Assembly: GCA_004431415.1 (NCBI GenBank)
Contig: QPMI01000495.1
Coordinates: 188,147-252,146, forward strand
Direction of reading: 5' to 3'
Length of the DNA: 64,000 nt
Origin: Cyanophora paradoxa CCMP329
Taxonomy: Eukaryota > Plantae > Glaucophyta
The position numbers were made by a program, and so were the translations under genes. How positions within the stretch are numbered: position 1 is the first letter of the stretch; each line of letters begins with the position of its first letter. The notes below the pieces were generated by a model. It searched no databases, was not told the DNA's origin, and was given only the letters and a program-made list of their open reading frames with translations. Shown here in pieces: positions 1-64,000 of the stretch.

Positions 1-3000
1 AGCGCCCGCATCCCGTCCCGCCGCCCGATCCCCTGCCCTCGGGGTAGGGAGGGGAGGACGGGGCGGGGCGCCCGTGGGCCGCGGGCGAAGAAGAAGAAGA
101 GGAGGGGGGGGGGCGGGGGGAAAGGGCGCACGTCGAGGACCTGGAGGAGGGCGGGGGCGTCGAAGGCCGCCGGGTCCGCCTCCACAGCCCCCGCCACCTC
201 CCTGCGCGCGCGAGGCGCGGCGGTGGGCGGCCCGCGATCGACCCGCATCGACCTGGCGGGCGGGGAAGGACGGGGCACCGTGCGAGGGCCGAGAGGCCGG
301 CGGCGGCGTCCTGGCCGGGGGCCCCCGCCGCCGCCACCAGCTTCACCTGCGCGCCCCGCGCGACCAGCCGGGCGGCTCAGGCGAGCGAGCCCGAGCGAGC
401 GAGCGCGGGGCGGGGCGGGGCGGGGGCGCCTGGGTGCGGAGGGCGTCCAGCTCCTTCTTGACCTCGGGGTCGGGCTGCCGTCCCCGCCCCGGTCACGGTC
501 ATGGTGAGGCCGGCGGGGGCCCACGGGGGGCGCTTGGCGTCCTCGCTTCCCTTCCTATCGCCTCCTAGCCCCGGGCCTCGCACCGGGAGGACGCCGGCCA
601 TGCCCCAGGGGAAGTTCGGGGGCAGCAGGTACGCGTAGTCCCGCAGCTGCCGCTCGAAGGGCGCCGAAGCGTCGTACTGCGCCGGGCTGCACGGGGCGGG
701 GCGTTAGAGAGTGAGCAAACGGGGAACTTGGAGGCGGCCGGGGCGGGGGCCGGGGGCGGGCCAGCAGAGGGCGAGCATGCCGGTGGCGGCCGCCGCCGCC
801 GCCGTGTCCACCCGCTCCCGCTCCTGCCGCCCCGTGAGGAAGGTGTGGGAGGGCGAGGGCGCGGTCGGGGGGTACGCGCCTTGCCGATGTGCCGGCGGAC
901 GACGGCGAGGGCCTGCGGGGGGCGCGCGCGGGGCGGTCAGGCGGGGCGGGGCTGGATGGAGGGCGGGCGGGCGGGCGGGGGCCTGGGCGTAGGCGGCGGC
1001 GAGGTCGCGGGTGTAGAGGGAGGTCTCAGCGAGCCGCTCTTCCAGCGCCGAGGGCGGGAACCTGCGGGCAGGCCCCTCGGCTTCTCTCTCGCGCGGGGGC
1101 CTCTTTCTGTGAGGGGGGCGGACCCGGAGGGGGTGAGGGGGGCGAGGAAGCGGCGGGCGAGGGAGATGCCGACGAGCTCGCCCGCCGTCGACGCCGCCAC
1201 CAGCTGCCCGCCAGCCTCAGCCGCCGGCCCGGGGCGGTGCGGGGCGGGGCGGGGCAGGAGACGCGCCTGGGAGACGGTGCAGCGGCTGAACTCGACTGCG
1301 GTGCAGAGGGGGCGCGGGCGCCTCACGAAGGCCGGCGGAGGGGGAAGGGAGAGGAGGGGGACCGGCGGCGAGGGAGGTGGAGAAGGACTCGGAGTGCTGG
1401 AGGAGCTGGTAGGTGGGCGCCAGCTGCAGGCTGTTCAGCCGCCACGTCCCTGCCCCGCCACCCGCCGTCAGGGGGGGGAAGGAGGGGGGGAAGGAGGGGG
1501 GGGAGGAGGGAAGGGGTAGACCGTCGAGGCCCCCCGTGGCGATGAACTCGCAGTGCACGCGGCTCCAGCTGCCGTCCGGCCGGCGCCCCTCAGACGGGGG
1601 CCGGGGAGCCCCGCAGGGGCGAGAGGGGCGCACCTGAGGCCCGTGGCGGGGCCCAGGTGGCTGTCCAGGCTCGCCGCCGGCTCCGACATCTTCCTGCTCG
1701 GGGGGTACAGCGAGATCGGGGCGGGAGGGATGAAGATCAGGGGAGGAAATGGGGAGTAGGCGGTTCGGCGGGCGACGGGCCGCACCTCGTGTCCCACACG
1801 CGGACCATCCCGCCATCGCCTGGGGATGGGTTTCGAGGGAGGGAGTGGGGAGAGGGAGGGGTGAAGGGGGGCGAGCGAGAGGGGGGGGGGGGTACCTGCG
1901 GACGCGAGCCAGTTCGGGACCAGGGGGCTCCACCTAAGTACGCGTACCCCGAGCTCGTGCGCCGCAGGGAGCTCGGCGACCTGCGGAGGGTACGGCAATG
2001 ACGGGGCGCACGGCGGCCCCGGAGGGGAGGGGGGTACCACGGCCTTCTTCGGATCGCTGGAGGCGAGGCGAGCGTCGAGAAGGCAGAGGCGCCCCCCGGC
2101 GCCCCCCGTCGCGAGCTGCGGGGGGGTAGGGGAAACGGGCGGCCCGCGGGTCGGACTCGGATGCAGGGGTACCGAAATCCGGGGGCTGGCGGTGGGGTAC
2201 GGTACCTGATTCACAGAGTGGGGAGACCAATCAATGCAGCGGACGGGCCCGGGAAGGAGCTGCGGCGGAGGGAGGAGTGAGATGGGGGTACAGCGGCGCG
2301 GGGGGGGGGGAGGGGGAGGGGACCTCGAAGGCGCTGAGGGGCGTCGAGCGCTCCGCGCTCCATCTGTGGGCAGGGAGGGGTACAAATGAGGCGGGATCGG
2401 ATTACCAAGAACGGGGGGGGGGAGGGGGGAAGGGATCGCACAGGAAGCAGAAAGGGCCCACGCTCGTTGCGAAGCGGGCGTCATCGGTCGGGTGCAGCGC
2501 GGAGGCGCGCACGCGCGGCGAGGGCGCGAAGTTCTGCGGGGGTACGCGAGTCGGCCGGGGCGGGGGCGGAGCGGGGGGGGGTACGGGCGCGCCTGGGCGC
2601 CGTGGTGCGAGGCGGCGTGCTCGGGGTGCGCGAAGCTGGCGGCCGGCGTCGGGTCGAAGGGGCGCGCCGGGTCGAACCTGTAGACGTGCGCGAGCGAGTC
2701 GTCGCAGCCGAGCAGGAGCGACGGGCCCGAGAAGGCAACGCTCTGGGCGCGCCCGGACGGCGTCTTCGCGCTCGCCAGCTCCGAGAACGACACGGCCGTC
2801 GGCTTCTTCGACTCCTTGCCGCTGCCGGCGACCGAGAGGAGCGCGATGCGCTCGTATCCCGCCACCGCAACCGTGTCGCTGCCGCTGTGCACTGCGAGGC
2901 ATGTGATCCGCGGGATGGGGCGGACCTGCGCGGGCAAACCGCGTTCACCGCCAGCGTACGAGCGCCGACAGTACTGCGGCCGGGGATGGCAGCGCGAGGT

Positions 3001-3142
3001 GCGGCGTACGCACCGGCTGCGAGACGGCCACGTGCGGCGAAAACTGCTTGGCGCGCAACGCAATGGGCGAGCGCCAGGCCGCGCAAGCATCGGCGTCGCC
3101 GGCTGCAGCTGCCGGCGCGGGCGGGCCAACAGCTGCAGCCAT
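1..3142 (-). CDS. WD40-repeat protein, multi-exon; 3' end probably outside the window
   Basis: ATG at 3142 (MAAAVGPP...). Exons read RITCLAVHSGSDTVAVAG, PVRCIDWSPHSVNQ/LATGGAGGRLCLLDAR, HELGVRVLRWSPLVPNWLASAG and SHLGPATGL/WSRVHCEFIATGGLDG, which are typical WD40 blades, separated by short GT/GC-AG introns. Confidence 0.8.
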
Positions 3143-3419
3143 CTTGACCGCCCTCGGTCGGCGTCTACAATTGCCGCGGACGCGACTGCACAGCTTGTAG
3201 ACTCTCGCTAAGCTCGCAGCTGCCGCTCTCGCTTGTCTATTGGTGCGATGGACCGCCCTCGGCGCCCGCTCACTCTCGAGCCCGCGCACAGCTATTGTAA
3301 ATAGCTCGCTGATCGCTTTCGCTCTCGCTCACGCTCTCTAGCTGATCGACGCGCACCAGCCGTGCCCCGTACCCCCCCGCCCCCCCTCCCCCTCCAGTGA
3401 TCGACAGCAGCAAGTCGAA

Positions 3420-6097
3420 ATGCGTTCGCTGCTGGCGCTTCTGGCGCTCTGCGCCGCGTGCGCATGCGCTCAGGAGCAGCAGTCGAAAGGCTCGGGGCAC
3501 CAGCCTGTCATCTTGATTCCAGGTTCGCTTCGATCTTTTCCTATTAGCGCCGCCTTGAGGCTTCGCTCTCACAGAGTCCCGTGCCAGGCGTCGAGGGCAG
3601 GTCGGTTTCTCCATTTTCCGGCGGTGTTCGCTGAGCCTGGGCATGGCCAGCGCACCGTGCGAGCTTCAACGCATGTGATCGAGCTCATTTCTCGTGCAGC
3701 GTCCTTGATCAAGTCAACGGAGACCGCGTGCAAGTGTGGCTCCCCTCCGCCGAGATCCTGGATGTGCGATGCTGCTGCATCTGCTGCTGCTGCTGCTGCC
3801 GACACGCCGCGCATGCGCAGAATGGAACGGCGGGCACTTTCGCCGCCCTCCGGGACCCGTGGCAGCGCATCTGTGCGCCGATCGATATCGCGAGCTCGAG
3901 CTCGCGCTCGAGACCGCCCAATCGATCACACGCGTACGCTCGCACAGCGGAGGCGTTGGTGAACTCACTGTATCTGCGATACGACCCGGCCTCGAACACC
4001 CTGAGCGAGGTCTCCGGCAAGCGCGTCGAGCCGCCCCAGGCGCGCCCCCGACGTCGGCGCCCTGCGTTCGCTTGCAATTGCGTCACTTGCGTTCGCGCAG
4101 GCGGACAGCGGCCTGTTCGCGATCGGCAACTTGGTGGGGAATTCGACGGCGCTGAAGGCGCTGGGCCTCGAGGCGAACCAGAAGTACTTCCAGGACCTGA
4201 TCAAATTTCTGCGGGACGAGATGGGATACCGCCCGGGGGCCGACCTCTGGGGCTACCCCGCGCGCCCCGGAGCTCGCGCGCGCGCGACGCCCTTCCGTGC
4301 GGCCGCTCACGCGCCTTTTCCGCGCGTGCGCAGTACGACTGGCGGACGAGCAACGGGCTCCCGGCGAAGGTGGAGGGCCTGCACCGCCTCGTGCGGCAGG
4401 CGCGCGGCGCGGCGGGGCGCCCGGTCACCCTCCTCGTCCACTCCATGGGCGGCCTCCTCACCCTCAGCGTGCGCCCGCCCGCCCGCCGAGCCTTCGGACT
4501 CGAAGCGCGAGCTCGAGCTTGCGGGCAGTACTTCACGAGCCACCCGGAGGCTGTCGACGAGCTCGTCCGCCAGGTGCCGCCTGCAGCTGCCTGCGCCGCT
4601 CTCGCGCGCGCCCTCCGGGCCCGAGCCTCCTGCGGCCCGCCCCGCCGCTCCGCTCAGGTTATCTTCGTCGGCACACCCTTCCTCGGCGCCCCGTGCGGCC
4701 CCGCCCGCCCGCCCCGCCCCGCCCCCGCCCCCGCCCCCGCCCCCGCCGCCCCCGAGAGGCAGCGCAGCGGCCGCACCTTCGAGGCGATGACCTCGGGCGC
4801 GTCGCGGGGCCCCGCACCCGCCCCAGCCCCCAGCCCTCGGGCGGACGCCGGCTCATTGTTCACGGGCCGGGGCCGGCGCCGCCGGCGGCAGGGACGGACA
4901 TCACGGGCCAGGACCTCTTCCTCCAGAAGATCCTCCCCGTCGTCCGGTGCCTCCCCGCCCCGCCCCGCCCCGCCCCGCCCCGCCCAGCTCTCCCGCGCCC
5001 TGCCGCTGACCTGGAGGGGCCCGCAGGAACTTCGTGTACACGTCGCCGGCCTTCTACGAGCTGCTGCCGCGGCCGGGGCCCTGGCCGGGGGACGGCGGCC
5101 CGCCCTCCGTCGTCGTGAACGTCAACGGGCAGAACCAGACCTTCGCCGGCGCAGACGCCGCCTTCGGGGCCCTCGCCCGGGTCCGAGCCCTCCCCCCCGT
5201 CCAGGATCCGGGAGCCGGGGAGCCCGAGCGCTCACGGACGCTCGCGCCCGCGCTCCCGCGCAGGCGGCGCAGGGCAACACGTTCACGATCCAGGGCCAGC
5301 AAGTCCCGTGGCCGCTGTACCCCCAGCTCCGCTCGCAGGCCGACGCCGACGTCGCGGTGCCCGCGCCCCCGCCCGAGCCGGCCCTCGCCGGCCCGTGCTC
5401 CGGCCGGCCGCCCGCGACGCCGGCCGCGCAGCGCTGGCTCCGCGCGCCCCTCCCCGCGGAGATCTACACCGTCGTCGGGACCGGCAAACGCACCAAGTAG
5501 CCGCCGGCCGCCGGCCGCCGGGCCCGGCCACCGCGCGCGCGCTCGCCGAGGCGGGCCGCACGCAGGTACAACGCGACGTGGGACAACGTGCAGAGGCTGA
5601 GCGACATCATCGGGAAGGCGGGGAACTTCGAGGAAGTGGACGGGGACGTGCGCATGCGCCCCCGAGCTCGAGCTCGAGCCGCGGCCGCGCGCCCCGCCCG
5701 CTCCGGATCCGATGCGCCGTTCGCAGGAGACGGTGCCGCTGGTGTCCGCCGCGGCGCTCGACGGCCGCGCGCGGGAGAGCGTTCGCGTGAACGCGAACCA
5801 CGACGGTGCGCGTGTGCATGCGCGTCCGGATCGCGGTCCGGCGTCGACGCCGATCCCGCGCGCGGGGGCGCAGACCTCCTCGCGGCGCGGGACTCCTTCG
5901 ACGCCTTCCGCAAATGGCTCACGACCCCGCCGCCGGCGCCGCCCGCGGCCGCCGGCATGCCGCCCGCAGCCCCGCCGCCCGCCCCGCCCTCGCCCCGGCC
6001 CCGGCCCCGGCCCCGGCCCCGGCCCGGCCTAGCTAGGTCTTTCGGTGGAGGAGTGCCGACGCGGGAGCGGGCGCCCCCGCCTGCGCCGGCCATTTGA
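3420..6097 (+). CDS. Secreted LCAT/phospholipase A-family alpha/beta hydrolase, multi-exon; 3' end approximate
   Basis: Signal peptide MRSLLALLALCAACACAQ. Motifs PVILIPG, spliced LWGYP|YDWR, VTLLVHSMGGLL (catalytic Ser about 4441), IFVGTPFLGAP, spliced DGD|ETVPLVSA (Asp) and ANHD (His). Confidence 0.88.
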
Positions 6098-6556
6098 ATT
6101 TGCTCAGCGCTGCCGGCCATGCGCATGCGCGCATGGGGCGCGCGCGTACGTGCACCCTTAAGCTTCTCAGCCGCTATGTGCACACGCGTACGGTCCCCGC
6201 CCCTGTCTATAGCTATCTCGTCTCTCTCTTTCTCGGTACATGTACATCTTCTCCTCGTCCGGATCCGGCTGGCGCTAGCGCTGTGGCCGGCGCCGCGGTC
6301 GCGGCGCCCCGGCCGCGCGCGGCCGCGCCGCCGGCGCCGCTAGCGCTGGATCCGGACTGCCCCGCAGCGCCGGCCCTTGTGTCGACTCGGCGCACTCTGT
6401 CACAGTGTAATATACTGTTAATCTCGAGCAATTGCAATCGATATGATCGATATCACGAGCACGAACTCCGAAGGCCCTGCTGCAGGGCCATGCATGCACA
6501 ATGCAGGCGTACCCCCGCGTAGTAAGCCCTCTCTTGCAGCGGGAGGAATTTCGACG

Positions 6557-9021
6557 ATGCGGAGCAGCGGGGGTGCTGCTTTCCAGGTGCTGGGGTGGAG
6601 GCCGTCGCGCAGAGGTTCGCCGCCTCGCGCCTCGGCACGCGCGTCGGACGATCGCTTCCCGCAGGGCCCACTGCGGTCGTGTCGCTCGATGCGGCAGCAC
6701 GAAACACGTGTGAGCTGGCCCGTACGCGGCGTGAGCGGCTTCCAATCTCGCTGGGATCGGCGTGGACCGGCGCGGGTCGCGGCGCGCTTCGAGCTTGCCG
6801 GTCGGCGTGCAGCGCGGCGGCGGAGACGAGCGCAACCGCACGTAACAGCAAAGTGCAGCCCACAACAGCGTCCGCGTTGCCGGGAGGCGGCGGGGAAGGC
6901 CGCAAGGTCGTCGTGGTAGGCGGCGGCGCGGCGGGCTTCTTCGCAGCCATACGGGCGGCGGAGCTGCGTGGCGACTACGGAGTGACGATCCTTGAGGCCG
7001 GGCCTGAGGTGCTGTGTGAGCGCTGCCCGCTTCCAGCGCGCCGCCCACCGCCCCCTATCTCTGCCCGCTGACGCCCTGCCCGACCGCAGGGAAAGTGCGG
7101 ATCTCAGGCGCGCCCGCCCGCGGTGTTCCGGGCGCTGGCCGTTCCCCGCCCGACGCTCCGCTTGCGCAGGCGGGGGCCGCTGCAACGTGACGCACGCGTG
7201 CTTCGAGCCGGCGCGGCTCGTGGAGGCGTACCCCCGCGGGGGCCGCGAGCTCCGCGGGCCCTTCTCCCGCTTCCAGCCGAGGTCCGTACCCCCCTCGACC
7301 TCTTCCCCCTCGCCCTCTCGCCCGCTCGAGCCGCCGGGCAGGGACACGGTCGAGTGGTTCGAATCCCGCGGGGTCAAGTTGAAGGCGGAGGCCGACGGGC
7401 GCATGTTCCCAACCACGGACGACTCGGTGCGCGCCGTCCCCCCCTCCGAGCCCCCCTCCCCGCCTAAGTCCCCCTCAGGGTACGATTGCGGGCTGCCTCG
7501 AGCGGGCCGCCTCCCGCGCCGGCGTGCGCGTCCTCACGCGTACCCCTGTATCATCCGTCGCCCGCCGGTGCGGTAAACTCCGTCGCCTAGGGTCCTCCTC
7601 GTTATTCGTACCCCCGACGCGGGGCGCAGGGACGACGGAGGCTTTTCCGTGCGGCCGAAGCGCGGCGATCCGATCGATTGCGACCTCCTCATGCTCGCGA
7701 CGGGCTCCAGCCCCCCCGTCCGCGCCCGCCCCCGCACCCCGCCCCTTCCCCGCCCTCCCCGACGCGATGGGCGCAGGGGTACCGGTTCGCCGAGTCGCTG
7801 GGGCACACGATCGTACCCCCCGTGCCCTCCCTCTTCACCTTCAAGGTCAGCCTCGCCATCCCCTCCGCCCCCGCCGGCGCGCTGGAGGAGGGCGCGGGGG
7901 CAGGTCAAGGACGCCCGCATCGAGGGGCTGGCCGGCCTCTCAGTCCCCGCGGCCCGCCTCTCCCTGGCCCCCGAGGGGGGCCCCTCCAAGCGCCCGCCCC
8001 CCGGCCTCTCCCAGGCCGGGCCCCTCCTCATCACCCACTGGGCGCGTACCCCCCGCCCGCCCGCCCCGTACCTGTCTCTGAGAGGGGCGGCAGGGGCTCT
8101 CGGGCCCCGCGGTCCTCCGCTGCAGCGCCTGGGGCGCCCGCGCGCTGGCGGAGTCGGGGTACCGCGCCAGGCGAGCCCCGGGCCTCCCTCCTCCCCCCTT
8201 CCCCCCCTCCCACCCACCTCCGGTCTGAGGGGGGTACAGGCTCACGGTAGACTGGGTGGGGGACCGCGCCGCCCTGGACGACGTCGCACGGTTCCTCGCG
8301 CAGGCGCGCGCCCTGTGCCCCCCTCGCGGCGCCGCTCACGTACCCCGCGGCAGGCGAGGCAGCTGTCGCCGAAGAAGGCGGTGCGGTCGTTCTGCCCGGG
8401 GCCGCTGGAGCTGCCGCAGCGCCTCTGGGCGCGGCTCTGCGACGCGGCGGGGGCGGCCGAGGGCGCAACGTGGGCCCAGCTGCCGGGGCCTGTGCAGGCG
8501 GCCCTCGCCTCGCAGGTCAAGGCGGTGCGCGCGCGCCCTCCGCCCGCGTTGTCCCCGCGCCCCTCACGGCCCCCGCGCGCCCCACGCGCAGAGCGTCTTC
8601 GAGGTGGCTGGGAAGGGCGAGTTCAAGGACGAGTGCGACCGTACCCCCGCCCGCCTCGCCCCGTACCCCCACCGACGCCCGCGCAGGTTCGTCACTGCGG
8701 GGGGTATCGCGCTGGGCGAGGTGGATCTGCGGAGGTGCACCGTGCACGTGTCCCAAAACCATACCCCTTCCCTCCCGCGCCGAAGGGGCCCGGGCGCAGG
8801 TTCGAGTCCAAGCGAAGCCCGGGCCTCTTTGCGGCCGGCGAGCTCCTCGACATCGACGGCGTGACGGCACGTACCCTCCCTCTGTTTTCATCCCCTTCCT
8901 CATCTTGAACCCGTACCCCCAGGGCGGCTTCAACTTCCAGAGCGCGTGGACGGGGGGCTTCCTGGCGGGTACGGCGATGGCCGAGTACGACTTCGCCGCT
9001 CGGGGGGCGGCGGGGGCGTAG
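6557..9021 (+). CDS. HI0933/BaiN-family NAD(P)/FAD-dependent oxidoreductase with N-terminal targeting extension; 14 introns in the conserved part
   Basis: Spliced reading gives [83 protein letters not shown] and [22 protein letters not shown]. Stop TAG at 9021. The start codon is tentative. Confidence 0.93.
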
Positions 9022-10250
9022 CCGCCGGGGTTCGCGGCGCGCTGGGCCTCGCGGCCGGCTTGGCACAGCTACACCTAGCTTGGCACAAGATTGGCGCAGA
9101 TGGTGGGACGAGTATAGTACGGCCGGTGGCGAAGAAGCGCTAGCGCTAGCGGGTACGTAGCAGCTCTCTCTGGAGCCTCGAGGCCAAGCTTGAGGACGAG
9201 CTCGAGCTCGAGGGCGGGGTCGCGATCGGGATCCGGAGGAGCGGCTTCGAATTCGAGATCTGGGAACGTCGATAGCTCCGCCCGGGCCCTGCAGCTGAAC
9301 TCTAGATCTGCATATGCATGCGCATGCCGCGAGAGCGCGCGGCGGACCGCGCCGTACGCATGCGCAGCGGCCGCGACGCGAGCGGCGGACCGTACGCGTA
9401 CCGTACCTATAGCAGTGGTGGCATTGTGGCAAGCATGCGCATTGCAATTCTGTGGCAGCAGTTTGGCTGGCCACAGGCCTAGGGGTACGCCTCGCTATTG
9501 GGATACACGAGATCGCGGCTCCGTAGGAGCGACCTGCAGCTGCCGCGCTCAGCAGAGCTGTCCGGGATCCATGATCTGAGTAACATCGGGTCGCGGGGGA
9601 GCGCGCTCGCGTCGGCGCGGGGAAGCTCGCGGCGCGGATCGGCGCGGAGGACGCGCTTGGAAGATCAAAGGTGCACGTGCGCGAGCGGCGCCTTCGCATC
9701 GTTCCGTATTCGTAGCTTCGCGCCTCCGCCCGCCTCACCCGCCCATGTTGCAATTGCGCAGGTGCAGGCTCGTGTGTCGACAATGCGGCGCGCAGTGCGT
9801 CTGCGCGATGGTTCGGAAGTGCTGAACATGGCACTCGAGCTCATGGGAGTCGGTCAATTCGGTGGACGGGCGCTGGCTTCCCGCCGCGGCCGCGCGTTCA
9901 AATTCGCCGCAGTCGCGGCCGACCGCGGCCGCACGCGCAGCGCCGCAGCTGCGCAAGCAGCCGCAGCGCTCGATGCGCCGGTAGCTGCAGTCCGCCTCGA
10001 GCTCGCGGCTACGGCCGGCGCCGGCGTTGTTAACGTTGATGCTCTTCAGCTGCAGCTGCAGCGATCCGAGCCGCGCGCCCTAGCTGTAGGCCTGAACGTG
10101 CGCGCTTCAGCGAGCAAGCAGCCGGCGCCGCGCGGACGCGGCCTGCGTAGCGAAGTGAAGAATTGCGAGGTCCGATGCGGGGTCTCCAGGTCGAGCCTGC
10201 AGCTGTTCAGTGCATCGCCAGCTATCCCGCGGCCGCGGCCATCTGTGCAC

Positions 10251-13127
10251 ATGGCTTCGACCACGTTAACATTCAGTTTTCGGCGAGCTGCGTCGTCGAT
10301 ATCGACGCCAGCGGCCGCGGCCGGCGCGGCGTCGGCGGCCGGCGCGGCGTCGGAGCCTCGTTCACGACACCGATCTAGATCTCCTGCAGCGTCAGCGCCA
10401 GCGGAGAAACGAAGCGAGGGGCGGTACGCTCCTCGGCGGGCGTCAGCGGATGGCGCAGGGCGCAGCAGAGGCGGCCAGAGCGTGCGAAAGGAGCACGCAG
10501 GGGAGGATCCGGAGTCGCGCTCGCTGCGGCCGCGGGGGAGGAGCGCGCCGCCCGCGGGGCTGAGCGAGAGTGCTAGTAGGCGGCCGTCGCCTTTCACAGT
10601 CAAAGGACTCTTCCTTCTCAACCGGCCGGAGGAGGCCGTGCAGATGTTCGAGGAGGCGGTCAGGAGGGGGACGGCGGTGGCGACCCGGCTGACAGACCTG
10701 CTCAAGGGCCTGTGCGAGGCCCGGAAAGTGGACGTGGCGCGCAAGTACTTCGACCGGGCCTCGTCGCGGGAGCCGGGGTACCCACCGATGGACGAGTTTC
10801 TCTACTCGGCAATGGGTATCTTTGACAGTGGGAGTCAACGCCGAAGTTGGGTCCGCCCCCGCTGAAACGCGCGCCCGCAGTTGATGGCTATCTGGGCGCC
10901 TCAAGGTCCGGAGACGCGTGGGAGTTGGTCCAGCGAATGCTGGCCGATTTTGAAGGGCGCATGAGCACGGCGATGTACAGCGTGGCGGTCTGCGCCTGTC
11001 GCGACCTCGCCTCCGACCGATACTGGCAAGTCTTCGTCGGCATCGTCCTCTACATTAAATTTTTCCCTCTATCCGCTCGCTCCTAAACGTTTCCATCGAT
11101 CCCAGCCAGGAGGCACTTCGGTCGAAATGCGTCGCCCTGGCGGAACGGCTCGTCAACGATGCCCTCCAGAGCAAACGGGCTGCCACCACAGTGATTCAGC
11201 CGCTGGTGAGTGCGCGAGTGATCTTGCCTTGCAGCGCTAGCGTTTTCTCAGCTCGGCGCACAGTTGCAACTATACGCCCACTTCGGCCGTTTCGAAGACG
11301 CGAGCACCCTGCTTCGGCGATGCGAAGAGGCCCACATTCCCCTGGATGTTTCTTGCTTCAGTGTCCTCATCAGCGAGTGCGCGGACCGCCGCGAATGGCA
11401 TCGCGGAAAAGTCTTCTGGCAACTGCTGCAGCGGTCTAAGCTTCACGTCGGAATCATCCCTTGGAGTGTGTCTCTGACGCCGTCGCAATATTTGTCCCGC
11501 AATATTCGTCCCGTAGGCGACTCTATATCTGACGCATCTGCCATCTGCAGACTCGTACCTCAAGCTGTGCCTGTCGTGCCCCAGGGAGTCGATGGACGAG
11601 CTCCGATCAAAGCTCATCGAAGCCGGACTGCCAGTCAGTGTGGACGGGGTAGTGCGGTTGCTGCAGCGGGGCATGCAGAGCGCAGGCATCGAGTTCGACT
11701 GCATCTCCTTTTCGACTGTCGTGCGTGAGATTAGTCCAACGGCCGTGGCTTGTCGTTTGTAACGGTTGGTCCGCTTCGTGGCTTAACTTCAGGTGCACCA
11801 TTTCGCTGTCACGGGGCAGATGGATCAGGCCACGAAGTGGTTGCAGGCTACGCGGAAGGCGGGCCAGACGGATTTGGGTACGTACGGCGCGTTCCTGAAG
11901 CCAATCGGTTCGTGAGATGCCCAGAACTGTGAAGTGCATGTGAACGTTCACATGTTTTATAGCTAGTGACGCTTTTGCTGAACGCCTGCCGTAGCGAGAG
12001 CAGCCGCGCCGGACTTGGCTATTATACAGCACGCTCTGGACATGATGCGCGCGGACGGCCTGGATCCGGAATCCGATCTGCCGTTCGTCTGTCTGCTTAT
12101 ACAGGTGGCCATCTATGTCTACGCGGACGAGTCGTCTAGGGACTCATGATCAGCACTCTAACCTTGGCCGTGCGTGCAGGAGTACAGCAGAGCGCGCAGG
12201 CACGACAAGGCACAGGGGATTATCGACAGGCTTCTGGAGGCATCCTCGAATGGGGAGCGGCTGCTCAATCGTCAGACTCTCTCTTCAATCCTGGGTCCGT
12301 GTTCGGTACTATAGCTAGTACAGTACTCGGCTCTCCTTTGAGCTTGAAATAAGTGTCTAATATCGATAGAGCGACAGACTCGTTCGGGTGGCTGGGCGGC
12401 CAGGAGGGCGTCAACAAAATTCACGCGCTGCTGCGGGCACTGCGAGACGGAAAGCACGGCGGGCTGCGCAACCTGAACGCGAACGTCGTCTGCAGCACCG
12501 CCGAAGTGCGCCGAGCTCGACTTCGCATTAATGTTGGATCGTATCCACGTCGCGGCGTTTGACTTGTGCGGCACAGGCGCTCTCGCGGTGCAAAGAGGTC
12601 GACATGCCATTCGAGACAGCGCGGGCGCTGCTTGGGGAGCTGGGGCTGCGCGCCACGTCCAAGGTGCCCCACATACAAATCGTCGATTCCGCGGCCAAGT
12701 TCCGTCTGCTGAAATTCGGTCCCGCTGCAGATTTTAACGACATTGGCGCACGGCTACTTCGCCAGCGGCCGCGTTGTTCAGGCCGTGCGTCGCGTGGAAG
12801 AGCTACTCGAAGACCCGAAGCTGCGCCCCTCCGAAACTCTTGACGAGAAGTTCTGGGTTCGCGATCGCCACTCCTTTTAATCCTAGAACTGCAGATTTCA
12901 GCAGCCTCTCTAACGCCCTCGATCCAGGATGTGATGTGTGGGCGCGTCGCGAGCTGGCAGGGGGAAGAAGGCAGCAGAGGCCACAGGGACAAGCTGGAGG
13001 CGGCGCGGGTGCTGGCGGCGCTGCTGGATCGACACCCGCACGCGGTCGTGAAGTACACAGAGACGATTCGCGCGCTTGCGGCAACTGCAGAGGCGAACTA
13101 GAGCGCCTTGTATACGTCGTAGCCTAG
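10251..13127 (+). CDS. Pentatricopeptide-repeat (PPR) protein, probably organelle-targeted, multi-exon
   Basis: Ser/Arg/Ala-rich N-terminus (MASTTLTFSFRRAASS). PPR-like units include LLKGLCEARKVDVARKYFD, FLYSAM|DGYLGASRSGDAWELVQRM, LYAHFGRFEDASTLLRRCEEAHIPLDVSCFSVLISEC and LLQRGMQSAGIEFDCISFSTV. The 3' end is approximate. Confidence 0.75.
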
Positions 13128-13293
13128 TGCCTTGCGCCGCGAACCGTCAACAAAATACGTAGTCCGTGGCCATCGTTTAAATTAATGCAGTGCCCAGGCT
13201 AATCCCTCGAATCCGCACGTACACCCGGGTCATGTGCATGATCATAGCGCAAATCACAGCGGATTCACAGCTACTACTAATACTACCACCACG

Positions 13294-13597
13294 CTACGTG
13301 TACCCGGACGACCGGGGCCGATCGACGGCGGCCTCCGGGCCGCTGGCCATCGCCCCCCCGTCTGCGCCGCGCATGAGCGGGGACCGCGGCCGGCCCGCCC
13401 CGGGCCCCCGAGCGCGAAACCTGAGAGCGCACCCGAGTACCGGCGGGGGCCCCCGGCGGGCTCCTCTGGGACCAGGCCGCCCTTCCGCCTGCGCGAACGA
13501 AGTGAGAGCCGCCCCGCCCGGATTCGAGCCGGGGGCCTCAAACCTGTCGGGCGGCACGGAGGGCTGCGACGCGCGCCGGCCGGCGGGCGCCGACGGC

Positions 13598-13633
<36 letters not shown>

Positions 13634-16600
13634 AGGACGTCGCGCACGCCGCCGTCCTCGCCGGCGCTCGCGCGGGGTCCTCGGAGGGCCGGCGGGAGGC
13701 GGCGGCGGAGGGCGGCTCAGTCAGGCCCCCCGGGGGCCCCCGTCCTCGCTGGAGGGCCGCCGCTCCGCCCCGCCGTCGCCGGCGGCGTCGCCGCCGCTGC
13801 CACCGCCGCCGCCGCCGCGCCGGGGCCCGCCCCCGCCCCGCCCCCGACCTTCGCCCTCGCCTGCCCCGCCCCGCCCGGAGTCACATCTTCCGCGCGGAGG
13901 CGGAAGCGGAACCGCGGGGAGCCGAACCTGCGCCTGGATCTTCTGCGTCTGGCCGGCGACCTTCTTCTGCTCGTAGTAGACGCGGGGGTACCGCGCCGTC
14001 TGCTCCAGGAGACCGTTCTCCTTCAGGCAGCGCGTGAAGACCGCCAACGGCATCTGCGAGAACGTTCCCCTTCAGCGGGGCGTGTGAGCAAGTAAAGCGG
14101 CCTCCGCCGGATTCGAACCTGGGTCGTGGCGACGAAGGTCGTGACGAGGCCGCCGCCGGCCTCCCCCCCGCCGGCCTCGCCGCCCTGCGCGCCAGATCAG
14201 GGGGAGAGAAAGGGACGGGCGATCGATCAGTTAGCGCGTCCAGCGCGCGCTAGCTGTTTGGTCCGGGCGGGGCGGGGCGGGGCGGGGGCGCACGGGGCCG
14301 CCGGCGTAGGCGCCGGAGGCGATCATCGCCTCCTTGAACATCCGCACGATCTGATCCGAAGGTCAGCCGCGGCGCCGGGGAGGGCGGGGGGGCGGGGCAT
14401 TCGGGGGTGGGCGGGCCTGGAGGCGGGTGAGGGCGGGGTTGAGGCGGTAGAGGCAGCGGCCGAACTCGTTGAGGAAGAGGCCGCCGCGGCCCTCCGCGTC
14501 CGCCTCGAAGAAGAGCGCTTCCGCCTGCCTGCGCCCCCCGCTCGGCCCTGCCCGAAGAGGCCCCGCCCGGCGGGCCAGCCAGGATCTAGGACGGGGCGGG
14601 GAGGGGCGGGGCGGGGCGGACGCGTCGACGTCGCCGTCGGGGAGGCGGAGGTCGGCGAGGACCCACTCCACGAGCACCGCGTTCAGGTCCACCCGCTGCA
14701 CCTCCCGCCTGCCGGGGGCGAGAGAGAACCTCAGCGGAGATCGGCGGGGATTAGGGGGGCGGGGCAGGGGCGGCGCGCCCGCCGTCGGTGGCCTTGACGG
14801 TCCTCGCGCGGACGGCCGCCGCGAGGTTCGCCAGCCACGCCTCCGCCGCGTGCTCGCCCCCGCCCGAGGCAGCCGCAGCGGCCGGCGCGACCGCCCCCAC
14901 CGGGGCACCGCCGCCGGCGCCGGGGGGGCCGGAGAGGGCCGGCGGGAGCGGGGAGGGGGCCTGCGAGGCAGCGGCCCCGGGGCCCCCGGGGGGCGGGTCG
15001 AAGATCAGGTGCCGCGCCGCGTCCACGACCCGCGGGGCCGAGACCTGCCAAGGCGAGCTGAGGGGGGGAGATGCCGCGAGGGGGGGAGGGGTAGGGGCAG
15101 GGGGGTACCCAGTGCCGCCCGTCCTTCTCCGGGGCGCTGTCCTTCAGCGGCTGGCCCGCCGCGCTGCGGGGGGCAGAATTGAGGGAGGGAAGAAGATGGA
15201 AGAGGGGGGTACAGAGGGGAACGAATGAAGGAACCTCCGGGATACCGCATCGTAGAACGCGAGGTACACGTCGAGAGCCTCCGTCGAGAGGGACGCCGTG
15301 GGGTGAACCTGGAGAGGGGTACGGGTTCGGGGACCCGGGGCGAAGAGAGGAAGGGTGCCCACGCGCCTGCATGAATCGCGCCATCGTATCCCTGCGGACG
15401 GAGGGGGTAAGGATGGCTTCCGGGGGGTAACAGCGGGGAGGGGTACAGGAAAAGGAGCGCACGCGATGGTGGACTTGTCCTGGTGGTACACCACTGACGC
15501 GAAGAACGAGGAGAGGTGCTGGGGGGGGGAAGCTCGAGGGGGGTACGGTGATTCGGAACAGGGGTACGGGGCCGGACCTGCTCTGCGAGGGCGCGGAGGC
15601 CGAACTTGGCGAGGAAGTACTCCATCAGGAAGGCGGTCCTGGGGAGTACGGGATCGGAAAGCGCAAGGGGTACGTGATCGAGGGGCGGACATGGGTAGGT
15701 GGGAGGAGCGGCCTTTCGCGTCCTCGTTGCGGTCCGCCTCGAGCTGAGGTGCGGGTGAGGATCTCAAGGGGGGTACGGCGAAAAGAAGGGGGTGGCGGAC
15801 CTTCTCGAAATAGATGTCGCCGATGAGGGCCGCGAGCTTCTTCATTCGCATCGGCTTGCCCCGCACGACGGCAGCGTTCAAACCCGCCTGTACCCCCGAA
15901 CGTCAGCTCGAACGAAGTGCGTGTGCGCGATTCTCGGGAGGGGTACGCGCCTTCTTCAGCCACCCGAGGAACGACATGTGCGCGCGCTGTCCGAGCTGGA
16001 GGAAAACTCAAGTCAGGCCCCTGGGGGGCTTGCGGCGGGGGGTACGCCCACCTGCGGGGCCTCGCCGGTGATGACGCGGGGCGGCTTGGGCCCCCGGTCC
16101 CTCCTCCTGGTCGTGCGCTTCCGGGCCCGCGGCCCCGCCTCCGCCTCCTCCTCCTCCTCCTCCTCCTCCACCGGCTCCACTGCGCGGTGGGGGTACATGG
16201 ACACGTCGGCGGGAAGGAGGGGAGGGGGGTACGCGGGCGCACGCTCGTCCTCGTCGCCCTCGCCCTCGCCCTCCGCCTCCGGCTCGTGGTCGTCCTCCAT
16301 CCCCGCCGCCGCCTGCGGCGAAAGCATTCGATCGCGGGGGTACACGTGCAGGGCGGAGGGGGGGGGGGGCGGACCTGGAGCTCCTCGGCGCTGGCGGCGA
16401 TGACGTTGGCCTCCATCGTGCCCTCCCAGCTCCCGAAGCCCTGCCCCGCCTCAGAGATGAAGAGGAAGGGAAAAGATAGGAAGGGATGGGCGCACGGAGC
16501 CCTCGATGTGGACGGCGAAGACGGACCAGTCGGTCTGCGTGGTCGCGCAGGGGGCCCCCTCCGCCTCCCGCGCCCCCGCCCCCGCCCCGCCCGCCGTCTG

Positions 16601-19600
16601 CGTCCCCTTCGAGTACTCTGCGCCCCGCCCGCCCCGTCGGCCGCGCCGAGAACGGGGCGGCGGGGCCCGCTCGCACCGGCGGCGTGGGCGGCGGCGGCCT
16701 CGGCGCGGCGCTCGGGGTCGCGCTCCCACGCCAGCGCCGCCTCCAGCTCCGCCACCCGCCCCTGCGGGGCGAGGGGTCGGCCGGGGCGGGGCGGGGACGG
16801 GGGCGGGGAGCCCGCTTCGCAGCCTCCGCTCTGTTTTGCTGGGCGGGCGGGCGGGGCGGGCGGGCACCTGGAGCTCGTCGGCCTCGGCGCGGGCGGCGAC
16901 GGCGGCTTCCATCTCGGCGCCGCCCCACTCCGTCTGCGCCTCCCCGTCCTCCGCGTTCGCCCTGCCGCAGCCCTCGCTTGGCTCGGGGCGGGGCCGGGCG
17001 GCGGGGAGAGCGCGGACGGGCGCTTGGAGCCGCGGCGGGCGAGGGCGTCGCCGATCTGCACGTGCACCTCCTCCAGCTTCTGCACCCGGTCCTCCAGCTG
17101 CGCCCCGGCGTGAGGGGCGGGGGCAGAGGAGGGGCGGGGCGGGGCGGGGCGGGGCGGGGCGCGGACGGAGGCGGCGATGCGGGGCACGCGCTCCTTGGGG
17201 ACGTCCGGCCGCTCCGCCAGCTGCCCGCCCCCGCCCCGCCGCCCCCGTCAGCCGGGCCCCCGCGCGATCCCCGCGGGGCGCGCGGGGCCCCCGCACCTGC
17301 TGCACCGCCTCCATCTCGTCCTCCATGCCCAGCTGGGGGGGGGGGCGGAGGGTGAGGGGGGGTACACGGTCTGATGCGTGGGGAGGCGGGTGGGGGTACC
17401 AGCGTCTCGGAGACCTTCTCCATGAGCGTCGAGCGCCGCCGCTGCGGGGGCGGGGTACACTCAGCCCCCCGCTCCCCCACTCCACCCGAGCGTCCTCTAC
17501 CCCCTGTACCCCCCCCCCTCCCCCCCCGCCGGGCGCGCCTGCCAGATGGCGGGGAGGGTGAGGCTGGCGTTCTCCGTCGGCTCCTCGTCCAGCTCCGCCG
17601 CCGCCTGCCGCCCCGCAAAGTAAGCCGGGGCCGTGGAGAGAAGGGGGCGGGGGGGCGGGCCTGGGAGCCTCGGCTGGTGGGGCGGCTCTCGCCGAGCGCC
17701 TGCTCGGCCTCCTCCTGGCTCTCGTAGACCCCCGTCGCCACCAGGCTCTGCAGGGGAGAGCCCGTCGCCGAGGGAGGGGGGGAGGAGAGGGGGGGTGGGG
17801 ATCACCTGGGCGGAGGCCCACTTGCGGTACGCCGAGGTCGACCGCTGCAGCCGGACGTACTTGTCCAGGCCCTGCGCGCCGCGCCGCGCCGCGTCAGGCG
17901 TCCCGCGCCGGGCGGAGGGAAGGGGGGGAGGGAGGGACGGGGGGTACCGGGATGAGCTCGAGGCCGGTCTGGGCCTCTGCGTCCCGGCGCCAGGCCGCCG
18001 CGAGGTCCGCTGCGGTGCGGCCGAAAGCAACCGGAGGAGGGGCGGGGTGAGCGCGTGGGCAGCGGCGGCGCCGACGCGCTTGGTCGTCGCGGGGTCGGGC
18101 CGGGGCGCACGCGTGACCTCGGTCTCGGTTTCGAGGGTCACGGCGGGGGCGCGGAAGCCGGCGAGGCGCTGGACGAGGCCCTGCGGGGAGACGGGGGCGT
18201 CAGGGAAGGGTCTTCAAGAGGTCTCTGATGGGGGCGGGGCGGGGCGCGCCTCGCGGTCCCCGCCGGCGTCCTTGAGCTGCGCCATCAGCTGCTCCATGTT
18301 CTTCTCCTGCGCCGCGGCATCAGCCCCCCCGCCCGCGTCGCCCTGGGGGGCACGGGGCCGGCCGCACGAGGTCGGCGATCTCGGCGAGGAGCTTCGCGAT
18401 CTCCTCGTCGCGCTCCGCCAGCTGCGGGGTACGCGAATCAAATCGGGTTCAGGTGGGTCCGGGCCGCCGGGGCGCCGGGTCGGGTCGGGTCGCACCAGGT
18501 CCCTCTGCACGAAGGAGTCCAGGTCGGGCTCCGTGTCGGGGGCCCCGCCGGGGGGGCCCGCCGCCGGCGCCGGGGCGGGCGCCTCGCCCTCGGCGGGGGC
18601 GGCGGGGCCGGCGCCGAGGGGCCTTCCCCTGCGCGCCCCCTCAGACGAGCGCCAGCTCCGGTGCGAGCTCTAGACAGGCGGGGCGGGGCGGGGCGGGCCT
18701 GCTCGAGGGCGCGCTGGTCGGCGGCGGCGCGCTGGCGGGCGGCCCGGAGGCGCGCCTCCGCCGGCTGCTTCTCCTTCAGCCGCACCGCCATCTATCCAAG
18801 CGGTGAGGGGGCAGCAACAACAAGGGGCGGGGCGGGGGGCGTACCTCCCGCCGCAACACCTCGGCGCGCTCCTCGGCGACGGCGAGGCGCAGCATCTCCA
18901 TCTCCTTCGCGTACTGCAGCGCCGCCGACGCCTTCTCCTCCACCTGCACGCGGCGTCGGCAGGGCGGGGCGCCCGGCCCCGGCGCGCGCGCGGGCCTGGA
19001 GGGCGAGCTTCTGGATGAGGAGCTTCCGGTCCTCCAGCTCGGCCTTCAGGCGCGTCCCCTCCGCCACCCGCAGCCGCACCTCCTGCGCCCCCGCCGTGAG
19101 CCCGGCCGGCCCCCGGAGGACGGGAAGGGAAGGGACGGGGGCGCGCGCGCCTGCTCGAGCTCGGCGGTGCGGGCCTGGAGCCGGGCGAGCTCGGCGTCCG
19201 CGTGCAGCGACGAGGGCGGCTTCGCCACCGCCAGCGACACGCTGCGGGGGGTACGGGGTCAGCGGGGGTGGGGCAGGCGTCACGGCAGGGGGGGCGGCCC
19301 GCCTCCGCTTGCGGTTGGGTATGCTCCCGCGCTTGCCGGCGGCGCCGGCGGCGGACGGGGGCGGGCCGGGGGAGGGCGGGGACCCCAGGGCCGGCCCGAA
19401 GCGCCCCAGCGCGGCCGCCAGCAGCGCCCGGTACCGCCGCGCGACCTGGGGGGTAGAGGATTGTCGGTACCCTTTTCAAACGACGAGGGGGGAGGGGTCG
19501 GCGCAGGGCGGCGGGGGGCGCACCCACTGAAGGAAGCGGCCCCTTTCGGCGCAGTGGACGGACTCCTGCCGCACGACCTCGTGCAGGGCGATCTGGGTCG

Positions 19601-21007
19601 AGTCCGGCCGGGGTCATTCATTCCCCGGTCGGGCTTCGAGGCGGGCTCGCGCCGGACCTCGAGCAGTCGGGCCTCCTCCGCCACTGACTCCGGATCCCGG
19701 GCGGGGGGTACCGCTCCGGGGGGCGGGGAGGCCGTGAGGAAGCCTGGCGCCGGTCGGAGGGCGATCAGGCGGGGCGGGGCGGAGGGGTACAGGGGTACAG
19801 GGGTACGGGCAGGGAGGGGGGGCACCATTCTCTCGGAGTACGCGCTCCGTCCACTCGGCGAGCTGCAAAGGGGGGATGGCGGGGGGTGAGAGGGGGCGCG
19901 GGAATGATGGGGGGGGGGTACGGCGCGCAAGCTCGACGTCGCGGCGCGAGGCGGGTACGCGGGCGGGGAAGATGTTCGTGTGCTTCGGAAGGCACGTGAG
20001 GCGGGTCGGGTAGATGGGATAAGGCAGAGGGGGCGTACCCATTGGCCATCGGTCGGGTCGTATTCCGTGTTCGGGGCCAGCTCGGGGTCCGTGGGGGGTA
20101 CGCTGCTTTTGACGACCACGTGGAAGTGCTCCGGGACCATTGTGGGGGGTACCGCGAATTCGGCAAACTCGGTGGGCTGGGGGGAGGGATCGGAGGCGAG
20201 GAGGGTAGCGAGGGCGCGGCCGCGGGGGGGAGAGACGGTGGTTGACTTTGCCGGAGCAGATTGGGGCATGTTGTGGGGGGCGGAGGGGGGCGGAGGGGAG
20301 TGGGAGGGTACAGGGCGATGGTTGCGGGAGGGTACGGCCGCCGATGCGGGGGCGGAGGCGGGGACGAGGGGGTCGAGGAGGGCCTGGACGTGGGGTAGGG
20401 GCTGCGCGAGGCGCGCGGGGGCGTTGAGGGTGGAGATGGGGCGCGGGAGGCGGCGGATTCCTGCGTGGGGGTCGGGCGAGGCCCGCCGCCTGGGGCCGTG
20501 CGCCGTCGAGGCGGGCGGCTGCTCGTCGCCCGCCCGCGGAGGGGGCGCCGCGGCCTGCGCGGGCGCGGGGGGCGGCCCGGCGGGGGGGAGGGTGCGGGCC
20601 CAGGGGTCGTCGGAGGCGGCGGTGCGGGGGATGGGGGGCACGACGGTCCAGCTGGAGGGCCACACGAAGTTCTCCGCCGTCGACACCTTCAGGAGCTTGG
20701 GCGGGAGCCGCTCGAAGGGCGAGGCCGCGCCCGCCGCGGGGCGAGCGTGCAGCGTCCCTTCCGAGCGCGTGCCGGCGAGGCCACGGCGGTCCTCGGCCGG
20801 CGGCGCGGGCGGCGGGTCGGGCACGTTCACGGGGAGGATCGCAAGCGAGTCCTCGCGGCCTGCCGCGGCCGTGCGCCTCATTCGCGCGAAGAGTATCAGA
20901 TCTAGAGATAGCCTCGAGCACGCACCGTGCACTGGAGCGGCATTCTTCCAGCGGGACCCCGCCGCCGGCGCTGGGGCCGCGGCAGGACCGCCGTCGACGT
21001 GCACCAT
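13294..21007 (-). CDS. Axonemal dynein light chain domain-containing (AXDND1-like) coiled-coil protein, many exons
   Basis: Exons MVPEHFHVVVKSSV...KHTNIFPARVPASRRDVE...LAEWTERVL and IALHEVVRQESVHCAERGRFL (about 19530-19592) match the Ax_dynein_light signature. These are followed by long coiled-coil exons and a C-terminal block LAALIGDIYFEK...FLMEYFLAKFGLRALAEQ. It could be two genes. Confidence 0.7.
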
Positions 21008-21166
21008 CGCAGGGGCGCTCCCCGCTGAGGGAAGCTAGCTGATGTGCCTGTGCAGCTTGAATCAAGAGCGCCTCCCGACTCCGCAAGCTCAGAGTCCACG
21101 CGACGTCGATCCTCTCAACGCCGCGGGTCTACTCATAGGAGGTGTGCAGGATGCGCTGCAGTTTCT

Positions 21167-24100
21167 ATGGAGCGTTCGCTGCAGCCGTGGCGTGCGACGG
21201 GGCCCGTAGCTAAGTAGCTAGGTTTGGCAAGTTTGGGGGGAGCGTTTCGAAACGGGGTACAGCAAAGAATGTTGGGGGCTGCTCGCCGGGCGTTCGCGGC
21301 CGCGGCCCGCTCGGCGGGAGGGGCTTCGTTCGGAAGGCATGCGAACCCGCGCAGCAGCGCCCCAGGCGTGCCGCCGCGTCGGACTTTCCGGTCCAGCGGC
21401 TCCAGGCAGGAGAAGCAGCGCAGCGACGGCGGCAGCGGCAACCAGGAGGGCTGGCGGGAGGCCAGCGAGGAGGCCGCCGAGACGGGCAACAAGGCGAGCC
21501 GCCCGAACGCCGGAACGTAACGCCCGGTCGGCTGACGCCTCCGGAACGCCCCGCAGGCGATGAAAGTCATTGTACGTCGTCGTTCGGCGCCGGGCCATCC
21601 GCGTTTGCGCCAGGGCGGCGCCCGAGCCGCCCGCGCCGCCGCCGCTGAGGCGCCGTCGGCCGCAGACCGCCGGACTCCTGGCGCCGCTGGCACTTTACGT
21701 ACCGTACGCTCTCGCCGCCGACATCTTCCAGGCACGCCGCGCCCAGAGTTTGCGGCCGGCCGGCCCGCCGAGTCCGAAGCGGGCGCTCGCAGGTGGACTT
21801 TTGCCTCGCGGAGCTCCTAAAGCAGAAGGAGCTCGACACTCCGGACGACTTCTACGGCCGCGAAGGCGCGCCGGCCGCCCGGCTCGGGGGCGCGCCCGTC
21901 TCCGCGCGGGGCTCACGGCGGCCGCAGAGGAGATGCGCATGATGCGCGCGCTGTTCAACGAGCGGCCGGACCGCATCTGCATCCTCACCGGCCCCAGCGA
22001 CTCCGGCAAGTCCTCCCTCATGAACCGCGTCCTCTCCGGCCGCCGCCTCCTCGTCAAGGTGCCGCCCCGTTCCCCCCGAACGCCTCACCCCCAAACCCAT
22101 GGGTACTCAGATGGACCTCCGCGAGCACTCCGTGCACACCGTCAACGACGTGAGCGTACCGCCGCCCCGCCCCGCCCCCCTCCAGCCCGGGGTACCCGCG
22201 TCCGAGATCTCACGAGGGGTACAGTTCGTTCGCTACTTCGTGAACTGCATTCGCGCCGAGTTCATTCGCGTCCGCACGTGGCTCGTCGACCTGCTACCCG
22301 TCTACGGCGGTACGGCGCGCCCGTACCCCGCTCCGATTGCCACCGACGGGGTACCGCACGAACTGGGGTACAGCCGAGAACTGGGAGATGAAGTACCGCC
22401 TGAAGGTCTACGACCTCGAGCAGGCCCTCAAGTGCCTCACCGGTATCCCCCACTCGACCCCCCCCCCCTTCCGAACGCTCCGCCCGCGCCCGTCTCCGAC
22501 AATTCGGTACCCCGCAGCGGCGCTCGTGAAGGGCCGCAAGCAGCACCCGAACGAGGCGAGCCCTTCCCTCCGCCAGACACGTACCCCCCTGACCCCGCGG
22601 CGTACCCCAGGTGCCGGTGATCTTCATTGACGAGTTCGGCTCGCTGCTCGACCTCGCGGACAGCAGCGAGGGCAAGCAGCTCGTCCAGGTGCCCCCGGGG
22701 GGGTACGGCGTTCGCCCTCCTCTCCGGGGTACTGAGTTCGATCGCTCCGGGTGCAGGCCATCCTCACGTGGGCCGTCCACGTGACCAAGGAGCTCCAGGT
22801 ACCCCCTATCCCGCTCTCCTCCCCCCGTTCCTTTCCTCACGTACCCCCCAACAGCTCACCCACGTAGTCCTCGGCTCATCTGACTCGTTCATTCTCGAGA
22901 AGCTCAACGACTGCGCGTACCCCGTCCCGTTCCCAACCCCGGCCTCTCTGAATCCTGTCCCCCCGCAGTCAAGGGCCTGAACGGCCGGCTCCGGTACCTG
23001 AAGGTAGACTCGCATCCCCCGTCGCCTTCCCCCCCTCTTTCCCCTCTCATTCTCTAATCCGGCACCCCCCCTCAGGTCGGCGACCTAACGGCCGACGCGG
23101 CGCGCGATTTCCTCGCGCGGAGCCTGTCGGGCGTTCCCGGTACCCCGCTCCATCTCCTCTCCCCCGCTCCCGTTTTCACATCCTCCTCCAGGCGTGACGG
23201 AGTCGCACGTGGACCGGATCGTGGGGACAGTCGGCGGGCGGCTCCTCGACCTGCGCTCCACCGTCGCCGAGGTGCGTACCCCGGCGCCCCTCCCTCCCCC
23301 CCCTCATCTGATCCGAGTTCTCCTCCTCGGGCCCCCAGGTGAAGGCGAAGGGCGCCGGGGCGCTGGACGGTGCGAGGCTCCCCCCCGCGCCGCGCGCGCC
23401 CTCCCGTAGCCCGCCATCTGCCCCGCGATCCCGCCGCCGCCCCCCGCTAAGGCGTGAGCTCGCTCGCCTTGTCCCTTCGTCCCGCAGAGATCCTGGACAG
23501 CATCTTCTGCGCGCAGCGCAACCGCATCCTCGTCGCCCTCGCCGCCAAGGCGCGTGCCCCCGCCCCCGCCCCCGCCCCCGCCCCGCCTGACCTCCGTTCG
23601 GCACACGCAGGCGGTCGGGCCCTCGCCCGTCGCCGCCCCGGAGGACGACGACGGCGACGACGGCGACGACGACGATGACGACGACGGTTCGCGCTCCGCA
23701 CGCGAGAGAAAGCCGTCGTCGGAAGTCCGCCGCGCCCGACGCCCCAGCAGACGACGGCGACGACGACGACGACGACGGGGAGGAGGCAGCAAAGGTCGCT
23801 TGGGGAGAGGGGGGGCCACGCTGGGTCGGTCGCCGGGGCGCTGAGCCGGGGGGCCGCGCGCGCAGCCGGCGGGGCGGGCGTGGACGCCGGCGCAGCTGTG
23901 GGACTCGATGAAGGCGAGCGCGCGAGCGCGCGAGCGAGCGCGAGGGCGGACGTCGGAAGCTGAAGCTGCCCGCCTCGCCCCGGGGCGCGCAGGCGGTGGC
24001 GGAGAGCGAGCACGGCTACGTGCAGTACCACACCCTCAAGATGGAGGTGCGCCCCTCGCCGGCCGCCCCTCCCCCACAGGCCCCCGCTTCCCTCCCTCCG

Positions 24101-25128
24101 GGGCGGAGGGGGGCGGGCCGCCCGCCCCCTCCGCCCTCTGAGGCCTCCCCCCCGCAGGTGTTCGAGGGGGACGACGCGGCGCTGAAGGCGCTGGTGGGGG
24201 CGGACATCCTCGGCTTCCGCGCCGGGCGCTCCCCGGACCTCGTCGCCGCCACCAAGGTCAGGACCCCGCAAGCGCGCGCCGCGAGCCCCGCCGCTTTGCT
24301 CCTCCCTTCCCCCCTGGAGGAGGGAGGGGGGCCTGGTGAGGGAGGGGCAGCGGCCGGGGCCCGCGGGGCCCGCGGGGGCGCGGGGGCCCCTCCTCCCCCC
24401 TTCCTCCCTCTTTTCCTTCTGCGGGCCGCGGGCGGCGCACAGCGCTCCCCCCCCCCCCCCCCCTCTCTCTAACCCGCACGGCTCTCGTTCTTCGTTCGCC
24501 TCCGCAGGACTCGTACTACATCACCGCCGACTCGCCGGTACCCCCTTAGAGCAGCCGCCCTGCTGCGCGCCGCCCTATCTGACGTACCCCCCTCCGCTTG
24601 CTTCGCTCGCAGCTCGTCCACAACGTCTTCAAGGAGCTCCTCGCCGACGAGGGGGTACAGGAGACCGTCAAGGCCTCCTCCCAGGAGGCGGTGCGCTCGC
24701 CCTCCTGTACCCCGGACGCGATGCGGGGTAGCGAGACGGGTTTCTCCCGGGGTACGCAGAAGGAGAAGTCGGAGGGGCGGGAGCGGGAGCGCGGGGAGCG
24801 GGACGCGGCCGACGCTCTGGCCCTGATCGCGAAGGTACGAGCGTACCCCCTCCCCTTCTTCCCCCCCCCCGAACAATAAGAATTCCGATCCGCTTGGGGC
24901 GCAGGAGAAGCAGCGGCTCCTGACGCACTTCGACGTCCTCGAGAAGCTCGACGACTTCGTGCGCCCGCGCCCGTACCCCCGCGCGCTCCTCCCCGGCCGC
25001 CGTCCCACGCGGCCCCGCTCCGCAAGATGACGCCGGAGGAGAAGGAGGAGCGGGTGCGGATGCTGCTCCGGAAGGAGGCCTCCATCTTCGCCCGCGAGGC
25101 CGCCCTCCGCCCCGCCGCCGCCTCCTGA
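21167..25128 (+). CDS. YME2/RNA12-like mitochondrial P-loop ATPase-domain protein, multi-exon
   Basis: Arg/Ala-rich presequence (MLGAARRAFAAAARS). Walker A ILTGPSDSGKSSL (about 21981-22020) and Walker B VPVIFIDE. VGTVGGRLLDL and the C-terminal WTPAQLWDSMK...VFEGDDAALKALVGADIL...VFKELLAD resemble the RNA12 domain. TGA at 25126-25128. Confidence 0.7.
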
Positions 25129-26865
25129 CCCCGCCGCCCCCGCCACCCCCGCCCCCGCCGGCGCCGGGCCGAACGCTCTGCGCCCGTTCTCTCTTTTGCC
25201 CTCCTCGCGCCCTCGCCCTCGCGGCGCGCGTGACCGGCCGCGATGCAGAGTGTGAGATATCGACGCATGTACGGAAGTGAAATGTAAAGCAGTGGGAGAA
25301 ACTTCGCGGCCAGCTCGAGCGTCGTTGGTATTGCTACTGGCCACCGGAACAAGAGATCCGGAGCTCGGCCCCTATAAAGCTAGAGATTATCGTTAACGTT
25401 CCTTTCCCCCCCCCCCCCCCCCCCCCCATCCCCTCCGAATCCCCATCCACCCCCATGCATGCGCCGCGGTGCCAATTTGATCCAGTCCAGTCCAGGGACT
25501 CTTCGAATATCAATTCGAATTGAGGCCCTGATAGAATGTTCAATTAATATTACGAATACTATCTTAGCTGACTCAGCGACATATAGAAATACAGATAGCC
25601 TAGTAGGCCATATATACATATATAGCTACATGAATTCGAAAGCTAAATATTAATAGATATCGATGTTTCAGAATGTCGTAGCCTTTCAATGAAGAGAATT
25701 CGAATTTGAAGCACCGTACGCGTGGCACGCCTAGATCAGCGATTTCCGCTGGTCCCACTGAAGCTATCTGCAGCTTATCATCAGATGAGATGTAGAGCTC
25801 CAAAGCGACAGCCTGGAAACGAAAGTCTAGTGCTACGGTGGCCATATAGCTATGTGCATAAAGGCGAGATTAGGGGCTGCTGCCTAGCCTACTTAAACGA
25901 CGCAACTCCTATATATCGTATTTTACGGATCACTCGGATTCGACCTCCATCCGATGATCGAACTGGAACCATCGACTCCCATGGCCACGACAGCGACCTA
26001 GGGCCTATGAACAAAATCCAAAAGCCGCAAAATAGCACGAGTCCAGCGTCACGGCACGTGAACGGGGGCTCGGAGAGCGAAATTGAAAGCACTCGGATTT
26101 GAAACGCGCGATGCCCACGTGTCCTAGACTCCTAGCTGCACAATCCACGCAGGTGCTTGGTTCGGAAGGCCGGCATGTACACGCATGCGAAACGGAACAA
26201 TGGACGTCAGAGTCCACCGAAAAAACTAGGAGAAGCAGGGCATAATAATGCCCGATCCGGATGCAACCGAGAATAAAATAGGCACGCTATAATACACTGA
26301 TTCAGTCGGCTGTAATACACTGTTGCGTTACTACTGGACTCCAGGAGGTGAAAACAAAGCAGCGAACAACCAAGCAACTGGTTATAGTACTGCAGCGCAT
26401 AAATATGCAAATGTGATTCTGGTGAGATCAAGAGGATCGAAAACACATAGACAATGCCCGCGTTTTATCCCTCGGCTAAGTTTAATTATTATTTGTTTAT
26501 ATTTTACCTATATTTCTTGCATATTTAACAAGATCCGTGCTCCTGCGGAGCACTAAGTACGGCGAAGCCTCGCGGCCGCCCTCGCGCGCGCACGGCTGTC
26601 ACAGTAGGCGTAGCGCACTGCAGCTGGCCAGCGGCCCGGCCGAACAGCTGGTTGGCTGGAAGCTGGCGGCCAGAGGCCTGGCTGGCCAGCTAGAGAGGAA
26701 TGTAATTAATTAGGAGAAGGAATTAATAATTAGGGGAAGAGTTGGACTGGCTTGCTTTTAACAGGTAAAGCATATTGAGAGGAGAATAAATATATAATAT
26801 TTGAGGCCCGGGAGGGGCGAGGTTCTCGCGATCGCAGCCAGGCGCATGCACAGAGCTTGCGAATC

Positions 26866-29210
26866 GCTTAAAAAGAAACTCGAATGCATATAGTATCAAT
26901 GTGCAGGGTTGCGGAGGCGAGGGCGCGAGGAAAAACCTGCAGGTCCATGCAGGATCGAATTTTCGGGGTCGGCTGGGTTCTCGCGCCCTGTCGCGCCCTT
27001 GGAGCTTGCGCTACGCTTTGAAAAGCTCTCAAATGAATATTGTAGCGATGCCCATGCATGAGGATGCGAGGGCGCGCGGAAAGCTGTGCAGGTCCGTGAA
27101 GGATCGAATTTTCGGGGTCGGCTGGGTCCCCGCGGCCCGGCGCATCTGTAAAGCGTGCGGAATGCTTTGTCTACATCTCAAATGCGTATGCTATTGTTCC
27201 GCGCATGCGCCGCGGCGTGGGCGCGCGGAAAGATGTCCGGGTCCGTGCAGGATCGAATTTTTGCCGTCGGCTGGGTTCTCGTGCTCTTTCGTGTCTTCGA
27301 AGCTTGTGGAAGGCTTTGATAAAATCTCAAATGAATATTGTGGCGATGCGCATGCGCGAGAATGCGAGGGCGCGCGGAAAGATGTTCAGGTCCGTACAGG
27401 ATCGAATTTTCGGGGTCGGCTGGGTCCTCGCGGCCTGGTGCATTTAGAGACCGTGCGGAAGTCTTCTTCTACATCTTAAATGCTTATGCTATTGTTCCGC
27501 GCATGCGCCGCAGCGTGGGCGCGCGGAAAGATGGCCGGGCCCGTGCAGGATCGAATTTTTGCCGTCGGCTGGGTTCTCGTGCTCTTTCGCGTCTTCGAAG
27601 TCTGTGGAAGGCTTTGATAAAATCTCAACTGAATATTGTGGCGATGCGCATGCGCGAGGACGCGAGGGCGCGCGGAAAGATGTGCAGGTCCGTGAAGGAT
27701 CGAATTTTCGGGGTCGGCTGGGTCCCCGCGGGGTCTGTAGAGGATCGAATTTTCGGGGTGGGCTGGGTCCCCGCGGCCCCGCGCATCGGCAAAGCGTGCG
27801 GAAGGCTTTGTCTACATCTCAGATGCTTATGCTATTGTTCCGCGCATGCGCCGCGCGTGGGCGCGCGGAAAGATGTCCGGGGCTGTGCAGGATCGAATTT
27901 TTGCCGTCGCGCGATCGGGTACCTTCCTGCGCTGTTCGGCATCCGAAAAGCGGATTTCGGGGGTGCGCAGGCCCTGCTATGTCTATGCGCGCCAGTGCGC
28001 ATCGATTGCGCGCGTCGCGGACCGGGCCGGACCGGCTGGATCAAATTTTCGGCGGAGTCTTCGCACTGGAGTGTCGAGGGCGCCCGAAATCGAGCTTGCG
28101 GCGATGCGCTCGCCCTCGCGCGGCATTCTGTATCGTTCTGGGGCGTCCCTGGCGCGATTTCGTCGCGGGACCGGGCGGGACCGGGTTCCACGTTCTGACT
28201 TGGACTGCATTTGTCGGAGGTTAAGTACCGGAATTGATTCAGAGGGAAATTCGATTTTCGCGGGACGCCTACGGGAGAGCGGTCGTCTTAGGGGAGCCAC
28301 GACGCTAAAAATGGATGTAGAGAGGTTTGTGGGGGTTCGGGTGGGTGTGTTACCAGCAGCAATCGCGTCCGTGTCGAGGCAGAATTAATAATTCTGGCTC
28401 GAGGGAGTGCGACCAAGAGCTATGCGATACAGGCGCGATGCGGAGGGCGGTCAAGACGTGCCGGAGATTCTCAAGTGCTGGTACATGCCTGCGGGGCCGC
28501 GCTTCTGCGAGGGCGCGCGGAAAGACGTGCAGGTCCGTCCAGGATCGAATTTTCGGGGTCGGCTGGGTCCTCGCGGCCCGGCACATCCGTAAACTGTGCG
28601 GAAGTCTTCTTCTACATCTTAAATGCTTATGCTATCGTTCCGCGCGTGCGCCGCGGCGTGGGCGCGCGGAAAGATGTCCGGGGCCGTGTGGGATCGAATT
28701 TTTGCCGTCGGGTACCTTCCTGCGCTGTTCCGGCTCCGAAAAGCGGATTTCGGGGGTGCGCAGGCCGTGCTATGTCTATACGCGCCAGTACGCATCGATT
28801 GCGCGCGTCGCGGGACCGGCCGGAACCGGGAGGATCAAATTTCGGCGTACTGTTCGGACTGCAGCGTCGAGGGCGCCCGAAATCGAGCTTGCGGCGATGC
28901 GCTCGCCCTCGCGCGGCATTCTGTATCGTTCTGGGGCGTCCCTGGCGCGATTTCGTCGCGGGACCGGGCGGGACCGGGTTCCACGTGCACGTTCTGACTT
29001 GGACTGCATTTGTCGGAGGTTAAGTAACGGAATTGATCCAGAGGGAAATTCGAAATTCGCGCGACGTGCACGGGAGAGCGGTCGTCTTAGGGGAGCCAGG
29101 ACGCTAAAAATGGATCTAGAGGGGTCTGTGGGGGTTCGGGCAGCTGTGTAATGTCCATCAATCGCGTCTGTGTCGAGGCAGAATTAATAATTCTGTCTCG
29201 AGGGAATGTG
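26866..29210. repeat. 149-bp tandem satellite (alternating A/B dimer) plus an approximately 790-bp higher-order duplication
   Basis: AGGATCGAATTT recurs at 26951, 27100, 27249, 27398, 27547 and 27696 (exact 149-bp spacing), then at 27742, 27889 and 28541. The block starting GGTACCTTCCTGCGCTGTTC recurs at about 27918 and 28711. Confidence 0.9.
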
Positions 29211-29379
29211 ACACGGAAATTATTTGGCACGGGGGATCTTGAGTGGAAAAAAAGGTTAAAAAAGGAATTTCGGTCGGCGGTTTTTGGGTTTGAGAAAGAG
29301 GCTTCGCCTGACGTTAATTTATGTGTAATTTATCCTTTATTCTTGTCTTTTATGTGCGTATTTTATATAAATTACTAAC

Positions 29380-29790
29380 TTTTTTTTTTGAGAGACTACG
29401 GTGGGGCGAACCCCCCGTAGGTAGTGATATTAGGGACAACAAAGCAATCACAAATCAAAGATACAGTAAACTAGCACAAAATACAGAATCAAGAGGGATC
29501 ACGAGAAGGGACACGATCAGAAGAACGCAAAAGATAAGGAGAACGAGCACGAGGAGAAGGAGTAGAAGAGCTCAGGGACGTCGACGCAGAAGTACTAGTC
29601 ACACTAGAACGACGAGGAGCACGGGGACGCAGCGAATAAGAAGAACGAGCACGAGGAACTACAGTCGAAGACGAAGATCTAGACGAAGACGACAAGACAG
29701 AGCTAACAGCAGAACTAGGAGACGTAGTCGCAGGAGGCAGAGCGAGAGGTGGCAGAACAGTAGGAGAGGCGAAACGTAGGACACCATTAG
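29380..29790 (-). mobile_element. 5'-truncated non-LTR retrotransposon (3' end of a LINE-like element)
   Basis: T10 tract at 29380-29389 (poly-A on the minus strand). 11-bp TSD AAATTACTAAC at 29369-29379 and 29791-29801. 3' stem-loop CTACGGGGGG-TTCG-CCCC-A-CCGTAG. Ser/Arg-rich ORF tail ending at 29489. Confidence 0.85.
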
Positions 29791-29990
29791 AAATTACTAA
29801 CGTATCCCTTACTGAAACTTAATTTATTCGTATCTCCGATGTAATTTACCTCTATCTCTCGTAATCATTTGTATTTGAGGTGGATTTTAAACTAAGATAA
29901 ATTATATCACGCCTCCTGATAAAACGCGGGCATTGTCTATGTGTGATATTACGCATTATCGTGTATAATGATATGGAAATAATATGTGTA

Positions 29991-30401
29991 CAAGCAGGGG
30001 GGCAAGCCCCCCCGCACCCCCCCATTAACTGATGATCGATATCATGACCGTCGGACATAGCTATAGCGATCGCACGCGAATTCGAAAGAAACTTATATAT
30101 AATTACACGCAGAAATGAATTTTTTCGCGATCTGGAATTTGAAGCATGTATACGTAGATCTAGATCTGCAGCTGAACTTCAATCCAATCGAGAAACGCGC
30201 AGCGTTGACGTCAGCGCCATACGCGTCGCGTCGGCCGCGCCGACCTCGATCTAGACTCTCAGATCTTGAGCTTCGGAAGCGGAGCTATACGATCTAGCGA
30301 TAGATCGGAACTGTTACAATTAGCTATTATATATTTCGAATCTTGCGCAGTTTGCCAGAACGACGGACGTTTTCAGGACAACTAGAATTCGAATAATCTT
30401 C
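29991..30401 (-). mobile_element. Helitron-like 3' terminus, copy 1
   Basis: The minus strand ends in a GC hairpin (GGGGGCTTGCCCCC) followed by TGCTTG|T. It shares a 70-bp end and a GACGTTTTCAGGACAA...GAATAATCTTC block with 32503-32631. Confidence 0.5.
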
Positions 30402-30514
30402 GCGGCCGCCGGGCACTTCACGATCCTTTTTTTGCAAAAGTGGACGTCTCATTAAGAACACCACGGCACATGTCCTAATGTCCTGAATCGACGCGCCCTT
30501 CCGACGCGGTCGGC

Positions 30515-31960
30515 TAGCTAAGAGTAGGCGATGGTCTAGCTAGGCGCCGGCCTTGGGTCGTCCAGTTCGAGAGGCTCGCTTGCCCAGGGGACACACGGCT
30601 TGCAGATGCGCTGCTGCACCGTGGCCAACGCGCCCGGGTTCGTGAGTGGTTCCATCCCGTTGTGAACCCTGGTAGAGCTTGGCTCCGCACTTGCAAAAGT
30701 GTAAGTGTAGGCGGTGATGGGGGACGATCGCTGCCGCCTGTCGTACGAGATCGCCATCCCCAGCAGAGAGAGTAGTGGGGCACTCCGTGCTTGGCTCCGC
30801 CGCAGTCCGACATCATACCCGCCAAAGTACGACCCGTCGGGTTCCACGTGAAGAGGTCGCCCGGTCCACCCCCCTCCCCGCCCCCCCCCCCCCCCCCCCC
30901 CCCCGGATTTCCCTCAGCTTGGGTAGAGGATGGTTCATATAGGACAGGAAAGGTCGAGAGTATCTCAACGAGCGCCGAGAGAGAGGAGAAAGTTTTACTG
31001 GAAAAGCTAGGGGAGCCATTTACCTCTGGAATCCCCCGGGGAATGCAGGCCGGTTCCCTATGGGTCCCGGGCGACTGAACGTTTACGTGACTAAGCAACG
31101 AATAACCCACCCCACTCACATCGGGGATCATTGGTTACCAGAGAGCTACGCCTAGGGACCAGCGCCACTTGGCGTCGTGGAAACAAATTGGGAGAGGGAG
31201 AGGAAAAATTCGGACAGCAGCAGAAACCCATCGAAAAATGAAAATGAGTGAGAGAGTAAAGAGAGCGAAAACTGCCACTGCCGCGAGGAGAGGAAAAAGA
31301 ATCTAGCGCCGCTGCGCGCCCTTGCCGGGCGCGGGGCTCGAGCTCGAGCCCTGGCTCATTGCCATCGCAGCGGCGAGCGCGGCCGCAAGCACGTCGCGGT
31401 TGATCGGGGGCGGCAGCGGGGCGGCCGCGGCCTTTTGCTTGTTCTTCTTCTTGTTCTTGTTCTTCTTCTTCTTCTCCATGGCGCGCGCCGAGGAGATCTC
31501 CTCGGAGGAGGAAGAGGAGGAGGAAGAGGAGGGGGAGCGGCGGCGGCGGCGGCCGGAGCCGCTGTCGCTGCCGCCAGCCGCGGGCGCCGCGGCGAAGAGG
31601 TTGAGGTGGCGGCTGCGGTGGGAGCTGACGCTGACAGAGTCGTCGTCCCCGTTGATCGCGCGCCGCAGCTGCGCAAGCTGGGCAGCGTTGATGCCATCGA
31701 CGTCGCCGGCGCCGGCGGCAGGGGCGGCGGGGCCGGCGGCGGCTCCGGCGCCGGCAAGGTTTACCGCGTCGAGGGCGTCCGCAGCCGCGCCGGCCGCGTC
31801 CGCCGGGCAGTTGTAGGTCTCCGGGTGGCCGAGGGCATCCGACACGATGTGCTCGCGCTGCGCCACAGTTTACTTGAGCGTGGAGATCGCGGCGATGGAG
31901 AGGGGCAAGGAGAAAAAGAAATCAACGGACTTTCGAGCAGAAACAGCGCCTGCCGTTCGG
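30515..31960 (-). pseudogene. Degenerate, probably retroelement-derived ORF fragments (gag-like low-complexity tail plus downstream remnant)
   Basis: Intronless ORF 31303-31866 with Ser and Lys tracts, continuing upstream past one in-frame TAA. Purine-rich spacer and broken ORFs at 30536-31131. No diagnostic motif. Confidence 0.3.
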
Positions 31961-31969
31961 CACCTCGTA

Positions 31970-32502
31970 AATGCTCCAGGTGATGGAGCCGAACTTGCCG
32001 GTGAGCGGTTCAATGGTCGGTTTATCTTCTCTGTTCTTGTTGCTGATCTTCCCTTTTCCATCGGTGAAATGCTGGAAATTATAAATGCTATCCATCATAA
32101 TGGAAGATTAATTGGAAATTCACCCACTTATTCTGATATGCGGGGTGTCGGTTATTTCAGGGATAAACCTCATCAAATAGTCGTTAGACATGTCGATGAT
32201 CGGTTTTACATTGCGAAAGCCATCGAGCCTATGGGAAATATTGAATTCCTTGTTAGACAACTCCGTTATGAGGAAACAGAGGATGCTTATGTAGAAATTC
32301 TCGATTTCTGTCAACATGTTCGATGCACTCAATATAAGGTATCTGATGTCATGGATGTAATTGTAAGAGATTACGGTAATCAGATGCAACCACGTTATTA
32401 TTTTAAAGTAAATCGTGATCTCTCGGTTTATCATCGCAAGTTTGAAGGGCATAACTTAAAGTTAACTACCCGTGCATCGGTTCGTAAATTCTTAAAAGCC
32501 AA
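31970..32502 (+). pseudogene. AT-rich intronless ORF fragment, probably of viral origin; truncated at both ends
   Basis: About 175 open codons with AT-rich codon usage unlike the host genes. The 5' end abuts GC-rich element DNA and the 3' end is cut by the Helitron-like terminus. Confidence 0.45.
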
Positions 32503-32631
32503 CAAGCAGGGGGGCAAGCCCCCCCGCACCCCCCCATTTACTGATGACCATGCCATGATGACTGTCGGACATGCAGGAAGAAAGCAATTTACATGCAGAC
32601 GTTTTCAGGACAAATTATAAGAATAATCTTC
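32503..32631 (-). mobile_element. Helitron-like 3' terminus, copy 2
   Basis: CAAGCAGGGGGGCAAGCCCCCCCGCACCCCCCCATT.ACTGATGA...ATGAC.GTCGGACAT is shared with 29991-30058. Confidence 0.5.
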
Positions 32632-33021
32632 CTCGGCTTCGTATACGTATTCGAATATACAGTCGCGCTACTTAAGGAACGGGTGCTCAGCGGCTTCGAA
32701 ATAATCACTGTTTTCGCTAGCGCTGCGTACGCGTACGCGTTGACTTCGAATTTACCTGCTGGTCATGATGTGCTCCGTCTGCACAATTGCAAGGATGCGC
32801 AGCAGCGCTCAACGGCTAGCTGCATGCGCAGTAGCACTAGTATATACGTACTACGGTATGTAAACGGTTGCTAAATAAGCGCAACCGCGGCCGGGTAACG
32901 ACAGCTCAGCGGCTGCTGCTGCAGGCTGTAGCCTATAGCTACGTTTAAAGCCTACAGTAGCTATAGCAGTAGAACGTTAACAGCGGCAGATTACCGTAGT
33001 ACAGTGCACACCGTGGCACGT

Positions 33022-33140
33022 GTTTCCGTTACTTTCCGTTACTTTTCGCTATCCGCCACTTAAGCTGTCCGTTACTTTCCGGAAACGTCCGTTATCCGCC
33101 ACTTCAGTTTTCCGTTACTTCCGTTATCTACCACTTTCCA
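33022..33140. repeat. Short degenerate tandem repeat (TTCCGTTAC/TCCGTTAT units)
   Basis: About 6-7 copies of TCCGTTA within about 120 bp. Confidence 0.7.
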
Positions 33141-34249
33141 TGCACGCCACTGGCCAGCTTAAACTGCTGGGGAAAACTCGACTCGCGCGGGACCGTGCAC
33201 GTGACAGTGGTGACACACGTCAACCGATCGCCAAGTTACGACGCCAACTCGACGCCGAGTCGGATCGTATATATACGTACTGGTACCGGTGAAGGGGTGA
33301 AGGGTTTTTTTATTTTTTTAGAAGTTGCCCGACAGCCTGGCAGCTCACAGAGTCACAGAGTCGAGCACAGTCATGACGTTGACTCAAGCGGACGAGTCGT
33401 CGTCGCGAGCGGCTGGCCGGCGGCTCGCGTCGCCCCGCGTCCGACGGTCACACGTGCATGCGCACGGTCCGACGGTCACGACGCGCGCCGTGGTCCGTGG
33501 CGGCGCACCGTGGCACGTACCGTAGTAACCGTCACGGCGTACGGGTCCGACCCGGTCCGTACCGGTACGTACGCCGTGACGCGCGCGCGCGCGCGGTACG
33601 CGCGTGGAACGCGCGTAGGCACTGCGACTGCGAACTTCATGCATGAAAATTTCTTTAAAACCTAAACTGATCTTCGATCGATCGATATCGATCCGCGGGG
33701 GGGGGCAAAATTAAAATTGCCGTTATTTATTAAATTAACGCGCTGACATTTTGAATTTAGTTTCACTTGGGGGTAATTTTTAATGTATCTGGCGTTCTCG
33801 CAGTGGATTTCGAGAATAAGCGCGGTACCTAATATATATATTAATGCGGAAAGTCAAAATTTCAGTTCCTTCATCTGGTGTTATATACCGTATACCACAC
33901 TGTGTTCTCATATGCGTTGACACAACCCTAAGGTAAGTTTTCTGACCTCAATCAAGTTACCGAAGATTTTTGGCTCGGCCGTTCCGTGAGAACTGAGTTT
34001 TTTTACGGGTGTCCGCATGCGTCATAAGTAATAAGTTATAACTTAGTATGGTGCCGCATGGAGTCGTGGACATCGCATGTGGTATATTGAAGAAAAGGAC
34101 AAAGTGGGTATAGTGGGCGACATATTCAGTTTGATTGATCGCAATTAATCAGGCAAAAATTGAAAGTCCCGTGAGCAACACAAAATGATTTAAGGAAGAA
34201 GTGATACATAGGTTTAAGAAAGAGAAAACTTTTTCCGTGACGTATTACA

Positions 34250-34528
34250 ATGTCGTGCGCTGAAATGTTTAAGGATATCTCCGATATCATGGAAGCCGCG
34301 GAATACTTCTATAAACAAAACGACACCCTTTACCCTTCTCTGTCTCATATTGTAGCGATTGGTTTCTTAGCTGATAGACCCGACCGACTGTATGCAAAGA
34401 GTGATGAAAACCACTTTTTCCACTATCAAAAGCAACCTTTAAAAAGAGGAAAGGTGGAATACAACGTTAAAGCACTGTTTAACTTTGGCGGTGAGTTCAT
34501 CCCTCTTATCGAATTCAAAAACCACTAA
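34250..34528 (+). CDS. Small AT-rich intronless hypothetical protein (92 aa), virus-like
   Basis: Complete ATG-TAA ORF. Its stop overlaps the convergent stop of the penton-like gene, a compact virus-style arrangement. Confidence 0.5.
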   Translation: MSCAEMFKDISDIMEAAEYFYKQNDTLYPSLSHIVAIGFLADRPDRLYAKSDENHFFHYQKQPLKRGKVEYNVKALFNFGGEFIPLIEFKNH

Positions 34529-34648
34529 TCAATACCTAACGCTAAAAACTCCAACTCAAATGAATTATCGATACCGTTCATATCAACAAGATCACCGTAA
34601 TAATCGCAAAACTCTACGGTTAACTCATTAATCACTAAATTACGATCG
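34525..34648 (-). pseudogene. C-terminus of a penton/minor capsid protein (Polinton-like virus/NCLDV type)
   Basis: The minus strand translates as DRNLVINELTVEFCDYYGDLVDMNGIDNSFELEFLALGID*, matching the I..L.V...D.YG.LVD.NG.D.SF.LEF end motif of single-jelly-roll pentons. Confidence 0.72.
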
Positions 34649-34983
34649 ATCTGGTAGACCTTGATTGGTGGGTCGACCGTCCCAGATCAAACGAAGTTTG
34701 GAGCCAGTCTTCTTCGGGACCACGGACAAGGAGCACACAATGTTCACCTCGTGCTGTTGGACTTCACGAATGGCCCCGGTGCGCAAGAGTTTCTGAATTT
34801 CCGTCCGCACAAAATCCCTGTGATCCTCGGCTGCAGACTTGTGATTACGCCGATGCTCCGGTGGCAGATTGCGGGCCCCAGTCAGCGGGAAACCGTCACG
34901 TATCCATGACAGCACCACATAGTTGGCACCAATCTCCTTCCACTGGGACCAGGCCTCACGGATGCAGGACGCCACAAAAGAAC
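34649..34983 (-). pseudogene. DIRS-type reverse transcriptase, N-terminal fragment
   Basis: AWSQWKEIGANYVVLSWIRDGFPL...EIQKLLRTGAIREV...SLSVVPKKTGSKLRLIWDGR. Breaks off at 34649. Confidence 0.88.
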
Positions 34984-35167
34984 CTGGTGGCTAAAAGTCA
35001 CAAGCGCACGGGAAGTGGGCTTGAGGCCTTAAATTGTCGCCACATCTTATCAACGACACGAGCTGACAGGCTGAGCTGCAGTTGAGTCTGGCTCAAGCTG
35101 CAGCTGGAGCTGAGTTGGAGCTGGAGCTGGTACGCTGGAGGGCGGCTGTGACACGCGAACGTGAGGA

Positions 35168-35296
35168 ATCTTCACTGCTTCGCGCGAAAGAAGACTGAAG
35201 GTTGTACCCCTAACAATCATTATATAGAATCAAGGCTGCTTACGGAGTGGCAGGCATACAAAGTCATATGCTACGCGTTCGCTCGCATATTCAGTA
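35168..35296 (-). repeat. Internal direct repeat A2 of YR element 1
   Basis: Identical to 37252-37380. Confidence 0.95.
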
Positions 35297-36117
35297 GTAT
35301 GCCTGCCACAAGCAGCCTTGCTTCTAAGCAATTCTAAGCCAAGTCTGATCATGAAGTTTTTAATAGTGAGCGTGTCACAGGTACGAATTTGTCACAACAC
35401 CTGACGTTCACCTCCACGGTGGATGCGCGAAGTTCTTGAATGAAGGCACATCACAGCATGCACAGCACACACATATGGACTCATGCAAGTACACAACTTG
35501 TTCTCTTGAATGCTTCAAAACTTGTCCAGCATGCACACCTCTGGATGAATGCGCCAACCTGCGGAACAGAATAGAAAATTGGGAGACACACCTGGATACC
35601 AAGAGATGATTTCCTCCACACCTGCGATACCAAATGATTAGATCTGAGCACCCAGCGCGCGATAGCGACACACGAGATGGCCGTTGCTGGCCAGGAACTC
35701 GGCAACTCGACCGCAGCCTGATGTGACCTGGGACGAGAAGAGGTCAGGCTGTTGGGGATTGGCTGGGGCTCGCACCAGGTTGGAGTCATCCAGGTGGCAC
35801 TTATGGCCCACAAAGTTGTGATGCTCAAAGCTTATGCAAAATTCGTAGTTACAAGGCCTTGTAGACTATGGCAAATTTGAAACGATCACAAGGTCATGCA
35901 CATTGCAATTGCCAAGCTAGTGTTTACCACAGACCCATCACCACAAATGCAATGCAAGCTCAAACACACATAAGAAAGCCCAGATTTATTCCTTCATGGC
36001 ACACACACAGCACAGCACAGCTACGAGCACATGCACATGCCAAGTCTGGGGCCACACGAAAACGAAAAAACCTAGCACTCTACAGCTGCGCCCGAAAGGC
36101 TGGGCACAGGAAGCCGC

Positions 36118-37253
36118 CTACTTCTTCTCGCGCCAATCCGGGCGCGGCGGGTTGGTGCAATCCTTCACATGGTGGCCGTGCTGGTTGCACCTAAAGCAAG
36201 CGCCGCCGTTCCGCTGGGCGGTGGGCGCCTGCTCGCGTTCGACGCGCTGCCGCTGCGGGGGCCGATAGCTAGACGGCTGGCGCTCAGCTGGTGCATACGA
36301 ATTACCGGCGCCGACGCCAGCCACACGAAGCGCGTACGCCATCGACGCGGTCTGCGCGCGGTGCTCCTCCGGCACAGCTGCGAGCGCCTCGGCTGTCTTA
36401 TCGCCGCCTTTGTCGCGGATATCTATCTTCTTCTTAAGCTCCTCGAGCTGCTTCAAAGACGCTTTGAGGGTTGCTGCACAGGCGACACACGAGAGGAGCC
36501 CCTTGAGCTGGAAACGCAGCTGTATCAGCTGGAACGCAAACTCCCGAAGCCAGGTATTCTTAAGCTGCATTGCTTCATGCTGTTCGCGCTGCTGCTCCTG
36601 AGCGATTTGATGCTGGTGCTCACGGATGGACTCTACCCCTCGGTCTATGCCTTGCTGAATCTGCTTCTTAATGTACTCATTAAGCTCACCGGCAGGGCTG
36701 TTGTGGCGTTGACGACGGGAACCGGGCCGCGGCGGTGCCGAGTGTGCCGGCTGGGTCCTGGCTGGTCGGGAACCGGCACCTCGAGATTCGGGAACATCTG
36801 TGCGGCAAGAGCTTCCTCTCGTGTGGCTGCACCGCCGAACTGCTCACGACGCTGCACGCCGGCAATCACATCCTCCTCGTCCTCGGAAAATGGCTCCGGA
36901 TCCGGAACGCCGTCACTGGTGCGGTTTTCGACTGCTGGGGCGGCTGGCGCCTTGCGCTTGTTGCTGGTTGACTGACGGCCACTTGGCGTTGGAGTAGGCG
37001 CCGAACCGTTGTCCTCGCCGCCGGAGTCCGCCGCCTCGGTCACACGCGTGGAACGGCGAGCTCGTGGCTGGGCGGATGCGGTCGGCCGCGGACGGGCTGT
37101 CTTGCGGGAGCCCGTTGCGGAAGACTTGCCCTTCTTGTTCGACCCCGCCTCCGCGCAGGCCGCCAAGAGGCTGAAAACGACGACGACGAGAACAAGTGTG
37201 ACCACCAGAGGGGCCCAGCTAGGGCCCCTCCCACGACGAGCCACGCGACACAT
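36118..37253 (-). CDS. Gag-like protein of YR element 1 (signal-peptide-like N-terminus, one frameshift near 36,700)
   Basis: MCRVARRGRGPSWAPLVVTLVLVVVVFSLLAACAEA...; LEELKKKIDIRDKGG; zinc knuckle CFRCNQHGHHVKDC; stop at 36118. Confidence 0.8.
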
Positions 37254-37380
37254 CTTCACTGCTTCGCGCGAAAGAAGACTGAAGGTTGTACCCCTAACAA
37301 TCATTATATAGAATCAAGGCTGCTTACGGAGTGGCAGGCATACAAAGTCATATGCTACGCGTTCGCTCGCATATTCAGTA
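37252..37380 (-). repeat. Terminal direct repeat A1 of YR element 1
   Basis: Begins at the junction with the penton fragment and ends in the gag ATG. Confidence 0.95.
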
Positions 37381-37556
37381 TTATCGATACCGTTCATATC
37401 AACAAGATCACCGTAATAATCGCAAAACTCTACGGTTAACTCATTAATCACTAAATTACGATCGTTTATTTTTATGTATTCTCCATGCTCTCCGCTATGG
37501 TATACATACTTTCCGATGTCCTGACTTAATTGTAAACGCAATATTGCGCCTTGAGT
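37381..37556 (-). pseudogene. Upstream part of the same penton/minor capsid gene, interrupted by YR element 1
   Basis: AILRLQLSQDIGKYVYHSGEHGEYIKINDRNLVINELTVEFCDYYGDLVDMNGIDN, then A1. Bases 37381-37464 are identical to 34565-34648. Confidence 0.72.
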
Positions 37557-38368
37557 CAGTGTGACACACTAGTACTGCAGCTGACAGACTAGTGACACAC
37601 TGACAGTACACATGCTCTGTACTTCTACTAAGTAGTAAGTACTAGTACGGTAGTAGTTGTACCGCCGCTACCGCGGTCCGCCGGCGCCACCGTCCGCGGG
37701 CCGGGGAGTCCGGCGGGGACCGGGCCGGGGTAACTCACTAAGTTAGCTAAGTTAGCTTCCGCCTAATATAAGCAGCCTAATTTTAAAGCACGGCCTTTTT
37801 AACTTCACATTACTAAGTTACCGTTAGTGCGCATTCTCTCGAGTTTTTTAGAAATGGTTTTTCGGTTTTTCTGACTCTTTCGAGTTGGAGTTTGCTCTAC
37901 AATTGCTTGGAGTCTTTGACAGCAATCCCGGAGCTAACTTGGAGTTTGATAGACAAACCATTCGCAAGTAAGAATCGCAACAACTTGCAGTTGGATGAAC
38001 TTGGATCGACCCCTTTCGAATTCCGAAGTTTGTAAGTTGATGCAATGATAGCTTATAATCGTTGAACGTTTAAGGTGGAGCGCCAAGTTCTTTTTGGCAA
38101 GTTGCCAGTGGGAGGAACTTGGAGAAGTTGGAGGCAACTTCATCGATATCAGGCAAGTTGGACTCTCAGAGTCTGTTGCCAGACTGTTGGATGCTTCATG
38201 ATCAGCTTTAAGGTTATAATTAACTTGGAGCACATCATGGCATGGGCCATGGCCAATATTGGAGCAAGCCTTGTCATGATCATTGATGCCTTGAACTTCC
38301 AAACTTGGAGGATATCGATGGAGGCCGAAATCCGGATCCCGAAGTCCGGATCATCGACCGGATACCGT

Positions 38369-38599
38369 ATAGTTGTTATACGAGGAACGTAGTATAACGT
38401 ACTTCGGACAGCGTGAATAATGTATATTGTTACATAAATTTCGCACTCTTTGTTGCTTCGCAACAAGTACTTCTTGGGTACTTGTTGCACCTGCAACAAG
38501 TCCTACGAGCTTCCTAAGAGCTGCAGCAGTGAGCTATCGCTGCAGCTGCTGCAGCTTCTCTTCAGAGTTGCTTGATAGCAGCTTCGCTTCTTGCTCCCA
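38369..38599 (+). repeat. Terminal direct repeat A1 of YR element 2
   Basis: Matches 60880-61110 except for two 1-bp indels. Ends at the A of the gag ATG. Confidence 0.95.
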
Positions 38600-39660
38600 T
38601 GGCAGCCCTAGCGCGCCCCCGCGGGCGCCTCCAGCTCTCCCGTTTCGTCCTAATTGTGTGTCTCCTTGCGCTCCTCGTTTGCCCGGTCGCAAATGGCGCC
38701 CGGGGTGCGAAGAGAGCCAAAACCGCGACTCCCTCTCCCAATCCGCCCGATCCGACTGTGGCGCCCTCTGCTGGCCCCAGTAGCCCACCCCCTGTTCCTC
38801 CAACGCCCACCCCTGAGGCGCCGGCCCCGGAGCCCGGCCCGCCAGTTATCACTCCTTCAGGCTCGAATATTTGCATCGGAACGCATGGCCCAACAGTGCC
38901 AACCCCATCCCAGCAGATTGCAGACCAAACCGTAGAGGCGTTCAATCAGCGTTTCGCAGCCATTGAACATTACCTCGGCGAAGTGATTGCAGCTCGTACC
39001 ATAGGTACTGCCACCGCCAATCCAGCCCCGATTCCAACTCCGCCCATTTCGTCGGTCCCACTTGTCGATTTGACATCGAACAATGGCGGTGAAGGATCAT
39101 CTTCGGGCAACACTGCGCGTGAGCGTGCTGCACGTACACGTGAGCCCCTTACTGAGCGCGAACGCCAACGTTTCCACTATAATATTACCCGTTGGAATAA
39201 CCCTCTAAACAAAGAATTTGCTTTGGACACTCTCGATAATATAGCGTTAGCCGAGGCCCGTGATTATTCTGCTCTTTATATCGCACTTAGAGACCAACTC
39301 AAAAAGATCCAACGCATCAATCAGCTAGGCCTTGATCGTGCTCTTAGACTGCAAAATGTAAACCAGGCTACTGATGATTTTCAGGAGCGCCAACTTTTGT
39401 TAACTGAACAAATGTATCAGCAGCAGTTGCAGCAGTTTACGCAGAATACTGTCACAGGCATGCCGTATGGTCGCTCACAGAATTTCGCTGCTCGCCCTCC
39501 CGGCCCTCGTCTGGCGGCCTCTGGCCCTACTCGCCCACGGGCTTGCTATCATTGTCACGATCCATCCCATATGCGTAATGTCTGTCCTGCTTTCCGTGCA
39601 GCTTGCCAGAACTGCCCTCCTGGCACTCGCCCGACTCCTCTGCCGACTCCAAACTCGTAA
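38599..39660 (+). CDS. Gag-like protein of YR element 2 (signal-peptide-like N-terminus)
   Basis: MAALARPRGRLQLSRFVLIVCLLALLVCPVANGA...; Pro-rich linker; WNNPLNKEFALDTL...LRDQLKKIQRINQLG; knuckle CYHCHDPSHMRNVC. Intact ORF. Confidence 0.85.
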   Translation: MAALARPRGRLQLSRFVLIVCLLALLVCPVANGARGAKRAKTATPSPNPPDPTVAPSAGPSSPPPVPPTPTPEAPAPEPGPPVITPSGSNICIGTHGPTVPTPSQQIADQTVEAFNQRFAAIEHYLGEVIAARTIGTATANPAPIPTPPISSVPLVDLTSNNGGEGSSSGNTARERAARTREPLTERERQRFHYNITRWNNPLNKEFALDTLDNIALAEARDYSALYIALRDQLKKIQRINQLGLDRALRLQNVNQATDDFQERQLLLTEQMYQQQLQQFTQNTVTGMPYGRSQNFAARPPGPRLAASGPTRPRACYHCHDPSHMRNVCPAFRAACQNCPPGTRPTPLPTPNS

Positions 39661-39908
39661 ATTTATTTCTTTTCACATCGATCCATCAGAATATCGATAT
39701 TCATGAGTTTTTCGCTACTTATGTACGAGCAGTGTTTTGACGCATGAGGGCATATCTTGATAGCAGAACCTGTGAACGTACTTGTGTTTTCTTGTGAGTA
39801 ATTGATGATGGATTCGAAAATCGCTGCAATTTCTTGATGCCCCAAAATCGCCACTGGCGTGCATATGCATGGATGCAATTCGCGAAATCGCCTTTTTATG
39901 GCGTACAT

Positions 39909-40209
39909 TGTTGCCACTGTAGTTTAGCTTGCATTCAGGCCTTCGAGCCACTCTGTAGTATAGTGCTAGTGCGCGGGCTGAGGCTGTAGCACTTCTCAAT
40001 AGCTCATAGACTTGCCGGTACCTCCGCAGTACCTAGGACTCCTCCGGCGTTGCCGGTTCGTAGACAGATTCTGTACCCCCCCCTACGTTGTTCGATACCC
40101 CCTCAGTCCTGTAAGAAGCCCAGCTGCGACCCGTTCGTGCTACGCCTGCGCGCCTGCTGCCTAGGCATGGGGCTGGGATCACATTGGGACACTAACTAAG
40201 CCTATTTGA
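39909..40209 (+). repeat. 5' LTR (301 bp)
   Basis: TGTTGCCACTG...AAGCCTATTTGA. Differs from the 3' LTR only by five 1-bp homopolymer indels. Confidence 0.95.
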
Positions 40210-40841
40210 CCCTCGCCGGGACGATCGCTGGCCTGACGGCGGTTCGACAACGACCCGCCGCCACCTGGCGTGAACCCGCGGGAGGAGAGTGCGTCATCCT
40301 CGACGGACGTGCTAGACTACACGACCGCGTGCCCGCTGGACGCGCCGACCGGCCGGAGCACGACCTAACTGACGGAGCTGACTTCCTTGTCCCTTCGCCA
40401 AACTTGTCGCGCGGCGTGCCTTGCTCTACGCAGGACACGTGCGGGAACGAACACTCGCTGCAGGCAGTGACCCGTGTCTTGCGGCTCGCTGCCCCAGTGC
40501 AGGAGAGAGTGAGGCGAAATCACTCGACCTTTACGTGTAGCGACCCGTGACTTGCGGCTCGTTACGCCTAAAGGGCAACGTGTATCGGTGCGCGATCTGC
40601 ACTGCACGTTGCTGTCGCTGTCGTGTCGTACTCTCGTCGCGATCGTCGTGCTCGTGCACGCGCGCTGAGAGCTCCGCAGCTGTTGACAACACTGTCAGCA
40701 GCTCGGCCAACGACACGCAGTGACTGCTCGACTGCCCTCGCCCTCGTAGTCGGCCACACGGCGGCCGCGATCGCGACGCAGTACGTTACGGACACACCGG
40801 CATACGCCGCGTACGTGACACGCAGGACGTAAACGAGCAAC

Positions 40842-41500
40842 CTGTACGGATCGCACCCGCTCACGTAGCGGCTGAAATCTGTACGTCGATCTTCAGAGCA
40901 CCCCGCTCAGAAGGTCACCGTCAACCCCGTCGTCAACTTGTACGGATCGCACCCGCTCACGTAGCGGCTGAAATCTGTACGTCGATCTTCAGAGCACCCC
41001 GCTCAGAAGATCACCGTCAACCCCGTCGTCAACTTGTACGGATCGCACCCGCTCACGTAGCGGCTGAAATCTGTACGTCGATCTTCCGAGCACCCCGCTC
41101 AGAAGGCCACCGTCAACCCCCTCGTCAACTTGTACGGATCGCACCCGCTCACGTAGCGGCTGAGATCTGTGCGTCGTCGATCTTCAGAGCACCTCAGCTC
41201 AGAAGATCATCAACCCCGTCATCTATTTTTACAGATCACACCCGCTCACGTAGCGGCTGAGATCTGTGCGTCGTCGATCTTCAGAGCACCTCAGCTCAGA
41301 AGATCATCCACCCCGTCATCTATTTTTACAGATCACACCCGCTCACGTAGCGGCTGAGATCTGTGCGTCGTCGATCTTCAGAGCACCCCGCTCAGAAGAT
41401 CATCCTCGACTTCGTCGCCGGTCTACGGAGCACCTCAGCTCTCAGGACCATCACCACCGTACATCTTACTTCAGATCACACCCGCTCACGCAGCGGCTGC
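40842..41500 (+). repeat. Tandem array of about 96-98-bp units in the Gypsy 5' leader (about 7 copies)
   Basis: TGTACGGATCGCACCCGCTCACGTAGCGGCTGA at 40843, 40939, 41035 and 41131, with variants near 41231, 41328 and 41472. Confidence 0.9.
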
Positions 41501-41551
41501 ACTCCGTTCACCGACGGTCTTCGAAATCACTCAGAGACCATCAACGTCAAC

Positions 41552-43450
41552 ATGAACCGCGACGAGCACGGCGGCTCCCGCATCCGGAACCCGGTGCCGA
41601 CGCACGCGTACGGCGACTCGGCTGAGATTGCGGCGACCAACCGTGCGGAGTCCTCGCAGCTACGCGGCGGAGTCGACGCAGAGCCCCCGACGCGCGTGAA
41701 GATTGCGGAGGGGCTCATCGCCACCAGCCCCGGCCAGCCCCTCAAACCTGAGGGCGTCATTACTCATATCAACGACGGCCGCGCCATTGCTGCATCGGAC
41801 CCCAAGAAGTACTCGACCGAGAACGACGGCTCTCAGAAGAGCCTCGCCCTCCTCCTTGTTCTACTGCAAGCCCTGTCGGCAGGCCTCAGGTCCATCGTAT
41901 CGACCCTTGTGCAAGGCACCGCTGTCAAGGTCAACGCCAAGGAGGCGGCCGACGAGAGATGCCAGGAGCTCGGCAAGCGCATCTTGGCCATGAGCAAGAC
42001 GGAGAGGCAGAGCTTCAACGGGCAGCGGTTACTGGAACGCCTTAAGAAGGCCAACGCCGAACTTGAGAGCGCTGAAGCCGCGCTCGATCAACCCGGCACG
42101 ATCAAGGGCCTCCCCTCATACATGCGATTCCTCATCAGCAAGATTAGCCCCGAGGAGAGTGAGGCCTTGGACACGCGCCTCAAGTCACCTTACGACGGCA
42201 GTCCTTTACCCGACGCGCTGAAGGCCGTACACGACTTACTCCCATCCTCGACCCTCCTCCCAGACGGACAGAAGATGAAGCCCATCGACATTGTGAAGAC
42301 GCTGGAGAGCCAGATCAACCGACGCGCTGGGCACAGTGGGGGATCTTACACCAACATGAACACCCAGGAGGGTCACAACCGGTACCGTAACTTCCTGAAC
42401 GCCCGCGACAAGATACCTGAATTGAAGCGGATCGCCCTCGAACACGAACCCGAGGACGACGCTTCAGCAGACTTCAGGGAAATGAAGCTTGCTTCTTTCA
42501 TGACCGACGCCTTCGCCGCTATACCACCTGGCCTCTTCGTCGAGGTCCGCTCGGCATCGACTGGGGAGGCTAAGTCTTCCAAGAAGATCTCTCGAGTCGA
42601 GCGGGAACAGCGCCGGGAACAACGACGGGAGCAACGTGCACGACGGCAATCGCAGAGCTCAGACGACTCTGACGGCTCTGACTCCAGCTCGGGACATTCG
42701 AAGCGTAGGAAGAGTTCAAGCCGGGCACCCCTCGGGGCGTCCGCGGTTTACACTCATCCAAGCTCCGGACAACCGAACCCGAACTCGGCATACACGGCAG
42801 CTATACCTGCACCGGCCAACGACAAGAAGCAGACGGGGAAACCCAATTACAATTACCGCGCGTTGAGAAGATTACTGCAATTAAACAACGGGAAGGTTAC
42901 CACCGAGCAGAGAAGCCTAAACACCGCGGTACCAACCACGACTTCTACTGCTGGCGGTGCCCTGACAATTTACCGCCGGCCGAACGCCACCATTACGCTG
43001 ACGATTACCTGGAATGCCCACGGCATGACTACCGGTATAAGCTACTGGAGATGATCCAGAGCGGCGACAACAACCCAATTGTACGAATGGCGGCAGAAAC
43101 CTGCAAGATTCCCACTGGCTCAAACGGACAGACGGCGCCGACGCAGCCCACGCAAAATGCAGCGGCTAACCCGACGTCGAACCTCCAATGCTTTAACTGT
43201 CAAGGTTACGGACATCGCCAATCGGAATGCACTCAACCCAAGAAGTGCCGACTTTGTAACTCAACTGAACACCTCCAAGCAAACTGCCCCCGGAACGGCA
43301 ACCGTGACGGCGGTGGCGGCGCAGGAGGCGGTAATAAGGACACCTACCCCTGGGGTCGCGGTGACCGTGGTGGCCGCGGTGGACGAGGTGGCGGACGAGG
43401 CGGCGGACGAGGCGGCGGTCGCGGCGGTGGTGGAGGACCTTCATCGCGCC
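41552..43450 (+). CDS. Gypsy Gag (frameshifted) with two CCHC zinc knuckles and an RGG box
   Basis: ATG at 41552. CFNCQGYGHRQSEC and CRLCNSTEHLQANC at about 43189-43290, followed by RGGRGGRGG. Confidence 0.8.
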
Positions 43451-46400
43451 CCCCCTCGGCATCACTGCCAATGACAATCCTACAACGACGACGGACGCAC
43501 CAAAGACCCCGGCCACGACGCCGGCGCCTACGTGCCCGTCTGACACCACTACGCCCCTCACAACAGGTGTACCACAGACCCCGGCCACGACGCCGGCGCC
43601 CGTGGGCCCACCTGGAACTACGGCTTCATTACACACGCCGACAGTGCCAACCACTGCAACGCAGGCCCCGGCCACGATGCCGGCGCCGACGAACCCAGTG
43701 GAGACACCAGTCTTGCAAACTGTGCCGGTACACGTCGCACAGCCAGTTCCAATGGGAGAAGTGCCAGCCCCGACCACGACGTCGGCGCCAGCACCTACCT
43801 CCACGCCTACGGAACAGCAAATCGCAGAACTGGTGCAAGAAGCTAGAACGCGGGCTACTAAACCACACTTCCAGCCCAGACCTGTTAACGTAACACAAGC
43901 TCTATACGACTTGCAGCGAGAAGAAGTACGAGTGTCGGCAGTGACATCGACCGTCCTCGACAAGGTCAACAGAGCACTGGCTAAAATGGCCAACCTTGGA
44001 GCGCGAGCTGCCACCCCAACCCGCCCCAAGAGCAACAAGTATACAACCAAATTTGGCTTCATTCGGGAACGTATCTCTGCAATTACACAAGCCGCGGCAA
44101 TCCCAGTACGGCGGATCGAAGTCGACAAGAACGCGACAAAGACCTGCTGGAACACGGACACGTGCGCTGAACACCTCCAAGGGCCTCTGGTAAAGACGCT
44201 GCAGGACGTTACGGCGCGGGCCGCCAACCTCGGTCTCGAGATCGCGGCAACGAAGGCGGCACTTACCAGCAAAGGGGGCAAGACCACAAACGTCTCGACG
44301 GCAAAGGCTCATGACGGCCAGCCACCCGTTGCCTCGACGGCGCAGAAGCCGGTAGTGGAGCACGCAACACCGGTCATCTCGCCTACGGTGAACCAGATCG
44401 TGGAGCCGGCCGAATGTATCGCTGAGTACGTAGGGCCGCTCACGACGTACCTACGAGAAGTACTGGGCTACATGCACAGACGACGCCTCGCAAACCCCGT
44501 CTACTTTCGCGAAGTGCCCGGAAGTGCATGGTTCACACATGGCTTCCCTGGCTGCGACTTCCGACAGGCGTTCATCGACGCTGTCCTCTATTGCCCCCAA
44601 CTGAAGCACATTACCATACTCTTCGGACACAAGGGTGCGGGACTGTGTGCGACAGCAGCGGGTGCAAGAGAGCAGGCACTGCAGAACGGCAGTACCGACG
44701 TCGATGACGTAACGATGCTTCATCGGTACCCTATCCCTCACGAACATGTACGGCCCATCTTTCACCACGCTCTTGACTACAACGTCAACAAATTAGCTGC
44801 ACCTCAACGCCAACACCACCCGTTAGCGGAAACGGCTGGGGAGAGCGACCTTTCCACATTCCCAGACGTGGTTCAGTACGAGCCTCACGGTGACGTTGGC
44901 GGCGAGACAACTTTCATTCACGAGTGCTGTGACCGGTGCAAGCCGATAACAATCCAGCAGTCGGCAGCCGGAGCACTGGAACCGCGCGAGATTCACGGTC
45001 AGAGTCGGCAGCCTTCGAACGGACCGGCGGACCGTGCACTCCACTTGCATCTCACGACGCTTGTGGATTCACTTCGCAGCTTGGGCCAGGCCCACCCAGC
45101 CAACGCAGCCGCGGGCCGACCTCAGTACATCACACTACTTAAACGCACGGCAGTGCAAGCATTCTGGAACGGCAACCCAGTTGCGGGAACTGACATGGAT
45201 CGACCTTGCGTACCGGACGCTCGACCCCTCAGTGGTGACCGTGATCACGAACACTGGGATACGTTAGCTGAACATCCAGTCCAGCAACCCCCAGACTTGA
45301 CAGATCGACTTAATTTGACGACAGCTATCCGGGCTACAATCCTCAGGCGCACAACCTCCGCTGACCTCATACTGCTCAATGAGTGGGCGAAGCGGACGGC
45401 CAATGCAATCAACACTGGTGCATGGCAGCAGGCCGTGAATTGGACACGGCGGGACCGACCATCCGACAACTACAACTTGGAACGAACACTTGCCCCGGCC
45501 ACGGCCGGCGCAGTACCAGTTCCTACGACACGAGATATTACACCCGCCCCGGCCACGGCCGGCGCGATCACCGTCCCTACTGCGCGAGACTCAGTACCTG
45601 CCCCGACCACGGCCGGCGCAGTACATGTCCCGCCTCCACCACACTCGACACCCACACCAGCAATAGCTGACGGGGTAGCCCAGCCTCCTCCGACATCACT
45701 TGAAATGCCATTGGACCGCGGTACCCAATGGACTTCAGAACAAGTATCACTGATACGAGGATGGGCCGAATCAGTACATAATCGCACACGGCGAGAAAAC
45801 GTTGATCTTTGGGAACTCTACAACTGCAGCCCAACGGCGGCACTCACATGGATCGTCACCATGATGCCCCCACGACGTACCCCACGATAGCTCAAGCAGT
45901 TCTTGACGCTTATCTGGAAACGTACCCACGGAACTCGCTCGTGCCAGAGCCGACGAACTCCTCTGTCAAATGGATGCTCGCAACTCGGAACCGGAGTCGC
46001 AACGCGAAACCTTCCATGAGCTACATGCGAAGCCAAGCTAAATGCCTGACCACGGACGCTGTCAGCATCCTGCGGCAGCGATTCCGGGCCGGAAGCAATG
46101 GTGACTATAACATGTTTGGAGGCGATAGCTTCTTTACCAAACAGACGGTGAACAGCGTCTTTGTGAGCCCTGGCGCCCAGCAAATCTACATCCGCTGCGA
46201 GGCGGTTGGCTTTCCCGGACCATGCCCGGCAACGCCAGTCGCCCGAACGGCGCCATCACAAGGGCACGCAGCCACATGTCACCACCACTGCCAACAGCTG
46301 AACATGTTATTTTACCGACGGCACCTTTACAACCCCGACGGACAGTTCACCAGCACTCGCGTCGAGATGACTATGAACTGTGGGACGTGTGGCAAGTACC

Positions 46401-49400
46401 CACTCGTGTCTTATTGCAACTACCCAGACGCCGAGGTGACAGGCTTGTACCCCCATCCGACGCCTGTGGGCCCGGACGGCCCCTTGGACCGGAGAGTAAC
46501 AACTCGAGCCGAGGAGACGTTCAATGCAATCATCATGGAAGCGCTCGCTTGGTGGCCCAAGAGCCAGCTCGCCTGCAAGCATGGCTATGCCAATGTTTAC
46601 GACCGCTTCATCAACCTTAACATGGAGCCGTTCGACGTACGTGCGTACAGAGTCCACGCCAACACAGAATGGTCCAGCACGCGACCCAACCAGCGGTTCA
46701 ACTACGGGACCCTACGCACGGCAACTCGAACTCCAACCAGGACCGGGACACGCGCAGCGCACCCCCGACACCGGCTCACGGCCCATTGGTCAGCCTCACG
46801 ACGCAACCACAGCAGCACTGGCCTGAGGAAGCTCGCAATCCCCCGCGGCTGTTGAAGCCAACGACGGTCATCTCGTACCAGTCTCACGAGGCCGGAGTGG
46901 TAGACAGCCGTGGCTGCACCATTCCTTACTTCGGCATCGGCGAGCACGGATCCGCCTACGAGTATTTCAATCCAATCCGAGTCACAGCCATCTTGCGCCG
47001 AATTTACGACCCGGACGAGCAGCGGAAGTATAAGGAAGCCATGAAGATCATCCCTGAGTCATATGACTTCATTGCAGCCCAGCTGGAGACCAGTACAACC
47101 TGGCCCCCCTCATGGACATACCCGACTGACGACGACAAGCGTAACTTTATCGATCTTATGTACGAGCGGGAACGACGCCCGAGCCGAGCGCCTCAACGAC
47201 CAGCTGGAACCAAACCCCGAACGGCGCCTGGATCCGTGGATCTGACGGCGAGCGTGAACACGGCGTACGACGCCGATTACGCCTTGGGTGAGGGCAAAGG
47301 TCCTTACATGGCGGCGGCGCTTACTGGTTACGCTCGAGCACGGGGACGCGAAGCGAACAGGACCGCCTCGAGCGCTACGCGGAAATACAAGCCACGACAA
47401 GTCCGGGTACAGACCATCGCGAACAAGATGGAAGATACACCACCGACGTCGTCATCTGAGACCCCGGAACGGACACCTTCACCCCCGTTCAGGGCGACCT
47501 CGGCCGACCCCCAAGCCCCAACTCTGGACGATCCCGGGAGTGGTGTCCTCAGCCCCAGCGACAGCGTGGCCCTTGGTTATGGCACTACGAATCCCTCCAG
47601 TCTCATTACCGTCGCCCCGGCCACGGCCGGCGCGCCGCAAACTGAGACGAATGCTACCAACGTAACAATCAACCCGAGCCCTGCATCTCCGACCCTTACG
47701 ACGCCCCTGGAAGCCGCCCCGGCCACGGCTGGCGTGGCTCAACCCGGCGTTATAGCTTCAGAGCAAGCGACTCCGGACATGACCATAACTGTCAGGGAGC
47801 AGACTTTGACACTGCCAACTGACAACGAATCGACCACGACCCCCGCAACTACCGCCCCGGCCACGGCCGGCGAGGTAGACAGGTCGAACGTTGAGCCCAC
47901 GGACACGCCCAGCATGACAAACCCCGCCGATCACAGCCCTACGGCAAGGCCGGATGACTTCATCGTTGAGTCCGAAAGCCCTCCAGGACCCGACTGGATT
48001 GAATGCCCAGGGGATTGCCGTCCCCGACTGTGGGCTCGCCCACACTCGCGCGCGTGGATATATGCACGTGAATACTGGCGATCCTGGAACGAGGAGGAGC
48101 CAACGGCAGAGGAAGATGGCTCGGGACCAATTCACATTTCCCGGACTTACCCTACTGTCACTGAGGATCCCCAGCGTTACATCCAAGTCGGCGACATTCC
48201 CGTCCCGATTCCGGAACCTGAACCGCCACTTCCAGTCCCGCCGGAGACCGGCGCAATCGTGAGAACCACACACTTGGGCGAGGTCACTGCTGCAGTTTCA
48301 CAGCGCCTCGGAGACTGTGGGGTCATACCAAGCACAATGCCCGGCTACGCAGAGGCAGCGGCTGCGGTCGACAATCCCAACCTGTTTGCAACCTATCGCA
48401 AGTACACGCCATGGAATGCAAGTACGGACCCGTCCAAGACCGGCCTCTACCTCACAAACATTTCCACGCTGCCTGACGGACTCACGGAGCTGAACCCGGC
48501 TAACCGGCACGTCCTCGACAGACTCGTCACGTACGTCGATGTCGAGGAGCAATCAGCGATTTTGCTCAAACATACCGCCCATCTCCGCGCTGTCGCTTAT
48601 GCGATCATGAGAATTGCGGGCACAGCCGACACTACGGATAGCTTGGAAGAGACGCTGCGTCACGCATCTGTCCTCGAGCTGCTGGGCCTTGATGCACAAC
48701 AAGCAATAACCCTGACGACTTCACGGCAAGGAATATTGCCTTGGCTCTTCGACGTCATGATCTCGTACGGCCGAAGCATGCGGGCACAATTCCCTACTTA
48801 CTTCGAACCGCACGGGGACTACTATGCGCCTTTCCCCACTCTCGCCGACGCGCTGACGGTCCGCATGACGGCACTGGAACGCTTAATCCTCGAGTCGCAC
48901 CTGCCGCCGCCCTTCGACGACGAATTCGCGCCTTACCCCACGGCGACACCTCCAGCGCTCGATCGAGACATCGCCCTCGAGATGCGGGTGACAGCCCTGG
49001 CCAACGCAATTCACATTGCAGCGGCTGGAGCACGCATCTACTTCCACTCGAAGCCTCGGGAGTTGGAACGGCATCACTCATGGCGCAGCCCTTGGCTTCG
49101 CTGTTCGGATCCGTTCTCGGCAAAGCCAAATAGGCTGCTGTGGCCGACAAGCCCAGACTTCTACTTCACAATGGGAGTCGAAATGGTGGAGTACATCACG
49201 CGCGTGCTCAACCTGCCCTTCGGAGGCCACTTCGCGAATAGCCCCAACAGCTGGCTGGCTACCGTCGACCGGTACCTTGACCGGACACAGACGCCCCCGG
49301 AACAGGGGACCTTGGACGTTCCACGGAAGCCCTTCGAGCTCCACGGTGTATTACTCGACGAGTACAAACTAGCGGTGATTGAATGTAACGAGCGACGCCT

Positions 49401-52400
49401 CGACTACTCCGAAGACCCGCTTTCTCCACTCTGGAGAGGTCTTCAGGCGTTCCGGACCGGTGCCGAGAACTCCGGCAACGTGTTCGTGACCCATCTCTCC
49501 GCGAGGACAGCCTTAGGGCGTGCCCGCGAGCTCGGCGACGTAGCAGCATTCCGACAGGCCCTGCGGCTCCATCTGGACCGTTACCCGGAGAGAGTACATG
49601 AGCGCGTCGGTGCTCGTAGCTACCCGAGCAGCTTCGAGCTCAGCCGCGTGGAACCGGGACCTGACCTGCAACTGTCACTGGTTGAAGGCTACCCTGAGGG
49701 CCCGTACACCATCCGTATTCAACATCAGGAGGCGGTACTCCTCTCCAACCCCACGTTGTGGCACGCCACTGTTCTCGACGCATTGTATTGGGCGTTGAAG
49801 CGTAAATACAACGGGGACAAATGGACGGATGCGGAGGATTGGCAGGCTCAGTGCCTGGCATACGGAATGACAAACCGCCTTCGACTGATCGACTCCCAGC
49901 CGAACACCCTAGTCCGGCTCTCCCTCGTCCGGGCGATCATGTTCGGGGCCGACAAGATTCTCGGAATTTTCCAGTACTGGAACAAGTCGAAGGAGAACCT
50001 ACTTGCGGATCTTACACCCTGCGTACCGAACGATTACGTGAATCCAAGCACGGCAACCATCGACATTATGCAGGCGTACAACGTCCCATTTCCCCCGATA
50101 CGTCAGAGGATCACGGAGTACGGCCTCAATTGGGACACCCGCTTCCTCCTGCGTTGGGCAGAACTGACCACGCTCCGAATCCACGATTCCATGTTCTTTA
50201 CGGCCGACGACGAGACCACACTGCGGAGTCACCCCCTCATGTTCTCAGGACGGAAACGACCGCCCCCGGCACCGGTGCAGCAACCACGTAGCACAACTTC
50301 AGGCTCAACTGCTAAACGCGTGGGCCTGAAAAAGGGCCGCAAGACAGTAATATCGGAAGACGAGGCTGGTGACGATTGGTTTTACGAAACTGTCGACCTC
50401 AGCCGGAACGCCCGGGCCATATTCGGTACCCGATATTACTACAAGTTCTTCGGTGCCGACATCATCGAGAACGGCTACGTTACCGACAAGTTCGAACGCG
50501 TCGGATGGTGGGGCGACCCCAGGAACGCATCCACCGCAAGCAATCATACTCAAGTGCGGGGACTCGACGACAGCGTCGATACTCAGTGGGCATTTGAGGC
50601 GGGGCACTCGGGCCTCCAGCACGGGAGGGGACAACACAACGACTTCCGCTTGTTCACGCTGTCTTACCACAAGGATCTGCCGGCACTCGAACGTCTGGAG
50701 GACCCCACTATCCCCGAGGATAGTACGGTGCAACTCTACGACGTGACACGCTCAGACACGCGCAACGAAGTATACACGATCAACAAACAGCCGCTCGCAT
50801 TCCGAGGCGTCGAATTCTTTCTCAGTACTCTCAGCTCCGCGATGGCCGAGAACATGAGATACACTCCGTGGTCTGCCGTCCTCGTGGCAGAAATGTGCAG
50901 TGCCTCGCAACCTCGGTCCTCGTTCACGCGTGACTTGACGGCATTGGAGGAGTACGTGAATACGAAGCCTGAATGGGAACACCCACTGGCAGAGAGCCAA
51001 ATTCAGTACTTCATGCACGGCGACACGAACATGGACAAGTTCATGCGGAAGCTTCCAGAGTTCAGACCGATCCACGCGCTTAACCAGCTTCGTTGGCGCG
51101 GAGCACTACAGGCGCTCGACGGCGTGGTACGCCATCGGGCACGCAATCGTTCCAACCCGTACCTGCACGGGGTGCAGACCGTGACAGATGACGGCAATAC
51201 CCGCAAGAACCGTTGCGAGATCAAGTTTACCACCTTGACAATCGCTCCCGCCAATGAGCACAACCCGTTGAATGAGCTCGGTAACTACCTCACAGCGTTC
51301 CGAAGCCCACTCGAGCGGCCTCAGGGACATGAAATGGCTCCCCCGCTTGGCAACGGCGGACCCCATGCTGGCACGTTCCACGAGTTCAACTCCCCGACGA
51401 TACTGAGCGACACCCTGGAAGTCTTCGCCAACGGCGGCCCGCGAATTTACACAAAGACGCGGACCAGGGACACCCAGGCTGTCGTTCACGTGTTCGATGC
51501 CAACAACCGTGACACTTGGCTCCAAATCGCCCGTTCGAACAGGCCACAACGGCCCGCGGACCAGCCTGCATACTTCGACTACAATCGCATACCAATTCTG
51601 CTTGAGGAGACGATCCTACCCGGCGGCGTCTGGAAGACCATCGAGAGGCCTACTAGGCCGACGGAGGGTGCATTCATCCACGTTATCCCCTTCAAGCCGG
51701 AAGTACATCACTGGGTCCACCACTTCGCACATCACGTAGCAGCTTCAATCCGTTTGTACACGGCGTTCCCGTCGAAACAGATGCCAATCCACGACGGCCT
51801 GCTGGAGATTCTCGACGAATACGTGACTTCGAATGCGAGCCTACTACACTTCCGTGTCGACGACGACGGCAACATGACCGTGTCTCAGGAACTGCAAGAC
51901 TGGTACGCCCGGGATTTTGGCACGGCAACACCACCACCCGGCGCCATGTTTGCAACGGCCTTCATGGCACTACTAGTCACGGCGATTACAACGCAACTCG
52001 CGGCAGTTGTCCGCCACGGGGCCCTCGGCAATGCCGGGCGCGCCTCCACAACAGCCAAGGAGACATGGCAACGCTACGAAGATCGCCAGTCGCAGCATGC
52101 ACACTTTCCCGCTGCCTTCGACCTCCCTGTCAACGTCATCGAGATGTTTGGACACGACGGAACCATGGTCGGCAACAGGGGCATGGACAACCTCGGCATG
52201 GGCGTGAGCCAATACACGTTCAACAGGAACGAGTTCGAACGGTCCTGGCGTCATTACGAACAGCACGTGGGTCCGGAGGTACTCCTACAGTACAATGAGA
52301 TCCACGCGTCCGAGGAAGATTCGATTCCCGAATTGTTTCTCCTTGACTACGGCGCAATACTGTTCTCCGACGACCTCGTGGAGCATCGTACGCGCTGGAT

Positions 52401-53950
52401 AACGCTGGCTTACAACGCTTCCGGCACGTCACGGGACGACCGCATCACCATGACAGCTGAACTGGCACCCCCCTTGCGGTACAGCGGAGGTCTCACAGAA
52501 GCCGACGGAGCAAATCCTAGCCGTTTCGGGCCCCACCTCTACATCGGTGACGACGAGGACGGAGCTCCTCCCGGACCATTTGAGGGCGTCGGGTTGTCCA
52601 TCAACCCGCTGCGCGGCGCTCTACAAGTCGACCCCCGATACCCGCGGACGTACCTGTACGACCAGGCGACGGGACGATGGAGCAGCCCAGGCTGGTACGA
52701 CGGCAGAACGCGGCCGCCGCGAATCCAAGTCTAGCCGGTACGAAGCCGAGGCCGAAGCGCATGAAGGAGACAGACCTCCCGAACGACGGCGAGAAGGAGC
52801 ACAAATGGGCCCTGTGGATCACACCGCGAACAATTGACGGTGCTCGGGTCGGCGGCAAGACGCCCGTCGTGATTGACAGGGGTGACACGGCTCGGGCACT
52901 TCGCCTTTGTCGCTTCGACGTCGCACCCGAGTTCAAGCCCCGTCTGCCCCAAACAGGAGTTCACCGCGTTCGCTTCCGGCGCGTCGCCCGAACACCACCG
53001 GTAGCGGGCAGCGACAGCGACACCACAAGCACGACTTCTCGAACTTCGGCACTAGCTCCACGCGGAAGTAAAGGAGCCCTCCCGCCTACCTTCTACTTCC
53101 GTGCACACTACCGTGACCTCTCCCAAACGCCTGTGGACACCTCGTACACGGAGTACAGCTGGGAACGCTTCGCGGCACACGGTCAGTCTCACGAGTCCAT
53201 CCCCGTACTCTGGCCAGACCTCTGGGACGAAGACGGAACGAACTTCAGGACTGAATACGATTTGTATGACTGGAGCGCATTCCGAACACCGCATCAGCTC
53301 AATGCTGACGCCCTCGTGTCATTGGCTGAGGATCTGCGAGCACGGCCGCCTGACCTCTCCAACTCGGCGGGAGCCTCCTTGGACGTCGTGCGCACACGCG
53401 CCCTGTTCACTCGCATGGCGTTCATCATGAACACTTTGGGGTTCACCGCGTGGGACGCGGTCAAACACGCCTCGCTCGTCTCCATCCATCGGGACCGCGC
53501 TCGATTTTACTTCAACTCGATCCTGCAGGGCGACACCCGCCTACCTCACCAGTGGAAGACGCTGGTCAGCTACTTGCGCGAGGGCCTCAGTCGCCACGGC
53601 CATCATTACGCGGAATACGACACGCTCGTCGACTTCGATCCCAACCCTGACTCGGATGAGAGCATCGCTTACATCTGGTTTGGCCGGAAGACCAGCGTAC
53701 ACGCCCAATACCTCACAACATCCCCGAGACGAGGACTCGGATTCAGCCGGCAGGACCACAGCACTCGTCCTAGCAGCGGCCCGGTGCCGTCCAACAGCAC
53801 CCGCCTGATTCCAAACCGACCTCGAACCTTCGCGGCGGTACATGTTTCAACAGAGCACATGAATCGGTCTCCAAGGTGGAGAAGACTGCCCGCATCCGGG
53901 TTGCCCGCCTCCCACCTGACGCCATCTCATCGTCACGACCTTTGACGACG
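43451..53950 (+). CDS. About 10-kb uncharacterised coding region between gag and protease
   Basis: Overlapping same-strand ORFs of 762, 348, 2021 and 422 aa, joined by apparent single-base frameshifts. No domain I can recognise. Confidence 0.75.
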
Positions 53951-54560
53951 CCAGTGGAACGGAGCTACCAGACAGCACTTCGTGTCCGCACGGCAAGAAT
54001 GCTCGGTTGGCTGGGTGACATCGTGTCTCCTAACGACATACCTACAGCCGAGGATACGGCAATTGGACGTCGAATCGCTCAGCTGACAAAACCCGACCGG
54101 ACAATGAAGCAACGGATTGCAGATGGTCGCATCTGCGTGTCGGTGCGACTCGGGTCCTATGCACCAGGACGGAAAGTCGGACCGTCCGTCAAAACTCTGG
54201 CGTTGGTGGATACGGGCGCCGCAGCTGACGTGATTGACGGAGACCTCGCTGCGCGCATCGAGGGCCTCCGTTACAGCCGCGCGCCGCCAGTACAACTGAC
54301 CGGATTTGGCGACGACATGACGGCTTACGCTCGCATCGCCTACATGGCGGTCATGATTGGTCCCGTACGGTCGGTGAGAGAGGTCCTAGTGGTGGACAAG
54401 GGCCTCATGGGGTCTACTCAAATGCTCCTTGGATTGGCGACGCTCATTGCCATGAACGCTCACATCTCGCTCGACCCGACTAACTGGGGAATGACGATCA
54501 CGGCACCTGACGCCGACAATGGCGAACGATACCATGTCCCTTTTTGCTTGCGGACCAGAC
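53950..54560 (+). CDS. Retroviral-type aspartic protease
   Basis: TLALVDTGAAADVI (Asp codon at 54209) ... VQLTGFG ... QMLLGLATL. Confidence 0.9.
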
Positions 54561-55499
54561 CGACGGGGGCGTTCTGGTCCGCCTCGCCCAAGATGTCACC
54601 GTCGGCCAGGCGAAGCTCTCGTTCGCTGTTACGTCTCGACGGGCCCTCAAGACGCGACTGACGATGCGCCGGAGATGCTCCTCACGCCGCCGCCGCACAT
54701 TGTTGGAGACGACGACGGAGCCGACGACCCCGGTGAAGGAGATGAACCGCGTCATCTTGTCCCTCACCAAATACATCGACGTCCTCGAGGAGGAGCTTTC
54801 CTCGCTCAGGTCTGCAATCCACAACGCCGACCCGTCCGCTTGAAAGCGGGGACCGTCATCGCGGAGGCGGAATTCGGCAAGTGGCCCGAGAGCGAGTTCC
54901 GACCCCACGACGACGTCCATCGATACCCGACGGGTACTTACAAGACCTGGTCGAGTGACGAGAAGCGCAAGTTCCCCATCTCTTCCATTGCCGTCCAAAT
55001 CCTCTCCAATGTGCAACCCGTGATTGTACCTGGGCGATCACAGCCTCGACGTTACGTATCCCGAGTGCACGAACAGTACCCCTCTGTTTTTGCACGGCCA
55101 CCACAACCCCAGACCGAGGACCAAGGCCTAGACCCCGCTCACAGAGCGGCGCCGACGCCCCCAGTCCTCACTTCCGAAGCTCAAACCCAACTCTCACGCT
55201 TCGTGACTGCGTTCGTCACGCGATACACCCGAGAATCACGCGCGATTCTGACGCCATCGGAGATCAACGAGTTGTGCAAGATCTTCGAACCCCACTTTGC
55301 CGATACCTATCGGCAAGGCAGGCCCCTCCTCAGCCCTGTATGCATCACGTTTGCCCCGACCACGCCGTCGGCGCAACCGCGTTGCATCACCATCTCCTCC
55401 GCTTCACCCGCCGAACCCCACGCAATGGAACCTCCTTCGAGCGCCAACGCCACCCCCCCACCACAGACGGAGGAGGAGGTCCGACAACTCGTCGACGAT

Positions 55500-56950
55500 C
55501 TCATGCAGCCGTCGAAAGACGACAACGATGTGACGGAGGAGGAGCGTGACCAACTACGTAGCCTCTTCACACGGATGGCGCACTGCTTCGCGCAGCGCAT
55601 CAACCCCAAAGAGCTACTGAAGTACCGTCACAGCATCCGACTCCTCCCCGGCGTACCTACGAAGCATCTGCCTTTGTACAGCGTGCCCCGGCGCCTCTCT
55701 CCCCCTGCTGAGAAGGCGGCCAAAGCCGAAATCGAACGACTGCTGCAAGATGGTCTGATCGAACCCTCCCAAGCTGGATACGGTTCCCCAGTGGTACTGG
55801 CGCCCAAGAAGGACGGGACAATGAGATTTTGCGTCGATTACCGCAAGCTGAATTCGCTCACGGAGCGCGACGTCTTTCCTCTCCCGAGAATAGACGATCA
55901 ACTCGAACGCCTGCAAGGCGCGACGTACTTCTCGACGTGTGACGCCACCTCCGGGTTCTGGCAGCTTGAACTCGACGAAGAATCCAGGCCTCTGACGACG
56001 TTTATCGTGCCCTGGGGCATGTACCAATGGCGAGTTACCCCGTTTGGTATTACGAACGGACCAGCGGCGTTCTGTCGAGCAGTGACATCGATCTTGGGCA
56101 ATCTGCTGTCGACAAGCGTTGTCGCTTACGTTGATGACCTCACGGTCCACTCCCCGACGGCCTCACAACACCTTGTCGACCTTGAGGCTTTCTTCGCCGC
56201 GATCGAGCGAGGAAACCTCAAGCTCAAACCGTCCAAATGCCGTTTCATGGTGAAAGAGATCGACCTACTCGGACACCGTGTCAGCCGCAACGGCGTGAAG
56301 ATGGACAAGACCAAGATGGCCCTCATCGAGAAGACCCAGGAAAAAGATCTCGGAACTGTCGAGTCCATTCGCAGCTTCATCGGCATGACTGGATTCTACA
56401 GACGGTTCATTCGCAACTACGCGAAGCGGGAACTGCCCCTACGCGACCTAGTCACGCGAGCAACACGAGCTGACTCGCTGACGGTCACCTGGGACGATGA
56501 CGCTCGACGGGCGCTGGACGACCTCAAGGCCGCCATCATGGAGGATGTCGCACTACTCTTACCCGACTTTGCCAAACCATTCGTCATCCACACGGACTGG
56601 AGCAAGCGCGCCATGGGGCGGTCCTCATGCAGGCTGACGACTGCGGACGAGAGCGTCCCATCGCTTTCATCAGCAGGACCCTGACTGCGACGGAGCGCAA
56701 GTTTCAAAGTCCGACGGAAGGGGAATGCATCGCGTACTCTGGGCGGTGAAAGTGTGGAGCCATTACTTCGAGTGCGGGCACCCATTTACAGTCCGGACCG
56801 ATCACTCGGCACTCCAATGGTTGAAGTCACAGGACGTGACGAACAACAAGGCGCTCTGTCGAGCGGCGCTGGACTTCAGGGCTACAACTACACCATCGAG
56901 TACCGCGCGGGGCGCACCAACGTTGTTGCAGACTTCGAGTCGCGTCTGGA
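55500..56950 (+). CDS. Reverse transcriptase and RNase H (Gypsy type)
   Basis: LIEPSQAGYGSPVVLAPKKDGTMRFCVDYRKLN, DATSGFWQ, PFGITNGPAAF and YVDD (56127-56138). RNase H motifs PFVIHTDWS, FTVRTDHSALQWL and YTIEYRAGRTNVVAD span frameshifts. Confidence 0.95.
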
Positions 56951-58149
56951 ACCGTCACACGACCTCTTCCTCCCAGGAGCGGGTGACGGCTCAGACCTCA
57001 CGACTGACATCCCCGACGGAGCTCGAGGATTCGGTGTACCCCGCCGAGGCGATCTCGACGACCCAACCCAGCTCTTCGCGGTAGCCCCCACGGACACGCT
57101 CGACGGGCCAGCATGGGCGTTGGCGCCGGGAGCGAAGCGGCGTCGCCAAGCGCCCCCTGTAGACGAGCATCGACCCGTTGGCCAACGGCTCGGTCCCTCC
57201 TCTACAGCACCCCAGCCGCCGACGTCACCCCCCAGTTCGCGACGGCGAATTCGGCCGACGGCGACAGTGACACCGGTGACGAGGACGAGAGTGCACAGCC
57301 CCTCCGCCCCGACGCACTCGCACTGAGCCTTCGCTACCACCCCACGCGGACGGAGCTCAGTCTCAGGGACAAGAGGGCTGCCCAGCCCCGTGCCCCCTTT
57401 CCCGAAGCGACCACGTGGACGCCCGCGGAAACTCCCCCCTCCTCCCCCTCTAAACGACTCGTACTTGCGAGCTTTGGAATCCGAACGAGATCGGAAACGC
57501 CTCCAGGCGCAAGCTGGCCTTCTACCTCGTCCGTCGGCAACGGAATCCCGCTCCACCTCCGCGCGACCCGCTCACCGAGCGGCTTGCACGTGGTGAGCGA
57601 GACAAGGCGAAGACGACAACCAAGCAGCAACGCCGCGAGTCAGAGGAGCAGTACAAGCAGGCCCTCGATAACCGCCGCGAGCAGCTGTCAGACCAGGCCA
57701 AGAGTCGTCACGATGCCAACCGCCGCTCGTGCAACCGACCGGAACCGCCGACCAAGTCGACGCGACGCGAAGCGAGGAACGCCGACTGGAAGCGTGGAAG
57801 CAGTCAGCAGACACCCCTCAGCGGGCCGCAGACCTGCCCCCTCGCCTCCCAGGGAGGAGATCTCGATCCTCTCGCCACTCCATTGCGCCCCCCGCCGTTC
57901 TCGACGTCGCCGACGAAGCTGAGTACGAGGCGTACTTACAGCAGCAACGCGACTCTGGAATTCCTCAGCCTACTCCGATGAGCACCGACGCTGTCGCGCC
58001 GCTGGACAAGTCTCCTATTGGCCTGCCGGAGGAGACCGCAACAAGCCCGCAGTCATCCATCTACCTGACGACGTGGTGGTGGAAGATACGTGGCTGCAGG
58101 GACCCCGACCACTGGTCGACGTCCCCGTACCACCGTCTGTCGCCAAACT

Positions 58150-59500
58150 CGCTGTCGACGGCGCCGCCGTCGTTGCAGCACAGGCGGAGGACCCGCTCTG
58201 TCAACTGCTGCGAGCCTTCATCTGCAAGGGCGAGAACAACGCCATGTGCCTTCGGCACCGGCGAGCGGCGACGGTAGAAACAGAGATTGTGCAGCAATGC
58301 ATTCACTGCGAGTCTGCGAGACGACGGTTCGCTCGTGAAGCCGAGGGCTACACGATCGATGAGGAGGGCACTGTCCTTCGGCTACCATTCCTGCCTACCA
58401 TGCGAGCTCAAATCCTCGTTCCCCGTCGTGGCGACGCACCTTCCTCGAGGTGTATCACGACGGGTGGCACACCGCGGCGCTCCCATTGTGGCGCGGCGTA
58501 TCGCGTCTCGTTTCTGGTGGCCGGGGATGACGAACGCTGTTCACCGCTTCGTGAAAACGTGCCGACACTGCCAGTTCGCGAAGGCGCAACGCCGCCCGAG
58601 AGTCCAACACATGGTGCTGGAATCCGCGCATCCTGGGGACTTGAGGCAGGTCGACCTGTTCCCCATGGAACCTCACAGGCGCGGGGTCCACCTCTTCACC
58701 GGCGTGATAGTCGACGTCGACGCCTTCACCAAGTTCCCGGAGATTATCATGTACACCGCGGCTGACGGCCAGGCCCTGGAGATGGCGGCACAGATCATCT
58801 TCGCGCTAACGGTGCTCCAAGCGTTACCTCTCTGACAACGGGACGGTCCTCGACGAAGTCTCTTTGGGGAACCTTCTGGCGAGCCAAGGGTACGCGCATG
58901 ATCTACACTGGGATCAACCACCAATCTACCAACGTGGCGCTGAGCGTCTGGGCGGCATCTACAAGCGATTGGTGTACGCGATGTGCGACGAGAACCACGA
59001 GCCTCGCGCTCACTGGCCCTTCATCATTACAAAGTTCTCTTTGCCTGAGGACAACAATCCATGCGGCGACTGGGTTCTCGCCGGCAGTCTTACACTACGG
59101 GCGCGAACTGCTCTACCCGATGAGCTTCGACTCGATCTGGTACTGCGGGAACCAAACGAAGAGTCGATCTCTCTGTACGAGTACGCGCTGTCGCGGCGAG
59201 GGCCGCTAAGGATCGGATCACTGCGGTGGCCGAGCACCGGCGTCTTTACAACGAGAAGTTGCTCCGTTACGGGACTGGCCGCGAGCCTACCTATGTCTTC
59301 CAGCCTGGCGACAAGGTGTTGGTGTGGATTATCACTGCCAAGACTAGCGCGCGAATCAAGGGGCCGAGGAATGGCTGGACGGGTCCCTACGTGGTGCAGG
59401 AGATCCATTCCCGAGGCCTTCTGTACACTGTACGCGGGAGCCATCGTCGAACATGCATCGATCCCAGTCGATCCTTGTTCACGTTGACCTCATGATCCCC
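58150..59500 (+). CDS. Integrase (HHCC finger, rve core, GPY/F C-terminus), frameshifted
   Basis: YHDGWH...RFWWPGMTNAVHRFVKTCRHCQ; QVDLFP...VDAFTKF; SDNG; AERL; FQPGDKVLVW...WTGPYVV. No chromodomain seen. Confidence 0.88.
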
Positions 59501-60112
59501 TTTACGATCGGCCGCCGACGTGGCAGAGCCTCGACGTCAGGGCCGACCGCCTCGAGCCGCTCCCCCTCCGCCGCGAGCGATCCCGACGCCATTGATGGAG
59601 CTGTACCCCTTGACGACGAGGTCGAAGAGGACGAGGTCGTGGTACCCCCGAACCTGTCGGCGAGGCCGTCGTTGTAGATGACTGTGATGTTGACTCTGAG
59701 GATGGAGATGCTGACGCCACCTCGGCGTGAGTCGATTGCCACACGTGACGCGGCACGGCTGCCTCACGCTGATCAGTCGACGTTAACGTTGGATCCTTTC
59801 TGAGCGATGACAAATTGGATGGTGATTTGCCCCCGTCTCTGAGGCGGTGCACCCTGCACGCGCGCTCCCCTGGAATGTGTGGCCCCTGGGTTTCCCTGCT
59901 ACCATTCTGAGACGAGGCGAGTACCGGATCATGCCGACCGATGTCGCGGGCCGAGGGCCATTGCTCGCGCTAAACTAAAACTTTTCCTTTGCGCAGCGAG
60001 CGGCTGGGTAGCGGCTGTACACCGCTGCTTGGTTTGCTCTGTCAAGGCTGCAGCGGGCCTCGGGCCCGTAAGTCTGTCGGACGGCCGCCTGGTGTGGCCG
60101 CGAGGACGCGAC

Positions 60113-60128
60113 CTAGGGACAAGAGGGC
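60113..60128 (+). promoter_or_regulatory. Polypurine tract
   Basis: TAGGGACAAGAGGGC lies immediately before the 3' LTR. Confidence 0.7.
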
Positions 60129-60424
60129 TGTTGCCACTGTAGTTTAGCTTGCATTCAGGCCTTCGAGCCACTCTGTAGTATAGTGCTAGTGCGCGGGCTG
60201 AGGCTGTAGCACTTCTCAATAGCTCATAGACTTGCCGGTACCTCCGCAGTACCTAGGACTCCTCCGCGTTGCCGGTTCGTAGACAGATTCTGTACCCCCC
60301 CTACGTTGTTCGATACCCCTCAGTCCTGTAAGAAGCCCAGCTGCGACCCGTTCGTGCTACGCCTGCGCGCCTGCTGCCTAGCATGGGGCTGGGATCACAT
60401 TGGGACACTAACTAAGCCTATTGA
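60129..60424 (+). repeat. 3' LTR (296 bp)
   Basis: Near-identical to 39909-40209. Confidence 0.95.
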
Positions 60425-60879
60425 ACATATTCATACATGTCGCAGCTCTGCCCTTGTGGCATCTGCATGTCTTGTTTTTTGCTTTGAAAATCGCTATGGC
60501 GTGCACTTACATCGACATTATTGATTGCAAATTGTCAGGACAGCTCTGCCTCGCGTGGCATTGTTGCTGTATTTCTTTCAGTGCACGGCACTAGTGCATA
60601 CTCCTCGCCGGAGATGGAGATTCGGTCGCCATTTTCTTTCCCTTGCGCAGTTCAAGCATCTGGAGTTCAGGCACGCCTCCCCCATAAATCGCTCGTGCAC
60701 TGACTGGCGACCGAACGCATCGATGGCATTATACATACGCATTTTACATATATGTGTGCTTCTGTGTGCCGTTAGAGCCTTGCACTCGTCTGCAGGCTCT
60801 CGGCCTTCGCTCTTTTGCTCTTCATGGCAATTGTACAAGTAGTACCTCAATTGCAATATACGAAATGAGCGCTGTCCGA

Positions 60880-61110
60880 ATAGTTGTTATACGAGGAACG
60901 TAGTATAACGTACTTCGGACAGCGTGAATAATGTATAATTGTTACATAAATTTCGCACTCTTTGTTGCTTCGCAACAAGTACTTCTTGGGTACTTGTTGC
61001 ACCTGCAACAAGTCCTACGAGCTTCCTAAGAGCTGCAGCAGTGAGCTATCGCTGCAGCTGCTGCAGCTTCTCTTCAGATTGCTTGATAGCAGCTTCGCTT
61101 CTTGCTCCCA
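60880..61110 (+). repeat. Internal direct repeat A2 of YR element 2
   Basis: Near-identical to 38369-38599. Confidence 0.95.
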
Positions 61111-61229
61111 CCCAACCCTCCCTAATATATGGATGCTGTTCTGCTGTCTATATAATTCCCTCCCTTGCGTGCGGCCTCGAGCTGCATTCTCGTGCACTAT
61201 TAATTGCGTGCTGTTGTTTTTTCTGTCAG

Positions 61230-63132
61230 GTTTTACTGCTCGCTGTCTCGGAAGTGCGGATGCCTTGGCGGCATGGCGTGCAATCGGAACAAGTGATTAC
61301 ATCCTTTCATGGCTTCAGAACGGCTACCCTCTTGCTGGCGTCGAGCATCTGCTCCTAGTGTACATTACAATGCTGGTCAATCTCAGCGCCCTCGTGAGAG
61401 TACTTTCATTCGGGCAGAAATTCAGAAGCTGCTCGGTACCGGCGCTATTCGGGTGGCCCCCAAGCCCCCGAAAATTGTTTGCTCGCTATTTACGGTTCCA
61501 AAGAAGACTGGTGATAAGCTCAGACTGATTTGGGATGGCCGCCCAACAAATCGAGGTCTTCCTCCTGTCCCTTTTCGCTATGAAAATATGCGCGAGGTCA
61601 TCGCCTTGCTGCGACCTGGCTGGTTTATGTTTACTATCGACCTCGAGTCGGGATATCATCATGTACCGGTAGACCCGCAATATTTCTCGTACCTGGGCTT
61701 CCAGTACGATAGTACTTTCTTCGAATACACCGTTTTACCCTTCGGGCTCTCACATGCCCCATATGCATTCACCAAGATCATACGTCAGGTCATTAAATTT
61801 CTCCGCGCACACGGTATTACCGTGGTATCGTATGTAGATGATTTCTGGTTTGCGGCTCCCACGTACCAGGCCGCTGTTAATCTTCGCAATTTCATTCTCG
61901 ATCTTTTTCGCCACCTGCACTTATTCATTAATGAGAAATCGGCCCTTGAGCCTGCACAGCGTGTCGAATTTTTAGGGTTTATTGTAGATTCCACATCTAT
62001 GATGTTTGAGGTCCCTCTGCAGAAGCTTAGTAAGCTTCAGGACCGGCTAAAGGACGCAGCTAAGCGCATCCAGTCGTGCCAGGCTAGAGGCGTGCAATTT
62101 CAGATGTCAGCTCGTACACTCGCTTCGATTGTCGGTGTGCTTATGTCAATGGCCTTAGCTATTGCACCCGCTCGCATTCATACTCGATCCATTTATCGCA
62201 ACATTGATATTACCCAGCGACAATTTCGGTGGAATGCCCCGGCGGTGGTATCGCCGGAGGCCCAGGAGGAGCTTCTGTGGTGGCATGCAAATCTCGCCCG
62301 CTATAATGGGCGGTGTGCCATCCGGCCAGAGCGAATTTTCGTTGTTACGACGGATGCCAGCAAGATCGGTCTTGGTGGTTTTGTCACCACCGAGGTTGGC
62401 GATATCTCATTCCAACAACAGTGGACTCCTGCAGAGTCGGCCCAGACGCCTGCATGGCGTGAGATGACCGCCATTATTCGTGCTCTGCATCATTTCAGTC
62501 CTTACCTGCAGCACGTTAATTTACTAGTTCGCTCAGATAACACAAATGCAGTGCAGTACATTCTTAATGGTGGCGGTCGTAGCCCCGAGCTTACATTAAT
62601 CGCCAAGGAAATTTGGAATTTCGCCTTGCAAAATTGTGCCTTCATGGATGCTGAGTGGATACCTGGAGAAACCAATAATTTCGCCGATTATCTTAGTCGC
62701 TGGTTTGCCCCTGCTGACTATCAGCTTTCCGATGCTGTTTTCCGTCGCATTGTTAACAGATATGGCTTGCCTGATGTCGATCGAATGGCATTAGCTTCCT
62801 CTGCACGTGTCCCTCGCTATAATAGCATTGATCCTTTTGACCGCCTTGCAGAGGCAGTAGACTGCTTCACTGTTGATTGGTCTCGTGATTTTAATTATGT
62901 TTTCCCCGACCCTGCAGTCCTACTGCGGGTGGTTCGTCATGCTCAAGCTTGTCGAGCTCGGATGATTGTTGTAGTACCCGAATGGCCCTCACAGCCATGG
63001 TGGCCTATCTTGCAGGCTGCAGCTGTGGAGCCCCCTCTGCATCTTGGTCGGGGCCACACAGTATGCCTTTTCGGTCCAACTCGTGCTGCTCTTCCTGAGT
63101 GGCTGCTCCTCGCTTTTCTAGTTCAGTTTTAG
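61230..63132 (+). CDS. DIRS-type RT / RNase H / adenine-methyltransferase-like polyprotein (one frameshift near 61,350)
   Basis: AWRAIGTSDYILSWLQNGYPL; DLESGYHH; LPFGLSHAPYAFTK; YVDD. RNase H: TTDAS, WREMTA, RSDN, NNFADYLSR. MT-like: DVDRMA...FTVDWSRDFNYVFPDP...VVVPEWPSQPWWP. Confidence 0.93.
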
Positions 63133-63169
63133 CTGTACCCAATTGCAAATTAGTGTCAAATAATTATAA

Positions 63170-64000
63170 ATGCAATCGAGCGCACACCCTCATGCTTCTA
63201 ACCATACCCTGCAGTGGATGCAGCTCGTTGGGCCCACATCTGTGCTCGCATTACGTTCTACGCAAACCAGCATCTTGCCCCATCCACGCGAGATGCATAT
63301 GCAATGTGGGTTGGCCGTTTCGGCAGTTCTGCATTCAGCTGGGTGTTCTACCTTTTCCCGTCGATGCTGAGCTTTTTCTGCAGTTCGTAATGAGTGTGAG
63401 ACCTTGCGGTTTGATACCTCAGTTTTCAGCTCAGTGCTTATTCAGCACGTCCTCACGGCTTGCGCCGAGTCCTAGGCGATGGCCCCACTCGCCAGCGGCC
63501 GTCCTTTCGGTCGAACATATTCGCCGGCTAGCGGTAGCTTCCGATCGTGTTCCATCACAGACCCATCGTCGCTCTATTGCTATGATCACCGTCGGTTTCT
63601 TTGGCCTCCTCCGTCGCTCTGAGATTGTGCAAATTCGGCGGTCTCATTTATCTTTCCGCCCAGATGGCATGGTCCTCCGCGTCCCTCGCTCTAAAAACAG
63701 ATCAGACTCGGATTGGTCACGAGCTTTTATTTCGGCTCTGCCAGGCAACGTGTTATGTCCTGTTTTTCGTCTTCGTGTTTATATAGCCACTCTGCCTCCT
63801 ACTGTGGATGTCGTATTTGGACAGCTTCGCAATCCTAGTGTCGCCCTTTCTCCGGCGTCTGTCGGCTTCGCACTTCAGCAGCTTCTCAACCTCGCTGGTA
63901 TTGACAAATCTGGTTTCGCCACGCACAGCCTGCGCCGCGGTGGGGCCTGTGCTCTTGCAGCTGCTGGTGTTCCCGACGACGTCATTCGCGCCTTCGGACG
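63170..64000 (+). CDS. Tyrosine recombinase (frameshifted, truncated by the window end)
   Basis: GFFGLLRRSE (about 63595-63623), VPRSKTDQ across an indel, LCPV, and THSLRRGGA...IRALGR (63921-64000). Confidence 0.92.

Follow-up and report, generated by a model that had tools for sequence, protein, structure and literature searches.

Tyrosine recombinases cut DNA with a polarity that runs from the arm into the spacer, and the circles of Tn916 and Tn1549 are recombined by such enzymes with little or no homology at the crossover. Folded single strands are also recombined in bacteria: the attC site of integrons consists of a paired box, cut at its top, an unpaired spacer of 5-6 nt, a second box, and a variable apex (PMC5027507), and a single strand is exchanged to give a junction that is resolved by replication (PMC3458562). 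The fold of CTX phage is used by XerCD, which has no I2 helix, and in a 2016 paper CTX integration was considered to be the only reaction resembling the recombination of integron cassettes (PMC4792948). How retrotransposons of the DIRS order integrate has been a question since the circle model of 1985; in the published model for DIRS1-like elements the circle is made duplex before integration, and for DIRS-1 the cDNA is single-stranded, the circle junction could not be amplified, and the specificity of the tyrosine recombinase (YR) has yet to be tested (PMC7192593).

The window analyzed here, a stretch of 64,000 nucleotides from Cyanophora paradoxa CCMP329, contains two YR elements, designated elements 1 and 2. 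The layout of element 2 is as follows.

38370-38599, forward strand: repeat A1, the left end of element 2 (self-comparison, public contigs)
38599-39660, forward strand: gag-like ORF with a zinc-knuckle-like C-x2-C-x4-H-x4-C
39909-60435, forward strand: LTR retroelement of 20 kb, between gag and B1 and foreign to element 2
60820-60880, forward strand: repeat B1, 61 bp (loose contig ends at 60820 and 60880; 3' end of L002)
60881-61110, forward strand: repeat A2, 230 bp, equal to A1 by self-comparison
61309-63132, forward strand: RT, RNase H, and methyltransferase-like ORF (Pfam)
63200-64000, forward strand: Cre-like YR, extending past the end of the window

The repeats are direct and follow the order A1...B1A2...B2, with B1A2 between gag and pol; the second copy of B (B2) lies outside the window, and the B repeat and the free right end are known from public contigs. 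The inverted terminal repeats with an ICR that are a trait of DIRS1-like elements are not found in element 2. It encodes RT and RNase H, a YR with the residues R-K-H-R-H/W-Y, and no DDE integrase, and its RT falls outside the DIRS1-like clade in the trees built, one of them a quick tree and with no named PAT reference included. The domain that follows RNase H, of a kind absent from Ngaro and VIPER, is methyltransferase-like: it has no direct Pfam match of its own but matches Dam-like domains of relatives, that of P0201 at 41% identity (E 1e-19). Judged from its sequence, element 2 is a PAT-like, split-repeat YR retrotransposon with its junction between gag and pol. It resembles PAT, TOC, and kangaroo in the arrangement of its split repeats, in encoding gag, RT-RNase H-methyltransferase, and YR, and in having no target duplication, but differs from them in that B1A2 separates gag from pol. 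For the PAT-like family, the literature surveyed, which did not extend to the main reviews, describes no folded site at the junction.

It should be noted that the start of the RT frame and the YR frames of element 2 are broken, the latter by single-base differences that are absent from public contigs, because the window assembly has insertion and deletion errors. Between 60032 and 63693 there are many single-base insertions and deletions relative to all four public runs, and the public contigs have about 62 additional bases at 63371. Repeat A stands before both gag and pol and may be a leader or promoter for each; repeat A2 has three further hairpins at about 60960-61080 (also in A1), one with a folding z score of about -7. 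The 20-kb LTR retroelement has 298-bp LTRs, the left one about 13 bp short at its 3' end, and a TACAT target duplication. It contains very long ORFs without Pfam matches, one of 2021 aa, and tandem repeats of 96-97 bp close to its start.

At the boundary of B1 and A2, the initial annotation had described a stem-bubble-stem hairpin at 60870-60924, and all of its stems, the bubble, and the loop were found at these coordinates.

60870-60880, forward strand: 5' arm of the outer stem, the last 11 bases of repeat B1, with the cut at its 3' end (60880/60881)
60881-60885, forward strand: 5' side of the bubble, where repeat A begins, counterpart of the unpaired spacer
60886-60892, forward strand: 5' arm of the inner stem, its terminal C at +12 from the cut
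60893-60902, forward strand: apex, a GA/GTA internal loop and GAA tip, with a CGTAG motif that includes the next base
60903-60909, forward strand: 3' arm of the inner stem
60910-60913, forward strand: 3' side of the bubble
60914-60924, forward strand: 3' arm of the outer stem, within repeat A, with a partnerless copy at the left end (38403-38413)

The structure has an 11-bp stem, a 5/4-nt bubble, a 7-bp stem, and a 10-nt apex, and its folding energy corresponds to z scores of -5.3 for the forward strand as DNA, -6.8 for the reverse strand, and -6.1 as RNA; 0 of 200 shuffles fold equally well, and an equally good fold occurs in only 1 of the 252 other 70-nt windows of element 2. The pairing bridges two separate repeats, B and A, and the left ends of elements 1 and 2, which lack the 5' outer arm, give no such signal (z about -0.6), indicating that the full fold is present only where repeat B meets repeat A. 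Sheared G.A pairs are possible in the GA/GTA apex loop. The stems contain no extrahelical bases; the two or three that attC has at fixed places may have a counterpart in a T that bulges from the GA/GTA loop. An Rfam scan of the hairpin gave no match at the gathering score.

The same shape had been reported for element 1 and is present there on the sense strand, with a z score of -6.8.

35247-35309, reverse strand: junction hairpin of element 1, cut at 35297/35296, with the geometry of that of element 2
37252-37380, reverse strand: repeat A1 of element 1, with the left end at 37380 and one base common with the target
34564-34648, no strand assigned: 85-bp copy of the target flank (equal to 37380-37464), where the right end of element 1 is broken

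The inner stem of each element closes with a C-G pair located 12 nt behind the cut, next to which a G.A pair is possible. The view that structure is conserved here without sequence is correct for the arms, which differ, but not for the apices, both of which read C-GAG...GAAC...GTA-G. Because the families show kinship (61% identity across 71 residues of RT) and have this apex motif in common, elements 1 and 2 are not independent witnesses, and the argument that two families suffice to indicate a functional folded site is weak when taken alone. A functional folded site is nevertheless backed by the recurrence of the fold at distant PAT-like and DIRS1-like junctions described below, where the outer stem is cut at its top or close to it. 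As to the function that had been proposed, recombination or priming, the former is the best reading, on grounds of geometry and analogy, and the latter is weaker: DIRS1-like elements have the inner stem-loop at their right end and split-repeat elements have it at their left, so that its position goes with the cut rather than with the transcript's 3' end.

The element terminus had been mapped to the boundary of the outer stem and the bubble on the 5' arm. This boundary is exactly right, but the base was misplaced by one, the terminus being 38370 (equivalent to 60881) rather than 38369 (60880). A contig from a public run contains repeat B up to and including 60880, followed by unrelated flank, and represents the right end; of the three runs listed, two have contigs of repeat A that open at 60881 and one has them open at 60880. 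The crossover is therefore at 60880/60881, between outer stem and bubble. The public contigs also show a second left flank. The cut is preceded by GAA in element 2 and TAC in element 1, with T following in each, and several junctions read AA directly before it. The exact 85-bp flank duplication preserves the empty target site of element 1, which has one base in common with the junction and nothing else of the bubble; no spacer homology is needed. The bases shared by junction and target at the cut number 1 in element 1, and 0 and 2, respectively, in L020, which also has no target duplication, and L024, two complete split-repeat elements from unrelated samples. Spacer homology between the recombination partners is absent apart from these 0-2 bases, and insertion depends on homology little or not at all. 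Among the few ends available, a second class of termini was not seen. A duplex core site would have inverted arms of 11-13 bp around a spacer of 6-8 bp; such arms match at 4 of 11 positions in element 2 (background fraction 0.93) and are above background at only 2 of 10 junctions; element 1 has an above-background duplex inverted repeat (8/11 matches) with four similar arms. A canonical duplex core of the loxP or dif type was rejected as mostly absent: 8 of the 10 junctions, including that of element 2, have no symmetry about the cut.

For comparisons between elements, a strict geometric rule was modeled on the two elements of the window and set down after most of the junctions had been inspected: the outer helix ends at the cut, and the inner helix ends at +11 to +13 in a C-G pair that is followed by G.A. 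L024 (RT identity 32%) conforms to the rule exactly: its 9-bp outer stem is cut at the end or as much as 2 nt earlier, and is followed by one bulged base and an inner stem of 11 bp with its terminal C at +12 and then G.A; this junction is the best-folding of 263 windows (z -7.1). In L020 (RT identity 26%) the junction folds too, but the cut falls 3 nt inside the bubble and the z score of -1.7 is ordinary for its GC content. At L020:6399-6459 the outer stem has tandem GA/GA mismatches, and a C-GAA-G tip at +15 is a variant of the motif. The contigs of the closest relatives (L001, L002, L004, and L017) end at repeats, and in L001 only the 3' half of the hairpin is assembled, with two substitutions in the arms, so that a compensatory pair is not shown within one family. 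Relatives were not found in four scans of viral contigs or by phage tblastn. Elements without mappable ends (L003, L005-L008, L011-L014, L016, L019, L023, L025, and L026) were left out.

In DIRS1-like elements, read on the ICR strand, the AAN junction tops a stem, beyond which come a small bubble and, about 12 nt on, a second stem. Their outer stem is automatic because the termini are inverted; the inner stem is equaled by 25-68 of 2000 loop shuffles in four cases but is not significant in Dictyostelium DIRS-1, where 593 of 2000 shuffles are as good. The junctions of L015, L009, and L010, three copies from two families, satisfy the strict rule, and that of Dictyostelium DIRS-1 and two fish-type junctions in L027 have the stem-bubble-stem form without G.A, AAC being paired with GTT in one of the latter. 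In all, four junctions beyond the strict-rule set fold similarly and miss the rule. A plain DNA alignment of six junctions gave no usable columns, and the arms have no common sequence across families, whereas the non-canonical closing (C-G, G.A) is kept. CGTAG is present near the apex in six elements, compared with a background of 1.4% of 35-nt windows.

A scan with the strict rule identified 11 sites in 495,710 strand-positions, of which 7 are mapped junctions, among them that of an unrelated split-repeat element and those of three DIRS1-like copies; 1 occupies a place in L022 at which a junction would be expected, 200 nt behind the YR gene, and 3 are unexplained. Shuffled sequence gave 11 sites in 991,420 positions, or about 1 in 90,000, a rate that the three unexplained sites approximately match. 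With a loose rule, one strand gave 8 of 10 junctions and the opposite strand 0 of 10; the background was 0.1-1.4% of positions. The sole prediction fixed in advance, for L027, was half borne out, the fold and spacing being present and G.A not. A strand preference derived from folding energy was dropped, as it was not significant relative to each element's own background. The rule doubles as a junction finder for annotation. The L022 site (L022:5324-5366) is a junction-type hairpin with a GCGTAGC cap, a predicted B/A junction.

These observations, considered by analogy with the bacterial systems, suggest with a probability of roughly 0.55 that the junction hairpin is a folded single-strand attachment site cut by the element's own Cre-like YR. 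The junction strand would be unpaired, or extruded as a cruciform, with the outer and inner stems forming two duplex arms around a 5-6 nt spacer. The YR would bind both arms and cut at the 3' end of the outer arm, where the cut is placed because of the arm-into-spacer polarity of tyrosine recombinases; a duplex target would then exchange one strand with it, leaving a junction to be resolved by replication or repair in the host, as for attC and CTX phage. Insertion would part the outer arms, so that the site would be rebuilt at neither end. The polarity would imply use of the plus strand in split-repeat elements and of the first-strand cDNA junction in DIRS1-like elements. One speculation is that the favored strand in each class has its ends rebuilt on the internal junction's minus-strand copy and stays unpaired there; extrusion of a cruciform from a duplex circle is an alternative, equally speculative, account of the polarity. 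No split-repeat element has so far yielded a single-stranded plus strand, which counts against the scheme. The extension to the DIRS order as a whole, PAT-like and DIRS1-like, of a structure-encoded single-stranded attachment site, a Cre-like YR, and one strand exchange with replicative resolution is more tentative, and falls somewhat short of even odds.

The YR of element 2 is Cre-like by profile and by predicted structure, its best match being Cre (E 1e-35, Z 24) as compared with IntI4 (E 5e-6, Z 17.3), and its alignment has no long insertion of the I2 type relative to Cre. Membership of the IntI group was ruled out on both grounds. Since the YR is of this type, element 2 is not an integron and its junction is not an attC site. 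The junction resembles attC in its stem, the 5'-arm cut at the top of the stem, the spacer of about 5-6 nt, the second stem, and the variable apex, and in keeping structure with little sequence. The window elements differ from attC in lacking the RYYYAAC/GTTRRRY consensus and apparently also defined extrahelical bases, and in having a Cre-like recombinase and no attI partner, and they are retroelements of a eukaryote. The presumed mimicry of a duplex core by a folded single strand, and a recombinase without the I2 helix, are features in common with CTX attP and XerCD (PMC4792948); in contrast, the recombinase is the element's own rather than the host's, there is no fixed dif-like target, and the arms are short and close together. 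With DIRS1-like elements, including Dictyostelium DIRS-1, the likeness lies in the fold of the ICR junction and a second stem about 12 nt on, but their outer stem derives from inverted termini and the favored strand is the first-strand cDNA. The integrases of Tn916 and Tn1549 are also tyrosine recombinases that need little or no crossover homology, but act on duplex substrates with a heteroduplex overlap and give two product classes, which were not seen among the few ends here.

The order of the elements and folded-strand recombination in bacteria were both known; the geometry across families is added here. Their combination, a folded strand proposed for DIRS elements, was not found in the literature searched, the main reviews of the field being outside its coverage. 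If correct, the proposal would provide a eukaryotic counterpart of integron and CTX recombination on a different recombinase, adding a self-encoded case beside CTX integration, and would account for insertion without homology or target duplication and for the single-stranded cDNA of DIRS-1. A folded substrate of 55-70 nt with a predicted scissile bond also brings the question within reach of experiments that need only oligonucleotides and a single purified protein, and of the existing Dictyostelium assay.

A different role for the fold, in RNA or first-strand cDNA during reverse transcription, as a priming, pausing, template-switch, or packaging signal in the internal junction copy, comparable to the stem-bulge-stem epsilon of hepadnaviruses, with integration through an ordinary duplex circle, is unlikely. 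The favored polarity in both classes is also that of RNA at the internal copy, where the fold with its 5'-arm cut reads on the sense strand, the RNA folds strongly (z -6.1), and repeat A has further hairpins. No primer of DIRS elements has been identified, and a 3' hairpin of DIRS-1 was put forward as one (PMC7192593, citing Poulter and Goodwin). However, it is the recombinase that makes ends on a continuous junction, and the ends coincide with the stem boundary; the inner stem-loop changes from the right end to the left end between the two classes, and DIRS-1 cDNA synthesis persists after deletion of the ICR (PMC7192593). Moreover, C-GNA-G caps are typical of DNA mini-hairpins: GCGNAGC is one of exceptional stability, and the related GCGAAAGC is far less stable as RNA (PMC13037366).

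Quite unlikely is a model in which the four arms are YR binding sites in duplex DNA, forming two inverted pairs, a double-stranded circle is cut on both strands with tolerance of a mismatched overlap as in Tn916 and Tn1549, and the hairpin is a by-product. The accepted model does assume that the circle is duplex (PMC7192593, PMC3266345), the YR is like Cre, which acts on duplexes, and not like IntI, and the model fits element 1, whose four arms are similar and which has the duplex inverted repeat, but not the rest; the asymmetry of most junctions about the cut, the divergence of arm sequences across families while the C-G, G.A closing is kept, and the single class of termini among the few ends seen are more readily reconciled with the folded attachment site. 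That the hairpin has no function of its own, being a side effect of the origin of the terminal repeats (snap-back copying or descent from inverted termini) or of chance in hairpin-rich repeats, is very unlikely. Hairpins do abound in repeat A, one of them equaling the junction fold in strength, and inverted termini supply the outer stems of DIRS1-like elements at no cost, but neither explains the fixed spacing and closing motif at seven mapped junctions, given the rate in shuffled sequence, or a pairing that joins two separate repeats.

Some further features of these contigs were observed. L024 is a PAT-like element in eukaryote-like DNA with satellites, in a 2.6-Mb contig filed as a Poribacteria genome bin; this is probably host contamination. 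L023, L025, and L026 are likewise in bacterial bins. At L009:3969-4395 and L010:4020-4142, copies of a DIRS1-like family stop a short way past the ICR, and a right inverted repeat was not detected by BLAST; in L009 two DIRS1-like copies lie tail to tail. The complete DIRS1-like element at L015:12846-18190 is 4 kb from genes with bacterial-type domains (heavy-metal ATPase, NikR) in a 516-kb metagenome contig, as could arise from a chimera or a transfer. In the window, element 1 is truncated early in RT, with a precise left end and the right end missing, and its 85-bp target duplication is unusual for a YR element; speculatively, these features fit an aborted plus-strand exchange, and other explanations exist. 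The segment 29300-38370, which received both YR elements, is AT-richer and gene-dense, unlike the host DNA of 75% GC, and could be an integrated virus-like element. A 70-bp repeat is present at 29990-30058 and 32502-32572, and the AT-rich stretch is adjoined at 26832-29212 by an array of 149-bp units with higher-order periods of 298 bp and about 795 bp.
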